DNA of 64,000 bases from an uncultured Spirochaetota bacterium. GTDB lineage: Bacteria > Spirochaetota > Brevinematia > Brevinematales > JAOACQ01. The notes under the pieces were generated by a model. It saw only the letters and a list, made by a program, of their open reading frames with translations. It did no database searches and was not told the origin of the DNA. Positions 1-64,000 of this stretch are shown here, in pieces. The translations under genes and the position numbers were made by a program. Within the stretch, counting starts at the first letter, position 1, and each line of letters opens with the position of its first letter. Location of the stretch: the NCBI GenBank assembly GCA_963768055.1, contig CAVYGN010000002.1, positions 1,312,001 to 1,376,000 on the forward strand. Reading direction: 5' to 3'.

Positions 1-2
1 CC

Positions 3-275
3 GCCGAAACTAAAGAGGGTTCGTCGAACCAGATTGTATTCGGCGCCGACAGGAGTTACAGTTCTTTAAACCCTTTTACCGGAGAACAGCAGACAGGCAC
101 CTGGACAATCGATCCGACTATGCGCGTCATAACAGTTTACATTAATCCTTTGGCCGGAAACAGCAATTCCAACAACCTTGTCATATCGAACAGGTATGAT
201 TTTCCTGAAAGCGGTATGTTAAAGCTTATCAATCCTTCCAATTCTTCTTATTTTATCGTGTTAAAACGCGGCTGA
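3..275 (+). CDS. 3' part of a hypothetical protein (truncated by window start), beta-rich, possibly lipocalin-like
   Basis: Open frame from position 3 to TGA at 273-275: AETKEGSSNQIVFGADRSYSSLNPFTGEQQTGTWTID...FIVLKRG*. It converges on mutL. Confidence 0.6.
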   Translation, partial: AETKEGSSNQIVFGADRSYSSLNPFTGEQQTGTWTIDPTMRVITVYINPLAGNSNSNNLVISNRYDFPESGMLKLINPSNSSYFIVLKRG

Positions 276-280
276 CCCTT

Positions 281-2017
281 TTAGAAACCGAGACGCTTGA
301 ACTGCTTTTCTATATCATGTTTTGAAATACTGAATGCGACCGGCCTCCCATGGGGGCATGAGAAACGGTTCGGGGTATCTTCCCAATCACTTATAAGCGA
401 TATCGCTTCCTCCCTGGAAATCGATTCTCGGGCGCGGACTGACCGTTTGCAGGCCATTTGCTTCATCGCCTTATCTATGAAATCTATGGATTTCGCTCCC
501 GGATTATCCTCCAGGGTCTCTATGAATCCGGTCAGAGCGTCGGCCGCGTCTCTGTAATCGATGAATGGCGGCGCTGCGCTGATCAGAAACCTCGGTCCCC
601 CGAAGTGTTCGACAGAAAAGCCCATAGACTGGAGAATGGGAAGGTTATCGATCAGATCATCAACGATGCCGGTGGGAACGTCGACGTTTACCGGGTTAAG
701 AAATTCCTGAGCCTCCAGAAGGTGCTTTTCAAAACTATCCTTTAATTTTTCGTAATTGATCCTTTCATGCGCGGCATGCTGGTCGATCATTATCATCTCT
801 TCTTCATTTTCGAATAAAAGATATGTCATAAACACGGCGCCGATATACCGGCATTCGGAAACTCTAACCGCCCTCCCGGGTTTAAAGAGGCCGGGATCGG
901 GGCCGGCGGCATTTGGCGCGGCAGGAGTGTAAGCTCCGTCTTTATTTACCATAAAGTTTGAGATCGCGGCGCTTATCCGTGCTTCGAAGGGAGTAAAACG
1001 GACCTCTCCGTCATCGCTTTCATTTATTCCAGTATTTGAATAGAGAGATTTTTTTATGGCGTCTCCCACAGCCTTCGTTATAATAGCCTCTTCCCTGAAG
1101 CGGACCTCTTTTTTCATTGGATGAACATTAACGTCTATATATGAGGGGTTGATTGTGAGAAATATAAAAGCGCCGGGATAATATCCCTTGGGAATGAGAT
1201 TGCCATAGGCATTGCTGATCAGGAAAAAGAAATTTCTCCATTCCACGGCCCTTCTGTTCACATAAAAGGCCTGGTACATCCTGTTAGGCCGCAGGAAAAC
1301 CGGTTTTGTAACAAATCCTGTGACGTTGAAATTTTCACCCATTCCCTCGACAGGGATAAGATGCGCGGCTGCGTCGGAATAAAAATCAGCTATTCTCTCA
1401 AGATGGGTCGTTTTTTTCGGTGAAATATATTTTCTTTTTCCCTCTGAAATAAATTCGAAACTGATCTCAGGGAACGCCAGGGCTTTTTTTACTATTTCCT
1501 TTTCCAGCATTTTTTGTTCGGAACTGGACCCGGAAAGAAATTTTTCCCGTGCGGGAAGGTTGTAAAAGAGATCTTTAACTATAACTGTTGTGCCTGTGTT
1601 CATTCCCGTCTCGTCGATCGGCAGTGTTTTACCGTCCCTTATTTCCAGGTGAAAACCCCCGGGCGAGCCTTCGCGCCTTGATAGTATGGAAACCCGGGAC
1701 ACTTCTGTAATGCTGGATAGGGCTTCGCCCCTGAAACCGAGGGTCTTCAAGGAGTCGATATCTTCGAAAACGGATATTTTACTCGTCGCATGATTTTTTG
1801 TGCATAACGCGAGATCGTCTTTGTCCATTCCCCTGCCGTTATCCTGGACCTCAATATAGGTTTTTCCCCCGTTTGAGACCCCGACCGAAATCCTGTCTGC
1901 GCCGGCATCAATGGAATTATCGAGGAGCTCCCTGACCACGGACGCAGGCCTTTCTATGATTTCGCCCGCTGCGATCTTGACGACTGTATTGTAATCCAGT
2001 TCATGGATCAAGCCCAC
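281..2017 (-). CDS. mutL: DNA mismatch repair endonuclease MutL
   Basis: IAAGEIIERPASVVRELLDNSIDAGA, HATSKI, LGFRGEAL, DVNVHP. C-terminal endonuclease motifs DQHAAHERINYE, ACK, CPHGRP. Confidence 0.97.
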   Translation of the reverse strand: MGLIHELDYNTVVKIAAGEIIERPASVVRELLDNSIDAGADRISVGVSNGGKTYIEVQDNGRGMDKDDLALCTKNHATSKISVFEDIDSLKTLGFRGEALSSITEVSRVSILSRREGSPGGFHLEIRDGKTLPIDETGMNTGTTVIVKDLFYNLPAREKFLSGSSSEQKMLEKEIVKKALAFPEISFEFISEGKRKYISPKKTTHLERIADFYSDAAAHLIPVEGMGENFNVTGFVTKPVFLRPNRMYQAFYVNRRAVEWRNFFFLISNAYGNLIPKGYYPGAFIFLTINPSYIDVNVHPMKKEVRFREEAIITKAVGDAIKKSLYSNTGINESDDGEVRFTPFEARISAAISNFMVNKDGAYTPAAPNAAGPDPGLFKPGRAVRVSECRYIGAVFMTYLLFENEEEMIMIDQHAAHERINYEKLKDSFEKHLLEAQEFLNPVNVDVPTGIVDDLIDNLPILQSMGFSVEHFGGPRFLISAAPPFIDYRDAADALTGFIETLEDNPGAKSIDFIDKAMKQMACKRSVRARESISREEAISLISDWEDTPNRFSCPHGRPVAFSISKHDIEKQFKRLGF

Positions 2018-2835
2018 AATTCATTCCTCTTGTTTAACTTTAAAGAAATGTATATCCCCGAAGCCCCTATAAGGATCATAGGAATGCATAGAACCATTCC
2101 CATCGTAAGCCAGCCCCAGGCGAGGTAGCCTAGCTGGGCGTCAGGCTCCCTGAAAAATTCCACAAATCCCCTGAAAAATCCGTAACCTAAGAAAAAAGAG
2201 GAAATTAAGAGGCCCCTGGGCTTATGTTTCAGCCTGGATATAAATAATAGTATTATGAACAGTAGAAGCCCTTCCAGGGCCATTTCGTAAAGCTGGGAGG
2301 GGTGCCGGGGAAGGCTCCCGGGAGCGTTCCGGAATATCATGCCCCATGGGACAGTTGTCGGCCGCCCCCAAAGTTCCCCGTTGACGAAATTTCCCCACCT
2401 CCCCAGAAAAAGGCAGAAAGGGACGGGAATTATGCAAATATCCGCAAAATCGAAGAAATTTTTTTTTCCGGCGGAAAGGTATATCCATCCCGAGGTAAGA
2501 ACCCCTATGAAAGCCCCATGGAAAGAAAGCCCCCCTTCCCAGATTTTAAAGATGTCCCCTGGGTTCTGCAGGTAATAGTTTAGATTATAAAAGAGAACGT
2601 AGCCGAGCCTTCCCCCGATTATCACTCCGAGAAATGTGTAAAAAATAATGTCCGAAAGTTCCGATTCGGTGATCTTTATCCTGCCCTTTTTTATCTGGAA
2701 ATAGATAAAAAAATAGGAGAACAGGAAGCCCAAAACGTACATAAGACTGTACCATCGTATGGCGAAAGGGCCCCATATCTGCAATATAAGGGGATTGATA
2801 TCAGGCTGGATTAGGGAAGCTGCGATTGGATTCAT
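2008..2835 (-). CDS. lgt: prolipoprotein diacylglyceryl transferase
   Basis: IRWYSLMY, GGRLGYVLFY, WEGGLSFHG, GRWGNFVNGELWG, RHPSQLYE, RGFVEFFREPD. Overlaps the mutL start. Confidence 0.97.
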   Translation of the reverse strand: MNPIAASLIQPDINPLILQIWGPFAIRWYSLMYVLGFLFSYFFIYFQIKKGRIKITESELSDIIFYTFLGVIIGGRLGYVLFYNLNYYLQNPGDIFKIWEGGLSFHGAFIGVLTSGWIYLSAGKKNFFDFADICIIPVPFCLFLGRWGNFVNGELWGRPTTVPWGMIFRNAPGSLPRHPSQLYEMALEGLLLFIILLFISRLKHKPRGLLISSFFLGYGFFRGFVEFFREPDAQLGYLAWGWLTMGMVLCIPMILIGASGIYISLKLNKRNELWA

Positions 2836-2910
2836 AATATTCTCCTTATGTCGCCATAATTTTAATTAATATGTTAATAATAAGTCAAAATTTATATAAC
2901 ATTTAACTAT

Positions 2911-3060
2911 AGGGCCCTTCTAATAACCGTCTTTTCACGCCGAGCAAGTCGGCACAAGGGCGGCAAGGTTTGGCCCATAGAGTTTATGCCCGTAGGGTGC
3001 GGTTTCATTACGATTTGAACATTATTTATTAATGACATAGTTAGTTTTTGGAACCGCCCT
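2911..3060. mobile_element. MITE-like element with imperfect terminal inverted repeats (family E, copy 1)
   Basis: Left end AGGGCCCTTCTAATAAC, right end GTTTTTGGAACCGCCCT. Colinear similarity to 42268-42380. Confidence 0.65.
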
Positions 3061-4905
3061 ATAGTCATTTTTCTTTCTCATCACCGGGCTCTTCGAAATG
3101 ACAGAAACGACCTTCATTTTCTGCCGTTCCTTTTTTTCCCGGTCTTTTTCCACAAAAAGCTTTTCTCCTGTAAACGGGTCGGTCCCGGTATAATACATGA
3201 CTGTCGAATAAGTAGAAGGCGTCGGGGTGAATATCTGGACCTGTTCGGGCCTGATGTGCAGCCCCTTTGATATGGAAATGCTTAAATTTCTCATCGAGGC
3301 TTCAGTGCACCCGGGATGGGCGGCGATGAAGTAATAAGTCAGAAACTGTTTTCTTCCCGTTTCATTATTTATACGGTCGAAAATATTTTTAAAAGAGATT
3401 ATTTTATCCCAGCCCGGCTTTCCCATAAGAGACAGAACACTGTCATCGCAGTGTTCGGGGGCAAGTTTCATCTGCCCTGACGTATGATCTTTAATCAAAA
3501 TCCTGAGATAGTCTTCGCCGTATTTCCTGTCAAGCAACACAAGGTCATGGCGGATTCCCGAAGTCACGAAAACATTGAAATTTCTTCCCTTTTCAGTTTT
3601 CATTTCTTTTAATTTCTTTAAGAGGCCGATCTGATTCTTATGTGAAAGCTTCAAATTCGGGCATGGCCGGGGAAAAAGGCAGGACCCGGATTCGCAGCCC
3701 GGGAGATCAGGCGGGCGGTTGCAGCCGGTGCCGTACATATTAGCCGTCGGGCCGCCGGCAAGCTGCAGCGTTCCCCTGAAATAAGGGTGTTTAATAAAGG
3801 AAGCCGCTTCTTTCAATATGGAATCCTCGCTCCTTGAAACGACGGTCCTGCCCTGGTGTACGGAAATGGAACAAAAACGGCATCCCCCGTAGCACCCCCG
3901 GTGTGTGGCGATTGAAAACCTTATAGTTTCAATAGCGCGCACCTCGCCCATTTTTTTATAAAAAGGATGTACGTCTCGTTCATAACCGATATTATAAACC
4001 TCGTCGAGTTCCTCTCCTGTTGAAGGCGGTGAAGGGGGATTATGAACCAGGAACCTGTTCCCGGTTCTCTGGAGAAGGCCTGTGCTGCTTAAATCTCCGC
4101 AATTAGAATAAAAAATCCTGAACATATCGATGAATTTCTGCTTGTCTTGAAGCACCTCATCGTAATCCGGCAGCCTTATGTAATCCTTAAAAATACCTGT
4201 TTCCTTTTCACCTGAAATAAAACATATCCCTTTGATATCGTTCCAGGGCTTATTATCTTTCAAGCGCTCTGCGAGAAGAACGGCCTGCTTTTCTCCCATT
4301 CCGTAGATTAGAATGTCGGCCTTTGAATCGAATAAAACCGGCCTTCTTATCGCATCGTCCCAGTAGTCGTAATGAGCAATACGGCGGAGGCTGGCTTCGA
4401 TCCCGCCGAGCACGATAGGCTTTGTATTTTTGTAATACCTTCTTATAAGGTTAACGTAGGCGATGAGAGCCCTGTCCGGTCTTTTATTATTAATGCCGCA
4501 GGGTGTAAAATCGTCGGTGCGTCTTTTTTTTAAAGAAGGTGTGTAATTTGCGACCATGGAATCGACACAACCTGCGCTTACGCCCCAGTAAAGCGAGGGT
4601 TCTCCCAGCCTGGTAATATCTCCGGGGCTTTTTATATCCGGCTGGGAAATAATTCCAACCCTAAAGCCTTTTTTAATGAGAAGTTGGCCGATTATGGCGC
4701 ATCCGTCGAAAGGACTGTCAATGTATGCGTCGCCGCTGACAAGGATAATATCAAGGGTTTTCCAGCCCAACCCGGCGAGCTCTTCAGGTGTTGTCGGTAT
4801 GAACATAATAATCTCTATCAGCATTTTAGCATTATATTGCTGAAATTGAAAGAAACCGAATTGTTTAGTTCGACCGCAGAAAATTAACCTCCGATTTTGT
4901 TGCAA
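3022..4905 (-). CDS. YgiQ/UPF0313-family radical SAM protein (likely start ATG at 4806)
   Basis: DIILVSGDAYIDSP, GGIEASLRRIAHYDYW, HRGCYGGCRFC (CxxxCxxC), LAPEH, YFIAAHPG, EQVQIFTPTP. Confidence 0.92.
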   Translation of the reverse strand: MQQNRRLIFCGRTKQFGFFQFQQYNAKMLIEIIMFIPTTPEELAGLGWKTLDIILVSGDAYIDSPFDGCAIIGQLLIKKGFRVGIISQPDIKSPGDITRLGEPSLYWGVSAGCVDSMVANYTPSLKKRRTDDFTPCGINNKRPDRALIAYVNLIRRYYKNTKPIVLGGIEASLRRIAHYDYWDDAIRRPVLFDSKADILIYGMGEKQAVLLAERLKDNKPWNDIKGICFISGEKETGIFKDYIRLPDYDEVLQDKQKFIDMFRIFYSNCGDLSSTGLLQRTGNRFLVHNPPSPPSTGEELDEVYNIGYERDVHPFYKKMGEVRAIETIRFSIATHRGCYGGCRFCSISVHQGRTVVSRSEDSILKEAASFIKHPYFRGTLQLAGGPTANMYGTGCNRPPDLPGCESGSCLFPRPCPNLKLSHKNQIGLLKKLKEMKTEKGRNFNVFVTSGIRHDLVLLDRKYGEDYLRILIKDHTSGQMKLAPEHCDDSVLSLMGKPGWDKIISFKNIFDRINNETGRKQFLTYYFIAAHPGCTEASMRNLSISISKGLHIRPEQVQIFTPTPSTYSTVMYYTGTDPFTGEKLFVEKDREKKERQKMKVVSVISKSPVMRKKNDYRAVPKTNYVINK

Positions 4906-4933
4906 TTTTGATAGGTAGTATTAAAATTGTTAT

Positions 4934-7192
4934 ATGGTTAAAGCAAAGAAAAGGTTGACGATAGGCTTGCAGATCAATAACCTGATTCATGATTATCCAA
5001 AACCGATCTTCAAGGGTGTTTCCGATATGGCGGAAGAACTCGATGTCAATTTAATCGTTTTCAGGGGCGAGTCTCCGAATACTCCTTCAGGGTACGGTTA
5101 TCAATGCAATATAGTTTACGACCTTATTCATCCCAATTACATAGATGCGCTGATTATAACTTCCGGTACAATCTGCAATTTTATTTCGCTGAAAGAATTC
5201 AAAGCCTTTATTTCCAGATTCAAGCCGATACCGCTTGTAAGTATTTCGATTCCGATCCCCGGAGTACCGAGCTTACTGATCGATAACGCGAAAGGCATCA
5301 GAGAATCGGTAAAACACCTGGTTAAATACCACAAAAGAAAGAAAATAGCCTTTCTCAAGGGGCCGAAATCAAACCCGGAAGCGATAATAAGGTACAAGGC
5401 GTTCTGCGATGAATTGGATAACTGCAGCCTGGGAGTCGATGAAAAACTGGTATATTGCGGGAATTGGTCAGAATGGTCGGGAAAAGACGCGATCATAGAA
5501 TTTCTTGATAAAAGGAAGGTGGAATTTGACGCCCTGATCTCCTCCAACGACGATATGGCGATAGGGGCAATGAAGGAACTCACTTCAAGGGGCATCGAAC
5601 TGCCTTACCAGATATCTATTATGGGATTCGACGATATTCAGGATTGTGAATATTCGATCCCTGCGCTCTCGACAGTCAAGCAGCCTTTATACCAGCAGGG
5701 CAGGCTTGCAATGAAATGCGCTTATGATTTACTTCAAGGGAAAAAAGTCCCGGATAGGATAGTTCTCCCCACGAAACCGGTCCTTCGGACCTCCTGCGGC
5801 TGTATCGACCTTTTATTCAAGAAAACAAATGGAAAGTGCGTAAACATCGAAGCCGACATAAACGAAATCATTATAATGTCAGACGACCTTGTGCCTGTAA
5901 AGCAGGAGATCTTTGATATAGTTAAAAAACTTATAGATATTTCTACAAAAAAGTCGAAACCCGATCATGATGAAACGTTGAAATATATATCCAGGACAAT
6001 TACCTCACAGCTAAAAACCGGGAAAGATATTACGATCTGGAAATCCATCTTTAATGTTTTAAACTCATATATAGCAGGCACGAATTCGCCGTGTAAAAGC
6101 GCTGTAAAAAAGATTATTGAAGATTCCCTTATTATTGTCAGGGAGCTGTTTTACAGCAGGGAAGTCTCTAACAGGATAACGGTTGAAAGATCTATTATCA
6201 ATACCAGGACATCCGTTCTTGAAATAACTGCAGCGATTTCAACCGAGGAATTGTGCAACAAGATAATTGAAAATGTTAAGGTATTCGGCCTCAAGGGCTG
6301 TTATATTTTCAATTTCGACAGGATCTATGAGCATAAGAAAAATATGGTATGGAAAATGCCTGAAAAAGTAATGCTCTTCCTTGCATACAATGAGAAAATC
6401 AACCTGAACGTAAATACGGCGAAAGATTATTATTTTTCCCCGTACGAATTCATACCAAAAAAGCTATACGATTCTTCTAAAAGTCATATATTCCTTGTCT
6501 CTCCGAATTATTATTTACTGGATCAGTACGGATATATAATTTACGACATGAGCATAAAAGACGGATACGTTTATGATTTTATAACTATGGCGATAAGCAG
6601 CACATTAAGGAGCGTGCTCCTGCTGATGGAAAGAAAAGCGGCGGAAATGAAGCTGAGAAAGGTCCTGTCTGAACTTGAGAGTTCCAACCAGAAACTGGCC
6701 AGCCTCTCAGAAACCGATGAATTAACCGGTTTATTTAATCGGAGGGGCTTTATCCGTTTCGCCAATCAGCAGATTTCTCTGGCGCGCCAGATACAGCAGA
6801 ACGGGATTTTGCTTTATATAGATATGGATGGCTTGAAGAAAATAAACGACAAGTATGGGCATGATGCGGGAGACGCCGCCCTTAAATTAGCCGCGGAAAT
6901 ATTCAAAATTGTTTTCAGGAAAATGGATATTATAGGCCGTATCGGCGGCGACGAATTTGTCGTATTCATGATAAATACCGACGAATATACGATGAAAATC
7001 ATACTCAAAAGGTTATATAATATTATAAATGACAAAAACAAATCCGCCGATAAGGTTTTCAACCTGTCGCTGACTGTCGGAGAAACCTTGTTCAACTATG
7101 AGGAGGATATTTCAATATTCGACCTGATGGAAAGGGCGGACAGGGCAATGTACGACATGAAAAAGGAAAAGGCAACCGGGGAAAACCGTTAA
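4934..7192 (+). CDS. diguanylate cyclase with N-terminal LacI-type sugar-binding domain
   Basis: N-terminal PBP1/LacI ligand-binding motifs (SNDDMAIGA, GFDDI, LSTVKQPLYQQG) with no HTH. C-terminal DELTGLFNRRG, DMDGLKKINDKYGHDAGD, RKMD I-site, GGDEF. Confidence 0.9.
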   Translation: MVKAKKRLTIGLQINNLIHDYPKPIFKGVSDMAEELDVNLIVFRGESPNTPSGYGYQCNIVYDLIHPNYIDALIITSGTICNFISLKEFKAFISRFKPIPLVSISIPIPGVPSLLIDNAKGIRESVKHLVKYHKRKKIAFLKGPKSNPEAIIRYKAFCDELDNCSLGVDEKLVYCGNWSEWSGKDAIIEFLDKRKVEFDALISSNDDMAIGAMKELTSRGIELPYQISIMGFDDIQDCEYSIPALSTVKQPLYQQGRLAMKCAYDLLQGKKVPDRIVLPTKPVLRTSCGCIDLLFKKTNGKCVNIEADINEIIIMSDDLVPVKQEIFDIVKKLIDISTKKSKPDHDETLKYISRTITSQLKTGKDITIWKSIFNVLNSYIAGTNSPCKSAVKKIIEDSLIIVRELFYSREVSNRITVERSIINTRTSVLEITAAISTEELCNKIIENVKVFGLKGCYIFNFDRIYEHKKNMVWKMPEKVMLFLAYNEKINLNVNTAKDYYFSPYEFIPKKLYDSSKSHIFLVSPNYYLLDQYGYIIYDMSIKDGYVYDFITMAISSTLRSVLLLMERKAAEMKLRKVLSELESSNQKLASLSETDELTGLFNRRGFIRFANQQISLARQIQQNGILLYIDMDGLKKINDKYGHDAGDAALKLAAEIFKIVFRKMDIIGRIGGDEFVVFMINTDEYTMKIILKRLYNIINDKNKSADKVFNLSLTVGETLFNYEEDISIFDLMERADRAMYDMKKEKATGENR

Positions 7193-7304
7193 AAAAATAT
7201 ATTCAAAGTCGAACCTCTCCCTGTACACGAATACCGCTCCTCTTTGACTTTCAAGAATTACTGATTTATAATTTTTTTTCTTTGAACATACAGGGGTCGT
7301 TTTA

Positions 7305-9050
7305 ATGGAAAATGCTCTTTTTATAATATTTCTTTTTTCCTGTATTTCACTATCCGGCGCTCAGAGCTTCATGGATGTTCAGGATATAAAACCGGGAATG
7401 AAGGGTTACGGGCTTACGGTATTCAGGGGCTGGGAACCCGAAAAGTTCGGGGTGGAAATAATAGATGTAATGAAAAATTCGAACCCGAAAGGCGATATAA
7501 TCCTGGCCAGGCTGTCGGGCCCCGATGTAGAAAAGAGCGGAGTCATCGCAGGCATGAGCGGAAGTCCGGTATATATAGGGGGAAAGCTCTTAGGGGCCGT
7601 AGCTTATACCTGGACTTATACGAAGGAGCCGATTTGCGGCATTACCCCGATAAAGCAGATGATTGCCGAAAAGTACAGCACCGGCAGCGGTAATTTAAAA
7701 ACCGCTTCCTCCGGGCCTTTGAATTTCAAGAAAATAGGGACCCCTGTTTTTTTGAACGGATTCACGGGTGAAGGCGAGGCCTTTGTCAGAAAGGTTTTCG
7801 AAGATAAAACCGGCGGCGGAGGCGAAGAGTTCTTTGTCATGAATACAGGAGATGCCCTGAAAGCCCCTGAAAATGACGGGACTATGAACTTAAAGGCCGG
7901 GGATTCCGTTGCCGTCAACCTTGTCGACGGGGATTACCATGTCGAGGGTATAGGGACAGTAACCTATGTATCGAATGACGATATTTATTTATTCGGTCAT
8001 CCTATGGACCTTTCGGGCATGGTCTCGCTGCCTATCTCGCGTTCATATATTTATACTGTTGTCCCTTCAAGCTATTTTTCCTTTAAACTCGGGACTTCGT
8101 CTGACCCTCTCGGCGCAGCGATATATGACGGCCAGAACGGAGTTTATTGCATAAGAGGCGCTGATATACATATGGTACCGGTAAGCGTGGATATTGGCAG
8201 GGATGGAAATGTCTATCATTATAGCTTCAGGGTCGCGGACAGCAGGTATTATTTCCCCGCGTTATGTTCAGGGGCAGTTTCTTCATCCCTTCTTAACCAT
8301 GCAGGCTATCTTGACGATAAAATGCTTAACCTGAGATATACTGTAGATATGGATTACAAAGGAAAGCATTACCAGGCAAAAAACATATTTAATTATGCTT
8401 TTAATCCGGCTTATTTAAGCGTATATGGAATGATCTCGGATCTGAATGGGCTTTTCGCCGCATTTTATGATAATAATATAGGTGAAATAAAACTTTCGGG
8501 GATCAGCATCGGAATTGATATAATGAAGGGTATTGATTATTATATAGTGGACAATTTGACTGTGGATAAAAGCTATTATAGACCGGGGGAAGTTATCCGC
8601 TGCAGGGTCATGTTAAAAAAATACGGGTCTAAATACGAGCAAAAGGATTTCGAGCTTAAGATACCAATAGAAACAAAGGCAGGGCAGTACTGGCTCCTGG
8701 CCGGGAGCGAACCGTTTTTTTACAACGAAGCGGCGAAGATGTTTCCTAAATATTATACCGTTAACAACATAGATGATCTTATAAGCCTTGTAGAACAGAA
8801 GCAGGATATAACCCGTCTTATCGCGGGTTTTATTTACGCCAGGCAGGGAGTCATGGTCAAAGATAAAAGATTGGAAAACTTCCCGGAGAATTACCGGTTT
8901 TTATTCGGGTTTAACAAACCATGGGATAAGGCAAATACAATGTTGTTTCCCGGATGGGTAAGGGACGATATCCCCGTGGAAAAAGCTGTTTTCGGTATTT
9001 TAAAAATAAGCGTCAACATTGCTGAGAAGCAATCTTTAAATCCGGAGTGA
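7305..9050 (+). CDS. secreted SpoIVB-like peptidase S55 domain protein
   Basis: Signal-peptide-like N-terminus. IKPGMKGYGLTVF, GVIAGMSGSPVYI, GITPI, GTVTYV, FGHP. Confidence 0.85.
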   Translation: MENALFIIFLFSCISLSGAQSFMDVQDIKPGMKGYGLTVFRGWEPEKFGVEIIDVMKNSNPKGDIILARLSGPDVEKSGVIAGMSGSPVYIGGKLLGAVAYTWTYTKEPICGITPIKQMIAEKYSTGSGNLKTASSGPLNFKKIGTPVFLNGFTGEGEAFVRKVFEDKTGGGGEEFFVMNTGDALKAPENDGTMNLKAGDSVAVNLVDGDYHVEGIGTVTYVSNDDIYLFGHPMDLSGMVSLPISRSYIYTVVPSSYFSFKLGTSSDPLGAAIYDGQNGVYCIRGADIHMVPVSVDIGRDGNVYHYSFRVADSRYYFPALCSGAVSSSLLNHAGYLDDKMLNLRYTVDMDYKGKHYQAKNIFNYAFNPAYLSVYGMISDLNGLFAAFYDNNIGEIKLSGISIGIDIMKGIDYYIVDNLTVDKSYYRPGEVIRCRVMLKKYGSKYEQKDFELKIPIETKAGQYWLLAGSEPFFYNEAAKMFPKYYTVNNIDDLISLVEQKQDITRLIAGFIYARQGVMVKDKRLENFPENYRFLFGFNKPWDKANTMLFPGWVRDDIPVEKAVFGILKISVNIAEKQSLNPE

Positions 9051-9053
9051 TTT

Positions 9054-9650
9054 ATGCAATCTAGCGATAAATTCTGGACGATCCCCAATGTTCTGACAAT
9101 GATGCGCATAATTCTTGTAGTTCCTATCGTCCAGCAGATGCGCATAAATACGCTGGAATCGAGTTTTATAGCTTTTATTCTTTTCATGATAGCTTTCCTG
9201 ACCGATTTCTTAGACGGTTTCCTGGCTAGGGCCCTGAAATCGGTCAGCAAGATCGGCCAGTTCATCGATCCCATGGGCGACAAGATCCTTACTGTAACGG
9301 TATCCGCGCTCCTTTATTTCAGCCACAAGACGCACTTTTATTTTTTCCTGCTTATACTCCTGAGAGATCTGGTGATTTCGATGGGCGCTATATACGCCCT
9401 CAATTCTAAGAAAAAGCTGGTTCAACCCCTGCTCAGCGGTAAGATAACCACTTTTATTCTCGGAATTATCCTTGCTCTGTATCTTTTAAAAGATTCATTC
9501 GCTCCCAGCCAGACCGATTTCTACCTGGTTTTGAATACAATAGTGACTTACGGCACCATGCTGACTTCATTAATGCTAATCGTGTCGGGGCTTAATTACG
9601 CGGTTAATTATTACAGAGGATTTCTTGTCCAGAAGTCCGTCGTCAAATAA
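9054..9650 (+). CDS. CDP-alcohol phosphatidyltransferase (PgsA-like)
   Basis: TIPNVLTMMR and DFLDGFLAR...GQFIDPMGDK signature. Hydrophobic. Confidence 0.9.
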   Translation: MQSSDKFWTIPNVLTMMRIILVVPIVQQMRINTLESSFIAFILFMIAFLTDFLDGFLARALKSVSKIGQFIDPMGDKILTVTVSALLYFSHKTHFYFFLLILLRDLVISMGAIYALNSKKKLVQPLLSGKITTFILGIILALYLLKDSFAPSQTDFYLVLNTIVTYGTMLTSLMLIVSGLNYAVNYYRGFLVQKSVVK

Positions 9651-9665
9651 AATTACAGGGTTTTT

Positions 9666-10895
9666 ATGAAATATGTCGTGTTTCTGATCGATGGAATGGC
9701 CGATTATCCTCTGGATGAATTGGGGGGGAAAACTCCTCTCGAAGCAGCCCGGACGCCGAATATCGATAAAATGGCGAAAAAAGCGGCCTTCGGTACTTTT
9801 TTATCTCTTCCGGATCAATATCCGACATCGTCTGATGTGGCGAATATGTCCATTCTCGGATGGGATTTATCGAAATATTACAGCGGCAGGGGTGCGATCG
9901 AAAGCTACGGCATGGGCGTACCCCTGGGTCCCGATACTGTCGCTTTCAGGCTGAACCTGGTTACAGTTAAAGACGGAATTCTTACAGATTATTCGGCCGG
10001 TCATATTGAAAATCCTGAATCTGAGCAAATAATTGCGGACCTTGACCGGCATTTCGGAAGTGACAAAATTGAATTCAGGAGCGGTATAAGTTATCGTAAC
10101 CTTCTTTATCTGAATGGGGGGGAATTCAGCCCTGATGTTTTTTACGAAAAACCCGATTCATCCTATGGCAAAGAATGGGAAAAGCTTCTTCCCAGGCCGA
10201 AAACGGCGTCCGGCGAACTGACCTCGAATACCCTGGTGAAATTAATTTATTCAACACGGGAATTCTTAACTGACCACCCGGTGAATATTAAAAGGATGCA
10301 CGAGGGGAAAAATCCGGCAAACCTGATCTGGCCTTGGTCCGGCGGTAAAAGACCGGATATGCCCTCTTTCAAAGAAATGTACGGTCTTGAGGGGGGCATA
10401 ATTTCGGCCGTGGACGTGATCCTCGGAGTTGGAAGGATTGGAAAGATGGAAACTGTAAGGCCCGCGGGTGCCACGGGGTTTATTGATACGAATTATGAAA
10501 ATAAAGCGGTCGCCGCGGTAGGTCTCCTTGAAAATAAGGATTTCGTCTATGTGCATATCGAAGCAGCGGACGAATGTTCCCATCTGGGAGACCTGGAAAA
10601 CAAAATAAAAGTAATAGAGGACTGCGACAGGCGTTTGATCGGGGCTTTTTTCGAAGAGTTCGGAAAACGGATCGGAGGCGTCCCAATCCGCGCGGCTGTA
10701 ATACCAGACCATCCGGTCCCTATAAAGCTTCGTGAACACACCAGGGATGAAGTTCCTTTTATTATTTCAGGAGAAGGAGTTACTCCGGATCCCTCCATTA
10801 CTAAATACTGCGAGAGAGAGTGTCTTAAGGGAAAATTTGTCCACCTGAAGGGAAGGGAGTTTATGGAACTTCTCTTCAGTGAAAAAATCGATTAG
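9666..10895 (+). CDS. apgM: cofactor-independent phosphoglycerate mutase, ApgM type
   Basis: DGMADYP, GKTPLEAARTPNID, SDVANMSILG, HIEAADECSH, PDHPVP, HTRDEVP. Confidence 0.85.
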   Translation: MKYVVFLIDGMADYPLDELGGKTPLEAARTPNIDKMAKKAAFGTFLSLPDQYPTSSDVANMSILGWDLSKYYSGRGAIESYGMGVPLGPDTVAFRLNLVTVKDGILTDYSAGHIENPESEQIIADLDRHFGSDKIEFRSGISYRNLLYLNGGEFSPDVFYEKPDSSYGKEWEKLLPRPKTASGELTSNTLVKLIYSTREFLTDHPVNIKRMHEGKNPANLIWPWSGGKRPDMPSFKEMYGLEGGIISAVDVILGVGRIGKMETVRPAGATGFIDTNYENKAVAAVGLLENKDFVYVHIEAADECSHLGDLENKIKVIEDCDRRLIGAFFEEFGKRIGGVPIRAAVIPDHPVPIKLREHTRDEVPFIISGEGVTPDPSITKYCERECLKGKFVHLKGREFMELLFSEKID

Positions 10896-10904
10896 GGGAT
10901 ATCA

Positions 10905-11699
10905 ATGTTTAATTTACAGAAATATCTTGAATTCACATTTTCCTGCGCTTCTAAAGCGGGAGAAATAATAAAAAAGGGTTTTTACGCTGAAAAAAATGTA
11001 ATCTTTAAAAGTTTCGCGAACCCTGTAACAGAATACGACAGGTCTTCGGAGGAATTGATCGCCGGAATGATCGAAAAAAAATTTCCCTCCCATTCGATTC
11101 TTACTGAAGAAGGCCTTTCAAGCCAGAAAGATGTTTCTATTAAATGGATTATCGATCCGCTCGACGGCACGATAAATTTTACTCATCGTATACCTTTTGT
11201 AAGCGTTTCCATCGGACTTGAAATTGACGGTGAAATCGCCCTTGGAGTCGTTTATAATCCTATGCTTTCAGAATGGTTCTGGGCTGTAAAAGGCGGTGGT
11301 TCGTTTTTCAATAAAAAGAGGGTGAGGGTTTCGGATGTAAAAGATCCCGGACGGGCGCTTATTGTAACAGGGTTTCCATATGAATCCGAGGGCAGGGTAG
11401 ATTTTCTTTTGAAACCCCTTGCAGAGATCAGCCGGAAATTCACCGGTTTCAGAAGGCTGGGATCGGCCTCCATCGATATGTGCTATGTGGCGAGGGGAAG
11501 TTTCGAAGCTTTTTACGAGGAAAATCTAAAACCCTGGGATACTGCAGCAGGAAAGATCATCGTAGAGGAAGCGGGCGGTACTTTGTCCGATTATTCGGGT
11601 GAACAATATGACATTTATAAGAAAACAATAATTGCAGACAACGGGCTCATTCATAGCCCAGTCCTTGATCTGGTAAAAGACGTCACTATACCCGGCTAA
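10905..11699 (+). CDS. suhB: inositol monophosphatase family protein
   Basis: VTEYD, ILTEE, WIIDPLDGTINF, RRLGSAS, LKPWDTAAG. Confidence 0.9.
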   Translation: MFNLQKYLEFTFSCASKAGEIIKKGFYAEKNVIFKSFANPVTEYDRSSEELIAGMIEKKFPSHSILTEEGLSSQKDVSIKWIIDPLDGTINFTHRIPFVSVSIGLEIDGEIALGVVYNPMLSEWFWAVKGGGSFFNKKRVRVSDVKDPGRALIVTGFPYESEGRVDFLLKPLAEISRKFTGFRRLGSASIDMCYVARGSFEAFYEENLKPWDTAAGKIIVEEAGGTLSDYSGEQYDIYKKTIIADNGLIHSPVLDLVKDVTIPG

Positions 11700-11880
11700 T
11701 TGAAGCCACACATAAGCAGATTAAGCCGTGTTACCCATTCTGTGGAATCAACTGGTTCCGATCCTGTAATATCTTGAAATTGTATCAATATTGATATATT
11801 ATTATTGATATAGTTTAAGTTTTCCAACCAGCAATCTTTAACGGAGCCCCGCTGCTATGAATGAAATCACTCTGAATCAA

Positions 11881-11896
11881 TGGTATGAAATTTGCA
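11881..11896 (+). promoter_or_regulatory. sigma54 (-24/-12) promoter candidate
   Basis: TGGTAT-GAAAT-TTGCA matches TGGYRY-N5-TTGCW with exact spacing, 25 nt before the ATG at 11922. Confidence 0.65.
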
Positions 11897-11921
11897 TTCA
11901 TAAATAAAAAAGGGAGCTTAT

Positions 11922-12455
11922 ATGCATGGTATCGGTGCCCAATTTACCGAGTCGATCAAAATTATTTTAACCGTGCTGGGAATTGTTAGCGCGTATCCGG
12001 AAGTATCCAGCGATAATTTCTTCGTTTACAGGAGCCTTAAAAACTCTACTGTTATAAACGGCCAATTCCGATGCGGTAATCTGATCAACACCTCTCTTGA
12101 AGGAATTATAGATAGCGGGATATCGGTAAATATAATTTATGATGTGAAAACAGAGACGGCTGGAAGCTTGATTTATAAAGATACCCTTATCGAACATATC
12201 CATTATAACGGGACGAATTATTTTTTAAATGAAAAAGGTCCTTTTTCTTTCAGTATTATGACTAACATTCTTTCGGTAAAAGAATTCGTGTTTCTTACAA
12301 ACGCGGATACCTATGCCGGACTCGATCTTGAAACCGAGGTGAAGATCCTTTTAAACTGCGATATGGCCCCGGAGATCGTGAATTTATGGGGAAACAGGCC
12401 AAGAGTGGTCTTGAATTATAATTTTACTTCCTCCAGGCAAAAGGATAAAAAATGA
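11922..12455 (+). CDS. hypothetical exported protein, first gene of the two-component operon
   Basis: 177-aa ORF with an AGGGAG RBS and hydrophobic N-terminal stretch. ATGA overlap with the kinase gene. Confidence 0.6.
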   Translation: MHGIGAQFTESIKIILTVLGIVSAYPEVSSDNFFVYRSLKNSTVINGQFRCGNLINTSLEGIIDSGISVNIIYDVKTETAGSLIYKDTLIEHIHYNGTNYFLNEKGPFSFSIMTNILSVKEFVFLTNADTYAGLDLETEVKILLNCDMAPEIVNLWGNRPRVVLNYNFTSSRQKDKK

Positions 12456-13528
12456 AAATACATTTTATAATAATTTTTATTGCCGCGATGGTTTTTATAC
12501 TGTTGACTTCCCTCCTAGCAAGCTATACTATTATTTCAAATACCCAGAAGGCGTTTGAAAATGAACTTGTATCGATATCGAAATCATCAGCGCAAAGCGC
12601 CGAGGTGCAGCAGAGGGTGTCGCTTTTCAAGGCCTTTTCCGAAAGCCGGGCAATTGATATCACACGCTCAGTTCTGGGAATATTTTTCTTTGAAGCTGTC
12701 GTCATGTCGCTCCTGTATATCTTTTTTATTTTCGGGGTAACCAAACCTATCGGCAAATTATCAAGCGCTGTAAAATATTTTTATTTCGGGGGGAGTGCTA
12801 ACGAACTTTTATTAAAAGAAACCGGGACTGAAGAGATCAGAATTCTTATCAGGACGTTTAACGAAATGGTTATCAAACTCAAGAATTATGAAAAAATCCT
12901 TGGCAACATCCAGAAATACAGGGGCTGGAAGGAAATTTCAAAGATCATCGTTCATGAGATCAATAACATCATCTCTCCTGTCCAGACTTATATGGAATTC
13001 CTGATCGACAAGGTGAATGAAAAGGATAAAGTATTATTTATTCTTGATAAACTCAATGATATGAGGCTTATTTTAATGAAGTTCAGGGAAATATCGCATT
13101 TTCCCGATGCGAATCTGGAGGACAGGAATGTCATTCCCATTATTGAAGAGGTTTGCAGGGAATTTAAAAACGCGAAACTCGTAAGCATAGGGGAAGAGCC
13201 CTTTGTTTTGAAAATCGATACCGTCCTGTTCAAGGAAACGATAAGGAATATAATAAAAAACGGCATAGAGGCCGGGGAAGAATCGATTGTCGATGTAATG
13301 TTGAAAAAAGATGGTAATAAAAAATCCATCATTATCAGGGATACAGGATGCGGAATGAGCTCCGAAACCATAAAAAAGATATTCGAACCCGGGTATTCGA
13401 CAAAAAAGGGCAATATCGGGATAGGCCTTTCCATAGTAAAGAGCCTCACCCAGGAGCAGAATGCCCAGATAGAGGTCGAAAGCGGATTAAACAAGGGGAC
13501 TACGTTCCAGCTGTTATTCCAGGAGTGA
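12452..13528 (+). CDS. HAMP-domain sensor histidine kinase (NtrY-like)
   Basis: Two TM segments, HAMP, H-box WKEISKIIVHEINN, N box NIIKNGIEA, DTGCG, FEPGYSTK, GIGLSIV. Confidence 0.92.
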   Translation: MKIHFIIIFIAAMVFILLTSLLASYTIISNTQKAFENELVSISKSSAQSAEVQQRVSLFKAFSESRAIDITRSVLGIFFFEAVVMSLLYIFFIFGVTKPIGKLSSAVKYFYFGGSANELLLKETGTEEIRILIRTFNEMVIKLKNYEKILGNIQKYRGWKEISKIIVHEINNIISPVQTYMEFLIDKVNEKDKVLFILDKLNDMRLILMKFREISHFPDANLEDRNVIPIIEEVCREFKNAKLVSIGEEPFVLKIDTVLFKETIRNIIKNGIEAGEESIVDVMLKKDGNKKSIIIRDTGCGMSSETIKKIFEPGYSTKKGNIGIGLSIVKSLTQEQNAQIEVESGLNKGTTFQLLFQE

Positions 13529-13558
13529 TACTTTCTATTATTTAATAAAGGCGGTATT

Positions 13559-14896
13559 ATGAAATTGCTTATTGTAGACGACAACGAAGATGTAATTTCA
13601 AGTTTAAAAGGCGTATTCGGAGAATATGATATAGTAGGGGCGGATTCAATAAAAAATGCGAAAAAGATACTGGCTCTGGATAGCGATTCAATCGATATAG
13701 CAGTCATAGATATGAAGCTCGGGGATGAGGATGGGATAGAGCTCCTGAATGATATAAAACTGAGGTTTCCATTCATCGAGTGTGTAATGATATCGGGTTA
13801 TTCCAGTGTTGAAAAAGCTGTACTTTCTATAAAAATGGGAGCCTTTGACTTCGTTGAGAAGCCGATATCCTATCAAAAAATGAAGGTGGTTATCAATAAT
13901 GCGATAGAACATAAAATGTTTTCTACTCTTTTAAAAAAAGAAATGGAAAGGTATAAAATCATAGGGGAATCAAGCGCTGTCAAAAAGATGAACGATTTGA
14001 TAGAAAAGGCTTCCCAGATCGATTTTCCCGTGCTTATTACCGGGGAAAGCGGGGTAGGCAAGGAGCATGTCGCCCATCTGATACACCTGAAGAGTAAACG
14101 AGGAAAAAATGAAATGATAAAGCAGAATTGTGCGGCTATCCCGGAAAATCTGTTTGAAAGCGAACTATTCGGGCATGAAAAAGGTGCTTTCACCGGCGCG
14201 GCTTCGGCAAGAAAAGGAAAACTGGAGCTTGCCAGCCTGGGCACTCTCTTCCTTGACGAAGTCGGAGATATGCCGCTTTCACAGCAGGCTAAACTTTTAA
14301 GGGTCCTGGAGGACAGGGAGATCACGCGTGTCGGGGGAGAATCTAAAATCAAGGTCGATTTCAGGCTTATCTGCGCGACCAACAGGAATCTGAAAGAAGC
14401 GGTTGACGAGAATAAATTCAGGGAGGATTTTTTTTACAGGATCGGGGTACTTGTTATCAATATACCGCCCCTCAGGGATAGGAAAGACGATATTAAAATT
14501 CTTGCCGACCATTTTTTAAAACAGGCCTGCATTGAAAATGGGTCCATTATGAAGACTATAAACAGCGAAGCTATGACGCTCATCTGCGAAATCCCCCTGA
14601 AGGGAAACATCAGGGAACTGAAGAATCTCATACAGAGGCTCTTCGCTTTTTCCGAGGTTGAAACAATACGCCCTGAGGATGTAAAGAATATCATGGTTTC
14701 ACAGAACAGGAACGGCGGCGACGCGATATTTCAAAAAACAATGAACTACAGTGAGGCGAAAAAACTCCTGGAAAAAAAATATATAATTACCCAGCTCTCT
14801 CTCAACAACAACAATGTCTCCCGCACAGCTATCCGTCTCGGCATATTGCCAAATAATCTTCTTAGAAAAATGAAAGACCTGGAAATCGTGCTGTGA
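13559..14896 (+). CDS. sigma54-dependent response regulator (NtrC/NtrX family)
   Basis: REC domain, GESGVGKE, ESELFGHEKGAFTGA, LFLDEVG, C-terminal Fis-type HTH. Confidence 0.95.
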   Translation: MKLLIVDDNEDVISSLKGVFGEYDIVGADSIKNAKKILALDSDSIDIAVIDMKLGDEDGIELLNDIKLRFPFIECVMISGYSSVEKAVLSIKMGAFDFVEKPISYQKMKVVINNAIEHKMFSTLLKKEMERYKIIGESSAVKKMNDLIEKASQIDFPVLITGESGVGKEHVAHLIHLKSKRGKNEMIKQNCAAIPENLFESELFGHEKGAFTGAASARKGKLELASLGTLFLDEVGDMPLSQQAKLLRVLEDREITRVGGESKIKVDFRLICATNRNLKEAVDENKFREDFFYRIGVLVINIPPLRDRKDDIKILADHFLKQACIENGSIMKTINSEAMTLICEIPLKGNIRELKNLIQRLFAFSEVETIRPEDVKNIMVSQNRNGGDAIFQKTMNYSEAKKLLEKKYIITQLSLNNNNVSRTAIRLGILPNNLLRKMKDLEIVL

Positions 14897-15173
14897 GCCG
14901 TTCAAAACAACATCCAGCTTTTATGGAGTCAATATTTATCTCGCTGGATTCGAAAACTTGAACTGCATCATCTCAAAAAGGCGGCAAGCGTTTGATTGAA
15001 TACTTTTTTAAGTTAAGAATTTTTTTATTATCTACAAGAATTGGTTAAATGTTATAAATGATCTTGGGTGAAACGCTTGCTTCGCTTTTTTTCGATGGCA
15101 GTTCTACGTTTTCTTCATAAATGCGGGATAAAAATTGACTCCATAAACAACTACATATTGTTTTGAATCCGGC
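14897..15173. repeat. long imperfect inverted-repeat element (family L, copy 1)
   Basis: Arms 14897-14993 and 15071-15173 are reverse-complementary (TTCAAAACAA/TTGTTTTGAA, TTTATGGAGTCAAT/ATTGACTCCATAAA, GCAAGCGTTT/AAACGCTTGC). 77-nt AT-rich spacer. Confidence 0.9.
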
Positions 15174-15191
15174 GGAAAGGTTAGGAGACTT

Positions 15192-15236
15192 GTCATTTCG
15201 AGCCCCTCAACGAAATGTTCGGCGACGAGAAATCTT
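15192..15236 (+). repeat. short REP-like repeat GTCATTTCGAG...CGAGAAATCTT
   Basis: Same end motifs recur at 19755-19786. Confidence 0.6.
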
Positions 15237-15305
15237 CCCATATCTTTTGCCAAAAACCCTCTCCTATGATAGAATTATCGCGAATTTTTATTCCGGGACG
15301 GTTTT

Positions 15306-16028
15306 ATGAAGGGTCTGGTTGTCATTCCTACTTATAACGAGGCGGAAAATATCAAGCTTATAGTTCCAGAAGTCCTGAAACAGGGCGACAGCTTCGATGT
15401 GCTTGTAGTCGACGATAATTCTCCCGACGGTACTGGAAATATTGTAAAAGAGATGATGAAGTCCAGCGCAAGGATACTTTTATTGGAACGTACAAAAAAA
15501 TCCGGTCTCGGGAAGGCCTATGTCGCCGGATTCAAGTGGGCGCTGGAACAGGATGCGGGTTACGATTTTCTCTGCGAAATGGACGCCGATTTTTCCCATG
15601 ATCCGGGCGAACTTCACCTTTTCGTAGAGGCGCTGAACGAGGGATACGACGCCGTCTGCGGGTCCCGCTATATCAGGGGCGTCAGGGTCCTCAACTGGGA
15701 CCTCAAGAGGCTCCTTATCAGTATTTTCGGTAACGCTTACGCGCGTTTCGCGACCGGCGTTAAACTTACCGATCTGACGGGGGGGTACAACTGCTACACA
15801 AGAAGGGTTATTGAAAAACTAAACCTGGACACGATAAGTTCAAGCGGATATTCCTTTCAGATTGAGATGAAGGCAAAAACAACCTGGAGGGGATTCAGGA
15901 TCAAGGAAGTGCCCATTATCTTTCGCGACCGCTACGAGGGAACGACGAAGATGAGCGGGGGAATAGTGAACGAAGCTATTATAAAGTGCTGGAAATTCCG
16001 GATCGATAAATGGTTCAAAAGAATATAA
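15306..16028 (+). CDS. polyprenol monophosphomannose synthase (Ppm1/DPM1-like GT2)
   Basis: VIPTYNEAENI, VDDNSPDGTG, GLGKAYVAGF, EMDADFSHDP, GSRY, GYSFQIEM. Confidence 0.9.
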   Translation: MKGLVVIPTYNEAENIKLIVPEVLKQGDSFDVLVVDDNSPDGTGNIVKEMMKSSARILLLERTKKSGLGKAYVAGFKWALEQDAGYDFLCEMDADFSHDPGELHLFVEALNEGYDAVCGSRYIRGVRVLNWDLKRLLISIFGNAYARFATGVKLTDLTGGYNCYTRRVIEKLNLDTISSSGYSFQIEMKAKTTWRGFRIKEVPIIFRDRYEGTTKMSGGIVNEAIIKCWKFRIDKWFKRI

Positions 16029-17308
16029 AGGTAAGGTTCGCGCCTTCCCCGACCGGTAAGTTACATCTCGGAAGCGCTCGCACCGCTGTTTTTAACTGGC
16101 TTTACGCCCGCCATACCGGTGGTTCCTTTATTCTGAGAATAGAGGACACCGACCTCTCCCGTTCGAACGAATTCTTTACAGACTCTATCATTAAAGACAT
16201 GGCCTGGCTTGGGATGGATTATGACGAGTTTTACAGGCAAAGCGAAAGGTTCGATATTTACAGGCCATATGCCGAAAAGCTTGTTTCGGAAGGCAGGGCT
16301 TATTACCAGGAAGACAGCATCAGGATCGATATTGGTGAACCGAGGGAGATCTCCTTTACGGACAGCGTGAAAAACAGGATCGTTGTTTCCGCCTCGGAGC
16401 TCGACGATTTCGTAATATTGAAAAGCGGGGGCACCCCCACATATAACTTCGCCGTTGTAATAGACGATGCCCTTATGGGTATCACTCATGTTATAAGGGG
16501 TGAAGACCATATTACGAATACGATAAAGCAGCTTATTATTTATGAATATCTTTCACTTGAGCCCCCTGTTTTTGCACATCTGCCGCTGGTTATGGACAGG
16601 GATAAAGCCCCGCTCTCGAAACGGAAAGGTTCGAAAGACATAGAATATTACCGTTCATCCGGTATACTTCCTGAAGCCCTGATCAACGCGATCGCCAGGC
16701 TGGGCTGGTCTTACGGGAATGAAGAAGTATTCAGCATCTCCGACCTCGTAAGCCGTTTCGATATTTCAAGGATCTCAAAGTCGAACGCTGTTTATGACGA
16801 AGAAAAGATGATATGGATCAACGGCAAGCATATGAAATTGACCGGAATCGATAATCTTTACTCTCATTTCCTGGAATTCGCTGCCGCCGCGGGCCTTGAA
16901 ATGAAAGGAAGAATGGCTGATAGTTTATGGCTTATGAAAGCGATCAGCTTTCTCCGCGGCAGGCATAAGACCCTTAAGTCTCTATATGATGAAATTTTCC
17001 TTTACTCGGGTGATGAACTTATTATTGAAGAGGATTCCAAAAAGAATATGGACGAACTAAAAAAGGATCCGGCGGTTCAAAAAGCTTTTAAGGAAGCACG
17101 GGATTACATCTCATCACTTACGCCTGAGGCCGGCCCCGAGATTATAGACAGGGGATTACGAGATATTGCTTTAAAAAACTCTGTAAAATTCGGAGACCTT
17201 GCCGGTTTGATACGTATTTCACTTACAGGAAGGATGGAAAGCCCGGGTTTAAACGTTCTTATAAGCCTTTTAGGTGAAGAAGCTAAGAAAAGGCTTATAC
17301 GCGGTTGA
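16010..17308 (+). CDS. gltX: glutamate--tRNA ligase (short form)
   Basis: VRFAPSPTGKLHLG, LRIEDTD, TYNFAVVIDD, ITHVIRGEDH, LSKR, anticodon-binding tail LTGRMESPGL. Confidence 0.9.
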   Translation: MVQKNIKVRFAPSPTGKLHLGSARTAVFNWLYARHTGGSFILRIEDTDLSRSNEFFTDSIIKDMAWLGMDYDEFYRQSERFDIYRPYAEKLVSEGRAYYQEDSIRIDIGEPREISFTDSVKNRIVVSASELDDFVILKSGGTPTYNFAVVIDDALMGITHVIRGEDHITNTIKQLIIYEYLSLEPPVFAHLPLVMDRDKAPLSKRKGSKDIEYYRSSGILPEALINAIARLGWSYGNEEVFSISDLVSRFDISRISKSNAVYDEEKMIWINGKHMKLTGIDNLYSHFLEFAAAAGLEMKGRMADSLWLMKAISFLRGRHKTLKSLYDEIFLYSGDELIIEEDSKKNMDELKKDPAVQKAFKEARDYISSLTPEAGPEIIDRGLRDIALKNSVKFGDLAGLIRISLTGRMESPGLNVLISLLGEEAKKRLIRG

Positions 17309-17316
17309 TCATTTAT

Positions 17317-19137
17317 TTATTTCGATTTTCCATTAAGTATTTCAACCAGGCTTCGGCTGTCTTTTTTAAGGTTCTCAGCGAGTCTTGTGAGGTCCTCCGA
17401 GGCTATGGAGTTTTCCTCGATGGAACTCGATACCTGGTTGATCGAATCTATGATTTTATTTGCCCCCTCTTTCTGATGGGTCATTGCTTGATTTATATCC
17501 ATTGATAGTGATTTTAACGATTCTGAATGTCTCTGGATTTCTAAAGCGGATTTACCCTGTTCCTGGGTAACGGCGGCTATATCGGCGGCCATGTTGTTTA
17601 CGGTTTCTATTGTTTCCATAAGCTGGTCCAGGGATTTGCCCGATTGCCGGGCGGAATCACCGATGTTTTTGGTGTTTGCGCTTCCCGCTTCAAGTTTCGT
17701 TCCGGCGTCCCTGATCCCCTCTTTAATCGAATTTATAATAACACCGATCTCGGTTGCCGACTTTGACGAGCTTTCGGAAAGCTTGCGGACTTCGCTGGCT
17801 ACAATAGCGAACCCCTCTCCGGCGTCTCCGGCATGAGCGGCTTCGATAGCCGCATTCATCGCAAGCATATTGGTTTCGTCCGAGATGCTCCGTATAACTG
17901 TCAGGATCTGGTCGATATTTTCGGAATGTTCCTCGATTTTGCGGATGCTTTTCGATATACCTTCAAGGAATTCCCCGATATTAACAATATTTTTTTCAAA
18001 TGCGCTGAAATTTTCCTTATTTTCTCTGGCGATCCTGGCGTTTTCGACGATAGTTTTCTTCAATTCGCCGATATTCCTGACTATGTTCTGTACGCCGTTA
18101 TTAAGCTGGCCGATCGCCGCTGCGGCGTCCGACACTGTTCCCATCTGTTTTTCTATGTTCGAACTATTGCTTTCCAGGGACTTGAGGTATTCTCCCATCG
18201 TATCGAAGACGCTCCTGCTCGATTCAGCCTGTTTTGCATTCGAAGAGGAAAGAAAGGCGGATTTCGATGAAAGATCCTCGGAATTCAAGTCGATCTTTCC
18301 CGACATTTCCCTTATAACGCCGTAGCTTTCGTTGAGGCGCGTTATTACCTGGTTAAACACCAGGGAAAGTTTGCCAAGTTCATCCTTTGACTGAATGTCG
18401 AGTTTGACGTTAATATCCCCGCTTTCGACCTTTTTTGAAACCATATCGAATTGGGTAACTACGCAGCCGAACCATGATGCTACGGCCCTGACAAGTAATA
18501 ATATTATTATGATAGAAAAAAATATAACGATGCCGAAAATAATTATCGCCTTGATGAAATTTAAGCTCATATTGTTGTAGCTGCTTTTTCCCGAGTATTC
18601 TTCGACATCTTCAAGCGCGCGGAGGTCGTTTTTAAGAAGTGTAAACTTGTTTTCCACGCTGCCGATGGTCATGGCCGCCATCCCCGGATCGGAACTTGCC
18701 ATTTCAATTACAATTTTAGCATCATTGGCGTAAAAGTTGATATCGGACGAGGTTGAAACAAGAAGGGATCTTTCCTCGGGAGTAAGGTCTTTCTGGCTTG
18801 CAAAACCATGAATGCCCGATATCAAGCCGTCGAGTACTTCTCTTTGTTCTTTAACGATTCCGTCAATCTTTTCGGCGGGATAGTTCAAACTCACCCAGCT
18901 TATGAGGCGGTAAAGGTTCATATTCATCGTTTTTAGTTTGTCAGTTATATCTTCAACCTGGTGAAGATGGGATATCCTTACGTCATAGAATGTCCCCATA
19001 ACATATTTTTGCTGGTAGAGATTGATCAGGGAAAAAGTAATGACAATAAAGAGCAAAATGGCGATCGCGATCGGCGCGATCAGGACTTTGACGATCAAAT
19101 TCAAGTCATAAAAAAAATTATTGAAGAATTTAAACAT
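17317..19137 (-). CDS. methyl-accepting chemotaxis protein (4HB-like sensor, HAMP)
   Basis: Two TM segments, HAMP (SKDELGKL), ETNMLAMNAAIEAAHAGDAGEGFAIVASEVRKLSE. Confidence 0.95.
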   Translation of the reverse strand: MFKFFNNFFYDLNLIVKVLIAPIAIAILLFIVITFSLINLYQQKYVMGTFYDVRISHLHQVEDITDKLKTMNMNLYRLISWVSLNYPAEKIDGIVKEQREVLDGLISGIHGFASQKDLTPEERSLLVSTSSDINFYANDAKIVIEMASSDPGMAAMTIGSVENKFTLLKNDLRALEDVEEYSGKSSYNNMSLNFIKAIIIFGIVIFFSIIIILLLVRAVASWFGCVVTQFDMVSKKVESGDINVKLDIQSKDELGKLSLVFNQVITRLNESYGVIREMSGKIDLNSEDLSSKSAFLSSSNAKQAESSRSVFDTMGEYLKSLESNSSNIEKQMGTVSDAAAAIGQLNNGVQNIVRNIGELKKTIVENARIARENKENFSAFEKNIVNIGEFLEGISKSIRKIEEHSENIDQILTVIRSISDETNMLAMNAAIEAAHAGDAGEGFAIVASEVRKLSESSSKSATEIGVIINSIKEGIRDAGTKLEAGSANTKNIGDSARQSGKSLDQLMETIETVNNMAADIAAVTQEQGKSALEIQRHSESLKSLSMDINQAMTHQKEGANKIIDSINQVSSSIEENSIASEDLTRLAENLKKDSRSLVEILNGKSK

Positions 19138-19172
19138 TTTTCAACCCTTAAAAGCTCGGGCGTTTTAATCGC

Positions 19173-19628
19173 TTATTTATAAAATCCGCATCCTATCCAT
19201 ATGTTATCGACCTTTTCCACATAGGAACTTTTATTCTCAATTTTTTTTGATACGGGGTTTGACCGCTTATAGTCAACCCATCCCGAATTTTTGTCCCTGG
19301 CTGTTTCCAGCATCTCCTTCATATAATATTTACCGTCAGGGTCCTGCATGTTAAGCTCATTCACACCGATAAGGGATTTGTTGCCGTCGCTCCTGGCAAG
19401 GCATACGCCGTTGAAGTCAAATACGAAAACATAATATTCGCCGCTGCGGAATTCTCCCTTAGGGTCGCTGAAAGCCTTGAAGGACACATCCTGGCCGTTG
19501 GCTTTATAAAAAGCGACGGCTTTCTGGACCATGGCTTTGGCTTTTTTAGCGGCTTTCGTCAGGGGCGCTGCAAAAATAAGAGAAGACGCGGTTAAAAGAA
19601 TCGCTGTTATTAAAATTACCCTCTTCAT
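19173..19628 (-). CDS. stand-alone secreted Cache-domain protein
   Basis: Signal peptide. AKAMVQKAVAF, GEYYVFVFD, DPDGKYY, GWVDY, NPVSKKIENKSSYV, IGCGFY. Confidence 0.85.
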   Translation of the reverse strand: MKRVILITAILLTASSLIFAAPLTKAAKKAKAMVQKAVAFYKANGQDVSFKAFSDPKGEFRSGEYYVFVFDFNGVCLARSDGNKSLIGVNELNMQDPDGKYYMKEMLETARDKNSGWVDYKRSNPVSKKIENKSSYVEKVDNIWIGCGFYK

Positions 19629-19754
19629 GGTGTTACCCTCCGATTTTAATAATTTTTTAAATCCATTTAATAAAAATAACCGATATTTCCCAAAGTGTAA
19701 AGCAATAAAGCTCCAAAGTCAAAAAAGTGGCCTCTTACCAGTTTGTAAAAAGGG

Positions 19755-19786
19755 GTCGTTTCGAGGGGTTCCGTCCGAGAAATCTT
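19755..19786 (+). repeat. short REP-like repeat GTCGTTTCGAG...CGAGAAATCTT
   Basis: Second copy of the 15192-15236 motif with a shorter middle. Confidence 0.55.
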
Positions 19787-19858
19787 GAAAGGGGTATCTA
19801 ATAATAATCTTGCATTAAGCTTGATTATTTATAAGAATTAAGCTAATATTAAGTAATA

Positions 19859-21856
19859 TTGGAGTTAAATTTGTCAGAGAAAGTGAAAAATTTAAAAAAG
19901 AAGATACTGCTGGTATACCCGAAGATGCCTTCCACGTACTGGGGTTTTCAGTACAGCGTAAAATTTATCGGGAAAAAAACAACATATCCGCCGCTTGGTT
20001 TAATGACTGTAGCTGCGTTGATCCCTCCGGAATATGATCTGAAGCTAGTAAATTTAAATTCCGAATCCTTAAAGGAAAGCGATATAGCCGGCGCTGATTT
20101 TGTGTTTATATCAGCGATGATTGTTCAAAAAGAATCTTTTGAAGAGGTTGTTAAGCTCTCGCGCAAGCATAACAAAACCGTTGTCGCGGGAGGGCCTTAT
20201 CCGACAGTATTGCACGCCGATATCGAGGGGGTGGACCATTTTGTTCTCGACGAGGCCGAAATGACCCTACCCGATTTTTTCCGGGATCTTAAAGCAGGAA
20301 ACCCTGCGAAAATATACAGAAGCAAGGAAAGGCCGGCTATTGCACTGGCCCCGATACCGCGTTTCGACCTGATAAAAATTAACGATTATGTATCTATGGC
20401 CCTTCAGTTTTCACGAGGATGTCCTTTCAATTGTGAATTTTGCGATATTATCGAACTTTTCGGGCGAGTGCCCAGGACTAAATCGCCGGAACAGTTCATT
20501 AAAGAACTGGAAACGGTTTACGAAACGGGTTACAGAGGTTCTGTTTTCATTGTCGACGATAACTTCATAGGGAACAAGTTCGCTGTAAAACAGCTTCTAA
20601 GGCCCCTGGGAATCTGGCAGAAGGAGAAAGAGTACCCATTTACATTTATGACAGAAGCAAGCGTTAACCTGGCGGAAGATGAAGAATTGATGGATCTTAT
20701 GGCGGAGGCCCTGTTCGAGGGTGTATTTCTCGGGATAGAAACGCCGTCAGAAGAATCCCTTTTACTGGCTAACAAAACGCAGAATACTAAAATTAAGCTG
20801 CTGGACAGCATTCATAAGATCCAGAGGAAGGGGCTTGAAGTTTCCGCGGGTTTTATTTTAGGATTCGACAGCGATAAGGACGATATTTTCGACAGGCAGA
20901 TCAATTTCATCAACGATGCTGCTATTCCTATGGCGATGGTCGGCCTTCTGGCGGCTCTTGGCCAGACCCAGCTTTACACCCGGTTGTTGAAGGAGAACAG
21001 GATACTTAATGAGACGTCGGGAAATCACACCCATGCCCTGGAATTGAATTTTATACCGAAAATGGCTGCAGACAAGCTCATAGAGGGTTACAAAAAGGTA
21101 ATTTCGACTGTTTACGATCCCCCTGTCTATTTCGAGAGATGTTATGATCTTATCAATATTCTTCCAAATAACTACATAAGCGCGAAAAGAGTTACTCTTT
21201 CAAATATTCTCACTTACGGCTATGCTTTTATAAGATCTCTTATATTGCAGGGTTTCGGCTCATACGGTTTTACCTACTTCAAGTTCCTTGCCAGGGTCCT
21301 TATTAAAAAACCCGGCCGGTTCGCTCAAGCCGTAAAGTTTGCCATCTTCGGTTATCATTTTATAAAAATAACTGAAAAGCAGATTAATAAAAAGATGGTC
21401 TTGCTCGATAATTTCAAGGCTTATATCAATAAGCTCATGCTGAAGTTTCAAAAAAGGATTGAATTTGTCCATAACCTGCATTGGGAAAAAGCGGTACGTG
21501 AACTGTTCGTCCTTCGTAAAAAGACATTACCGGCTGTAACCAGAAAATATGCCACTGCATCGAAACTTTCAAACCAATACACCGACAGCGCGCTCAGCAG
21601 ATTGGAAGAGAGTATTTTCGAATATATAGCCCGTATCAGGGATTATCTGATGAAGGCGATAAATAACACCGATATTAATACGGATAATTTTATTAACGAA
21701 TTCAACAAATATGTCACACGATTGTTAAACAGCATAGATAAGAACAAAACGGTTTCACACAGGTTCGGAAAACTTACGGAAGTCATAGATAAAGTATTTC
21801 TCGAACTGCGGATGATCAACTCGAAGGCTGCCGGTTCTGCAGGTGTTTTACACTAA
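19859..21856 (+). CDS. B12-binding radical SAM protein (DUF4070-type) with C-terminal extension
   Basis: PPLGLMTVAAL, VAGGPYPT, QFSRGCPFNCEFC, FIVDDNFIGN, VFLGIETP. Exact start uncertain (TTG/GTG). Confidence 0.9.
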   Translation: MELNLSEKVKNLKKKILLVYPKMPSTYWGFQYSVKFIGKKTTYPPLGLMTVAALIPPEYDLKLVNLNSESLKESDIAGADFVFISAMIVQKESFEEVVKLSRKHNKTVVAGGPYPTVLHADIEGVDHFVLDEAEMTLPDFFRDLKAGNPAKIYRSKERPAIALAPIPRFDLIKINDYVSMALQFSRGCPFNCEFCDIIELFGRVPRTKSPEQFIKELETVYETGYRGSVFIVDDNFIGNKFAVKQLLRPLGIWQKEKEYPFTFMTEASVNLAEDEELMDLMAEALFEGVFLGIETPSEESLLLANKTQNTKIKLLDSIHKIQRKGLEVSAGFILGFDSDKDDIFDRQINFINDAAIPMAMVGLLAALGQTQLYTRLLKENRILNETSGNHTHALELNFIPKMAADKLIEGYKKVISTVYDPPVYFERCYDLINILPNNYISAKRVTLSNILTYGYAFIRSLILQGFGSYGFTYFKFLARVLIKKPGRFAQAVKFAIFGYHFIKITEKQINKKMVLLDNFKAYINKLMLKFQKRIEFVHNLHWEKAVRELFVLRKKTLPAVTRKYATASKLSNQYTDSALSRLEESIFEYIARIRDYLMKAINNTDINTDNFINEFNKYVTRLLNSIDKNKTVSHRFGKLTEVIDKVFLELRMINSKAAGSAGVLH

Positions 21857-24215
21857 TATTTGATCGGCGGGCTTTTTTCACAGGTTTTATTTCTTCCAGC
21901 ATGATCAATTCCAGTACTTCCTCGATCCTTTCTACATAAAAAATGTTGAGATCTTTTAATATCTGCTGGTTCATCTCGCTGATGTCCTTTTCATTGTTTT
22001 TTGGAATAATTACGCTGAAAATTCCGCCTCTTTTCGCGGCGAGAAGCTTTTCCCTGAGGCCGCCGATAGGCAGTACATCGCCCTTGAGAGTTATCTCCCC
22101 GGTCATAGCGCAGTCGTTTCTTGCTTTCTTAGCCGCATATGTGGAAATGATTGAACTTATCATTGTTACACCGGCTGAAGGCCCGTCTTTGGGTATCGCC
22201 CCTTCAGGGACATGAATATGCAGATCGTTCTGCCTGAACAGAGCGGGGTCTATACCGTATTTTTCTGCGACAGACTTGGCATATGAAAAGGCGATCTTTG
22301 CCGATTCCTGCATGACCTCGCCGAGCTGGCCGGTGAGTATGAGGTCTCCTTTACCCTTGAAGATGGAACTCTCAATGTAAAGTACATCGCCCCCGTTCTC
22401 GGTCCATGCGAGGCCGGCGATTACGCCGATTCTCGGTTCCTTCTGGCCGCGGGTAAAGTCGAATTTCCTCACCCCCAGGTGCTTGGATATCTTTTTCGAA
22501 TCTATTTGTATAGATTTGACATCATGCCTGACCTTATCCCTGGCAATTTTTCTGATTACCTTTCCGACGTTTCTCTCCAGGTTTCTTACCCCGGCTTCTT
22601 TTGTGTAAAATCTCACTATATCGAGAATTGAATTATCAGTAAAATTGACCTTTATATCGGACAAACCGTTTTCGATCATCTGTTTGGGTATCAAAAATTT
22701 CTTGGCGATTTCTTTTTTCTCAAGTTCAGTGTATCCCGGTATCTCGATTATTTCCATTCTGTCTCTCAGGGGTATGGGAATATTGTAAAGGTTATTTGCC
22801 GTTGTCAGAAAGAATACATAAGACAGGTCAAAATCGAGGGACAGGTAATGATCGTTAAAGGTATTATTCTGTTCAGGGTCAAGGACTTCCAGAAGCGCAG
22901 AACTCGGATCACCCCTGAAATCCATGCTCATTTTATCTATTTCATCCATCAAAAATACAGGGTTCATTGTACCGGCTTTTTTCATCATCTGGATGATTTT
23001 ACCCGGCAGCGCTCCGACATAAGTCCTTCTATGCCCCCTGATTTCAGCTTCGTCCCTGACTCCGCCCAAAGATACGCGGATGAAATTGCGGTTTAAAGCG
23101 TGAGCGATAGACTTTGCCAGAGAAGTTTTCCCCGTTCCTGGGGGCCCTACAAGGCAGATTATCGGACCCTTTGATTTCGGGTTCAATTGACGGACAGCTA
23201 TGAAATCTATGATCCTTTCCTTGGCTTCCTTAAGGCCGTAATGTTCCTTTTCAAGGATCTCTTCGGCTACCTGCAGGTCTTTATTATCGATAGTATACTT
23301 GCCCCACGGCAGATCGACCAGCCATTCAATGTAATTATAGAGAACTGTGTATTCGGGAGACATATTGGGTATTTTTGACAGCCTTTCAAGTTCACCGTCA
23401 AACTTTTCTTTTACGGATTCAGGCATTTCCTTGCCCTTAGACCTTTCCTTCAACTCTAAAATGCCTTCATCCTGCGATTCGCCTTCATCGAGTTCCTTTC
23501 TTATTTCTTTAAGCTGCTCGTTTAAAAAATATTTTTTCTGCATTTTTTCCATTCGGTCCTGGACGCGTTTATTGATATCGTCCTCGATCTTCAGTACATC
23601 GATTTCCTTATGCACGAGGGCAAGGGTTTTTGTCAGCCTTTCATTAATATCGTTTTCTTCAAGGATAGCCTGTTTATCGGCGACCTGTGAAGGTATATTC
23701 GCCATAACAGCGTCTATTAATTTTTCTGAATCGTCGATTGATACGATGGATGCGGCGGTATCTTTAGGAATCTTTGGGTTAAGCGAAATATATTCGACAA
23801 ACTTGTCTTTCAAAGTTCTGATAAGGGCTTCAAGCTCGTTGCTGTTGAGGACCTTAGTTTCAAGATCATCCACCTCGGCAAGGGAAAAACCTTCATCCTG
23901 GATATATTTTGATATTTTTCCTCTTTTAAGCCCCTCTACCAGTATCCTGACCATTCCGTTAGGCATATTGATCAGTTCCAGAATGGTTGAAACGCAGCCG
24001 ACAGAGAAAATATCTTCATCGGAAGGATTTTCCACATCCTTGCTTTTTTGCGCGGAAAGGAACAACGGCAGGTTGTTTTCGAAGGCATGCATTACGGCTT
24101 TAACTGAGGTATTGCGGCCGATAATAAGAGGTACGACCATGAACGGGAATACTACAATACCCCTCAGGGGTATAAGCGGGAACTTTTCCTTTTTTTTGTT
24201 TTCGGATTCGACCAT
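21816..24215 (-). CDS. lon: ATP-dependent protease La
   Basis: LON N-domain, GPPGTGKTS, RRTYVGALPG, PKDGPSAG, catalytic Lys in GGLREKL. Confidence 0.98.
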   Translation of the reverse strand: MVESENKKKEKFPLIPLRGIVVFPFMVVPLIIGRNTSVKAVMHAFENNLPLFLSAQKSKDVENPSDEDIFSVGCVSTILELINMPNGMVRILVEGLKRGKISKYIQDEGFSLAEVDDLETKVLNSNELEALIRTLKDKFVEYISLNPKIPKDTAASIVSIDDSEKLIDAVMANIPSQVADKQAILEENDINERLTKTLALVHKEIDVLKIEDDINKRVQDRMEKMQKKYFLNEQLKEIRKELDEGESQDEGILELKERSKGKEMPESVKEKFDGELERLSKIPNMSPEYTVLYNYIEWLVDLPWGKYTIDNKDLQVAEEILEKEHYGLKEAKERIIDFIAVRQLNPKSKGPIICLVGPPGTGKTSLAKSIAHALNRNFIRVSLGGVRDEAEIRGHRRTYVGALPGKIIQMMKKAGTMNPVFLMDEIDKMSMDFRGDPSSALLEVLDPEQNNTFNDHYLSLDFDLSYVFFLTTANNLYNIPIPLRDRMEIIEIPGYTELEKKEIAKKFLIPKQMIENGLSDIKVNFTDNSILDIVRFYTKEAGVRNLERNVGKVIRKIARDKVRHDVKSIQIDSKKISKHLGVRKFDFTRGQKEPRIGVIAGLAWTENGGDVLYIESSIFKGKGDLILTGQLGEVMQESAKIAFSYAKSVAEKYGIDPALFRQNDLHIHVPEGAIPKDGPSAGVTMISSIISTYAAKKARNDCAMTGEITLKGDVLPIGGLREKLLAAKRGGIFSVIIPKNNEKDISEMNQQILKDLNIFYVERIEEVLELIMLEEIKPVKKARRSNISVKHLQNRQPSS

Positions 24216-24227
24216 TTCCTTACCTCG

Positions 24228-25520
24228 TTAAGCTATTTTAGGCTCTTTTCCTAAGGTTACCACGTCCTTGTCAATAATGCAATGCCTTACATCATTCATC
24301 GAGGGTATTTCGTACATAATATCGAGCATGACTTCCTCTATAACGGACCTCAATCCTCTCGCCCCCGTTTTCTTTTCCTTGGTTTTATGCACAATCTCGG
24401 TAATCGCATCATCGGTAAATTCCAGTTCAACATTTTCAAGCCCCATGAGCTTTTGATACTGTTTAATTATTGCATTTTTCGGGTCGGTAAGTATTCGTTT
24501 CAGCTCATCGTCTTTCAATTCGTGAAGAATGGCTGTAATCGGCAATCTTCCAACGAGTTCGGGAATAAGTCCGTATTTAATAAAATCGTGGGGTATTACA
24601 TCCTTCAAAACTTTTTCAGGGTCTGTCCTTGTCTTTGAATGATTGCTTTTAAAGCCGACTTCCTTCTTTCCCAGCCTTGTTTTTACAATATCCTCCAGGC
24701 CAACAAATGCTCCACCTACTATAAAAAGAATATTGGAAGTGTTAACCATTATATTTTTCTGCTGGGGGTGTTTTCTGCCCCCGTAAGCCGGGACCGATGC
24801 ATCAGTACCCTCTATTAATTTTAAAAGGGCCTGCTGAACACCCTCGCCGGAAACATCTCTGGTTATGGACACATTCTCGCTTTTTCTGGAAATCTTGTCG
24901 ATTTCGTCTATATAGACAATACCAACTTCCGCCCTTGAAATCAAGTGCTCGAGTTCTTTTGATTCGGGATCGAAATAACCTCCTGCCGCGTTCTGCAGGA
25001 GCCTTAAAAGAACGTTTTCAACGTCATCCCCGACATAACCCGCTTCAGTAAGGGTCGTGGCGTCGGCAATGGCAAATGGAACGTCCAGCATCCTGGCAAG
25101 GATCTTGGCAAGCAGGGTTTTTCCGCTTCCGGTAGGCCCTAAAAGAATGACATTGCTCTTCTCGATTTCGACCTCATTCTTATCGTCGTCGAATGAGTTT
25201 GAAAAAATCCTTTTATAGTGGTTGTAAACTGCAACCGAAAGTATTTTTTTAGCATTGTCCTGCCCTATGACATACTGGTCAAGAAACTCCTTCATCTCCT
25301 TCGGCCTCGGGAGTTTGTTAACGGTGTTCATAGTGTTATTCTTGTGTTCTACCTGGATGGCCTGATAAGAATTGTAAAGACAGTTGTCGCATATATACAC
25401 TTCTCCCTCGCCCTTTACCATCCTGTATACCTCTGTCGAAGAGGCCCCGCAAAAGCTGCATTGAACTGTTCTTTTATACCTTGGAACGCTGTTTTCATCG
25501 TCCTTTCTTGAAGCCATCAT
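24228..25520 (-). CDS. clpX: ATP-dependent Clp protease ATPase subunit ClpX
   Basis: Zn-binding CSFCG...[41 protein letters not shown] loop. Confidence 0.98.
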
Positions 25521-26119
25521 TATTTCCTTTTATCTATTATTTCATCGATGATCCCGTATTTCTTCGCTTCATCACCCGACATAAAAAAATCCCTGTCGGT
25601 ATCGGATTCAATCTTATCCAGCTGCTGGCCTGTATGTTTTACCAGGATGCTGTCAAGCATGGTTTTGGTCCTGAGCATTTCTTCAGCCTGAATTTTAATA
25701 TCCGTTGCCTGTCCCTGAGTGCCGCCGGAGGGCTGATGGATAATAATACGGGAATGGGGCAGAGTAAAGCGTTTTCCCTGTTTCCCGGCTGCCAGAAGGA
25801 CCGCGCCCATTGAAGCTGCTTCTCCGATGCAGATAGTCGAAACATCGCATTTTATGTACTGCATGGTATCGTAAATCGCAAGTCCGGAAGTAACTACCCC
25901 GCCGGGTGAATTGATGTAAAGGTTAATGTCTCTTTCCGGGTCTTCGGCCTCGAGAAATAAAAGCTGTGCTATTACAAGATTAGCCACATCGTCGTCGATT
26001 GCAGAGCCTAAAAACACGATCCTGTCTTTCAAGAGTCTTGAATATATATCATAAGCCCTTTCACCCCTGTTGCTCTGTTCAATCACCATAGGTATAAGCA
26101 TAATTAACCCCTTTATCAA
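25520..26119 (-). CDS. clpP: ATP-dependent Clp protease proteolytic subunit
   Basis: [33 protein letters not shown]. Confidence 0.98.
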
Positions 26120-26225
26120 AAATTATAGAATGTTCTAAAATCTCGGTATAAATATAATTAATATAACATATAAAGTAAAATATTGGAAGCTGAAGATGCG
26201 GCCACATCACAGGGGCGTACCCCGC

Positions 26226-26987
26226 TTATGCCACTGTGTTCACCAGGTCGTCCATCCCGTCGATCCTTATGATAATCTCATCACCCTTCTTCATTTCCCC
26301 GACACCCTCCGGCGTACCTGTGGCTATTATATCTCCCGGATAAAGGGTCATCACTCTGCTGACGAAACTTACCAGAGTATATACATCGAAGATCATTTCA
26401 GCCGTGTTTGAATCCTGCCTGACCTTGCCGTTGAGTATCGCCTGGATCCGAAGCTTTTGAGGATCTCCAATCTTTGTTTCGATAAAAGGCCCGAAAGGAG
26501 CAAAGGTGTCGAAACCCTTGGCCCTTGTCCATTGTCCGTCAAGGGCCTGAAGATCGCGGGCCGTTACATCGTTAAAAGCCGTATAACCCAGGATATAATT
26601 AACAGCCTCGCCGGGAGGAACTTGTTTCGCTGTATGTTTTATAACAACTGCAAGTTCGGCTTCATAGTCTAACCTTCCTGATTCGGCCGGATATATGATT
26701 TTGCCCTTATGGGGCAGGATGCTTGAAGAGGGTTTTAAAAACAGCAACGGTGTTTTAGGAATATCGAATTTCAATTCTTCGGAATGGCGCCTGTAATTTA
26801 AACCTACGGCCACTATTTTGGAGGGTTTTTCAGGAGTTAGTATTTCCAACTCTGAAAGACTTTCCTCCCCCTTCCCGGTCCTTTGAAAATCAGGACTGAG
26901 CCTTATTACGCTTTCCCCTATGACCTCTCCGAAAAAACCCCTTAAGCCTTCGATTTCTCCTTTTTTATTAAAAAAACCGATTTTCAA
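26226..26987 (-). CDS. fumarylacetoacetate hydrolase family protein
   Basis: KIVAVGLNY, FLKP, DYEAEL, NDVTARDLQ, AKGFDTF, GDIIATGTP. Confidence 0.93.
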   Translation of the reverse strand: MKIGFFNKKGEIEGLRGFFGEVIGESVIRLSPDFQRTGKGEESLSELEILTPEKPSKIVAVGLNYRRHSEELKFDIPKTPLLFLKPSSSILPHKGKIIYPAESGRLDYEAELAVVIKHTAKQVPPGEAVNYILGYTAFNDVTARDLQALDGQWTRAKGFDTFAPFGPFIETKIGDPQKLRIQAILNGKVRQDSNTAEMIFDVYTLVSFVSRVMTLYPGDIIATGTPEGVGEMKKGDEIIIRIDGMDDLVNTVA

Positions 26988-27016
26988 AAATCTCTCCTGA
27001 ATTTACAAAAACTCCC

Positions 27017-27355
27017 TCACTCAAAATCTTCTCTTGCGTTTCGGCCGGTCTGGAGTATTAGATTCCCTACGAAATGATCGAGCTTTTCAACATTATCGTT
27101 GGAGATCTCTTCATATTTGATTCCTATCATATTACCGCTAACACTCTTGACTATACCCCAAAAATCGATTGCCTCGTTAGACGAATCGGGAAGACGGAAA
27201 ATAATCCTTACAAGATCGCCGATTACAAAAATCTGTTTTACTTCTAAGGCAAGGCCGCCTGTTGAAATATCCACTATTGTCCCTTCGCCCTCGCAGTTTC
27301 TCAGTGTATAATTCGCTTTTAAATTTACAGTGATCCTTGTCGGCCTTAAAGGCAT
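27017..27355 (-). CDS. PilZ-domain protein
   Basis: N-terminal RPTR and DISTGG (DxSxxG). GGAGG RBS. 112 aa. Confidence 0.8.
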   Translation of the reverse strand: MPLRPTRITVNLKANYTLRNCEGEGTIVDISTGGLALEVKQIFVIGDLVRIIFRLPDSSNEAIDFWGIVKSVSGNMIGIKYEEISNDNVEKLDHFVGNLILQTGRNAREDFE

Positions 27356-27382
27356 TGGAGCCTCCTGTAATATTTCCGCATT

Positions 27383-27664
27383 TTATTTAAATAATCCGAT
27401 ATCGAGTTCGGAATCCTCGCCGCTTGCCAGTCGGGAAATATTTTTTACTTCATACACTTTTTTTTCGATATCGGAAAGTTTTAATTCAAGCTTGCCTGAA
27501 AGTTTCATTCCTTCCTCATAGAGAATAAGAGCTTCTTCTACCGGGACGCCGTTATCGAGTTTCATAACGATCTCTTCAAGGCGCTTCATATCTTCTTCAA
27601 AGCTCCGGCCGTTTTTTTCTAATCTTTTTGGCATTATTTGCCTGCCGTTAAATAAAACTTTCAT
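27383..27664 (-). CDS. xseB: exodeoxyribonuclease VII small subunit (alternative start 27634)
   Basis: SFEEDMKRLEEIVMKLD...EEALILYEEGMKL. Confidence 0.88.
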   Translation of the reverse strand: MKVLFNGRQIMPKRLEKNGRSFEEDMKRLEEIVMKLDNGVPVEEALILYEEGMKLSGKLELKLSDIEKKVYEVKNISRLASGEDSELDIGLFK

Positions 27665-27724
27665 CCAATTATAAAGTAAAAATTATAAAAAATAAAGAAA
27701 AAATAAAATCCCCCTTCTTTGCAG

Positions 27725-27753
27725 TTGACAACGAAATAAAGGTATGATAAAGT
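27725..27753 (+). promoter_or_regulatory. sigma70-type promoter of yjbQ
   Basis: TTGACA-N17-TAAAGT with an extended -10 TG. Confidence 0.55.
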
Positions 27754-27768
27754 TTGAAAGGGTAAAAA

Positions 27769-28170
27769 ATGAAAAATTTTTTTGAACTATCATTATCCAC
27801 AGGTAAAAGTAACGAATTTATTAATATTACATCGACAATTCAAAAATGTATAACAGAAACGGGTATAAGGGAAGGCCTTTGCATTATATTTGTTCCTCAT
27901 ACTACTGCCGGGGTGACGGTCAATGAAAACGCCGATCCGGATGTTGTTTATGATGTTATCAATCACCTTTCCAGGACTATTCCCCCCGGCGGTTACGCGC
28001 ATTCGGAAGGGAATTCCGACGCTCATATCAAATCGAGTCTCATCGGCCCTTCACAGTACCTGATCATTTCGGGAGGGAGGGCCGTTCTTGGCACATGGCA
28101 GGGCGTTTATTTTACTGAGTTCGATGGTCCAAGGCACAGGAAATATTATGTGAAATGCCTCGAAGGGTAA
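27769..28170 (+). CDS. yjbQ: YjbQ/UPF0047 family protein
   Basis: PHTTAGVTVNENADPDV, HSEGNSDAHIKSS, LGTWQGVYFTEFDGPR. Confidence 0.93.
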   Translation: MKNFFELSLSTGKSNEFINITSTIQKCITETGIREGLCIIFVPHTTAGVTVNENADPDVVYDVINHLSRTIPPGGYAHSEGNSDAHIKSSLIGPSQYLIISGGRAVLGTWQGVYFTEFDGPRHRKYYVKCLEG

Positions 28171-28277
28171 TAGCAATATTCCGAAAGGTTAATGCAATAA
28201 ACCTTGAGGAATAATTGCTATTATACCAATATCCCGAAAGGCTAAAGTTAATTAGCCTTGAGGAATAATTGGCATTA
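28168..28277 (+). repeat. tandem pair of ~54-nt hairpins with a GA/GA internal loop
   Basis: Units 28168-28223 and 28221-28277 share CAATATYCCGAAAGG and CCTTGAGGAATAATTG. Two compensatory base-pair changes. Confidence 0.85.
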
Positions 28278-28357
28278 TGCCGAAAGTCTGCGGTCATCAG
28301 TTGGCGGTCTGCAAATAAAGAGACTGTGCACTTCAGACCAATGACTATCGATGCTGA

Positions 28358-28921
28358 CTATCGACTAAAGTACATATATGGGGAGTTCTCTCCAAAGTAA
28401 TAATCTCTTGCACTGTCCTGGTATTTGTACTGGGCTGTGAGGCCCTGGAGGCCGTACCCCTGGAAATAAGAAAGCTCCATTTTATAATATCCCCTGGCCA
28501 GGAATACATTATACTGGTTGCTTCCAAAAGCCCTGTTCGAAATAAATTCGCCAATAAGGCGGTCATTGAGCTTCAGCCGGAATCCGTCATCTGAAGCTAT
28601 GGTAAATAAGTAAAGTCCGTCTTTTTCTACATGGATCGTGGAATATAAAAAAAGATAAAAATTAAGGGTATATGAAAAATTTCCAATATCGTTATGATCG
28701 AGAATAGACCCCTGTTTGAAATTTATAGTATTAATATAATATGTGTTGGTAAAATCAGGAACAATCGGAGTATCCAGTGTAATAATATCGCCCTTCTGTT
28801 TTATGATCGTCATTTTAATATTTGTATTGAAAACAACGGGAGACAGCATCCGGTATATAAAGAATATCGCAAATAATAAACAGCCGGCCAGGAAAATCAT
28901 CTTCTTATCGATAGGTTTCAT
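28358..28921 (-). CDS. membrane-anchored PA14-domain protein
   Basis: N-terminal TM. GLYLFTIASDDGFRLKLN and YFQGYG match the PA14 pattern. Confidence 0.8.
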   Translation of the reverse strand: MKPIDKKMIFLAGCLLFAIFFIYRMLSPVVFNTNIKMTIIKQKGDIITLDTPIVPDFTNTYYINTINFKQGSILDHNDIGNFSYTLNFYLFLYSTIHVEKDGLYLFTIASDDGFRLKLNDRLIGEFISNRAFGSNQYNVFLARGYYKMELSYFQGYGLQGLTAQYKYQDSARDYYFGENSPYMYFSR

Positions 28922-28937
28922 TCATTGCTCCGATTAT

Positions 28938-30479
28938 TCAGAAATTTACAGGAACAAGACCCCAAACCGAAAGCCATGCCCTTTTAAAAAAACTAAGGCT
29001 ATCCAGGGAAACGAAATAACTGAAAGGAGCGTAGAAAAGGAAAACGCAGAATATCTCCGCTAAGAAAAAAATTGAGATATTGCGTAGCATTTTGTCGTTT
29101 GTCTTCATTTCATCCCTGAAATAATACTGGAAAATCATGAAAGCCAGGAAAAAGGAAAATATCAAGGGTATAAAATAATGATATAAGTACATTACCCTCT
29201 CGATAGTCAACATCGTTGCCATGTATATAAAATAAAGTATTGTAAAATAAACCATGATATGGAATTCCTGTTTATTGCCGGCCGGAGCTTTGAATAAAAT
29301 TACTCCGCACACGAATACCGTTGCCATAATTATACCTAATAACCCGGAAAACCAGATCAGGGGATTTCCCTGGAGATATAGATATGCTACCTTGCCCCCG
29401 AATTTACTCCAGCGGTAATTGATACTTTTATACCCGAAAGGCCAGCCGAAGGGAGGGCTGCCGTTTTCATCTACCTTTGAAGGAGTCCATTTCGGAACCC
29501 CCTTTTCATAATTATGAATAAAAGCGAAATAATCCCTCAGCATAATAAAAAAATGGACAGGATTGGCTGTTTCCTTCGAGTTGAGAATAGCTCCGTATTC
29601 ACTCGAAGCAAGATAAGACCTCCCTTTCTCAACGCGGGAGGCGATGGAAAAATGAATATAAAAGGTTATGAAAAAGATAAGCAAGACTCCGGCTGCCGAT
29701 AATACGGCTTTATTTATGAAATCGGCCAAATCTTTCCATGTAATCTTGAAAGGAAGAATTAAAGGGCTGAAATCCTCATATGCGAGAAAAATAAAGAATA
29801 CAAGCAGGATGGAACTGTTGAGTTTAACGGAAATTGCTACTCCGGTTAGCAGCCCGAGTATTAAATATTCCTGCGCTTTTCTTTTGTCTTTTTTTTGAAG
29901 AAGGATTAAAAAATATAAAACAGCCAGGAGGATGAAGAAAATCTGTATGCCTTCCAGCATGGCGCCCCTCAAATGAACGAGAAGGGCGTTATCGAATAAA
30001 AAAAACGATGTGAAACCCAATGCGTAATCTACCGATACGGAGAACCGGGCCAGAATGAGAAAAAATAGAACTGCGGATAAAGCCGAGAAAAGCACGGGGA
30101 AAAAACGAACGCCGGCAAATGAATAATTGGCCGGGAAGGAATTTATAAAATCGGTGTCGAGAAATGAGGATGTATCGATATTTTTATTAGGATTTATCAA
30201 TCTTTCGCCTAGCGCTATGATCAATTTACCGAGGGGAGGGTGGGGTTCCATGAAAAAAACGCCATTAATATATTTCTGCGCCGAGGCGATGTGGTAGTTT
30301 TCATCCCAGTAAGGTCCGTCAGGGAAGCTGTAGCCGCCCACGAACTTTGTGTTTTTTGTAATTGTGTCTGTTTCGACATATACCGGCATAATAAAATAAA
30401 AAAACAGGGCTGCGGCCAGTATCAAACAGGAATATAAAAAGGAATAATTTTTTTTATTGATCTTTGATGCATTGTCCAT
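28938..30479 (-). CDS. PMT-family (GT39) polyprenyl-phosphate-mannose--protein mannosyltransferase
   Basis: WDENYH catalytic DE, EPHPPLGKLI, LYLQGNPLIW, RVMYLYHYFIPL. Multiple TM segments. Confidence 0.85.
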   Translation of the reverse strand: MDNASKINKKNYSFLYSCLILAAALFFYFIMPVYVETDTITKNTKFVGGYSFPDGPYWDENYHIASAQKYINGVFFMEPHPPLGKLIIALGERLINPNKNIDTSSFLDTDFINSFPANYSFAGVRFFPVLFSALSAVLFFLILARFSVSVDYALGFTSFFLFDNALLVHLRGAMLEGIQIFFILLAVLYFLILLQKKDKRKAQEYLILGLLTGVAISVKLNSSILLVFFIFLAYEDFSPLILPFKITWKDLADFINKAVLSAAGVLLIFFITFYIHFSIASRVEKGRSYLASSEYGAILNSKETANPVHFFIMLRDYFAFIHNYEKGVPKWTPSKVDENGSPPFGWPFGYKSINYRWSKFGGKVAYLYLQGNPLIWFSGLLGIIMATVFVCGVILFKAPAGNKQEFHIMVYFTILYFIYMATMLTIERVMYLYHYFIPLIFSFFLAFMIFQYYFRDEMKTNDKMLRNISIFFLAEIFCVFLFYAPFSYFVSLDSLSFFKRAWLSVWGLVPVNF

Positions 30480-30587
30480 TAACAGCCTCTCGAAAAATTT
30501 TAATTTCCATATCTGAAAAAGTCAATCTGGAGATAAGAAATACCCGAGTTAAGAAATACTTGACAAATTCCGAAAATATATCAAAAT

Positions 30588-31337
30588 ATGAGTGACTTTA
30601 ATAGTCATCATGAGGAGTTATTTATGAAGAACTCACCGGTAATATTGCTAGCGCTTTCATTTTTATTTTCTTCCGGGTTGTTTTATGGCGCTCATAATAT
30701 AACTGAAGACGCAGTGAGTACGGTCGGCCCGGACGGCATACCCCAGCTTATAGAGGTCATCCGTTCATCGGACCCTGCCGATGACGACATAAGGGTGAAG
30801 GCTATGAAAAGACTGGGTGAGTTGAAAGCCAAGGAAGCGACCGATATGCTGATTGAAATGCTTGAAACAAAAAGGCTTGTTCTCGGCGGTAAAGAAATAT
30901 ATAACTGGAAGCTTAAAGTTGAGGCCGCAAAAGCCCTCGCTGCAATAGGCGACGATAGAGCGGCCGTATACCTCGTTGAAATGCTCCGGTATGAAGACGA
31001 TAATACTGTCAGAAGGGCCGCTTCCCAGGCCCTTGGAGACATGGGAGAAGCCGCAAGAAAAATGACGGTCCTGGATGTTATGCACACCGAGCTTGAAGGC
31101 GCGAGAGATAACGGCCTTGTGGCGGACTTGTGTGACGCCCTCGGGAAAATAGGCGATAAAGCTTCTTTTGTTTATCTTCTTAGGGTGACTCAGGGGCCAT
31201 GGCTTAACTTTGTGAAGGAAACTGCCCAAAAAAGCATTGGAATGATCAAATGGGATAAAGCCTCTGTTTATGGTGAGGAAAACACTGCAAATACCGCTTC
31301 TTCAACCTCATCGACAAATGAAACAAAACACAAATAA
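30588..31337 (+). CDS. secreted HEAT-repeat protein (likely start 30624)
   Basis: Signal peptide. Repeats RVKAMKRLGEL, KVEAAKALAAIGD, RRAASQALGDMG, CDALGKIGD. Confidence 0.85.
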   Translation: MSDFNSHHEELFMKNSPVILLALSFLFSSGLFYGAHNITEDAVSTVGPDGIPQLIEVIRSSDPADDDIRVKAMKRLGELKAKEATDMLIEMLETKRLVLGGKEIYNWKLKVEAAKALAAIGDDRAAVYLVEMLRYEDDNTVRRAASQALGDMGEAARKMTVLDVMHTELEGARDNGLVADLCDALGKIGDKASFVYLLRVTQGPWLNFVKETAQKSIGMIKWDKASVYGEENTANTASSTSSTNETKHK

Positions 31338-31361
31338 TACCAATTTTGACTAAAACGGAGC

Positions 31362-31405
31362 GGCCTGTCCCTCCCCTTTAAAAAGGGAAGTGACGGGCCT
31401 TTTTT
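31362..31405 (+). terminator. intrinsic terminator candidate
   Basis: GGCCTGTCCCTCCCCTT...AAGGGAAGTGACGGGCC imperfect stem followed by T6. Confidence 0.6.
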
Positions 31406-31427
31406 ATAAATGGGGGGACTGTAATTT

Positions 31428-32132
31428 ATGAGAAAGAATTCAAAGCTTCAGCATAGGCTCGATACGATTCAGGATAATTTTATCGACAAGGGAAAGTTTA
31501 AACCCGCAATCGAAGACCTTCTGGCCCTGGAAAAAGAGGCCGGCAGTCATGACCTTATTTCCTATTATCTCGGGATCTGCTATTTAAACACTGACGATTA
31601 TAATAAGGCTGCGAACTGCCTCAAGGATATCTTTGCTTCGGCGGATCTTTCCATCATACAGCTCATCCAGTGCAATATGCTGCTGGGACTCATATATACT
31701 GAACTGGGATCATATACAAAAGCCGAGAAATTTTTTAAGAAAACCCTGGAGATAAACCCTGAAAGTTCGATGTCATTCTCAGCCTTGGGGTATGTATATT
31801 TTCTGACAAAAAAGTTCGATATGGCTATTTTTAATTTCAAGAAGGCTATTCAAAGCGATCCGAACAATGCAAGCGCTCATAATAATCTGGGATATACCCT
31901 GGCTGACCTTGGAATAAACCTTAATGAAGCTGTCAATGAATGCAGAAAAGCCGTAGCCTTGAACCCTAATTCCGGCGCATACAGGGACAGCCTGGGCTGG
32001 GCCCTTCACCAGTCGGAGGATTACAATGCGGCGGTGAAAGAACTGGAACAGGCTTTGAAATTTCCGACCAAAAATAATGAGCTTATTAATGAACATCTGA
32101 ATATGGCGCTAAAGAAAAGGGATAAGGAATGA
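31428..32132 (+). CDS. tetratricopeptide repeat protein
   Basis: Several TPR motifs (LGLIY..LEINP, LGYVY..DPNNASAHNNLGY, YRDSLGW). Confidence 0.9.
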   Translation: MRKNSKLQHRLDTIQDNFIDKGKFKPAIEDLLALEKEAGSHDLISYYLGICYLNTDDYNKAANCLKDIFASADLSIIQLIQCNMLLGLIYTELGSYTKAEKFFKKTLEINPESSMSFSALGYVYFLTKKFDMAIFNFKKAIQSDPNNASAHNNLGYTLADLGINLNEAVNECRKAVALNPNSGAYRDSLGWALHQSEDYNAAVKELEQALKFPTKNNELINEHLNMALKKRDKE

Positions 32133-33076
32133 AAAAAATATTCGTTGACGGACAGCATGGGACAACCGGGATAAAAATCTTTGAAAGGCTCTCAAAGCAT
32201 GATGGGGTTGAAATAATAGAAATTCCGGATGAGATTAAAAAAGAAACTGCAGAAAAGGAGAAGAGGTTCGGAGAAGCCGACCTTGTTATTCTCTGTCTGC
32301 CTGACGACGCTTCAAAAGAAGTAATGGAAACCCTTAAAAAAGTCAGGGCGAAGGTCATCGATACGAGTTCCGCTTACAGGGTAGATCCGGGGTGGGTATA
32401 TGGTATGCCGGAACTGGAGAAAAACAGCCGTGAAAAAATAAAAAATGCGAAGTGGGTATCGAATCCGGGCTGTTATCCGACAGGTTTTTTACTCGCCCTT
32501 TCACCCCTGGTAAAAATCGGAGCGGTTCCGAGAGATTATCCCGTAACATCATACGCCGTTACAGGCTATAGCGGCGGCGGGAAAAAAATGATATCCGATT
32601 TCGAATCATATGGCAAAGACCGCTCGATGGAGATTTGCTGCAGGCCGAAAAATCTTGACCTGAGGCATAAGCATCTGCCCGAGATGAAAAAATATGCCCA
32701 TTTAAAACAATATCCGCACTTTGTCCCTATTGTCGGAAATTTTTATAACGGTCTTCTGGTTTTCCTTCCGCTTATTCCAGCGTTATTGTCAAAGAAATTC
32801 CACCCTGACGATATCAGGGAAATTCTAATGGAACGCTATGAAAAAGAGCCTTTCGTGAAAATTGTTTCAAAGGAAGAGACGGAAGTGATCAGCAGCGGTT
32901 TTATTTCGCCGGTTGAGCTGAACGGGACCAACAGGATCGATATTTTCGTAACGGGCCATGAGGAACAAATCCTCGTTATATCGCGCCTGGATAATCTGGG
33001 CAAGGGCGCTTCGGGAGCGGCCGTCCAGAATATGAACATCATGCTGGGTTTCGATGAAAGCATGGGTTTATCCTGA
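32129..33076 (+). CDS. argC: N-acetyl-gamma-glutamyl-phosphate reductase (short form)
   Basis: IFVDGQHGTTG, SNPGCYPTG, GYSGGGK, DNLGKGASGAAVQNMN. Confidence 0.95.
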   Translation: MKKIFVDGQHGTTGIKIFERLSKHDGVEIIEIPDEIKKETAEKEKRFGEADLVILCLPDDASKEVMETLKKVRAKVIDTSSAYRVDPGWVYGMPELEKNSREKIKNAKWVSNPGCYPTGFLLALSPLVKIGAVPRDYPVTSYAVTGYSGGGKKMISDFESYGKDRSMEICCRPKNLDLRHKHLPEMKKYAHLKQYPHFVPIVGNFYNGLLVFLPLIPALLSKKFHPDDIREILMERYEKEPFVKIVSKEETEVISSGFISPVELNGTNRIDIFVTGHEEQILVISRLDNLGKGASGAAVQNMNIMLGFDESMGLS

Positions 33077-33094
33077 ACCTTGCCCCCTGCCGCC

Positions 33095-34813
33095 CTATAA
33101 GCTGACCTGGATCTTGAAAAGTTTTTGATAGATTCCGCCCTGGTCGAGAAGCTCTTTATGCGTACCTATCTCGATAATTTTTCCATCCTCAAGGACGACT
33201 ATCCTGTCGGCGTTCATAATAGTAGAAAGCTTATGCGATACTATGAGGGTCGTTTGATTTCCCAGTATCTTTTTCATCGCATTTTGTATAAGCTGTTCCG
33301 ATTCGGCGTCGAGGGAACTCGTGGCCTCGTCCAGAATCAATATTTTCGGTTTTCGGAGTATCGCTCTGGCCAAGGCGATCCTCTGCTTTTCTCCTCCTGA
33401 AAGCCTTACCCCCCGCTCTCCCAGTACAGTGTCGTATCCTTGGGGCAGTTTGCCTATGAATTGCTCGGCATTGGCTATTCTGGCAGCCTCGATAACCTCA
33501 TGCCTTTCAGCCTCCGGTTTTGAAAGCCTGATATTTTCAATGATAGAACCTGAAAAAAGTATGTTCTCCTGGGTAACAAGGCTTATCTGGGAACGGATTG
33601 AACCCGGATTGTAAACCGATACATTTTTACCGTCGATTAAAAATTCCCCTTTGACCGGAAGATAAAAAACCGGAATAAGAGATATTAATGTAGATTTACC
33701 GGCGCCGCTGGGCCCAACGACAGCCACAGTCTCGCCCTGTTTTATGAAAAGATTTATTCCGTAAAGCGCTGTCCTTTCATTTTCATATTGGAAGAAGAGG
33801 CTTTTCCATTCCAGATCACCCTTTATATTGCCGATGGCCGGAAGGGTAGTATTTTCTTTTTCATTTGAATCGATAAGTTCGAATACCCTCGCTCCGGCGG
33901 GCTGGAGTTTACGCAGCACCATTAAAATATCGGAGGTCCGGCTTAGCGGCTGCGATAGTACGAATGCCGCGAAAAAGAAATTAACGATATCCTGCGAAGT
34001 CGCTATGCCCTTTTGAACGCTTAAAGCGCCCAGGAAAAGGATCAAAAGTACGGCGACCACGCCGAAAAAATTCGAGGCCGGTGTTCCCAGGAATCTTATC
34101 CTCATCTCCCTTTTAACTGCCTTTAAATGCAGATCGTTCGACTCAGAGAATTTCTGCTTTATGGCCTCCTCGACGCCGTAGCCCTTTATGATCTCCATTC
34201 CGTATATAGCTTCCTGGATGCCTGAGGTTACATCGGATATATTTTTCTGAACGCCGAGACTGAGTTTCTGCACGATCGAACCCAGCCCTCCCAGAATAAG
34301 AGCAAGGACAGGCCCGATCGAAAACATATAAAGCGATAATTGACTGTTGATCACGAACATCAGGATAATAATGGATATAAGTGTCATAGGCTGTAAAAAA
34401 AGATCCATGGCTATATTCATGAAAAAGTTCTCGATAACACCGACATCGTTTAGAATACGGGACATGATCTCCCCTGTCTTATTTTTTTTATAATAAAAAA
34501 CAGGCATATCGACAAGTTTCTTGAAGATCTCGTATCTTATATCATGCATAACATTTACGGCAAGCAGATTGGAAAAAAGATATATGAAATATATGGAAAG
34601 GGCCCAGGTGAAACCGATACCGAGGAGAGCGGCTATGACGGTGAGATTCACCTTCTCGAAATTCTTTCCTATGAAAGCGTCGGAAAACAATCTCCCGATT
34701 CCCAGGATACCGCCGATCTGGCTCCCTACAATAATAACCACGAAGAACAGACAGACAGCGAAATGGATTTTATATTTAAATGCGTAACTTGAAAGACGGG
34801 AATAGACCTTCAT
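33095..34813 (-). CDS. ABC exporter, fused TMD-NBD (MsbA-like)
   Basis: Six-TM domain, GPSGAGKST, LSGGEKQR, ILILDEATS. Confidence 0.92.
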   Translation of the reverse strand: MKVYSRLSSYAFKYKIHFAVCLFFVVIIVGSQIGGILGIGRLFSDAFIGKNFEKVNLTVIAALLGIGFTWALSIYFIYLFSNLLAVNVMHDIRYEIFKKLVDMPVFYYKKNKTGEIMSRILNDVGVIENFFMNIAMDLFLQPMTLISIIILMFVINSQLSLYMFSIGPVLALILGGLGSIVQKLSLGVQKNISDVTSGIQEAIYGMEIIKGYGVEEAIKQKFSESNDLHLKAVKREMRIRFLGTPASNFFGVVAVLLILFLGALSVQKGIATSQDIVNFFFAAFVLSQPLSRTSDILMVLRKLQPAGARVFELIDSNEKENTTLPAIGNIKGDLEWKSLFFQYENERTALYGINLFIKQGETVAVVGPSGAGKSTLISLIPVFYLPVKGEFLIDGKNVSVYNPGSIRSQISLVTQENILFSGSIIENIRLSKPEAERHEVIEAARIANAEQFIGKLPQGYDTVLGERGVRLSGGEKQRIALARAILRKPKILILDEATSSLDAESEQLIQNAMKKILGNQTTLIVSHKLSTIMNADRIVVLEDGKIIEIGTHKELLDQGGIYQKLFKIQVSL

Positions 34814-34920
34814 AATTTAACCTGCCTGAATCAAAAGTTGAAACCGAGAGAAAACCATATAAATTATAGCAGAGTTTAGGAGGTTTTGCATATAATAATA
34901 TATCATGATAAAATACATGA

Positions 34921-34994
34921 AGGGGCTTCCTATCCGAAGGGTTTATGACCATAGGGTGCTTGTGCCCGTAGGGCCGAAGGGTTAGAAGCTCCCT
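34921..34994. mobile_element. short MITE-like element (family E-related) containing mini-hairpins
   Basis: Ends AGGGGCTTCCTA and TTAGAAGCTCCCT. Internal GTTTATGACCATAGGGTGC resembles 2982-3000. CCGAAGGGTT occurs twice. Confidence 0.5.
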
Positions 34995-35022
34995 AAATTT
35001 ACTTTAACCATGCGAGGGGTTT

Positions 35023-35946
35023 ATGAAAATGATTATAAGCGTCCTGATCATAATAGCGGTACTGATGATTTCTTTATTCCTGCTCAATACCAGTCCTCTC
35101 TTTTATTCCGAACCCTCGGCATATAACAGGAATGATGAGCCGTCCCTGTTCGACGGGAGGGCGCATGAAGAGTTTTATGAAAACAGGAAATCGTCAAAAC
35201 TCGTGATTCTCGTCCATGGCTTCCCCAGCACTCCTTTCGAATGGAAAAAAATCGGCGTTAAATTATCGAAAGATTATAATGTTCTTATCCCGCGTTTGTA
35301 CGGTTTCGGCACAAGTCAGGAATTTTTTAAGAAAACTTATTTTTCCCAGTGGTATAAAAGCCTTAAAGACGTTTACATGGAATACAGAAAAAAATATGAA
35401 GATGTGACAGTATGCGGTCTTTCGTTCGGCGGGATGCTTACCCTACGTCTCACCGAGGATTTCGGAAACTCGAAGGGAATGGCCATGAAAAGGATTGTAG
35501 TTATTTCAGCGCCGGTTTTTTTGAATAACCTGAAGATTGGCCTTCTTTTTGATCCGAGGCTTTATCTGGTAAGGACGATTTCATGGTTTAATGACGAACT
35601 CTCCTCTGCAGGCAAATCCCAGGATAGCATAGACAATGACGGAGGAGAATGGGTGGGTTTCCATGAGATCTTTCCGGTTCAGATCTACAGCATGCTTATG
35701 GGTATGAGGACCACGAGGCATGATCTGGCCAAAATCAAAACACCGGTTCTTCTGATGCATGCAGAGGGCGATAAAACAGTTCCTTTCGAGAATATGGATT
35801 ATATATTCCACCATATTTCTTCAAAAGAAAAGAGCAAATATGCTTTCAATCTTACCGGCTGGAAACACACGAAACACCTTTTAACAATGTACAATACCAC
35901 ATCGGACACCGTTTATACGAATATCGTCAATTTTATAGAAAAGTAG
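35023..35946 (+). CDS. alpha/beta-hydrolase (carboxylesterase-like) with N-terminal anchor
   Basis: LVHGF oxyanion motif, GLSFGG nucleophile elbow, DKTV, C-terminal His. Confidence 0.88.
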   Translation: MKMIISVLIIIAVLMISLFLLNTSPLFYSEPSAYNRNDEPSLFDGRAHEEFYENRKSSKLVILVHGFPSTPFEWKKIGVKLSKDYNVLIPRLYGFGTSQEFFKKTYFSQWYKSLKDVYMEYRKKYEDVTVCGLSFGGMLTLRLTEDFGNSKGMAMKRIVVISAPVFLNNLKIGLLFDPRLYLVRTISWFNDELSSAGKSQDSIDNDGGEWVGFHEIFPVQIYSMLMGMRTTRHDLAKIKTPVLLMHAEGDKTVPFENMDYIFHHISSKEKSKYAFNLTGWKHTKHLLTMYNTTSDTVYTNIVNFIEK

Positions 35947-36125
35947 CTTTAGGGATTACTCCTATGCCGCCGACAACAAATAATGGCAACCCAACACAAT
36001 ACCCGGAAAATTGTCGGGTTAGTTTATTTTTATTTATTTTCCGCTAAAACTTTATTGATCATCAGGTCGTTAAAATTCTGAGCTTCCTCGAAATCGGCAT
36101 ATGAGCGGAATTCTCAAACTTTAGC

Positions 36126-36152
36126 TAAAATAAAATCTGTTTCTTCCGATCA
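36126..36152 (+). promoter_or_regulatory. sigma28 (FliA) promoter candidate for flgG
   Basis: TAAA-N15-TCCGATCA versus consensus TAAA-N15-GCCGATAA. Confidence 0.5.
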
Positions 36153-36177
36153 TAATTACGTAGGGAGGAAGAAATTT

Positions 36178-36972
36178 ATGATGAGAGCTTTATGGACGGC
36201 TGCTTCGGGAATGATAGGCGAGCAGTTTCATATCGATACGATTGCAAATAACCTGGCAAATGTAAATACAACAGGCTTTAAAAAAACAAGGGCTGAATTC
36301 GAAGACCTGCTTTACCAGACCCAGCGCCTGGCAGGTACGCCCTCGTCAGAGATAAGCCAGTATCCGATAGGGATACAGACGGGCCTCGGGGTCAGGCCGG
36401 CGGCAACCCAGAAGTTCTATACCCAGGGGAGCCTCCAGAATACAGGCAACAAGCTTGACATCGCCCTTGAAGGTGAGGGTTTTATCGGTGTTACCCTTCC
36501 CGATGGAAGCAGCGCCTATACAAGGGATGGTTCCCTTAAGATAGACAGCAATATGGAAATTGTAACCTCCCAGGGTTACAGGCTCAACCCTCCGATCGTC
36601 CTTCCTGAAAACTTCGATGTCGGGTCCTTATCGATAGGCAAAGACGGCCGTGTAACCGTGAAAGTGGCAGGCAGCGATGAAGATACGGAGGTCGGGAGGA
36701 TATCACTTTACCGTTTTATCAATCCGGCAGGCCTGACTAACCTCGGCGAAAATTATGTCAAAGAAAGCCCGGCCTCGGGACCTGCAGTCGAGGGTACTGC
36801 ATCCCTTGCAGGCTACGGCATGGTCCATCAGGGTTTCCTTGAAATGTCGAATGTCAACGCGGTCCAGGAAATGGTGGATATGATCGTGGCCCAGAGGGCT
36901 TACGAGTTCAACTCCCGCGCAATCCAGACAAGCGATTCGATGCTGGGGACCGCGAACAGCCTCAAGAGATAA
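36178..36972 (+). CDS. flgG: flagellar basal-body distal rod protein FlgG
   Basis: MMRALWTAASGM, IANNLANVNTTGFK, FEDLLYQ, YTRDG, GFLEMSNV, AQRAYEFNS. 264 aa. Confidence 0.96.
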   Translation: MMRALWTAASGMIGEQFHIDTIANNLANVNTTGFKKTRAEFEDLLYQTQRLAGTPSSEISQYPIGIQTGLGVRPAATQKFYTQGSLQNTGNKLDIALEGEGFIGVTLPDGSSAYTRDGSLKIDSNMEIVTSQGYRLNPPIVLPENFDVGSLSIGKDGRVTVKVAGSDEDTEVGRISLYRFINPAGLTNLGENYVKESPASGPAVEGTASLAGYGMVHQGFLEMSNVNAVQEMVDMIVAQRAYEFNSRAIQTSDSMLGTANSLKR

Positions 36973-37222
36973 TATACTGATCAATTTATGAAGAAAATTT
37001 TCCCCGCGTAGTATTCGACAGCTTGAGCTGCTAAGGCTTAAAACAGCAGCAAGCGCTGATTGAATTCTTTTTTAATTAAAGATTATTTTAATATTTTCAA
37101 GTATCAATTGAATTAAATAAACAGTTTTTGATAGCGCTTGCCGTTGTTTTTCGCCTTGCGGTCTCTGCACTGTCTCATAAGACCGCGGAAAAATTTTCTT
37201 CAAATAGAATTGTATATTATCT
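36967..37222. repeat. long imperfect inverted-repeat element (family L, copy 2)
   Basis: Arms 36967-37057 and 37133-37222 (AGATAATATAC/GTATATTATCT, TGAAGAAAATTTT/AAAATTTTCTTCA, GCAAGCGCT/AGCGCTTGC). The 75-nt spacer is homologous to that of copy 1. Confidence 0.9.
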
Positions 37223-37290
37223 TTATTCCGGCGGAAATGTATAGATCTGGGAAAAACAGTGTAATCCGGATAATCCGTGAAATCTGTTTT

Positions 37291-38370
37291 TCAGTTTCCA
37301 GGGAAAAGCAGGCCTTCTTCGGGCTTGCGCTTTATTTCCTTCCTTCCGAAATTCGACATCGATATGCCTACGAGGCGGATCTTTACTTTCCCTGCTTCGG
37401 TTTTATCGAGAAGCAGGAGCGCGGTTTTCAAAATATCCGCGGATTTATAAACAGGTCCGGAAAGCGTAATGCTGCGGGTTATGAGCCTGAAATCGTAATA
37501 TTTGATTTTGAGTGTTATTGTCCTGGCGCCGTTTTCAGACCCGATGCTTTTCAGGATGCCCTCTTCTTCCTCGGATATCCCGGCCAGAAGTCCCTTGATT
37601 TCATTAAGGTCGAGTATATCCCTGGGGAGGGTTATTTCCCTCCCGGCCGACATTCTTTTATGGTAAGGAGTTACGGGGGAATCGTCGATACCCCTGGCCA
37701 GGTTGTAGAACCATTCGCCTCCTTTTCCGAAGATCGACGTCAATTCCTCGAGGCTTCTTTGACGCAGATCGGCTCCTGTTTTAATTCCAAGCTCTTTCAT
37801 CCTTTTTTCCGTAACCTTCCCTACGCCGTAAAAAGTGCCAATAGGAAGGGAATCGATAAAACCGGCGGTATCCCGTGGAGTTACAACGGTTAAGCCGTCC
37901 GGTTTATGATAACCCGATGCGACCTTAGCCAGGAATTTATTATACGATACTCCGGCGGAAGCGGTGAGCGATGTTTTTTCGAATATTTTTCGCTTGATGT
38001 CTTTAGCTATGCGGTAAGCGGTCATGTATTTCGTAATATCGGTTACATCGAGAAAAGCCTCATCGAGGGAGAGGCCTTCGACAAGGTCGGTATATTCATG
38101 GAATATGGAATTAATTTCTTCAGATACTTGCAGGTACAATTCAAAATGAGGCTCGACAAGTATTGCCTGGGGGCAGAGGACAAGGGCCCTGGAAGTCGCC
38201 ATTGCGGAATGTACGCCGAATTTCCTCGCCTCGTAAGAGCATGTAGCGACTACGCCCCGCCCCGAGGGTGACCCTCCTACTATGACTGGTTTTCCTTTTA
38301 ATTCAGGGTGTTCTCTTTGTTCAACCGAAGCATAGAAAGCGTCCATATCGACATGTATTATCTTTCTCAT
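37291..38370 (-). CDS. dinB: DNA polymerase IV
   Basis: IIHVDMDAFYASVE, SYEARKFGV, SLDEAFLD, NKFLAKVAS, KPDG. Confidence 0.97.
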   Translation of the reverse strand: MRKIIHVDMDAFYASVEQREHPELKGKPVIVGGSPSGRGVVATCSYEARKFGVHSAMATSRALVLCPQAILVEPHFELYLQVSEEINSIFHEYTDLVEGLSLDEAFLDVTDITKYMTAYRIAKDIKRKIFEKTSLTASAGVSYNKFLAKVASGYHKPDGLTVVTPRDTAGFIDSLPIGTFYGVGKVTEKRMKELGIKTGADLRQRSLEELTSIFGKGGEWFYNLARGIDDSPVTPYHKRMSAGREITLPRDILDLNEIKGLLAGISEEEEGILKSIGSENGARTITLKIKYYDFRLITRSITLSGPVYKSADILKTALLLLDKTEAGKVKIRLVGISMSNFGRKEIKRKPEEGLLFPGN

Positions 38371-39473
38371 TATCCCATATCAATAAGCTCATAATCCTGG
38401 GTCCCCAGACCCAGCTTTTCGGCGTAATCGAGGCATATTTCCCAATCGGTGCCCGGATATAAAATAGAAAACTTGTCGTTTTCCCCGGTTTCTATCCCGC
38501 CGATGGCGCTGTCCCTGCTGACAGGGGCTTTATTCACGAGATCGACGCTTGCCCTGTCGAGCGCGACAGGGTCGAAAGAGGCCAGGATACCTATATCCGG
38601 AACGATCGGAGCATCGTTGAAAGCCCAGCAATCGCAATTAGGAGACACATCCATGACAAAATTTACATGGAAATGCTTTTTACCATGAATAACCGCGTAA
38701 GCGTATTCGGCTATTTTTTCCAGGGTGTTTGCCGCGCCCCAGACTGCCTGGGCTGAATCGTAGTAACAGACTGCGATACACTGCCCGCATCCGACACACA
38801 ACTCGTAATCGATCACGGCTTTCCTGTTGCCGTCAATATGGATCGCGTTTTGGGCGCAATGGTTAACGCATTGCCCGCAAGCTGTACAGTTTTTCCTTAT
38901 TATTTGAGGCTTGCTGTCCGAATGCATTTCAAGTTTCCCGCCGATAGATCCGGAGCCCATTCCAAGGTTTTTCAGGGCACCCCCGAAACCGGTGAGATCA
39001 TGCCCCTTAAAATGATTGAGGGAGATAATTATGTCGGCATCGGCGATCGCGGATCCGATTTTAGCGGTTTTGCAGTTTTTCATATTCAATTCTATTTCCC
39101 TGTAATCGGTTCCTTTGAGGCCGTCCGCGATAATGACATTGCATCCCAGGGTAAGTGCGTTGAAGCCGTTCCCAGAGGCGCTCATCAGATGATCTACGGC
39201 GTTTCCCCGGCCCCCCTTGTAAAGAGTATTTGAATCGGTAACGAAAACATAGGCCCCGTTTTCCTGGAGAATTTTTACTATCCTGGCAACATAATTAGGC
39301 CTTATATAAGAAAGATTGCCCGGTTCGCCGAAATGGACCTTGACGGCTGAAAATTTCTTATTCAAATTTAAATTCCTGATGCCGGCTTTTTTTACAAGCT
39401 CTTCCAATTTATCGAGAAGGTTTTTCCCCGATGCCGCTCTCATGTTCGTAAAATAAACCCTTGATTTTGACAT
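38370..39473 (-). CDS. DUF362 family Fe-S protein with a 2x[4Fe-4S] ferredoxin domain
   Basis: KVHFGEPGN, HFKGH, GALKNLGMG, CTACGQC..C, CVGCGQC..C, SPNCDC, DPVALD. Confidence 0.9.
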   Translation of the reverse strand: MSKSRVYFTNMRAASGKNLLDKLEELVKKAGIRNLNLNKKFSAVKVHFGEPGNLSYIRPNYVARIVKILQENGAYVFVTDSNTLYKGGRGNAVDHLMSASGNGFNALTLGCNVIIADGLKGTDYREIELNMKNCKTAKIGSAIADADIIISLNHFKGHDLTGFGGALKNLGMGSGSIGGKLEMHSDSKPQIIRKNCTACGQCVNHCAQNAIHIDGNRKAVIDYELCVGCGQCIAVCYYDSAQAVWGAANTLEKIAEYAYAVIHGKKHFHVNFVMDVSPNCDCWAFNDAPIVPDIGILASFDPVALDRASVDLVNKAPVSRDSAIGGIETGENDKFSILYPGTDWEICLDYAEKLGLGTQDYELIDMG

Positions 39474-39491
39474 ATCCGCTCCTTGTATCGG

Positions 39492-40937
39492 TCAATATGC
39501 TCCCTTTCCCCATAGTACGGCCCCAATGGTCTTGAAAAGGATCATAATGTCAAGCCATGCAGACCAGTTTTCGACATACCATGTATCGAGCTTCAGCCTT
39601 TCGGTAAAGATAAGTTCGTTCCTGCCGGATACCTGCCATAACCCGGTAATCCCGGGTTTTGTCATAAAAATGACATCCATGAAATCCTCAATTTCACATT
39701 TTTCAGAAGGAAGATATGGCCTAGGGCCGATCAGGCTCATCTCGCCTTTTATTACGTTGAAAAGCTGAGAGATTTCATCAAGAGAAGTCTTTCTGAGTAA
39801 AGCCCCGATTCTGGTCACCCTCGGATCGTATCCCCTCAATTTTTTATAGGTTTTCCACTCGATTTCAGCGTCTTTATTATTAATTAAATGATCGTTCAGA
39901 ATGGCTTCCGAACCCATGTACATTGTTCTGAATTTGATGCAGTTGAATATTTTTCCCTTCCAGCCCAGCCTTTCCTGGATTATAAATGCCGGGCCGGGCG
40001 AGTCGAGTTTGATCAGAACGCTTATAATAGCCACCAGCGGAATGAAAAAAGGCATTACTAAAATGACCATAGCGATATCGAAAATAGTCTTAACTAAACG
40101 GTTGAAAAGCGAGTGCAGATTATTTTTTATTTTCAGCAGGAATAATTTCTGCATGAAAAGATAATGCAGTTCTGTATTTATCTGCGCTATGCCTACGAGG
40201 TCGGGGACCAGGACCACGTTTTTAGCGTATTTCTGAACATGGTTGGTAAGCCTGGTCAACTCGTCGCGGGACAGATCGGGAAGCGAGATTATCACCGTTG
40301 AAATCTCAAGCATACTAATGAACTTGGTAAAATTTTTTATTCCGTTGAATACAGGGTATTTTATGCCTTCTATATCGATCTCCTTCAAGTCTTTGACATC
40401 GTCAAGAAATCCCACAACGCTGTATCCAAGCTGTTTTTCATTTGTCAGTCCCCTGACGGTGCCTATGGCGCTCTGTCCTGTGCCTAGAACGAGCGCCTTT
40501 TCCTTCCATAGACCCAGTCCGTAAAGAGCCCTTTTACCCCAGTATCTGAATATTATCATGGCTGCCGCGAGATAAACCCATAGAAGAAGTAAAACAAGGC
40601 GCGAGATATTCCCGTACATATTCCTTACAGTGATCATGAAAAAAATAAAAATTACGGTGATCGAAACTGCCTTCAAGAGGGATTTGATCTCTTCCCAGAA
40701 TGGATAACGGGTCGTGTAAAGTCTTTCGAAAACGATGATCGTTATGAATATCGCCGGCATCCACCATATAGAAAGATAATATTCATAGGAAAAGAAATAA
40801 TAAGGCTTGTCCCTTGTAAGGAAAAAGACAATGTTTTCCCTGGTGAATATTGCGACAAACAAAGTGGCGTAATATGATGCCAGGTCGATAATAAATAGTG
40901 CGGCTATCCGGCCGGTGCCTCTCCATCTTTCTTTCAT
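39492..40937 (-). CDS. undecaprenyl-phosphate sugar phosphotransferase (WbaP-like)
   Basis: N-terminal TMs, KFRTM, DPRVTRIG, LRKTSLDE, GPRP, PGITGLWQVSGRN. Confidence 0.93.
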   Translation of the reverse strand: MKERWRGTGRIAALFIIDLASYYATLFVAIFTRENIVFFLTRDKPYYFFSYEYYLSIWWMPAIFITIIVFERLYTTRYPFWEEIKSLLKAVSITVIFIFFMITVRNMYGNISRLVLLLLWVYLAAAMIIFRYWGKRALYGLGLWKEKALVLGTGQSAIGTVRGLTNEKQLGYSVVGFLDDVKDLKEIDIEGIKYPVFNGIKNFTKFISMLEISTVIISLPDLSRDELTRLTNHVQKYAKNVVLVPDLVGIAQINTELHYLFMQKLFLLKIKNNLHSLFNRLVKTIFDIAMVILVMPFFIPLVAIISVLIKLDSPGPAFIIQERLGWKGKIFNCIKFRTMYMGSEAILNDHLINNKDAEIEWKTYKKLRGYDPRVTRIGALLRKTSLDEISQLFNVIKGEMSLIGPRPYLPSEKCEIEDFMDVIFMTKPGITGLWQVSGRNELIFTERLKLDTWYVENWSAWLDIMILFKTIGAVLWGKGAY

Positions 40938-40955
40938 AATATATTCCGGTCCATT

Positions 40956-42095
40956 TTACATGAAAAATGATTTCATCTTTTCCTCGACAAAATCCTTGTA
41001 TTTCCTTTGAAATTCCTTACGGGAGAACCTGAGAGCGTTTTGCCTGATTACAGAGGGGTCCAGGTCCTCTTCAATCTTTTCAAATCTTTGTACCGCTTCG
41101 ATCAGGCTGTCTTCATCCTGGGAATTAAAAAATATCCCGGTTTTGCCTTCAATAACGGTTTCCGAGACGCCACCCCTGCCATAGGCGATGACAGGCGTTC
41201 CGCATGCCTGAGCTTCGACCGGCATCAGGCCGAAATCCTCTTCCGCGGCGAAAACGAAGGCCCTGGCCTTTTGAAGATAATCTTTTAAAGATTCCCTGTT
41301 CTGGTAACCTATCATTTCAATGTTCGGGCTCTTTGCCGACAATCTTTTTATCTTTTTTTCCTCGGGACCGTTCCCGATGACAATCAATTTCCTGTCTTTC
41401 ATCCGTGTGAAAGCCCGAACTATCATGTCCATCCTTTTGTACGGGACCATATGCGACGCCGCCATATAAAAGTTTTCCTTTTTTTCAAAAAGGCTGTAAT
41501 AATCCGTATCAGCCGGTCCGAATATTACCTCCGCATCCCTGTTATAGATTTTTTTTATCCTTTTAGCCACATAAGAGGAATTCGTGAGGTAATGATCGAC
41601 CCTGTTCGCTGAAATAATATCCCAGGTTCTAATATTATGGAGCCAATTTCTAACTATCGCTCCGAGAATTCCCTTGTCCAGGCCTGATTCTCTCAGATAT
41701 TGAAAAGTCAGATCCCATGCATATCTCATCGGGGTATGCATATAACAGATGTGAAGCTGGTTCGAATTTGTCAGGACCCCTTTAGCCACCGCGTGGGAGG
41801 TAGAAAGCACTACGTCAAACCCCGAAAGGTCGAATTCCTCTATGGCCTTGGGAAATAGGGACAGGAGAAACCGGTAAAATTTCCCTGAAAACGGGAATTT
41901 TTGGATCGACGAAGTGATAATTTTAGAGTGATCGATAATATCGCTCTTAAAATTTCTTGTACATAAAAGCGTATATACAGGGGAGGGATAGAGTTCGTAA
42001 ATTGCTTCCAGCGCCCTTTCGCCGCCTCTCATTCCTGTAAGCCAGTCATGAACGAGGGCCGTTTTTATATTCGACTGTCCTCCGGTTCTATCCAT
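40956..42095 (-). CDS. GT4 glycosyltransferase (WbaZ-like mannosyltransferase)
   Basis: VHDWLTGMRGGE, HTPMRYAWD, EEDFGLMPVEAQACGTPVIA. Confidence 0.92.
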   Translation of the reverse strand: MDRTGGQSNIKTALVHDWLTGMRGGERALEAIYELYPSPVYTLLCTRNFKSDIIDHSKIITSSIQKFPFSGKFYRFLLSLFPKAIEEFDLSGFDVVLSTSHAVAKGVLTNSNQLHICYMHTPMRYAWDLTFQYLRESGLDKGILGAIVRNWLHNIRTWDIISANRVDHYLTNSSYVAKRIKKIYNRDAEVIFGPADTDYYSLFEKKENFYMAASHMVPYKRMDMIVRAFTRMKDRKLIVIGNGPEEKKIKRLSAKSPNIEMIGYQNRESLKDYLQKARAFVFAAEEDFGLMPVEAQACGTPVIAYGRGGVSETVIEGKTGIFFNSQDEDSLIEAVQRFEKIEEDLDPSVIRQNALRFSRKEFQRKYKDFVEEKMKSFFM

Positions 42096-42120
42096 GATGT
42101 ATAAGCTCCTTTATATCAAA

Positions 42121-42231
42121 TGGGCGCATCTAATTACCTACGGATAGGCAGCCCCCATAGGGCGAATATAGTTAGTTTTAAATCAAGCTGTCAGTGCAAG
42201 TTAAATATTCTTGAGCTATTTGAACCGCCCT
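42121..42231. mobile_element. diverged MITE-like element (family E)
   Basis: Ends GGGCGCATCTAATTACC and GAACCGCCCT. Internal CCCATAGGG...AATAT is shared with the adjacent copy. Confidence 0.5.
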
Positions 42232-42267
42232 GATTATCATAACATTATTTCAATGGATTGTAAACTC

Positions 42268-42380
42268 AGGGCACTTCTAAAAAACCGGCTTTTCAAGCCG
42301 GTAAGGTAGTGCCCATAGGGGCAATATTATTAAATTAGAATGTTGATTGTTAATAACATAATTGGTTTTTAGAACGCCCC
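42268..42380. mobile_element. MITE-like element (family E)
   Basis: TIRs AGGGCACTTCTAAAAAACC and GGTTTTTAGAACGCCCC. Colinear with 2911-3060. Confidence 0.65.
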
Positions 42381-44090
42381 TTATTCGTAATGGCGGAGAG
42401 CTTCCGATGGGGAAAGCCCTGCCGCCCGCCTTGCCGGGAAATAAGCCGAAATAAACGCTATAATGATAAGTATAAGGATATAAAATAATATTTTGACCGG
42501 CAGTGTGACAAAGTGTATATGGCTGTCCAGAATGAAAATCGAGAAGGCTTCACTTGAAGTGTTGAAATAAATCGAAGAAATAAGTCCCATAGCGATATAA
42601 GCAAAGCATATGCCGAGAATAGAGGCAAAAAAAGTCAGCATTATAGTCTCTCCCAGGAAAAGATTCCTGATCTCTTTTTTTTGCATTCCGATGGATCTCA
42701 TTGTTCCGATTTCCCTGGTTCTTTCCCTGACCGACATCCTGAGAGTGTTGAGTACGCCTACCTGTGTAATGATGAAGAGTATAATGACACTGACCAGGCT
42801 GATAATCTGAGCGATCGAAGCCCATTGCAGGAGGCCGTAATTATCTTCATAAACCGTGGTAAGTATAAGATAAGCGCCGTTTTTAGCGCTTTTTATCAGG
42901 TTATCGTAGAGCCCTTCTATTTCATCCGAACTATGGACCCTGGGCATAAGCGTCCATTCTTTAACAAGGACGGACAGGATAGATGAATTCAGCCATTTAT
43001 TGGTGTCGACGGCCGGCAGATTTTTATAATAAAGGTTCTTGAAATCATTTTCATTTATTAAAACGGCATTACCGAGCGAGGCGTCGGCGGAGGTGAATAT
43101 TCCACCGATTACGAAGGAGAATGTTTTATCAGTTTTATCCATCAGGGGGTAAGAGAAGTTCAGTATCATCCCGGGGGCCAGACGTTTGTTCAAAGCTAAT
43201 TTTTCAGGGATCATAATGCTGTTAGTGCCAACGGTTTTATCCCAATCCCCCCGAAAAGATCCCAGGTTGCTCCTTAAAAACTGCAAATCAGATTCGTTAG
43301 TCGAAAAGCCCAGAATGCTGAAATCGGATACAGCGCCATTAAGCGGAATAAAAGCAGTCGCGGGTTTGAGGGCCTTGTACAGGGCGTCGGCCTGTGTGCG
43401 TGTCGTCTCGAGGTCTTTTAATATAATCCGAAAGCTTGAAGTTTCATTATCGCTGTATCCCATCATACTTTTCAGATCCCTTGTTTTTATATAGACGGAA
43501 TAATTATTCCAGAGTGTCCCCGATGTCCTGTTTATACCTGTTACCCGTAATTTCGCAGTCTGTACCTGCCCGTTTATTGTTTTAAGGCTTACATTAATAG
43601 TGTCGTTCACCCTAACCCTTAATTTTTTTGCATACTGGGCGCTGATGATAACCGCATTATCGATAAGAGAATTTGTAAAATCGTGCGGATCGCCGCTTTC
43701 GAGCCTTAAAGTCCCGAAAAATTCGTTTGAGGGTTCGACGCTTGCAAGATAGATGTCTGCCGCCCTGCCGTTTCCGATAACCCTTGTCCAGAGATCGAAA
43801 CTTTCCTTTATCGTCGTTACGTCATGGAGGTTTTTCCTCAAAAGGGTTATTAGATTTTCCTTGTTGCGTATGACCGGTCCGTTTCTTTCAAGTTTTTCAA
43901 AAATTGTAACCTGAATATGGCCGACCCAGTTTACCAGCATCTTGTTGAGCATAAGATCGGTCATGCCGTCGCCTATCGATCCAGAAAGGATAAGCACCGC
44001 CATCCCGAAAGCGATTATAACGGCGAGAAGGAAATTCCTTCTTTTCTGGCGCAGAAGGTTCCGGAGGATTAAAAGCAGAGTGGTCCTCAT
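42381..44090 (-). CDS. FtsX/MacB/LolE-like ABC permease
   Basis: RNLLRQKRR N-terminus, large extracytoplasmic domain, ERTREIGTMRSIG, PARRAAGLSPSEAL. Confidence 0.88.
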   Translation of the reverse strand: MRTTLLLILRNLLRQKRRNFLLAVIIAFGMAVLILSGSIGDGMTDLMLNKMLVNWVGHIQVTIFEKLERNGPVIRNKENLITLLRKNLHDVTTIKESFDLWTRVIGNGRAADIYLASVEPSNEFFGTLRLESGDPHDFTNSLIDNAVIISAQYAKKLRVRVNDTINVSLKTINGQVQTAKLRVTGINRTSGTLWNNYSVYIKTRDLKSMMGYSDNETSSFRIILKDLETTRTQADALYKALKPATAFIPLNGAVSDFSILGFSTNESDLQFLRSNLGSFRGDWDKTVGTNSIMIPEKLALNKRLAPGMILNFSYPLMDKTDKTFSFVIGGIFTSADASLGNAVLINENDFKNLYYKNLPAVDTNKWLNSSILSVLVKEWTLMPRVHSSDEIEGLYDNLIKSAKNGAYLILTTVYEDNYGLLQWASIAQIISLVSVIILFIITQVGVLNTLRMSVRERTREIGTMRSIGMQKKEIRNLFLGETIMLTFFASILGICFAYIAMGLISSIYFNTSSEAFSIFILDSHIHFVTLPVKILFYILILIIIAFISAYFPARRAAGLSPSEALRHYE

Positions 44091-44100
44091 TAATGTTCTC

Positions 44101-45627
44101 CTATTCTTTTGAGAATGCTTCGAGGGGTTTAACTTTCATGGCCAGCCTCGCCGGCAGAATCACCGAAAGTAATATGAAAAAGAACAGCTCGGCAGTTGAA
44201 ACGATTATTCCGGACAGGCCGATAAAAGGGCAGAAATGATCGGAAGCGAAAAATGTCGGAGCGACTTCCCCTGTGGTGATCGTAATGTTCATTTTCGATA
44301 AGAGATCGACGGCTATTACGCCGAATAGGATTCCGGCACCTCCGAAACAGACTGTCAGGAGAAAGGTTTCGGCGTAAAAAATTTCAGAGATAAGCCCTTT
44401 TCTTGCACCTATTGAGCGCATCATAGCGATCTCGCCTGTCCTTTCGATGACAGACATATTGAGCGTGTTCATGATTACGATTATGACCACGAAAAACATG
44501 AAAAAGACGAAAACCCTTATTATGTCCATGAAAATGCTGGTACCGTCGAAAAGCTGGCCTGAGATCCTCTGCCAGGGAACGGCCCTTGCGTCAAGGCGGG
44601 CGTTGGAAAGAGCCTCATTTAAATTTTTTATCACAATGGCCTGGTCGAACCCTTTTTTCACTTTCAGGGCGATGTAATTGTAAGCGCCGTTGTCCGGGTC
44701 CCGATCGGCTGCGGCGGAGGTTTTTCCCCTCTTGAGGGTTTTTAATATTTCTTTATTATCCGCAGCAATGTCGGGCTTCATCAGGGCAGAGGAGGAGCCG
44801 AACATCGAGTCGAACCCCGCCTCGTTCATATCGAAAATTTTTTTCTTTTCAGCCGATACCTTTGCCGAAGAATCATCGGCCGTGATGTAATTAAAACAAT
44901 CCCTGAAAGATTCTATATCCATGATAGAAAAATAGCCCCAATTGTAGTTATAATCTTTATAACGCAAAATCCCTTTAACATTGACCCTGATATCGTTGCC
45001 TGTATCCTTCGAATAGCCCATAAAAACCAGGTTGGTTTTTATTATAGCTCCTTTAAGGCTGTTAGTAAGGCCTTCGGATGAAACGGGGTTTCCGGCAGGC
45101 CTATCCTGCGGCGAGATCCAGTATCCTGTTTTGTCATAAATATGCTCCCGCCATCTATCTGAAAAAATTATACCTCTGTCGCCCCTTTTTAATTCCTCTC
45201 CTTCGGTTATTATTATATTGGAAGAGAAAATTTTTTGATAATCCTCAAATTTTACACCGATGAGATAACACCATGCCGGATGGTCCTCTTCAAGCACCGT
45301 TGAAGCTCCGATCGCCATCGGCATGAACGCGGCTATGTCATCCCGTTTTTCAAGAAAATCCTTAATATTGGTATAAGAACTGATGATCTCAAGGTTGTTC
45401 AGGTTATCAAAGAACAGGTCCTCCGCCTCCTGGTTGGTCGATAGAAGCGCTATGTCGCCCAGGAAAGAAGCCGCAAGATTTAAATACAGGCCTTTATTCA
45501 TGCCGTTGATAACGCCGTTGCCCATTGTCATGAAAACCGCTGCAAAGAACAGGATCGTTCCGATGATCAGGCTTTTTCCCCTGTGGCGGAAGAGGTTCCG
45601 CCAGGCGAGTTTTATTATAAATAACAA
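44101..45627 (-). CDS. FtsX/MacB/LolE-like ABC permease
   Basis: LAWRNLFRH, ERTGEIAMMRSIG, PARLAMKVKPLEA. TTG start with a GGAGG RBS. Confidence 0.88.
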   Translation of the reverse strand: MLFIIKLAWRNLFRHRGKSLIIGTILFFAAVFMTMGNGVINGMNKGLYLNLAASFLGDIALLSTNQEAEDLFFDNLNNLEIISSYTNIKDFLEKRDDIAAFMPMAIGASTVLEEDHPAWCYLIGVKFEDYQKIFSSNIIITEGEELKRGDRGIIFSDRWREHIYDKTGYWISPQDRPAGNPVSSEGLTNSLKGAIIKTNLVFMGYSKDTGNDIRVNVKGILRYKDYNYNWGYFSIMDIESFRDCFNYITADDSSAKVSAEKKKIFDMNEAGFDSMFGSSSALMKPDIAADNKEILKTLKRGKTSAAADRDPDNGAYNYIALKVKKGFDQAIVIKNLNEALSNARLDARAVPWQRISGQLFDGTSIFMDIIRVFVFFMFFVVIIVIMNTLNMSVIERTGEIAMMRSIGARKGLISEIFYAETFLLTVCFGGAGILFGVIAVDLLSKMNITITTGEVAPTFFASDHFCPFIGLSGIIVSTAELFFFILLSVILPARLAMKVKPLEAFSKE

Positions 45628-45643
45628 TGTTACCTCCGGGTAT

Positions 45644-45849
45644 ATCCACAGAATGCACAGATTAAGCGGATTACGGAATTTTCTGTGAAATCCATATGAA
45701 ATTTTGGAAATATGAACTTTTATCTTCTGCTATTTTTCTCGATTAATTGCATAAATAATAATTTAATCTGATTTCACAGATATTTCAAAAACAAAATCTG
45801 TGATTTCCGTGGATCCTCCAGGACTTAATCTTGGTTCCAATCCGTCCCT
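45644..45849. repeat. gene-free cluster of CACAGAT/ATCTGTG inverted repeats
   Basis: ATCCACAGAATGCACAGATT (45644) pairs with AATCTGTGATTTCCGTGGAT (45795). An inner TCTGTGAAATC/GATTTCACAGA pair is present. 45832-45849 is nearly the reverse complement of 59143-59162. Confidence 0.7.
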
Positions 45850-45850
45850 G

Positions 45851-47305
45851 TCATTGCGGTTGAAATTCAGAAACGAATTTTCCAAGCTTTGAATAAATGG
45901 AATTCCGGTCATTTTTTTCGGCCGCATCGGCCAATTCAGTCACCATAGATATTATATCCTCACGGCAAAGGGGTATGAAATCCTCCCGGGACAGGAAAAG
46001 CTTTTCATAAGCCGAGGGTTTGAGCTGCTCATGAGAATAACTGAGTTCCTCGTGCATCTTCTCTCCCTTTCTCAAGCCCGAGAAATCGATCGGAAAATTT
46101 TTCTCATTGTAACCGTATATCGATAGCAGGCTCTTCGCAAGATCGAGTATCCGTATAGGCCTGCCCATATCCATGACGAAAATCTTCCCCAGCGGTTCGG
46201 TAGCCGCTTTCAACATAAGCCTCGCCGCTTCCGAAACTGACATGAAATACCTTGTCATATCGGGGTGGGTGACTGTAAGGCGTTCCCCTTTTTCTATTTG
46301 CCTGGTAAATACGGGGATGACACTGCCCCTCGAACCCAGGACATTCCCGAATCTTGTCAGCCTGAAGTTCGTGACGCTCTGCATCCTGTTAAGTGAAAGG
46401 ATTATCTTCTCGGCCGCCCTCTTTGTTGCTCCCATTACCGAAGTCGGGTTTACGGCTTTATCGGTAGAAACGAAGATAAAATCATGAACACCGGCCTGGA
46501 TTGACGCAAGGGCTGTATAATATGTCCCGACAATGTTGGTTTTGACTGCTTCGTCAGGATAGTCTTCCATGAGAGGAAGGTGTTTATGGGCCGCAGCGTG
46601 GAATACTATGTCAGGCCGGTATCGTCCGAATTCAAAGATCAGTTTTTCGATGTCCCTGACGTCGCCGATACAGTAATCGAATCGCTTATCATGGCCGATA
46701 TCGACAATCAGGGAATGTATAGAATTCTCGCCATGCCCGAACGCTACAGCTTTTTTTATAGGAAGTTTGAATAACTGCAGAAATAACTCACGTCCGATAG
46801 ATCCGCCGGCTCCGGTTACAAGCACTGTTTTTCCGTTGTAGAAGGGAAAAATTTTGTCGAAGTCATAACCCACCTCCTCCCTTCCCAGGAGGTCTGACGG
46901 CTGGATCGCCCTTATCTGGCCGTAATTGACCGATCCTTCGATGATCTCGTATATGCCCGGCACAATTTTTATAAGAGCTTCCGCGCCCGATAAATCGGAA
47001 ACGATTTTCTGAATAACGTCTTTTCCGGCAGAAGGGATCGCGATTATCACTTCGTCAATTCCGTTTGAAACAATCGCTTCCCTGGCGCCCGACAATGGAC
47101 CGAAAACCGGCAGCCCCAAGCAGGAAACCAGTTCTTTATTATCATCAAGAAACCCGACAACGGTGTATTTTAGTGAAATATCCTTTTTATTCCTTATTTC
47201 CGACGCGACCATTTGCCCGGCGCTGCCGGCTCCTATAATAAGAACCCTTTTCATAAACTCCGTCCTCAATTTTGTAATTTTAGAGCAGGGAGATTGATTT
47301 ATCAA
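45851..47305 (-). CDS. nucleoside-diphosphate sugar 4,6-dehydratase (CapD/PglF-like, soluble form)
   Basis: IIGAGSAG, DLLGRE, VTGAGGSIG, HAAAHKH, STDKAVNPTSVMGATK, RFGNVLGSRGSV, GEKMHEEL. Confidence 0.92.
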   Translation of the reverse strand: MINQSPCSKITKLRTEFMKRVLIIGAGSAGQMVASEIRNKKDISLKYTVVGFLDDNKELVSCLGLPVFGPLSGAREAIVSNGIDEVIIAIPSAGKDVIQKIVSDLSGAEALIKIVPGIYEIIEGSVNYGQIRAIQPSDLLGREEVGYDFDKIFPFYNGKTVLVTGAGGSIGRELFLQLFKLPIKKAVAFGHGENSIHSLIVDIGHDKRFDYCIGDVRDIEKLIFEFGRYRPDIVFHAAAHKHLPLMEDYPDEAVKTNIVGTYYTALASIQAGVHDFIFVSTDKAVNPTSVMGATKRAAEKIILSLNRMQSVTNFRLTRFGNVLGSRGSVIPVFTRQIEKGERLTVTHPDMTRYFMSVSEAARLMLKAATEPLGKIFVMDMGRPIRILDLAKSLLSIYGYNEKNFPIDFSGLRKGEKMHEELSYSHEQLKPSAYEKLFLSREDFIPLCREDIISMVTELADAAEKNDRNSIYSKLGKFVSEFQPQ

Positions 47306-47413
47306 GATTTCAAGGGGAAATTACAGGGGGAGACTGTGGATTGCCCGCGAAGCCACACGATACGAAGGGAGGGGGACGGAAATCACAGGGAGACACGGGG
47401 AGACGGAGAGCGG

Positions 47414-47760
47414 TATTGACTATGAACCTCCGTGATAAGCTTGTCAAGATCGGGGTGAAGGTAATAAGTCATGCGCGGTACACGATATTTCAGATGGCTG
47501 AAGCAATACTCGAAAGGATAGAACGGTTCAGGTCTTTGGCTTTGGAAGCAATGTAAGGATTGATTGTAATGAAAAAAACAAGGGGTTACATGTTGTTGAA
47601 TTTTATGAAAGGAATGAATTTTACTGTTTTTCAGCCCAATTCAGGCCTATGAAAGATGGAATTTATGTTGACATGGCAAAATAACTTCTATAAAATATTG
47701 GTAGAAAGCATCGTGAACTGGATTTTTGGAGTTCCAGAATGCTAAATGGGAAATCCCGAT
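47414..47760 (+). mobile_element. IS1380-family remnant (transposase C-terminus plus putative right end)
   Basis: LRDKLVKIGVKVISHARYTIFQMAE..ILERI resembles the IS1380-type transposase C-terminus as I recall it. Candidate terminal repeat ATGGGAAATCCCG at 47746-47758. Confidence 0.65.
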
Positions 47761-48054
47761 TAAAATGGTTGCCGTGAAGCAGTCTATTGAAAGAATCGAT
47801 ATGGCCGGCAAGTCAATCGAAGTTCAGAAGATAAAGCTGTCATTGAGAGGTTTAATGCCCGCATTCTGGTAAATGAGTTTTTACTATCGTTGTTCGGACG
47901 GCATCAGACCTGTACATAAAGGATAGATAGATTATAGTAATTTTAAGATTGAAGTAGAAGTAATTGAATGAATGGGAGAATAACATATTCCCTGAAAGAT
48001 ATTTCGAACGCTATGCTTTCAAAATTGCTTCAATAATAAAATTGGAGATGCTTT

Positions 48055-48756
48055 ATGAATAATAACAAGATAATACACTGGACTGGAATATTCGGATTGA
48101 TCGGGGGAATCTTACTTCTTCTTGAGATACCGCTCTGGATTATACCCGGAGACCCGGGGCAAATTAGTGATGCTGTAGCGCATGCAAATTATTTAGCAAA
48201 TATTAGAATAATTGCATTAACCCGGATACTTATTGATTTGTTCATGTATATGAGCTGGATGATATTATTTGCCGGTTTGAGGCATTTGATCATTATTACA
48301 AAAAAAGAATGCGAATGGATTGCATCCCTAAGTTTTGGAGCGGGGATAGTCTGGTGGACCATAAGTCTTGTAGCTGATGGATTGGAAGGCGGGGCAATTT
48401 TGCTTACGCTCGGTGGTAATACGGATCCGGCATTAGTTAAATCATTAGTTTATGGAACACTCCTTATTTATAACGGTTCCATTGCTTTTGCGATAACCGG
48501 TTTCTTTATGGGAGTTATAGGATATGCGATTATTACAAAAGGTATATTACCAAAGTGGATGGGATGGTTAAGCTGGATCAGCTTTTTTATGTGTATAATC
48601 GCAATTCCTGCAATGTATAGCGGTTTAGTGGATACTAAAGGTTTTTACAATCCTGCCGGATGGGGCCCGGTAATTATTGCCAATATCCCGCCGCTCATCT
48701 GGGTTTTCGTCGTCAGCATCGGGATGATTCGTAAAAGTTTTAAAGAAGATCTTTAA
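48055..48756 (+). CDS. hypothetical multi-pass membrane protein (DUF4386-like)
   Basis: About six hydrophobic segments, GILPKWMGW motif, GGAG RBS, AT-rich codon usage. Confidence 0.7.
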   Translation: MNNNKIIHWTGIFGLIGGILLLLEIPLWIIPGDPGQISDAVAHANYLANIRIIALTRILIDLFMYMSWMILFAGLRHLIIITKKECEWIASLSFGAGIVWWTISLVADGLEGGAILLTLGGNTDPALVKSLVYGTLLIYNGSIAFAITGFFMGVIGYAIITKGILPKWMGWLSWISFFMCIIAIPAMYSGLVDTKGFYNPAGWGPVIIANIPPLIWVFVVSIGMIRKSFKEDL

Positions 48757-49034
48757 TTTTTTCAGCCATGATCCGTGCATTTGGGAAATATGATCGGAGG
48801 GGAGATGTAAATGCTGCGTAATTCATTATATATTAATCAGTTATGGAAAAATTTCTTTTGTTCTCGCTAGGACATCGAAATTACATCTGCATTTATCTGA
48901 GTACCCTACGGGCATAAATAATCTGCGGATCCTTTTCATCCATCCCTCCTCGGCATCCTCACCCTTCGGGCCTTTTGCGTACTCAATCCTTTGCTGGCGG
49001 CTCCGCGGTAATCCTCGATACCCCCGAAAGCGGA

Positions 49035-50012
49035 TCAGTCTAAAATCTGTCTTCTTGAAGCGGTACTATCCGATTCGTTCAGGTCGAATCCGATGCGGTT
49101 AAACGGGAAATACCTGAAAACAGGCCTGCCGATTATATTGTCTTCCGGTATGAACCCGAAATACCTGCTGTCGAGGCTGTCGTCCCTGTTGTCGCCCATG
49201 CCGAAATAATAATTCTGTGAGACCTTCCATTCGGAAATCTCCCTGCCGTCCTTATAAAATTTTCCGTTATCGATAACAATATTTGTATCCCCGGATTCTC
49301 TCTGTACCAATAGAAGCAGCAACTCCTGGTAATATGGATTTTGCTTTAAATTTATAATATCTCCTTTTTTAGGAACATAAATCTCGGGAAATTGATTTAC
49401 CAGTGTATTTATAGATAATAATTTTCCGGAAATATGCTGGACCACTCTCTTTATTCCATTGCATGACTCGTTATAAAGATCATAATCTCTAAAATAGTTT
49501 ATTTTATTTCCATTTTCATTATACTGTATTTCCTGAATGGATTTGATGTAATTCTGCCGGAGAATTTCCCCGTTAATTGTAAGGATCATGTTCGTCATGG
49601 AGATATGATCACCCGGCAATCCAACCAGGCGCTTTACAAGGTTTTTAGGGTTTTCAATGTTATTATCGAGAGTAATCGTCGACAGGGTAACAAGGGATAG
49701 AATTTCCTGAAACTTGCCCTGATTCTTCCATTGAGGGCTCTGAAAGGCGAAAATATCGTTTCTATTCGGTTTAAAAATTCCGGGTATCTTTATATCAATT
49801 AAAGGAATCCTCGGTCCCAGTGTTATTTTCTCGACCATCATTATATCCCTTATGAGAAGGCTCGGGATCATGGAACCTGTAGGAATCTGGTATGCTTCAA
49901 GTAAAAACAACCGGATTACAAAGGCTATGGCATAAGCCGATAAAATTACATAAATATTTTCGATAATCTTCTCTTTAAGGGTCAGAGTTTTCTTATCTTT
50001 TTTCCGTTTCAA
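49035..50012 (-). CDS. lepB: signal peptidase I
   Basis: IPTGSMIPSL, NLVKRLVGLPGD, GMGDNRDDSLDSRYFG. Confidence 0.93.
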   Translation of the reverse strand: MKRKKDKKTLTLKEKIIENIYVILSAYAIAFVIRLFLLEAYQIPTGSMIPSLLIRDIMMVEKITLGPRIPLIDIKIPGIFKPNRNDIFAFQSPQWKNQGKFQEILSLVTLSTITLDNNIENPKNLVKRLVGLPGDHISMTNMILTINGEILRQNYIKSIQEIQYNENGNKINYFRDYDLYNESCNGIKRVVQHISGKLLSINTLVNQFPEIYVPKKGDIINLKQNPYYQELLLLLVQRESGDTNIVIDNGKFYKDGREISEWKVSQNYYFGMGDNRDDSLDSRYFGFIPEDNIIGRPVFRYFPFNRIGFDLNESDSTASRRQILD

Positions 50013-50056
50013 TTGCCTCTCCTTTAAATTTTATACTTTATTACATAGCCGGGCTT

Positions 50057-52015
50057 TTAGCGGTCGCTGCCTTTTAGATAAATCTGCAGTGTTTGAAGAG
50101 CGGCCGGGGTTACACCGGATATGCGTGAAGCCTGCCCGAGACTTGCGGGTTTGACGAGGGTAAGCTTTTCTATTTGTTCATTTTTCAGGCTCAGAACGCT
50201 TTTATAATCAAAATCCTCGGGTATTTTTATTTTTTCCATATCTTCGAAACGCAAGACCATCTGCCTTTCCTCACGCATATACCCTTCGTATTTTATTTCT
50301 ATTTCGACCTGTTCAATTTCATCAGGAGATAAAACGTGCGGGGGGGTGTAAAAGGGGGCAAGTTTCTCATAAGTTACATCGGGGCGGCGGAGAAGTTCAG
50401 CAAGAGTAACCGATTTAGCTATCTGGAAACTTCCTGTTTTTTTAAGGATTTTCATGGTTTTACCGGAAGGGTTTATCCTTATGCCGCTGAGCCTGTCGAT
50501 CTCCTCATCGATTTTTTTATATTTTCTTTCTACCCGGCTGTAAAGATCTCCTGGGAGTAAACCAAGCTCATAACCCTTTTTCGATAACCTTCTGTCTGCA
50601 TTGTCCTCTCTCAAGATCAGCCTGTATTCCGCCCTTGAAGTGAACATCCTGTAAGGTTCTGTCGTCCCTTTGGCGGTAAGGTCGTCGATCAAAACTCCGA
50701 TATATCCGTCGGACCTTCTCAGGACAAAATCCTCCTTTTCCGCGGCACTGTTCGCCGCATTTATGCCCGCGATTAGCCCCTGTGCCCCTGCCTCCTCGTA
50801 TCCGGTAGTTCCATTGATCTGTCCGGCAAAATATAAATTTTTTACAAGTTTCGTCTCCAGTGTCGGCTTGAGTTCGGTAGGGTCGACATAATCATGCTCC
50901 ACGGCGTATGCAGGGCGCATCATCAAAGCCTTTTCAAGGCCCGGTACGCTGTGGATTATATCCGCCTGGATATCTAGCGGGAAGCCGTTAGAAAGGCCGT
51001 TAGGATAATATTCAACTGTATCCCTGCCTTCGGGTTCTATGAACACATGGTGGCTTTTTCTATCGGGAAATTTCATCACTTTGTCCTCGACAGAGGGGCA
51101 GTAACGTACGCCGGTAGCCTTGATCCTGCCTGAATACATTGGTGCCTGATTGATATTAGCCCGGATAATGGCATGAGTTTGTTCGGTTGTATGCGTCAGG
51201 AAGCAGGGGAGCTGGGTCTGCTGAAAAAATTTATCCGACTTTTCAGTCCAGAATGAAAACGGCTTTATGGGAATATCGCCCGGCTGTTCTTCCATCCTGG
51301 CGAAATCGATAGTCCTACCGTCAAGCCGTGCAGGCGTTCCGGTCTTGAAGCGCCCGGTCCTGAAGCCGTATTCCTTCAATTTTATCGAGATCGGGATGGC
51401 GGGGCCTTCTCCAAGCCGTCCTGCTGGAAAACATCGGGAGCCGATATGAATGATCCCGTTCAAAAAGGTTCCGGGTGTTATGACAACGGTTTTCGAAAAA
51501 TAGCTTATACCCAGGGCGGTTATGACTCCCGACGCCAGGCCGCCGGATATTATAATATCGTCGACATTGTCCTGCCTGACTTCCAGGTTTTTCTGGTTCA
51601 GGACAGTTTTCTGCATATATGACCTGTAAAGGGGTTTATCGCACTGGACCCTTGTAGATCTGACAGCGGGGCCCTTCCTCATATTGAGGGTCCTGAATTG
51701 AACCATGGTGGCGTCCGCAGCTCGGCCCATTTCTCCCCCTAGCGCGTCTATCTCCTTAACAAGCTGGCCCTTGCCTATTCCGCCGATAGATGGGTTGCAG
51801 GGCATCTGGCCTATCAAGTCGATGTTCGGGGTAACAAGGAGCGTCCTGGCCCCCATTCTTGCGGCTGCAAGAGAGGCCTCGATCCCGGCATGGCCTCCTC
51901 CCGCGACTATCACGTCGAATTTTACCGGGTAATGAGCATTATGCGAATTATGAGCATTATGCGAATTATGAGCATTATGCGAATTATGAGCATTATGCGA
52001 ATTATCCAAATGCAT
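50057..52015 (-). CDS. mnmG: tRNA uridine-5-carboxymethylaminomethyl modification enzyme MnmG/GidA
   Basis: [61 protein letters not shown]. In-frame TTG at 52009 is better spaced from GGAGG. Confidence 0.97.
51932..52003. repeat. perfect 18-bp tandem repeat x4 (ATGAGCATTATGCGAATT)
   Basis: Directly visible. Encodes (NSHNAH)4 at the MnmG N-terminus. Confidence 0.97.
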
Positions 52016-52142
52016 CCTCCATTATAGCAATACATGGGTTTTCCCTAATATTGAATTATAGCAGAGATTGGGACTTACCGCAAAAGGAGCCGAGTTTTGC
52101 CATAAAATGAAATAAAACTTAAAATGTATCATGCATTGAAAA

Positions 52143-52784
52143 TTGGGGGGTGATATGTCTGTGATGGATAAGATAGCTTCGTCCCTGGGCCGCAATGATG
52201 AAATCCCTAATCAGGAATTGGCAAAAGAGATCTGCCGGACAAAAGACAGGGAAGGTGTCAAGGAATTGGTGCAGGGTCTTTTCAACGGGAGCTCCGCGGT
52301 CAAAAGCGACTGCATTAAAGTCCTTTATGAAATAGGTGGAATTCAGCCTGACCTGATATCATCCTATGCCGATGATTTTATTAAGTTGTTGAAAAGCAGG
52401 AATAACAGGCTTGTCTGGGGAGCAATGATGGCATTGTCTGCAGTTGCTGATAAAAATCCCGGCAGTATTTTTAAAAATCTTGATTTGATATTCTTTGCAA
52501 TAAAAAACGGTTCTGTGATAACCATGGATAACGGGATTTCTGTGCTGGCAAAGTCAGGTTCGGCTAACAAAGAATATGAAAGGAAAATCCTGCCTTTTTT
52601 GCTGAAACATCTTGAAACCTGCCGTCCGAAAGAAGTCCCTCAGCATTCGGAACGAAGTATTGTCATTGCAAATCCGGAGAATAAAATGGGATTTCAACGG
52701 GTCCTTGAGAAACGCCTTGATAAACTTACCGATTCCCAGCAGGCAAGGGTAAAAAAGGTGTTGAAAAAATTGAGCAGCCTGTAA
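52143..52784 (+). CDS. hypothetical HEAT/ARM-like protein (likely start 52155)
   Basis: Helical protein with SSLGRNDEIPNQELA, SDCIKVLYEIG, NNRLVWGAM and CRPKEVPQH motifs. Confidence 0.75.
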   Translation: MGGDMSVMDKIASSLGRNDEIPNQELAKEICRTKDREGVKELVQGLFNGSSAVKSDCIKVLYEIGGIQPDLISSYADDFIKLLKSRNNRLVWGAMMALSAVADKNPGSIFKNLDLIFFAIKNGSVITMDNGISVLAKSGSANKEYERKILPFLLKHLETCRPKEVPQHSERSIVIANPENKMGFQRVLEKRLDKLTDSQQARVKKVLKKLSSL

Positions 52785-52817
52785 AACTTTCTTCAAGTCT
52801 TATTCGGGAGAATTTTT

Positions 52818-54701
52818 ATGAAACATGCGGAAGAGCGGAGTATTTTACGTAATACTATAATAATTAACCTGGTAATACCGTTTCTGATGTTTATGCATAA
52901 CCAGATAATAACAAATGTTTTTAATCCGTATGTAAATGTTGGCGCCGCTGAAAGGCTTTTTGATGCTGTATTTAAAAATATATATATATTTATTTTTCTG
53001 GGCCTGGGAATACCGGCCGCCCTGTTCATTGGATATTTCATAATGCCGGTCAGGAAGGCCTTATCAAACAGCGAGCTGATATCTAAAGCCCAGCAGAGGA
53101 TAATCCGCCTGCCATGGATAATTTTTTTGATTTATATAACCGGTTTTTTATCAGGTCCGATCGTCGCCTATTTATTGCCTAGCGATTTAAAATTAAATGA
53201 ATTCGAATATGTTTTCCCCGTTTCTTTTTTCGGCGGGTTTTACGCCCTTTCCTTTTCCCTTATCCTGATGGATACAATACTGTTCCCGGTTAAAAAATTA
53301 TGGGGAATGCATATTCTTTCGGAAAAGCAGAAAGAACTTTCCCTGACCGTTAAATATGTGATCGCAGTCATTGCAATCGGAGGGCTGATTTACGCCGTAT
53401 CGCAGAGCATAGGTTATTTTTATTATGTGAAAGGCGCTGCGGCGGATACCGGTAATTTGTTCTTGATAATGCTGGTCAATATAGGCCTTCTTCTTATGTT
53501 AGGGATCTTGCAGGTCTATCTTATTACCGGCAATTTAATATCGATGATAAAGTATATGAGGAACTCGCTTGATGATATAATTAAAGGAAAAGGCGATTTA
53601 ACCAGTAAAATCAGCATAATAAGTTTCGATGAAATAGGAATGCTTACCTCTGATTTTAACAGGCTCTTCGGATTCCTTGATAATATGATAGGTAAAATCA
53701 AGCAGATATCGATTAATATCAATAAATCCCGGGATATTTTAATCGATTCGATCGGGAATAACAGGCAATTATTCGAAAGCTTCATCGACTCGACAAACAA
53801 AATAATAAACGAAATAAACATGGAATTTACGCAATCGAATATTTTGAATGAAGCCGCTCAAAAAACCCTGGACAGTTCGAATCTTATTAAAAACTCGGTT
53901 GAAAAGCAAATGAATTCCGTTGATTATTCGGTTTCATCGGCCCAGCAGATCGTCCAGAGCATCAGGAACGTAAATTCCATCACACAGTCCCTGAAGAACA
54001 GTATTAAAGGCCTCCTTGATAATATTAACCAGGGCAAAAAAAGCCTGAAGGACTCCATCGAGTCGATCCATCTGATCAATGATTCTTCAAAGTCCCTCCT
54101 TCAGTTCAACCGGTCCATCTCAGACGTTTCGGAAAGGATAAAGATCCTCTCCATCAACGCTTCAATTGAAGCGGTAAACGCCGGAAGAGCGGGGCTGGGC
54201 TTCGGCGTGGTAGCCAGGGAGGTGAAGAAGCTTTCGGATTCAAGCGCCGATAACGTTAAAAATATTGAGAAGATGATAGCCGGCATGAACGCTAAAATAT
54301 CCGAGGGAACCGATCTCATCAATAAAACGGCTGAAATGCTCGAATCTATATTCGAAAGGATAGAATTTTTCATTCAATCGCTTGAAAATATTTCCGTTTC
54401 TATGGAAGAACAGGAGACCGGTACAAATACGATTATACATGCGACTGACGATGTTTTAACACAAAGCAAATCGCTATTCGAACTCTCTCATGCAGGCGAC
54501 GAACAAAGCCGGCAGATGAAGGGGATAGCGGATAATTTTGTCGATATGTCGAACAGGATTTTCAGCCTCGCGGAAACCCAGAAAGATAAAAATCAGATCC
54601 TTAACGAAGTGAATAGCAATTTCACGCAAATATCCGACACAATCAGGAAAATATTTGACGAGCTTAATACTATTATGAGCGAATTCGTCATAAGCAAATA
54701 A
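52818..54701 (+). CDS. methyl-accepting chemotaxis protein with multi-TM sensor
   Basis: About six N-terminal TMs, HAMP (GDLT..FDEIGML), ILSINASIEAVNAGRAGLGFGVVAREVKKLS. Confidence 0.9.
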   Translation: MKHAEERSILRNTIIINLVIPFLMFMHNQIITNVFNPYVNVGAAERLFDAVFKNIYIFIFLGLGIPAALFIGYFIMPVRKALSNSELISKAQQRIIRLPWIIFLIYITGFLSGPIVAYLLPSDLKLNEFEYVFPVSFFGGFYALSFSLILMDTILFPVKKLWGMHILSEKQKELSLTVKYVIAVIAIGGLIYAVSQSIGYFYYVKGAAADTGNLFLIMLVNIGLLLMLGILQVYLITGNLISMIKYMRNSLDDIIKGKGDLTSKISIISFDEIGMLTSDFNRLFGFLDNMIGKIKQISININKSRDILIDSIGNNRQLFESFIDSTNKIINEINMEFTQSNILNEAAQKTLDSSNLIKNSVEKQMNSVDYSVSSAQQIVQSIRNVNSITQSLKNSIKGLLDNINQGKKSLKDSIESIHLINDSSKSLLQFNRSISDVSERIKILSINASIEAVNAGRAGLGFGVVAREVKKLSDSSADNVKNIEKMIAGMNAKISEGTDLINKTAEMLESIFERIEFFIQSLENISVSMEEQETGTNTIIHATDDVLTQSKSLFELSHAGDEQSRQMKGIADNFVDMSNRIFSLAETQKDKNQILNEVNSNFTQISDTIRKIFDELNTIMSEFVISK

Positions 54702-54817
54702 TCGTTTCCCGCTTTCCGGGAATTTCTATAAACCAGCGTAATGATCGCAGATTTAAACAAAGATAAAAAAAACGTCCTTTACGACAACACTTTTAATTAT
54801 TATTATTTTTAAAGGTA

Positions 54818-55222
54818 GTGAAAGAGAGTTCTAAAGGGGGAATTATGGATAAAGTTGTTCATTTTGAAATTCCGTTCGATAACAAGGCGAGGGCATCGAA
54901 ATTTTATTCGGAAATTTTTGGATGGAAACTAATGGATATTCCCGAAATGGAGTATGTAATGGCTTATGCCGCTAAGACCGATAAAGACCATATGGTGACG
55001 GAAAAGGGTGCAATAAACGGCGGATTGTTCAATAGGAACTCTTCCGCTAAAGCTCCAATTATTGTCATCGGCGTTAAATCGATCGATGAAACGATAAAAA
55101 AGGTGATATCACAGGGAGGAAAGGTGGTTACACCCAAGCAGTCCATACCGAACGGTTCGTACGCCCGCGTAGCGGATAGCGAAGGCAATGTCATCGGTTT
55201 GGCCGACTACTCAAACTCATAA
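54818..55222 (+). CDS. VOC/glyoxalase family protein (likely start 54845)
   Basis: VVHFEIP, FYSEIFGW, GAINGG, DSEGNVIGL. Confidence 0.9.
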   Translation: MKESSKGGIMDKVVHFEIPFDNKARASKFYSEIFGWKLMDIPEMEYVMAYAAKTDKDHMVTEKGAINGGLFNRNSSAKAPIIVIGVKSIDETIKKVISQGGKVVTPKQSIPNGSYARVADSEGNVIGLADYSNS

Positions 55223-55277
55223 TATCCTGATCGTTATCAATGTGATATTGTCATTTACCGGCTGCCGGGGGTAAGCA

Positions 55278-56921
55278 TTAGCAAATTCCGGCAGTTTCAT
55301 TCACCTTGCTGACCATAATGTTGTAAAATTCAGCTTCGCCGCCGTTATCTTCAACATGTTTTATCATTCTTTTCATAGAGGTCACAACATAGCTTTTCTG
55401 TTTTTGAAAATGAATAAACATTGCGGTTAGGTTTATGGCGGCTTCTATCGCCTTAGTATTCCTGAATAAAATGGTAAAGAACATTTTCCAGAAGAGGTAT
55501 CCGGTATGTTTATTAAACCCGACCTTTCTGCAAACTCTCAGAAATGAGAGCAGGTTCGCGAATATTTTGCCGATCCCGGGCTTGTATTTGTATTCTATCT
55601 TGAGATTGAGGCCGTTATAAATAATTCTTTTATAGTAGTTTGCCGGTTTATAAATGTGCTCAATTACCTTCACAAAATTATTTATAATTTCCGTACGGTG
55701 TTTTTTTGTTATAAAATTCAGGCCGCTTGTCGATTGATCAATATCGAATTCAGTAATTGTTTTCGCCGCATTCTGGAACAGTCTCCCTTCAGCCTCGAGC
55801 CGGCGTGTAAGCTGAGTATTAGGCAGTGCGTATAGCAACCCCAGCATAGCCATGCATATTCCGGAATTTTGTATTGAAGTTATCATATTTTCCGCTATTC
55901 TCGGGCTTTCGGTGTCAAAACCGATTATATAACCGCCGTTTACAACTATTCCGTATGACATTATTTTCAGCACCGCATTGTTAATAGATTTATTTACATT
56001 CTGACTTTTCTTACTGACTGCCAGCGTCTCGTTTTCGGGAGTTTCGATACCAAGAAATACGTACCTGAAGTCTACATCTTTCATAAGTTGAAGCAGCTCG
56101 GAGTCATCAGCGAGATCAATGGATGCTTCGGTAGAAAAGTAGAAAGGATATTTATGTTCAATGGTCCATCTCTTGATTTCCTGAAGCAGTTCCTTGGCCT
56201 TTTTTTTATTTCCTATAAAATTATCGTCAACAAAGTCTATATGCCCCCTGTATCCGAGGTCGTACAGGCTTTGCAGCTCTTTAATAACCTGTTCTGTGGT
56301 TTTAAACCTCGGTATGCGCCCGAATAGTTCTATGATATTACAAAATTCGCAGCTGTAGGGGCACCCGCGAACGAACTGCAAACCGATCATTATATAATCG
56401 CGAAAACGGATGAGGTCGTATCTGGGCACGACGGCTTCCGACATCTCCGCTCTTTCCTCGGAAGTAAAAATTCCTCTCTCGGCCCCATTCTGTAGAGCAT
56501 GGAGAAACATTGGAATAGTTACTTCGCCTTCTCCAAGAACTAAAAAATCGGCATCTTTATAGGTATCCGGCTGAGATGTAGGATCCGGACCGCCGACAAT
56601 GACAGTGCAATTTAAATCGTGAGCCCTCTTTATAAACTCGAGCATGCTCTTTTGCTGGGGCAGCATGCCCCCCGTGCAGACGATATCAGCCCATTTCAGA
56701 TGTTCATCAGTTAAAGGCTCGACGTTTTCGTCTACCAATTTAAAATTCCAATGCTGGGGTAAAAGCGCAGCCAGGGTCAGCAGGCCGAGCGGCGCCGCAG
56801 GATACTTGGCTCCTACGATTTTACATACATCCTGGTAATTCCAGAAACTATAGGCTGAAAATTTTGTTTGAACGATCAAACAATTATTAATTCTTCTATA
56901 AAGATCCTTCATAAATAGCAA
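55278..56921 (-). CDS. B12-binding radical SAM protein (DUF4070-type)
   Basis: APLGLLTLAAL, VGGPDPT, RGCPYSCEFC, FVDDNFIGN, VFLGIETP. Confidence 0.9.
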   Translation of the reverse strand: MLFMKDLYRRINNCLIVQTKFSAYSFWNYQDVCKIVGAKYPAAPLGLLTLAALLPQHWNFKLVDENVEPLTDEHLKWADIVCTGGMLPQQKSMLEFIKRAHDLNCTVIVGGPDPTSQPDTYKDADFLVLGEGEVTIPMFLHALQNGAERGIFTSEERAEMSEAVVPRYDLIRFRDYIMIGLQFVRGCPYSCEFCNIIELFGRIPRFKTTEQVIKELQSLYDLGYRGHIDFVDDNFIGNKKKAKELLQEIKRWTIEHKYPFYFSTEASIDLADDSELLQLMKDVDFRYVFLGIETPENETLAVSKKSQNVNKSINNAVLKIMSYGIVVNGGYIIGFDTESPRIAENMITSIQNSGICMAMLGLLYALPNTQLTRRLEAEGRLFQNAAKTITEFDIDQSTSGLNFITKKHRTEIINNFVKVIEHIYKPANYYKRIIYNGLNLKIEYKYKPGIGKIFANLLSFLRVCRKVGFNKHTGYLFWKMFFTILFRNTKAIEAAINLTAMFIHFQKQKSYVVTSMKRMIKHVEDNGGEAEFYNIMVSKVNETAGIC

Positions 56922-57205
56922 CTCTTTTATTTTATTTATTAAAGTACCGGCGGGTCAACTCTAATATATCTGCTTTCTTCCGAATAATTTTTCAGCAAAA
57001 AAGCTGAATTCTGCACTTTAGCTTTTCTGCTTCCTAATTTTAACTCGCAAAAGGTAAAAAAGCAATAGAAAATTTAAAAAATAAAAAATATTTTAAACTA
57101 TTTCACCACTCAAATGATATTGCAACAGGAATCTTTGGAATAATAAGTGAAATCATATTATAATTATGCTTATATTTTCAGTAAAATATATTACAGGGAA
57201 GTATT

Positions 57206-59116
57206 ATGGGTAAAAAACATAAAAATAACCGGTATCCCTTTAAACTTCATCGGAGGATCGGGTTTCGGCTTACTTTTTCTTTCATCCTCTTCGGCTTATA
57301 TATAGGTTTATTTGTTTATATTCTGACCATGGTATTGGACACAAGCGCCTTCGCCGCTTCTCTCGGTTCGTCCATCTATAGCCATATCAATAAATTTTAC
57401 AATAAACGGCCTGATAAAACCCTGCACAATATAAACAGTTCGGAGCCGAACAGGAATGGCGTGCACCTGGAAATTTACTTTTATTCCACTAACGAAGCAT
57501 GGGTAAAGGTGATCCTGTCTGCCGGCAAGGAACCGGCATTTACCAATATCAATCCCGTATTATACCCGCTTCTGGAACGGGTGCGCATATCCACTACGCC
57601 TGACAAGAACGGCCGTTCTCAATTGCCTTTTTATTTTAATTACAGCAAATCCGGGTCTTCCATGCCCTCGAATCATTCCGGCATTTTAGATCTTTTTATC
57701 CTTATTAAAAATCATGACCAGGATGTAAGCCCTGTAAAGGGAAGCCCTGTTAAGTACCTTTTTCTAAGGATCGCGATCGACAGCGGTTTTATTTTTTCAA
57801 GGCTCTCGGCCGACAGGGACCTTCTGATAGGTTATTCAGTCATTCTTATTCTCTTCTCTCTTGTTTTAGGGAAAACTTTTGCGCATAAGTTAACCAGGCC
57901 CCTTGAAACACTTACGGAGGCGGCCTATCAGGTCGCTAAGGGAGATTATAAGTTCAGAAATACTATTCATGGCAAGGATGAGTTCGGGTTTCTGGGGAAA
58001 ACGCTCAACTACATGGCGGAACAGGTAGACAGGCATATCGATGAGATCAGTTACAGGGAAAAAACCATGGAAGCGATGAATCTTATTGATAAAACGGTCG
58101 TATCGGAACTGCTCAATCCTAAAGTGGTTGATATGGTCGCTGAAGTCGTGGCTTCATTTATGCCGGGCGGAATGGTCCTGCTGGTGATACCTGATTACAG
58201 TGCCAGGGTATTCAAATTGTCAGTTTATCAATCTTCCGGGTTTTTTAGTACGCGGGTTAAGAAAGATCCCCTGCCCTTCGAATCGCTCGATATGCAGGAG
58301 ATAGTTAATAAAAGGGAAATGGAGGAGATAATACTGGACCGTGAAGGCTGCAAATTGCCGGAATGGCTTTCCCTTTTCATTGAAATGCCCAAAGGGACCC
58401 TTTTCCATGCCCCGCTATTCAGCGCAGGGATTTATCAGGGTTCCTGCATAATTATTGAAGAAAAGCGGCTTGGTTTTAATGAAAATGAAAAGCAGTCCAT
58501 CGGAATGCTGGCCGACCAGGTTGGTGTTGCCCTCCAGAATGCGAGGATCTATAGGGAAAAGGAAGAGCTGCTGCTGAACCTCCTCCTTGCCCTTACCCGC
58601 GCGATAGATGCGAAATCGAAATGGACAGGAGGGCATAGCGAACGCGTAGCAGACTACTCGGTGAAATTAGCAAAAGCGCTGGCTATGCCGGAAAAGGAAT
58701 TGGAAACGATCAAGATTTCAGGACTGCTGCATGACATCGGTAAAATAGCGACCCCTGAAACCATATTGGACAAGCCCGGAAAACTTACCGTGGAAGAATA
58801 CTCAATAATCAAAAAACACCCTGAGGAGGGCGCCCGTATTATCGGCACTATCGCTAGTTATGAGACAATAGTTCCCGGTATTCTTTACCACCATGAGCAT
58901 TGGGACGGATCCGGCTACCCGAATGGCCTTAAAGCGGATGAAATACCGCCCATCGCGCGTATAATGGCTATTGCCGATGTCTATGACGCCATCATCGCCG
59001 ACAGGCCTTACCGTGAGGGTATGGGGCGGGAGAAAGCCCTGGTTTTCATGCAGGAGAACAGCGGTGTGCTTTTCGACCCTGAAATGGCGGATGTTTTCAT
59101 AAAGAAGGTGCTGTGA
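57206..59116 (+). CDS. membrane HAMP-GAF-HD-GYP phosphodiesterase
   Basis: Two TMs, HAMP, GAF-like end (LADQVGVALQNA), GHSERV, LLHDIGK, HHEHWDGSGYP, IADVYDA. Confidence 0.92.
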   Translation: MGKKHKNNRYPFKLHRRIGFRLTFSFILFGLYIGLFVYILTMVLDTSAFAASLGSSIYSHINKFYNKRPDKTLHNINSSEPNRNGVHLEIYFYSTNEAWVKVILSAGKEPAFTNINPVLYPLLERVRISTTPDKNGRSQLPFYFNYSKSGSSMPSNHSGILDLFILIKNHDQDVSPVKGSPVKYLFLRIAIDSGFIFSRLSADRDLLIGYSVILILFSLVLGKTFAHKLTRPLETLTEAAYQVAKGDYKFRNTIHGKDEFGFLGKTLNYMAEQVDRHIDEISYREKTMEAMNLIDKTVVSELLNPKVVDMVAEVVASFMPGGMVLLVIPDYSARVFKLSVYQSSGFFSTRVKKDPLPFESLDMQEIVNKREMEEIILDREGCKLPEWLSLFIEMPKGTLFHAPLFSAGIYQGSCIIIEEKRLGFNENEKQSIGMLADQVGVALQNARIYREKEELLLNLLLALTRAIDAKSKWTGGHSERVADYSVKLAKALAMPEKELETIKISGLLHDIGKIATPETILDKPGKLTVEEYSIIKKHPEEGARIIGTIASYETIVPGILYHHEHWDGSGYPNGLKADEIPPIARIMAIADVYDAIIADRPYREGMGREKALVFMQENSGVLFDPEMADVFIKKVL

Positions 59117-59314
59117 GTTTTTTTCACAGGGAGACGCGGAGGAGGGACGGGGATTGGAACCACAGATTCCACAGATGGACACAGACGTGCTCTGTAACGG
59201 AATAATTGCGGATGTATCCCTAAGTAACTCAATATAATGCGAAGTAAATTAGTCTAGAAATCATGGTGAGAATAATGTTTATTAATTCTCAAAGGCAACA
59301 TACGGAGGAATATA

Positions 59315-59950
59315 ATGAAGGATTATATTGGTTTAATCACTCAAATATTATTGTTAATTTCTGCAGTAATAGGATTAATTGTTGGAGCATTTGAAATATT
59401 TAAAAAAAGGAAATTTAATATGGAAAAGCAAACTAATACAATAAAAAAAGACTCTTTTCTTAAAGAAACTTTTAAGCCTATGCTTGGTATGCTCGGTGTT
59501 ATTGGATTTATGTTAATTTTTCCATTATTTATTTTTATTTTTAGTCTTTTGATGAAAGCCACATCTTTTGTTTCTAATATTAATGAAAACAAGCATAATT
59601 TAATTTCTTCAATTAGCATTACAAATTTTACTACAAATGATATAAAATATCTAAACTTAATAAATATTGCAGACAAAATAAGTTCATCTTATGACAAAGA
59701 CAAAGCATTAGAGAATATTATTAACAAATTATTAGATTAAAAATCGTATAAATTGTCTTTTTATGCAGCATCAAAAGTTAATTCGGCTAATGAAAAAGAT
59801 ATATTAATAATTAGAATCATTAGCAATTCTTTGGTAGATAAAAACTATTATGATATAGCTGATGCTTTGAATAATGTTAATTCATCCTTTACAAAAGACA
59901 AATGGGCAGTAATATCCATTAATTCAATCATATCAAATTTAACAAATTGA
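59315..59950 (+). pseudogene. AT-rich two-TM protein with helical repeats, interrupted by an in-frame TAA at 59738-59740
   Basis: ORFs 59315-59740 and 59753-59950 are in the same frame. A ~35-aa repeat (ISSSYDKDKAL / VNSANEKDILI / VNSSFTKDKWA) spans the stop. Confidence 0.7.
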
Positions 59951-60239
59951 TCAAGTAAACCTCTTATATTTGATGATGAACATCCGGGTGGAGTTAAACA
60001 TACTCATCCGTTAAATAAAATCGTAGCCTGGGATAAATAACTTCTTACATCTGCCGTTCTTCATAAATCAATCTGTGAAATCCGTAACAAATTATCACAG
60101 CTAGTCATTATTCATATTGATTAGAGTATATGCCATTATCTGTGTAATCCGTGTTTCCGTCTCCCTACCCTCCGTCTCCGCTCTTTCCGTGTACTCTACT
60201 ATTCTTTGTGCCTCTACGGTGATCCCCCGTCAGTTTTGA

Positions 60240-61139
60240 TCATGACATAACCAACTCATGAAGCAATCCGTCCACCGAAGCAGGGGGTGCTCCGGTAGCC
60301 CGCTCTACGGTATCGGAAACAGGACCTTCAAACAATTGAAACCCTCCGCAGTAATCGACAATTTGCTGCGCCGATTCCAAGGTCATACCGTTCGCCGCCA
60401 ATCTTTCCACTACTTCCTTGCCGGGCAGGATTTGAGCCTCTAATTTACGCCCATGCAGGCTTGACCATCTCTGCGCTAAGTCGGCAAGGCCGAGCGCTTC
60501 AGGACCTGTTACTTCTACGGCCCCGTTAAACAAAGCCTTACCTGTCAAAACATAAGCTGCTGTGCGGGCATAATCCTCATGCGAAACCCAGCAGGGCCTG
60601 CCGGAACCTTCCGGTACGAGCAATTGATCGCCTATGCGCAAAGCATTAAGAAAATACGGTACTCCATCCATCCAGATATTCATACAAAGCGCCGTCCAGG
60701 CGGCGCCGGAACGGGCAAGTTCCTGCATAGTTTGCCCATGGCCCCGCGTCCAGGGATTTTCATCATCTTTATTCGCCGCATCCGGCAAAGCTGTACTCGT
60801 GATATGCCGTATTCCTGCTTTGATTGCGGCTGCGATTGCAGCCCTTTGCTGAGCAGAGCGTTTTTCCATTGGATATTCATTAGTACCGATAATCAGCAGC
60901 CTCGTTGCACCGGAAAATGCTGCTGGCAAGGCCGAGGGATCGTTGAAATCGGCTCTTCGAACAGTAACCCCTTGAACTGTAAAATCCGCCAACAGTTCAG
61001 GATTCCGAGTCGTTGCGAGGATTTGCTTTGCCGGCACAAGATCCAGTAAATAAGTAACAACAAGACGGCCAAGGCGGCCATTAGCGCCGGTAAGACAATA
61101 AATATCGTCCGGGTTGACATTTCCGTTATTATTTAACAT
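60240..61139 (-). CDS. NmrA-like/atypical SDR NAD(P)H-binding oxidoreductase
   Basis: LTGANGRLG, VRRADF, AFSGATRLLII, VTGPEAL. ATG at 61139 has GGAGG 7 nt upstream (the ORF track extends to 61232). Confidence 0.88.
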   Translation of the reverse strand: MLNNNGNVNPDDIYCLTGANGRLGRLVVTYLLDLVPAKQILATTRNPELLADFTVQGVTVRRADFNDPSALPAAFSGATRLLIIGTNEYPMEKRSAQQRAAIAAAIKAGIRHITSTALPDAANKDDENPWTRGHGQTMQELARSGAAWTALCMNIWMDGVPYFLNALRIGDQLLVPEGSGRPCWVSHEDYARTAAYVLTGKALFNGAVEVTGPEALGLADLAQRWSSLHGRKLEAQILPGKEVVERLAANGMTLESAQQIVDYCGGFQLFEGPVSDTVERATGAPPASVDGLLHELVMS

Positions 61140-61265
61140 AAAACATCCTCCTATCCATTTGAAATAAATTATACACCCTGTTGTATAGAACAGTGTCAAG
61201 CTTTTATTAAGAAAGGATAGTTTTTTTTTCAAGGTTTGCCTTGGTTTTCACAGGTGTGGTTTCCA

Positions 61266-63752
61266 TTACCCCGCAATATCGTATACGCTTCTCACCCTCA
61301 AAGCCTCTCCCGCTTCGTCAAGCGTCATACCCCTCGACATCCCCGCCTTCTCCGCCCTGATCTCCCTTGTCATGCCCGGAGAGATATCGAAGTAATTGTC
61401 GCTGAAAACCGCGTCGACCCCTTTAAAAGAAACTTCAACACATTTAGCCGGCGCCCCGCAATCGACCTTTATTATAAAACAGTCTTTTTTCTCCTCGGTG
61501 TCGCACCTGAGTAAAGGTTTTAAGAATTGAAAATGCTTGGGCTTTACGAAAAGGAGCATTTGATAGGACTCCGCATCTCCTTCCAAGAAGCATTCAAAAT
61601 AATTTTCCCGTGAAGTAGAAAAATTCAGCTCCCCCGCATGAGCGGACGAGAATTCCGGGCAGGCGGATTCGATCCTGCCCTCCGATATAATATTTCCGTT
61701 ATTTGACCTGTGCCTCCAGTGGATGGTTTGATTTATCGGCAAGGCTGTTTCATTTGCGACAATTAGCGAGATTTGTCCGTTCTCCTCCGAAGCGCATAAA
61801 AGCACACGCGAGAAAAACCTCTTTGCAAAATAATGGAGGGCCTTCCAGCGGCCGAAATAATCTATGGATGACCAGGAAGCGCCCGGCCAGCAGTCGTTAA
61901 GCTGCCAGTAAAGTGCCCCCATGCAGCGGCCCCTGTTAGTCCTCCAGTGTTCGACCCCCGTTCGCATGGCTTCGGCCTGGAGGAGCTCCGACGCGTAAAT
62001 CAGGGACGGAAAATCCTTCGGATAAAGGAAATATTCCGACAGGTAATACATGATCTTTCCGTTGGCCGACGAGTTTTTCTGGTGCTTTTCCATTACATAC
62101 GAGAAAATGTTCCTGTCCTCAGGGATTGTGAAACTTTCTATTGTTGTAGCGCAGGGGAAAGCTTGAAATCCGAATTCGGATAGAAATCTGAAATAGTGTT
62201 TCCGGTACTCTGAAAAAGGCTTTCCCCCATGCCAGACCTCCCAGTAATGCGTATCGCCCCTGTTTTCGTCGTTAGGATTGTCGAATGACCCCCCGGAAGA
62301 GGGCGAAGAGGGATGGTAACAAATATCCGGCGCAAGGCGGCGGCAGACGGCGGGCAGGACTTCTTCGAAGAGTTTTATATAATCGGTCTTCTGCTTATCC
62401 GTTTTTGGGAAGTCCCATGAAAAGAGCGCCGATTCGATCTCGTTATTGCCGCAGAATAGGGCTATGCAAGGATGATGCCTTATCCTCCTGACATTATATT
62501 CGGCCTCCGCGGTCACGTTTTCAAGGAAACCCTCGTCGAGTTTGTAAATACCGCATGCAAACATGAAATCCTGCCATACGAGGAGGCCGTAACGGTCACA
62601 AAGCTCATAAAAATAGTCGTCGGGATAGAATCCTCCCCCCCATACCCGCAGGAAGTTGAAATTCGCCAGTGCGCAGTCCCGGACCAGGTTTTCAAGTTTA
62701 TCGATTGTATTACGGCATACAAAGTTGTCCTGGGGAATGATATCCGCGCCCATCGCGAAAATTGACTTGCCGTTAACGCTGAATTCGAAGCTTTCTCCCC
62801 ATTCGTCTTTCTCCCTTTTTAGTTTTACTGTCCTGAAACCTACCGTAATATCTCTGTTATCGATAATGTTTCCTGAAGGGTCGAGGAGTTCCAGAGTGAG
62901 GTTGTAAAGGGGCTGGCTGCCGTATCCGTTGGGCTGCCAGAGTTTCACATCCGGCACCTCTATTTCGGCCTCTAATTCGCCAAGTTTTATTTCAACTGTA
63001 AGAGAAGAGCGGTAAAAATCCGGTCCGGAAAGCATAACCCGGCATGAATATATAGATTGGCGGAGCATTTTTAACCTTGCCATGACCTTGAGCCGGCCGT
63101 TCTTTTCCTCCAATATCTGAGAGGTTTCTATATCCGTAAAATAAGCACCCGCTGGGGCGATAAATCCAATTCCGCGCCAGATCCCCGAATCCGGAAGTTT
63201 CGGGCCCCAGTCCCAGCCGAACATATAATGGGCTTTACGCAGGCGGGGAAATCCGGCTGAAGCTTCTGCAGCCCCCCAGACCGGCTCCGCTTTCTGTTTT
63301 TCCTCGATGTATTTTACAGGGGATTTTAATCTTATTTCGATCCTGTTGGTCCCGGCTTTAAGAAAACCTGCGCATTCGAATTCGTATTTTCTGTGCATGT
63401 TATCCGTAGCCGCAAGGAATTTTCCATTCAACAGTATTTCCGACAGCGTGTCGATGCCCTCGCAATACAGGCATATGGAATCCGAAAACAAGAAAGCATC
63501 ATCCAGAACGAATTCCCTAAAATAAACGAAATCCTCGTTGAACAGAAAACAGAGTTTATCCTCGTTATCGCGGTAAAAAGGGTCGGGGATTTTTCCGGCT
63601 TTCACAAGCGTATCGAGCACAGTGCCGGGAACTTCGCATGGGATTATCTCCCCTGTCAATTCCCGGAGAAGAGACCAGGGGCCGTCGAGCTTGAATGTTT
63701 TCATTGAAAACCCCCGGCTGATATTATAATAACCGGCTTTTGAATAATCCAT
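61266..63752 (-). CDS. GH2 beta-mannosidase (likely start 63704)
   Basis: RKAHYMFGWDWGP, RVWGGG, VWQDFMFAC, CGNNE, GDTHYW, SEFGFQ, YWQLNDCWP, WSSIDY. Confidence 0.93.
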   Translation of the reverse strand: MDYSKAGYYNISRGFSMKTFKLDGPWSLLRELTGEIIPCEVPGTVLDTLVKAGKIPDPFYRDNEDKLCFLFNEDFVYFREFVLDDAFLFSDSICLYCEGIDTLSEILLNGKFLAATDNMHRKYEFECAGFLKAGTNRIEIRLKSPVKYIEEKQKAEPVWGAAEASAGFPRLRKAHYMFGWDWGPKLPDSGIWRGIGFIAPAGAYFTDIETSQILEEKNGRLKVMARLKMLRQSIYSCRVMLSGPDFYRSSLTVEIKLGELEAEIEVPDVKLWQPNGYGSQPLYNLTLELLDPSGNIIDNRDITVGFRTVKLKREKDEWGESFEFSVNGKSIFAMGADIIPQDNFVCRNTIDKLENLVRDCALANFNFLRVWGGGFYPDDYFYELCDRYGLLVWQDFMFACGIYKLDEGFLENVTAEAEYNVRRIRHHPCIALFCGNNEIESALFSWDFPKTDKQKTDYIKLFEEVLPAVCRRLAPDICYHPSSPSSGGSFDNPNDENRGDTHYWEVWHGGKPFSEYRKHYFRFLSEFGFQAFPCATTIESFTIPEDRNIFSYVMEKHQKNSSANGKIMYYLSEYFLYPKDFPSLIYASELLQAEAMRTGVEHWRTNRGRCMGALYWQLNDCWPGASWSSIDYFGRWKALHYFAKRFFSRVLLCASEENGQISLIVANETALPINQTIHWRHRSNNGNIISEGRIESACPEFSSAHAGELNFSTSRENYFECFLEGDAESYQMLLFVKPKHFQFLKPLLRCDTEEKKDCFIIKVDCGAPAKCVEVSFKGVDAVFSDNYFDISPGMTREIRAEKAGMSRGMTLDEAGEALRVRSVYDIAG

Positions 63753-63775
63753 AAAAAAATAAAAAGGAATTCCTG

Positions 63776-63816
63776 TTGACAGGGAGTAAAACCTGTGTTA
63801 GTTTTATGTTAGTTTT
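63776..63816 (+). promoter_or_regulatory. sigma70 promoter with an overlapping direct repeat
   Basis: TTGACA-N17-TAGTTT with extended TG. TGTTAGTTTT repeated at 63796 and 63807. Confidence 0.5.
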
Positions 63817-63832
63817 GGAAAGGGAGGCGTGT

Positions 63833-64000
63833 ATGAAAGCCATTGTGATCCATGAATTCGGCGGGCCGGATGTATTAAAATATGAAGAAACAGCCCTGCC
63901 CGAAGCGCCTGGGGAAGGACAGGTGCTTGTGAAGGTATATGCCGCGGGAGTGAATCCCGCCGATACATATACAAGGGCAGGCAATTATGCGGTTAAACCG
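63833..64000 (+). CDS. NADPH:quinone oxidoreductase (MDR family), truncated by window end
   Basis: MKAIVIHEFGGPDVLKYEE...VLVKVYAAGVNPADTYTRAG. GGGAGG RBS. Confidence 0.88.
   Translation, partial: MKAIVIHEFGGPDVLKYEETALPEAPGEGQVLVKVYAAGVNPADTYTRAGNYAVKP

Follow-up and report, generated by a model that had tools for sequence, protein, structure and literature searches.

A dispersed family of long hairpin repeats, often placed directly after stop codons, in the genome of an uncultured Brevinematales bacterium

The window analyzed here (the whole stretch of 64,000 nucleotides, from an uncultured Spirochaetota bacterium) carries two copies of a long imperfect palindrome, which we call L. An initial annotation of this DNA described the first copy as ~100-nt inverted arms around a 77-nt spacer, starting directly past a stop codon, and this description was borne out. 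Copy 1 spans positions 14897-15173, and its first base lies directly 3' of the TGA stop codon (14894-14896) of the response-regulator ORF at 13559-14896. Its inverted arms were detected at 14901-14993 and 15071-15167, with the innermost arms 77 nt apart, and its minimum free energy was -94.1 kcal/mol, compared with -51.7 +/- 4.5 kcal/mol in 200 shuffles (z = -9.46). The second element, which had been placed at 36967-37222 with a matching design and orientation, was also found there, with its inner arms 75 nt apart and a minimum free energy of -88.7 kcal/mol (z = -9.14). None of the 200 shuffles folded as well as either window copy, which confirmed the complementarity of the arms. The features of both loci are given below with the evidence for each; G000 denotes this genome, G001 to G004 are congeneric genomes, and G009 belongs to another genus of the same family.

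13559 to 14896, plus strand: gene upstream of copy 1, a sigma-54-dependent response regulator (ORF list; Pfam Response_reg, Sigma54_activat and HTH_8)
14897 to 14993, plus strand: left arm of copy 1 (inverted-repeat pairs, fold, family alignment)
14994 to 15070, plus strand: core (loop) of copy 1, 77 nt, AT-rich (inverted-repeat search, alignment)
15071 to 15173, plus strand: right arm of copy 1 (fold, inverted repeats, covariation)
15174 to 15186, plus strand: purine-rich tail GGAAAGG... to the right of copy 1 (alignment with flanks; missing from the empty site of G002)
15191 to 15239, plus strand: member of a second palindromic repeat family, GTCATTTCGAG...GAGAAATCT (inside a block of ~350 nt that is absent at the G002 site)
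15247 to 15275, plus strand: sigma-70-like promoter, TTGCCA-17-TAGAAT with TG, of the next gene at 15306-16028 (conserved in G002)
36178 to 36972, plus strand: gene upstream of copy 2, flagellar rod protein FlgG (flgG), with a TAA stop at 36970-36972
36967 to 37057, plus strand: left arm of copy 2, whose outermost pairs include the last codon and TAA stop of flgG
37058 to 37132, plus strand: core of copy 2, 75 nt, AT-rich (alignment, inverted repeats)
37133 to 37222, plus strand: right arm of copy 2 (fold, inverted repeats)
37228 to 37239, plus strand: conserved right-end motif of copy 2, CCGGCGGAAATG (sequence, alignments)

The two window copies showed 79% column identity. As the annotation had claimed, their spacers aligned, the arm differences that it quoted were compensatory, and a poorly paired ATTC was kept; this unpaired mismatch (ATTCGA / CTTCATAA) was conserved both in the window copies and in the family alignment. 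The arms pair outward to GCCG...CGGC at both termini, as judged from the fold, the inverted repeats and covariation, and the ends of L read GGGGCCGWTYRAWCAAYAT... on the left and ...TTGTYTTWAATYCGGC on the right. In the flank alignment, a tail with the consensus RGGAAAGGAC was kept to the right of most L copies, and this tail therefore belongs to the repeat unit rather than to the target. We considered the GGAAAGGAC tail as a ribosome-binding site and rejected this, as the downstream start codons lie 22-610 nt from the L copies. In several copies the GGAAAGGAC tail is followed by a heptamer-like motif, TGTCGACTATGGACTTTGGACT, and the 11-mer GACTATGGACT had 6 exact occurrences and 54 with at most one mismatch. 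Among metagenome read contigs (DNA, four runs), a 171-nt contig joined the end of the gene to the left arm (14758-14928) with 0 differences. Another contig jumped over 14989-15081, suggesting a copy with a different core or none; these contigs are short fragments, none of them reaching across the whole element.

Two other kinds of small repeat were seen near the window copies. The second palindromic family (GTCATTTCGAG ... GAGAAATCT), which is unrelated to L and often forms 60-110-nt hairpins, is found genome-wide, and its 11-mer had 59 exact occurrences in the genome and 155 with at most one mismatch. Further members lie around window positions 3092 (minus strand) and 19755 (plus strand), and the family was present within ~30-100 nt of the right end of L in roughly 14 of the 35 full-length copies, counted by eye. 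A short motif, GTGAAATCTGT / CACAGATTTCAC, occurs at window positions 37262-37275 and, in G004, at the copy 1 site; it recurs intergenically in the genus and may be another small repeat.

Copy 1 had been annotated as one of two copies, which was wrong. We collected the family by BLAST and iterated nhmmer searches over its own genome (3.69 Mb in 2 contigs, 94.75% complete), counting as full-length those copies that covered at least 240 of the 270 model positions. This yielded 71 non-redundant nhmmer matches, 35 of them full-length and 36 partial. The repeat unit is ~270 nt long and non-coding; no full copy lay within an ORF of at least 100 aa (0/35), and all were intergenic. The full copies had a mean pairwise identity of 66% and fell into 22 clusters at 78% identity. 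Copy 1 and its nearest relative, the closest pair of copies, were only 93% identical, so that current mobility of L is no more than a possibility.

Three of the 35 copies (G000 C1:924618-924861, C2:203361-203604 and C2:225185-225429) have an alternative core, in which a CCCGCC...GGCGGG stem around an AT-rich run replaces the canonical CTGATTGAAT... core, and the loop thus behaves as an exchangeable module. Furthermore, several partial copies consisted of a left arm (positions 1 to ~95) followed directly by a full copy, and a full copy lay at the arm/core junction of an older copy three times in the same orientation and once inverted. The right flanks at G000 C1:1308105-1308250 and C2:182346-182500 share 152 nt of homology that includes a further hairpin. 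We rejected a larger composite unit, as right-flank homology began at the first bases in this one pair of copies only (152 nt) and other similarities lay at varied offsets. A 618-nt stretch at positions 2663-3280 of locus L003 (G000 C1:~1308990-1309607) had matches at two places in G003 (93% identity) and at places in G004 (87% identity), and it also matched contig ends in G001; judging from these matches, it is a putative mobile element common to the genus.

Comparison of orthologous sites in related genomes, which the annotation had recommended, showed both window copies to be absent from them. At the copy 1 site the flanking genes are 354 nt apart in G000, compared with 5 nt in G002 and 36 nt in G003, and G004 has ~300 nt of unrelated sequence there. 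The C-terminus of the response regulator ends at the same residue in G002, G003 and G004, all of which are without the element. The spacer at the copy 2 site contained no L element and measured 26 nt in G002, 120 nt in G001 and 189 nt in G003, and the C-terminus of FlgG was unchanged in these three genomes. Two further L loci have spacers of 650-945 nt in G000, compared with 21-83 nt in relatives. The reverse case was also observed: G002 has an L-like hairpin in a 631-nt spacer, where G000 has 253 nt with no L match. Filled and empty alleles were compared at three sites, and at all three the upstream protein ended at the same residue, which indicates that insertion takes place at the base directly following the native stop codon.

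At one locus, following a lipid-A acyltransferase gene, L lies directly after the stop codon in three genomes (G000 C2:1060352-1060617; G001 C14:~67230-67530; G003 C3:~29100-29420), while the site is bare in G002 and the spacer in G004 measures 66 nt. These three copies differ in arm type. The G003 copy has different outer arms, the G001 copy gave a BLAST match over 48 nt only (85%), and the G000 copy is part of a subfamily with a mean identity of 87% among its members. Such differences would be expected if L had inserted here more than once, or if a newer copy had replaced an older one; L after the same stop codon in three species could, however, also reflect long retention rather than repeated insertion.

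We searched for L beyond this species with a covariance model of the inner 157 positions. The model matched 43 places in G000, 4 in G001, 9 in G002, 12 in G003 and 4 in G009, so that the search for further homologues suggested by the annotation found them in this genome, in three of the four congeners and in one sister genus. With the stricter filters used for this search, there were no matches in G004 or in 55 other genomes of the order, class and phylum, some of which are incomplete. A pattern scan of 185,579 species genomes (one genome each) returned 12 stretches, four of which were confirmed by the covariance model, all in uncultured Brevinematales/Spirochaetota MAGs; we rejected the other eight, in unrelated phyla and not confirmed by the model, as chance matches. 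The scan pattern is insensitive, finding 8 places in G000 (which has 35 full copies) and 4 of the 14 loci in relatives, and a miss means little. Plasmid and phage collections contained no similar DNA, and a literature search returned no publication about repeats in Brevinematales. The annotation had recognized no known family, and a check of Rfam agreed, giving no match at gathering threshold in the whole window; permissive settings returned plant miRNA-precursor models only, with 16-27 bits against thresholds of 55-200.

In the copies of relatives the inner stems are kept, the inner helix is longer and the AT-rich loop is different, and in G003 and G009 the outer arms are different as well. 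As the loop of relatives differs, the conserved loop motif is specific to this species. Selection on the loop sequence, which had been proposed from the two window copies, was therefore upheld within this species but did not extend to relatives with their different AT-rich loop, nor to the three copies with a different core.

The annotation had also suggested that selection acts on a long rod-like fold. We projected the copy 1 fold onto the 35-sequence alignment and observed that 79.5% of alignment cells pair and that 50 of the 75 pairs have double-sided changes. Compensated cells numbered 245, compared with 97.5 +/- 8.4 in column shuffles, none of which (0/500) reached the observed value, and with 40-89 in slid controls whose partners were shifted by 1-3 columns. 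RNAalifold independently found double changes in 16 of 23 pairs. Selection on the fold was thus supported across the family by covariation. However, this did not hold at single loci, where most private changes disrupt pairing and the two strands do not differ in how well they fold. In the three largest subfamilies (13 copies), comparison with the subfamily consensus showed that 133 changed pairs were broken, that a change on one side preserved the pair in 34 cases, and that 4 were compensated. For two of these three subfamilies, the consensus folded better than nearly all of the members (-100.6 versus -83.6 to -101.3 kcal/mol, and -104.0 versus -82.9 to -95.6 kcal/mol), suggesting that pairing is restored or selected in the propagating lineage and decays after insertion.

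The strand that folds also bears on what is selected. The reverse complement folded better in 29 of the 35 copies, with a mean of -89.8 kcal/mol versus -84.8 kcal/mol for the gene-sense strand, and G-U pairs were about equally rare per strand (121/2526 versus 141/2634); the absence of a wobble excess on one strand is unlike an RNA selected on one strand. Private substitutions were rarer in paired columns (181/2128, 8.5%) than in unpaired columns (173/1448, 11.9%), which is compatible with some weak selection for the fold in resident copies. Covariation in L is therefore real but acts at the family level: with pairs broken by private changes and neither strand favored in folding, selection for pairing operates as L spreads and is not clear at each locus.

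The placement of L relative to genes is polar. The left end lay -11 to +12 nt from the stop codon of a co-oriented ORF (of at least 100 aa) in 18 of the 35 full copies, whereas no right end abutted a stop codon (0/35; nearest 30 nt away). The expected proportion of stop-adjacent left ends was 3.2% under a per-nucleotide null (P = 3e-18) and 19% under a per-spacer null (P = 2e-5). The usual junction consists of the stop codon (TGA, TAG or TAA), then only the G-run of the element, then GCCG. In tandem gene contexts, L was oriented with the genes in 12 cases and against them in 3 (two-sided P = 0.035), and its orientation did not follow GC skew (replichores). Very short ancestral spacers may account for some of this adjacency, as at the copy 1 site in G002, where the promoter of the downstream gene begins 2 nt past the stop codon, but not for the 18-to-0 polarity. 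In relatives, 4 of the 14 loci examined had a co-oriented stop codon 62-65 nt ahead of the model start, compared with 59 nt for copy 1; placement there was measured as distance to the model start, as automatic calling of hairpin boundaries is unreliable in these genomes.

The exact, one-directional placement at stop codons is not explained by the known mechanisms of MITE, REP or ERIC elements, and it raises the alternative that L is a functional structured RNA, a 3'-UTR hairpin that serves the upstream gene as an mRNA stabilizer, RNase III site or unusual terminator, with placement and polarity reflecting this function. The 18-to-0 asymmetry, the tandem bias, the independence from replichores and the like placement in relatives are all consistent with such a role, as are the strong covariation across the family and the modest depletion of substitutions in paired columns. 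However, changes within subfamilies broke pairs 133 times and preserved them 38 times, the antisense strand folds at least as well with symmetric G-U use, and 10 of the 35 copies occupy promoter regions flanked by divergent genes. Among the upstream genes, which are unrelated and have no functional theme in common, are dnaN, flgG and genes for a Y-family polymerase, an EAL/GGDEF protein, an ABC-2 permease and a prolyl oligopeptidase. No Rfam family matched. An intrinsic terminator has a GC-rich stem, a loop of 3-8 nt and a U tract, whereas the loop of L is 75-77 nt, and no terminator-like site was found in 14700-15400 or inside copy 2. Given that copies decay after insertion and that the same genes in relatives manage without L, we consider an RNA role of the resident copies unlikely, though it deserves to be kept in mind.

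The same placement could also be read as a property of insertion. L might be a new kind of hairpin mobile element, with no target duplication and no known transposase, that homes, in a single direction, to the base directly following a genuine stop codon, and also to the junction between arm and loop in existing L copies. If so, targeting would be coupled to transcription or translation termination, or would involve an unrecognized structure-specific recombinase, and if stop placement reflects the insertion mechanism rather than selection, it would represent a novel mode of target choice. How a DNA enzyme could recognize true stop codons is not obvious, which counts against a mobile-element reading, and we regard homing of this kind as speculative and rather doubtful.

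We give still less weight to a DNA architectural role, in which the repeats would organize supercoiling through binding of a nucleoid protein or gyrase to the AT-rich core, as in BIME or RIP elements. The layout of L does resemble RIP/BIME-1, in which inverted palindromes surround a protein-binding center, the left part of the core (CTGATKGAATNCTTTTTT) is among the most conserved stretches in the copies of this genome, and pairing is symmetric on both strands. However, the core motif is not conserved in the copies of relatives, 3 of the 35 copies have a different core, 35 copies per 3.7 Mb are few for a global role, and the copies decay after insertion, which makes this role improbable.

The annotation's proposal of an invertible promoter-like core, with the arms as recombination sites and the core as a flipping promoter, can be set aside almost entirely: long inverted repeats do surround an AT-rich segment and copy 1 has one weak minus-strand promoter-like match (9 of 12), but all 32 canonical cores (fixed copies) have the same orientation as their arms, promoter-like sites do not recur at a fixed position (any one site is common to 3 of 35 copies at most, and nearly all matches are only 9 of 12), the core of copy 2 has none, the arms are imperfect and ~100 nt long where known invertons have short inverted repeats, and half of the copies lie at gene 3' ends.

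Of the three options originally offered for L, hairpin-processed mobile DNA was the best fit, given its multi-copy dispersal, the empty orthologous sites and the reciprocal filled site in a relative. No partner enzyme was found, which counts against this reading. No match to PF01797 (Y1/RAYT) was found in G000 (94.75% complete), while control genomes matched, and PF02371 (IS110) and PF07282 (TnpB) likewise had no matches in G000; G004 had 11 matches to the IS110-family domain, yet no L element. The resident insertion sequences of G000 are of what we take to be an IS3 type (16 copies, two ORFs), an IS21 type (10 copies, two IstA/IstB-like ORFs) and two IS4/5-like types (5 and 3 copies), named from general sequence features and their printed ends (examples are C1:1375174-1376202 and C2:550654-552195), and the ends of these IS3, IS21 and IS4/5-like elements were unlike those of L. 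An autonomous partner was rejected, as the segments between L ends spaced 1.5-2 kb apart contain ordinary genes and no transposases. A 16-kb region of G003 (C3:586-602 kb; L123, L128, L132) contains four L-like copies that score identically with the model, each beside a repeated 102-aa ORF, and looks like a recent segmental duplication; we considered these equal-scoring copies as a clue to a partner and discarded them, as the repeated small gene that they adjoin is not a transposase.

We also found no target-site duplication. The best shared flank word averaged 5.63 nt in L copies and 5.63 nt in mismatched controls, in a comparison that also looked beyond companion repeats, and flank words of at least 7 nt occurred at 2 of the 35 copies versus 17% of controls. 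An 8-nt flank match at the acyltransferase locus was rejected as a duplication, being within chance.

Taken as a whole, we think it probable that L is a non-coding, non-autonomous, MITE/ERIC-like foldback repeat that spreads, or formerly spread, by insertion into intergenic DNA. In this model, the long hairpin would be recognized by a trans-acting enzyme, probably as single-stranded DNA or in a snap-back or cruciform form. This enzyme would leave no target duplication and would not be one of the known hairpin-using transposases; it may have been lost, or may be unrecognized. A stop-adjacent L would necessarily be transcribed as a dsRNA-like 3'-UTR hairpin of the upstream gene, which may affect mRNA decay, but as a side effect and not as the reason for the family.

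Several consequences follow for work on these bacteria. L adds a new repeat family to what is known of an order of spirochaetes that has been little studied and is mostly uncultured. In the 3' UTRs of dnaN, flgG, the sigma-54 regulator and other genes it introduces ~100 bp of double-stranded RNA, and L elements also cause breaks in the assemblies of these genomes. Selection on an element as it propagates, and not a host RNA function, can be the source of covariation in a hairpin, which calls for caution in screens for ncRNAs.

Among known systems, integron attC sites are imperfect palindromes located directly after the stop codon of the upstream ORF, in fixed orientation, that are recognized by structure and have conserved unpaired bases and little sequence conservation. 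L resembles them in starting 3' of an ORF (18/35), in being an imperfect palindrome and in its conserved ATTCGA / CTTCATAA mismatch. However, attC sites are ~57-141 bp long, have RYYYAAC (R'') and GTTRRRY (R') core sites and stand in cassette arrays beside intI, whereas L is ~270 bp, does not have RYYYAAC/GTTRRRY at its ends (compared by inspection), and occurs as single copies after conserved housekeeping genes in conserved synteny. Bacterial MITEs, of which the Correia elements of Neisseria are a classical example, are like L small, non-coding and multi-copy, with inverted ends, subfamilies and presence or absence between related genomes. They differ in having short terminal inverted repeats that match a resident IS and in having a target-site duplication; L has neither, and its inverted repeats are ~100 nt long.

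ERIC/IRU elements are described as non-coding imperfect palindromes that form one long stem-loop, occur dispersed between genes without encoding a transposase, are often co-transcribed with their neighbors and can touch gene 3' ends (PMC2759123). ERIC is 127 bp long, with TA at its ends and with TA duplicated on insertion (PMC2759123). ERIC/IRU (RU-1) and the related enterobacterial RU-2/YPAL repeats are like L in being non-coding intergenic palindromes with a single long stem-loop and no transposase of their own. L differs from ERIC in its length of ~270 bp, its 100-nt arms and 75-77-nt loop, its lack of a duplication, its junction with TGA, TAA or TAG stop codons and a G-run, and its fixed polarity; it has no sequence similarity to ERIC, and its host belongs to a different phylum.

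REP, REPIN and BIME elements are described as extragenic palindromes located mostly downstream of coding regions, which often occur as inverted dimers that form larger hairpins, with units of 20-40 bp that carry a GTAG or CGTC tag (PMC3733652). REP elements are thought to be mobilized in trans as single-stranded hairpins without target duplication, and some families are without a dedicated transposase (PMC3733652). L has arms of ~100 nt and no GTAG/CGTC tag on inspection of its aligned ends, and its genome has no Y1/RAYT gene. L is a previously undescribed family: it is not a MITE family, since it has no target duplication and no cognate IS, not a REP family, since it has neither tag nor RAYT, and not an ERIC family, from which its size and the lack of a TA duplication set it apart.

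Follow-up and report, generated by a model that had tools for sequence, protein, structure and literature searches.

Integron cassettes are small, mostly single-gene and promoter-poor units with imperfect palindromic sites and unrelated cargo. REP and BIME sequences, as well as REPINs, comprise many short extragenic palindromes that are often located at gene 3' ends and are often arranged as inverted pairs. REPs are species-specific and consist of a single REP stem-loop, and RAYT is a single small protein gene flanked by the same REP repeats. In a passage of PMC3913671 that cites Chen et al. 1999, MICs are defined by inverted-repeat ends around passenger genes with no internal transposase. Elements of the MIC (MIC231/IS231 type) and MITE kinds, whose inverted-repeat ends enclose passengers or nothing, are thought to be mobilised in trans. 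Excerpts of PMC4990558 describe the 23S rRNA intervening sequences of Coxiella and Leptospira as low-GC, approximately 0.4 kb in length and equipped with a small ORF and complementary termini; the ORF-bearing forms are sporadic, and their mobility has long been suspected.

We compared these systems with an insert located between two convergent genes of an uncultured Spirochaetota bacterium. It occupies positions 59117-60239 of the window, which is the 64,000-nt stretch analyzed here (C2:1312001-1376000, where C2 is contig CAVYGN010000002.1). As in MICs and MITEs, the insert possesses terminal inverted repeats without an internal transposase gene. However, the cassettes of this genome show no target-site duplication, their ends are arrays of a 9-bp unit with a motif that spans many phyla, and the arms bear no relation to the ends of the two IS types compared, IS21 and one resembling IS1380. 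The only protein regularly encountered inside them is a 125-aa PD-(D/E)XK nuclease and no known transposase. The arms resemble REPs and REPINs in being dispersed, extragenic, palindromic, often paired in inverted orientation and often close to gene 3' ends, and in flanking one small protein gene, but they are built of tandem nonamers, share their motif across phyla, and enclose cargo of up to a two-gene defence system. A search for RAYT (Y1, PF01797) genes found none in this genome (94.75%-complete assembly) and matches in 6 of 14 control genomes. The low GC content and the small ORF between complementary termini are shared with the 23S rRNA intervening sequences, but the insert lies between protein-coding genes and not in rRNA, and a search of this assembly (94.75% complete) for PF05635 returned no match. 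Compared to integrons, no IntI was found in the same assembly, there is no attI or array, and each cassette has two inverted ends instead of one attC.

An earlier note on this DNA had described a low-GC gene between oppositely oriented short-repeat flanks, the left one with a period of about 9 nt, and both observations were borne out. The GC content is 25.3% at 59200-60040 and 30.4% across 59117-60239, compared to 43.2% for the whole window and 46.0% and 49.1% for the two flanking genes. The left flank contains three CACAGA units spaced 9-10 nt apart (59161-59190), and the right flank contains their reverse complement; the best inverted repeat (59141-59176 with 60138-60173) spans 36 nt at 75% complementarity. 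When the left flank was aligned locally, with gaps, to the reverse complement of the right flank, the score was 32, compared to a mean of 16.0 (sd 2.1, maximum 24) in 200 shuffles. When the whole genome was searched with a profile of the repeat family, the locus was recovered at 59150-59185 (+; E 1.1e-7) and 60163-60128 (-; E 4.9e-4). The features that define membership of the family, namely two inverted arrays of about 9-bp period with at least 2-3 units each around a low-GC insert, are present. Two arm types were distinguished at the locus (Table 1), with inner CACAGATTN arms and a second type nested outside them, which begins 7 nt after the stop codon of the left flanking gene.

Table 1. 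Features of the insert and its flanking genes (window positions).
Feature	Position	Strand	Basis or remark
Left flanking gene, HAMP/HD-GYP-type signalling protein, 636 aa	57206..59116	+	HDIG domain 32.4 bits (cut-off 27.6)
Outer left arm, second repeat family (TCACAGGGAGAC GCGGAGGAGGGACGG)	59124..59150	+	
Inner left arm, A-type end of the CACAGATTN family	59150..59197	+	E 1.1e-7, 33 bits; end-type clustering
Cargo ORF, 141 aa, hydrophobic N-terminal half	59315..59740	+	No family match and no relative in the searches described in the text
In-frame TAA (59738-59740), then 65-aa same-frame continuation (59753-59950)	59738..59950	+	Frame from coordinates
3' remnant of a presumably TehB-like SAM methyltransferase gene, last ~24 codons and stop	59966..60040	+	
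Inner right sub-arm (reverse complement ACGGATTTCACAGATTG...GGCAGATGTAA)	60045..60090	-	E 0.73 alone
Inner right arm, CACAGATTN family (reverse complement GGAAACACGGATTACACAGATAA)	60128..60163	-	E 4.9e-4, 21.5 bits
Outer right arm, second family (reverse complement CACGGAAAGAGCGGAGACGGAGGGTAGGGAGACGG)	60156..60195	-	Partner of 59124-59150
Right flanking gene, presumably NmrA-like, 330 aa by longest ORF	60240..61232	-	Weak TIGR03649 match only

The inner left arm runs from GGATTGGAACC through the CACAGA units to a small CACAGACGTGCTCTGTG-like hairpin. It was noted that the outer left arm is of the same type that brackets a GxxExxY gene at C2:304862-305212, and that the two-part right end has a homologue at C2:1448000-1448092. 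The earlier note had also reported that both flanks match an islet at 47310-49030. This holds for the strings that it quoted, with TCACAGGGAGAC found at 47383 and 59124 and nowhere else (0.10 expected; 1 of 100 shuffles reached 2) and TTACATCTGC found only at 48881 and 60045, but not for the overall likeness of the right flanks, where the alignment score of 22 fell within the shuffles (16.0, sd 3.2, maximum 32). The two flanks of that islet form no significant inverted pair with each other (17 compared to 16.2, sd 2.3). Single arms of the locus did not fold significantly alone (z -1.8 and -0.7), no Rfam family reached its gathering score in the window, and a promoter and terminator scan of 58900-60450 showed no enrichment (8 promoter-like matches compared to 6.4, sd 2.6, in shuffled sequence; 2 terminator-like compared to 1.0). 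A family search of the locus found no GxxExxY (PF13366) gene between the arms. The left flanking protein scored 129 bits against a c-di-GMP phosphodiesterase model, which is under the cut-off of that model, and the right flanking gene, convergent with the left one, is presumed to be NmrA-like from our reading of its N-terminal Rossmann motif. In a synteny search, the two flanking genes were neighbours in 0 of 30 relatives.

In searches of Pfam, NCBIfam and PADLOC families, the cargo ORF (59315-59740) did not rise above noise, and its sole match among 5.8 billion proteins was itself in a word-sharing search restricted to proteins of 77-247 aa. A 99-nt (33-aa) unit is present three times across the in-frame TAA (59683, 59782 and 59881), and the gene (59315-59950) was probably broken recently. 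The remnant that follows, which we take to be TehB-like, is 84% identical to G004:C2:627-701, and the latter encodes the C-terminus of a 206-aa ORF ending in ...FDDEHPGGIKHTHPLNKIVAWKK. Judged from the sequence, the interior of the locus is a patchwork of a broken orphan ORF and a 3' methyltransferase remnant.

The arms belong to a family that is dispersed across this genome. A genome-wide scan for ungapped inverted repeats lacked the sensitivity to detect them, and the profile search that was used instead returned 54 arms at E<0.05 and 81 at E<10. The orientation and low GC content that the earlier note had suggested checking genome-wide were encountered in 18 convergent (+/-) pairs of 65-3016 bp, with interiors of 21-32% GC in 15 of the 18 and flanks of 37-51%; the only other close arm neighbours were one -/+ pair and one run of three - copies (C1:974705-978928). 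The interiors are alike only at their ends, in line with the unrelated cargo that had been proposed. PF13366 (GxxExxY) genes are located in three CACAGATTN cassettes, and the remaining cargo includes a complete Septu pair (PtuA at E 8e-68 and PtuB/HNH at E 2e-9), small membrane proteins, one small protein resembling Hol-Tox, a type II methyltransferase in truncated form and several orphans. The conserved ends fall into type A, with 7 clustered, and type B, with 9; both types are asymmetric, extend over approximately 60-75 nt, and are common to the GxxExxY cassettes and the cassettes lacking the gene. Ten sampled elements of the related genome G004 were again alike only at their ends. A recent copy burst was ruled out, as the interiors are unrelated in this genome and in the ten G004 elements, and the lack of any near-identical copy pair gives no sign of recent movement. 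Arms of different families were nested or stacked at window 59124-59197 / 60128-60195, at C2:1447900-1448035 and at the viral locus L273. Two cassettes hold one cargo family in opposite orientation relative to their co-linear ends, and homologues of this cargo in G001 and G003 carry no visible arms. Cognate left and right arms were no more complementary than non-cognate arms (-33.3 vs -35.5 kcal/mol; permutation p 0.97), and nothing beyond the family consensus was found in the pairing between the two arms of one element. Among the 502 low-GC islets of the genome, 14 have both arms, 488 do not have an arm at both edges, and 479 have none nearby.

The statement of the earlier note that no recombinase is encoded in the window stood, as all tyrosine-recombinase-like, GxxExxY, IS1380-type and IS21 matches lie outside it, with the exception of a 20-residue IS1380-type remnant at 47428-47487. 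IS21 is encountered inside one cassette as a secondary insertion with its own ends (10 copies, 99.8-100% identity). Its own ends and its nested insertion rule it out as the mobiliser, and the IS1380-like element is ruled out by its ends.

Other copies of the family are inserted relative to same-genus species. For five of the six tested, at least one such species has matching flanking genes but lacks both the arms and the cargo, and the gap left between two stop codons is often very short (3-30 nt, 5-11 nt and about 9 nt); the sixth copy was the Septu cassette, whose flanks are not syntenic. Together with the cargo ORF of the locus, which has no relative in the search above, this agrees with the suggestion that the cargo is accessory and not syntenic core. 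The empty sites examined in G001-G003 contain no arms, so the arms there came with the insert, and delivery into pre-existing repeat-bounded sites, as the earlier note had proposed, is not supported. An exception was noted in G004, where at two of these sites a palindrome of a different unit type lies exactly at the position of the CACAGATTN cassette. That a sister species has used these sites again, and that arms are nested at the locus, leaves some room for a preference for inserting into existing palindromes. A 65-bp gene-less palindrome is also an insertion compared to G001 and G002 (gaps of 0-3 bp vs 162 bp), and G003 and G004 have shorter spacers without it.

We found no target-site duplication at offsets of 0-25, with no direct repeat of at least 4 nt in at least 3 of the 18 elements, or of at least 5 nt in at least 2. 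The only duplication-like signal in the 18 elements was three chance-level trinucleotides. This makes classical DDE-type transposition unlikely and leaves the limits of the elements loosely defined. With crude ORF calls, 27 of the 54 arms start -10 to +40 nt after the stop of a co-oriented ORF, compared to a random intergenic expectation of 8.9%. Convergent spacers were over-represented (7 of 17 vs 13.5% of intergenic bases; p 0.0046), and 12 of 29 classified pairs in other phyla were likewise located in convergent spacers. In tandem contexts with cargo, the direction of the cargo was that of its neighbours in 5 of 5 cases. One palindrome lies within an operon, immediately 5' of a fabZ-like gene, and the gene-less palindrome folds stably (-19 kcal/mol, z -6.5).

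GxxExxY had been named as a candidate partner family of the repeats, and this association was encountered throughout: all five GxxExxY genes of the genome are bracketed, with three different unit types. Inverted 9-bp arrays surround 47 of the 73 sampled metagenomic GxxExxY relatives with usable flanks. The unit type of the arms follows the protein clade (13 changes over 50 labelled rows and 10 states), for which co-inheritance of gene and arms accounts without any binding. The compact GxxExxY cassettes (513-531 bp) share their A and B ends from one genome to another. The D, E and K residues of the PD-(D/E)XK core and the G..E..Y motif are invariant in 76 GxxExxY sequences, and the predicted structure (pLDDT 93.8) has Cas4 SSO0001 as its best fold match (E 8e-4). 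A PDB sequence search with the GxxExxY profile returned no matches. Our literature searches found no paper tying GxxExxY to repeats and no match to 16-nt arm strings, and neither a paper nor an Rfam family describing such cassettes was found; the kind is apparently undescribed. In an excerpt of PMC3424549, the function of PF13366 is listed as 'Unknown'.

The strict motif was matched 18 times in this genome, 26 times in G004 and not at all in G001-G003; among 401 genomes from the phylum, 6 contain it, with many copies only in this genome and G004. The wider spread is taxonomically broad, with at least 126 motif loci over many phyla and the ANME-1/Methanophagales archaea. More than 20 lineages of Bacteria and Archaea contain the 18-base arm motif, for the most part as short, cargo-free palindromes (39 pairs are below 200 bp and 7 are longer), and 32 stretches with the motif were located on viral contigs. 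A GxxExxY gene adjoins only 2 of the 126 motif loci of other genomes, and the link between nuclease and arms is therefore statistical.

At roughly even odds (about 0.5), we read 59117-60239 as a non-autonomous, cargo-carrying and decaying member of a family of nonamer-arm insertion cassettes that is probably moved in trans by GxxExxY. We infer that GxxExxY is the mobilising enzyme that cuts or copies the cassettes, and that the copy at this locus arrived as a single unit. The cassette ends would be inverted arrays of the 9-bp unit (CACAGATTN three times at the locus) within the asymmetric A and B ends, and would act as cis-acting sites recognised by sequence and not by hairpin shape alone. The family's own protein would be the small Cas4-like PD-(D/E)XK nuclease GxxExxY, encoded in 3 of the 18 copies and presumably working in trans on copies without their own gene, while anything between the arms would be carried along. 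Movement would occur without target-site duplication and lead to landing just 3' of stop codons. The original site was probably a very short spacer between convergent genes, and the copy is nested in the two halves of an older palindrome of the second repeat family. A broader version, which we hold only tentatively and regard as doubtful, takes the brackets as the ends of an undescribed class of mobile cassettes in Bacteria and Archaea. The 125-aa GxxExxY would here be a transposase or homing enzyme that reads tandem 9-bp units and moves or copies arbitrary cargo, without target-site duplication, to post-stop positions or palindrome centres, and the ORF-bearing rRNA intervening sequences would be a special case.

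The arms may instead mark a site and not the ends of delivered DNA, which among the rivals comes closest to the idea of the earlier note and which we consider unlikely. Gene-less palindromes would have spread first, and their centres would then have served as preferred or tolerated entry points for AT-rich DNA, other palindromes and IS. Such a history fits the cargo-free state of most copies elsewhere, the insertion of the 65-bp palindrome itself, the arms of different families at three loci, the IS21 within one cassette and the other-unit palindromes of G004 at two CACAGATTN cassette sites. The mosaic interior of the locus with its methyltransferase remnant, and the cargo family that is found in both orientations and is unbracketed in G001 and G003, also speak for it; these observations fit cargo added after the arms equally as well as cargo travelling with them. 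However, the compact GxxExxY cassettes keep the same ends across genomes with a unit type that follows the clade, no recombinase or integrase able to deliver cargo to the arms was found, and the 488 of 502 low-GC islets without both arms indicate that AT-rich DNA can do without such sites. The integron-like mechanism of the earlier note, which calls for circular cassettes and for a tyrosine recombinase from another locus that inserts them at the repeats, is largely refuted and retains only a very slight probability. It would suit cassettes that carry one gene, are poor in promoters, have imperfect inverted repeats and differ in their cargo, and the outermost conserved arm bases, AAC...GTT, may resemble the attC core. 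Yet no integron integrase was found, as the best TIGR02249 match, at 87.8 bits, stayed below the cut-off of 265, and ordinary recombinases gave similar sub-threshold matches in each of the 14 control genomes. The cassettes are also single and scattered with no tandem, same-direction arrays beside an attI, each has two inverted half-sites and not one attC after the gene, and the empty sites in G001-G003 are free of arms.

A role of the arms in transcripts, where they might form a long stem that serves as a transcription terminator or insulator or as a substrate of RNase III, seems to us quite improbable as the explanation. The insert would be made harmless at gene 3' ends and the cargo mRNA released, which would account for tolerance and placement but not for spread. 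The abundance of arms at stop codons, the excess of convergent spacers here and their share of the classified pairs in other phyla, the shared direction of cargo and neighbours and the stable fold of the gene-less palindrome are consistent with this proposal. A parallel is offered by the Coxiella intervening sequence, which in an excerpt of PMC4990558 is low-GC, ORF-bearing and cut by RNase III in a 28-bp terminal stem. Against it, cognate arms pair no better than non-cognate arms, a strong terminator in the palindrome 5' of the fabZ-like gene would be polar within that operon, and no Rfam match was found in the window. Overall, the earlier interpretation is partly supported.

If the reading as trans-mobilised insertion cassettes holds, a very common but unnamed repeat type would be explained as a selfish cassette system with a testable enzyme. 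It would also explain one of the most widespread small proteins known by a motif name only, and may provide an answer to the old puzzle of the ORF-bearing rRNA intervening sequences. Beyond the link to the nuclease, this genome adds that the brackets hold unrelated genes and even a whole defence system, and that they are truly inserted compared to sister species, into inter-stop spacers of a few bases and with no duplication. In metagenome-assembled genomes, the arms serve as an inexpensive sequence marker with which accessory genes and the limits of insertions can be located. Should the proposed role of the 125-aa GxxExxY prove true, arbitrary cargo would be dispersed in this way, and with it entire anti-phage systems like the Septu pair.

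The interval at 59117-60239 was confirmed to be an AT-rich stretch with inverted short-repeat flanks, as the earlier note had described. The core has a GC content of 25.3%, compared to 46-49% in both flanking genes. Its left edge reads TCACAGGGAGACGCGGAGGAGGGACGGGGATTGGAACCACAGATTCCACAGATGGACACAGA, the reverse complement of which stands at the right edge, and the top inverted repeat is 36 nt long (75%). Gapped alignment of the left flank to the reverse-complemented right flank gave a score of 32, compared to 16.0 (sd 2.1, maximum 24) for 200 shuffles. The repeat strings quoted in that note were found in place; the likeness it drew between the right flank and the islet at 47310-49030 did not rise above shuffles, and the flanks of that islet formed no significant inverted pair. 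The inner part of both flanks belongs to a dispersed repeat of the source genome (G000), the CACAGATTN family. The outer arms belong to a second family, which also brackets a gene for the small PD-(D/E)XK nuclease GxxExxY (PF13366) at C2:304862-305212, so at this locus one bracket is nested inside another.

Neither a family match nor a relative was found for the 141-aa ORF in the interior, which ends at an in-frame TAA followed by a 65-aa continuation, with three 33-aa repeats crossing the stop codon. Positions 59966-60040 are the final codons of a methyltransferase gene, an intact version of which is present in G004, a species of the same genus. The interior is mosaic DNA in decay, and the locus belongs to the CACAGATTN cassettes (arm pairs with their cargo) as a degenerate and non-autonomous copy. 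Its two flanking genes were not adjacent in any of 30 relatives.

Across the 3.69-Mb source genome, the repeat has the consensus GGAyyGRAACC followed by three CACAGATTN units and a short hairpin, and a profile search returned 81 matches at E<10 and 54 at E<0.05. The arrangement foreseen in the earlier note, with opposed arms around low-GC DNA, recurred genome-wide: the arms make 18 convergent (+/-) pairs of 65-3016 bp, and 15 of these have interiors of 21-32% GC, between flanks of 37-51%. The other three are gene-less pairs of 65 and 184 bp and a pair enclosing an IS21 element. The only other close arm neighbours were one -/+ pair and one run of three - copies. It was also noted that three same-strand copies with identical extended flanks (C1:974705, 975826 and 978892) lie beside IS1380-type transposase fragments; this looks like duplication of a segment and not like separate cassettes. 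The interiors of the 18 pairs are mutually unrelated save for their ends, which fall into two conserved types, A (~75 nt) and B (~62 nt).

The ORFs enclosed by the arms were scanned against Pfam and PADLOC to identify the cargo. GxxExxY is encoded in three CACAGATTN cassettes, and another CACAGATTN cassette holds both genes of a complete Septu anti-phage system (PtuA, E 8e-68; PtuB/HNH, E 2e-9). The cargo also includes a type II DNA methyltransferase represented only by its N-terminal half, a small Hol-Tox-like membrane protein whose paralogue sits in a different cassette, a lipoprotein-like ORF and several orphans. The IS21-family element (IstA 513 aa, IstB 248 aa; C1:109768-112217 and nine other places) is evidently active. 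Because it has its own ends and ten copies at 99.8-100% identity, the one copy nested in a CACAGATTN cassette is a secondary insertion.

Other repeats were noted in the window. A small gene-less CACAGAT pair of ~164 bp (45647-45811) is flanked by an ABC-permease-like ORF on one side and by the 3' end of a capD-like gene on the other, and an 18-nt unit (GAGCATTATGCGAATTAT) forms four tandem copies within a called ORF at 51938-52004. The exact 16-mer ACCCTACGGGCATAAA at 48903-48918 recurs at about 13 other places in the genome as a small hairpin-like insert, also inside some arms. The islet at 47310-49035 has arm-like repeats stacked on its left (47330-47415). Part of an IS1380-type transposase C-terminus survives there as a 20-residue remnant (47428-47487; 19/20 identical to a PF13701 fragment). 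The islet also holds a multi-pass membrane ORF of 233 aa without a family (48055-48756) and, on its right, a degenerate arm abutting the stop of a signal-peptidase-like gene.

We compared six copies other than 59117-60239 with four species of the same genus (G001-G004). Empty sites, with the same flanking genes and neither arms nor cargo, indicate that five of the six are insertions relative to at least one such species. The gene-less 65-bp palindrome is also missing from G003 and G004, where the spacers are shorter, and the Septu cassette flanks showed no synteny in the species compared. No target-site duplication was found at any offset tested. Arms were concentrated at gene ends, as 27 of 54 begin -10 to +40 nt after a co-oriented ORF stop compared to 8.9% for random intergenic placement (p about 8e-15, on crude ORF calls). 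Of 17 classified pairs, 7 sit in convergent spacers, which account for 13.5% of intergenic bases (p 0.0046). In other phyla, 12 of 29 classified pairs among the matches listed were convergent, mostly <=30 nt from ORF ends.

Coordinates of the locus and of the compared cassettes (bare positions, window; C1-C3, contigs of G000 unless prefixed)
Feature	Position	Strand	Observation
Left flanking gene, HD-GYP-type signalling	57206-59116	+	
Right flanking gene, presumably NmrA-like (N-terminal Rossmann motif)	60240-61232	-	convergent with left gene
Outer G-rich arms	59124-59150 and 60156-60195		second family, CACRGRGAG-type
Septu cassette (L139)	C1:1098730-1100936		30% GC, between convergent genes
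Cassette	C2:83461-84227		same convergent genes 3-30 nt apart in G001, G002, G003, without arms
Cassette	C2:1294071-1295384		corresponding gap 5-11 nt in G001 and G002
GxxExxY cassette	C1:1559772-1560298		corresponding gap ~9 nt in G003
Gene-less 65-bp palindrome	C1:923930-923994		matched flanks 0-3 bp apart in G001/G002, 162 bp in G000
Cassette	C2:197216-198261		overlapping genes in G002; plain 47-nt spacer in G003
G004 palindromes at G000 CACAGATTN cassette sites	G004:C2 about 138719-139024 (L252); G004:C3:69318-69752 (L253)		units CACRGAATAT; CACGAAG

The suggestion that GxxExxY is the co-occurring nuclease family held, with all five PF13366 genes of the source genome lying between inverted short-period arrays (three CACAGATTN, one CACRGAGN and one CGCAAAGGN). 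By the criteria applied, inverted 9-bp-period arrays also surround 47 of 73 metagenomic relatives with usable flanks (80 fetched), with cores including CAGAT, CGAAT, CGAAA, CGAAG and CGGAA, among others. Unit type tracks clade on a 76-protein tree (13 changes across 50 labelled rows and 10 states), though not without exception: CAGAT arms, for instance, occur in three clades that are unrelated. Since relatives share unit labels, this match is evidence of co-inheritance and not of binding. All 76 sequences keep the D, E and K residues together with the G..E..Y motif. The closest folds to the predicted model (pLDDT 93.8) were Cas4 SSO0001 (E 8e-4), a restriction-endonuclease-like protein (3ijm) and lambda exonuclease, with Hjc about 32nd.

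Cognate arm pairs were no more complementary than cross-element pairs (-33.3 vs -35.5 kcal/mol; permutation p 0.97), so the arms appear constrained by a family consensus, that is, by a sequence-reading factor and not by partner pairing. Four observations together favour cassette ends that would be read by a protein supplied from the few GxxExxY copies: conservation of the A and B ends over 60-75 nt, the same ends on cassettes with and without GxxExxY, the absence of duplication, and the absence of IntI and Y1 enzymes. The GxxExxY protein could work by cut-and-insert; alternatively, it might cut an existing palindrome, with repair then copying from a filled copy.

A rival explanation that we keep alive is that the arms mark a landing pad entered by cargo, and are not the ends of a delivered unit. 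It draws on nested arms at 59117-60239, C2:1447900-1448035 and one viral locus, on cargo in both orientations or outside the brackets, and on the reuse of two intergenic sites: where G000 has cassettes, G004 has palindromes built from other units (a different repeat again occupies one of these sites in G001, and the sites are empty in G002 and G003). At the five sites with empty counterparts, the arms arrived with the insert. Three different arm types form a stack at C2:1447900-1448100, at the border of a larger low-GC island; judged by eye, the genes of this island look defence-like.

The earlier note had proposed unrelated cargo delivered into repeat-bounded sites by an integron-like mechanism. 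Repeat-bounded, GxxExxY-linked cassettes with unrelated accessory cargo were upheld; the integron reading failed the integron tests and was not supported. In behaviour the cassettes resemble a mobile insertion cassette or MITE, but have neither duplication nor a cognate IS (IS21 and IS1380-like ends checked). They are also like the REPIN/RAYT system, although no Y1 enzyme was found in the source genome, and like ORF-bearing 23S rRNA intervening sequences, although they lie outside rRNA and lack a PF05635 gene. We found no paper describing nonamer-arm brackets, no Rfam family for them, and no paper describing PF13366 function; the cassette family appears undescribed.

The 18-base motif AACCACAGATTNCACAGAT was found at at least 126 loci in species genomes, spanning Chloroflexota, Planctomycetota, Verrucomicrobiota, Acidobacteriota, Bacteroidota, Spirochaetota, Alpha- and Gammaproteobacteria, Bacillota, NC10, WOR-3, Omnitrophota, Cyanobacteriota relatives and ANME-1/Methanophagales archaea. 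Among the matches listed, host GC ranged from 28% to 70% and the motif was mainly a short palindrome (39 pairs <200 bp, 7 longer). A GxxExxY gene stood beside 2 of the 126 loci among the matches listed, as expected if most copies are non-autonomous. The arm motif was also present on 32 stretches of viral (IMG/VR) contigs (L264-L295), including several copies on one 22.9-kb contig, and no GxxExxY gene was found within 1.5 kb of these stretches. The strict motif form occurred in 6 of 401 genomes of the organism's own phylum and was multi-copy only in G000 (18 hits) and G004 (26 hits); a reversed control pattern had 0 matches in every genome searched. This patchy distribution suggests that the motif arrived horizontally and then expanded locally.
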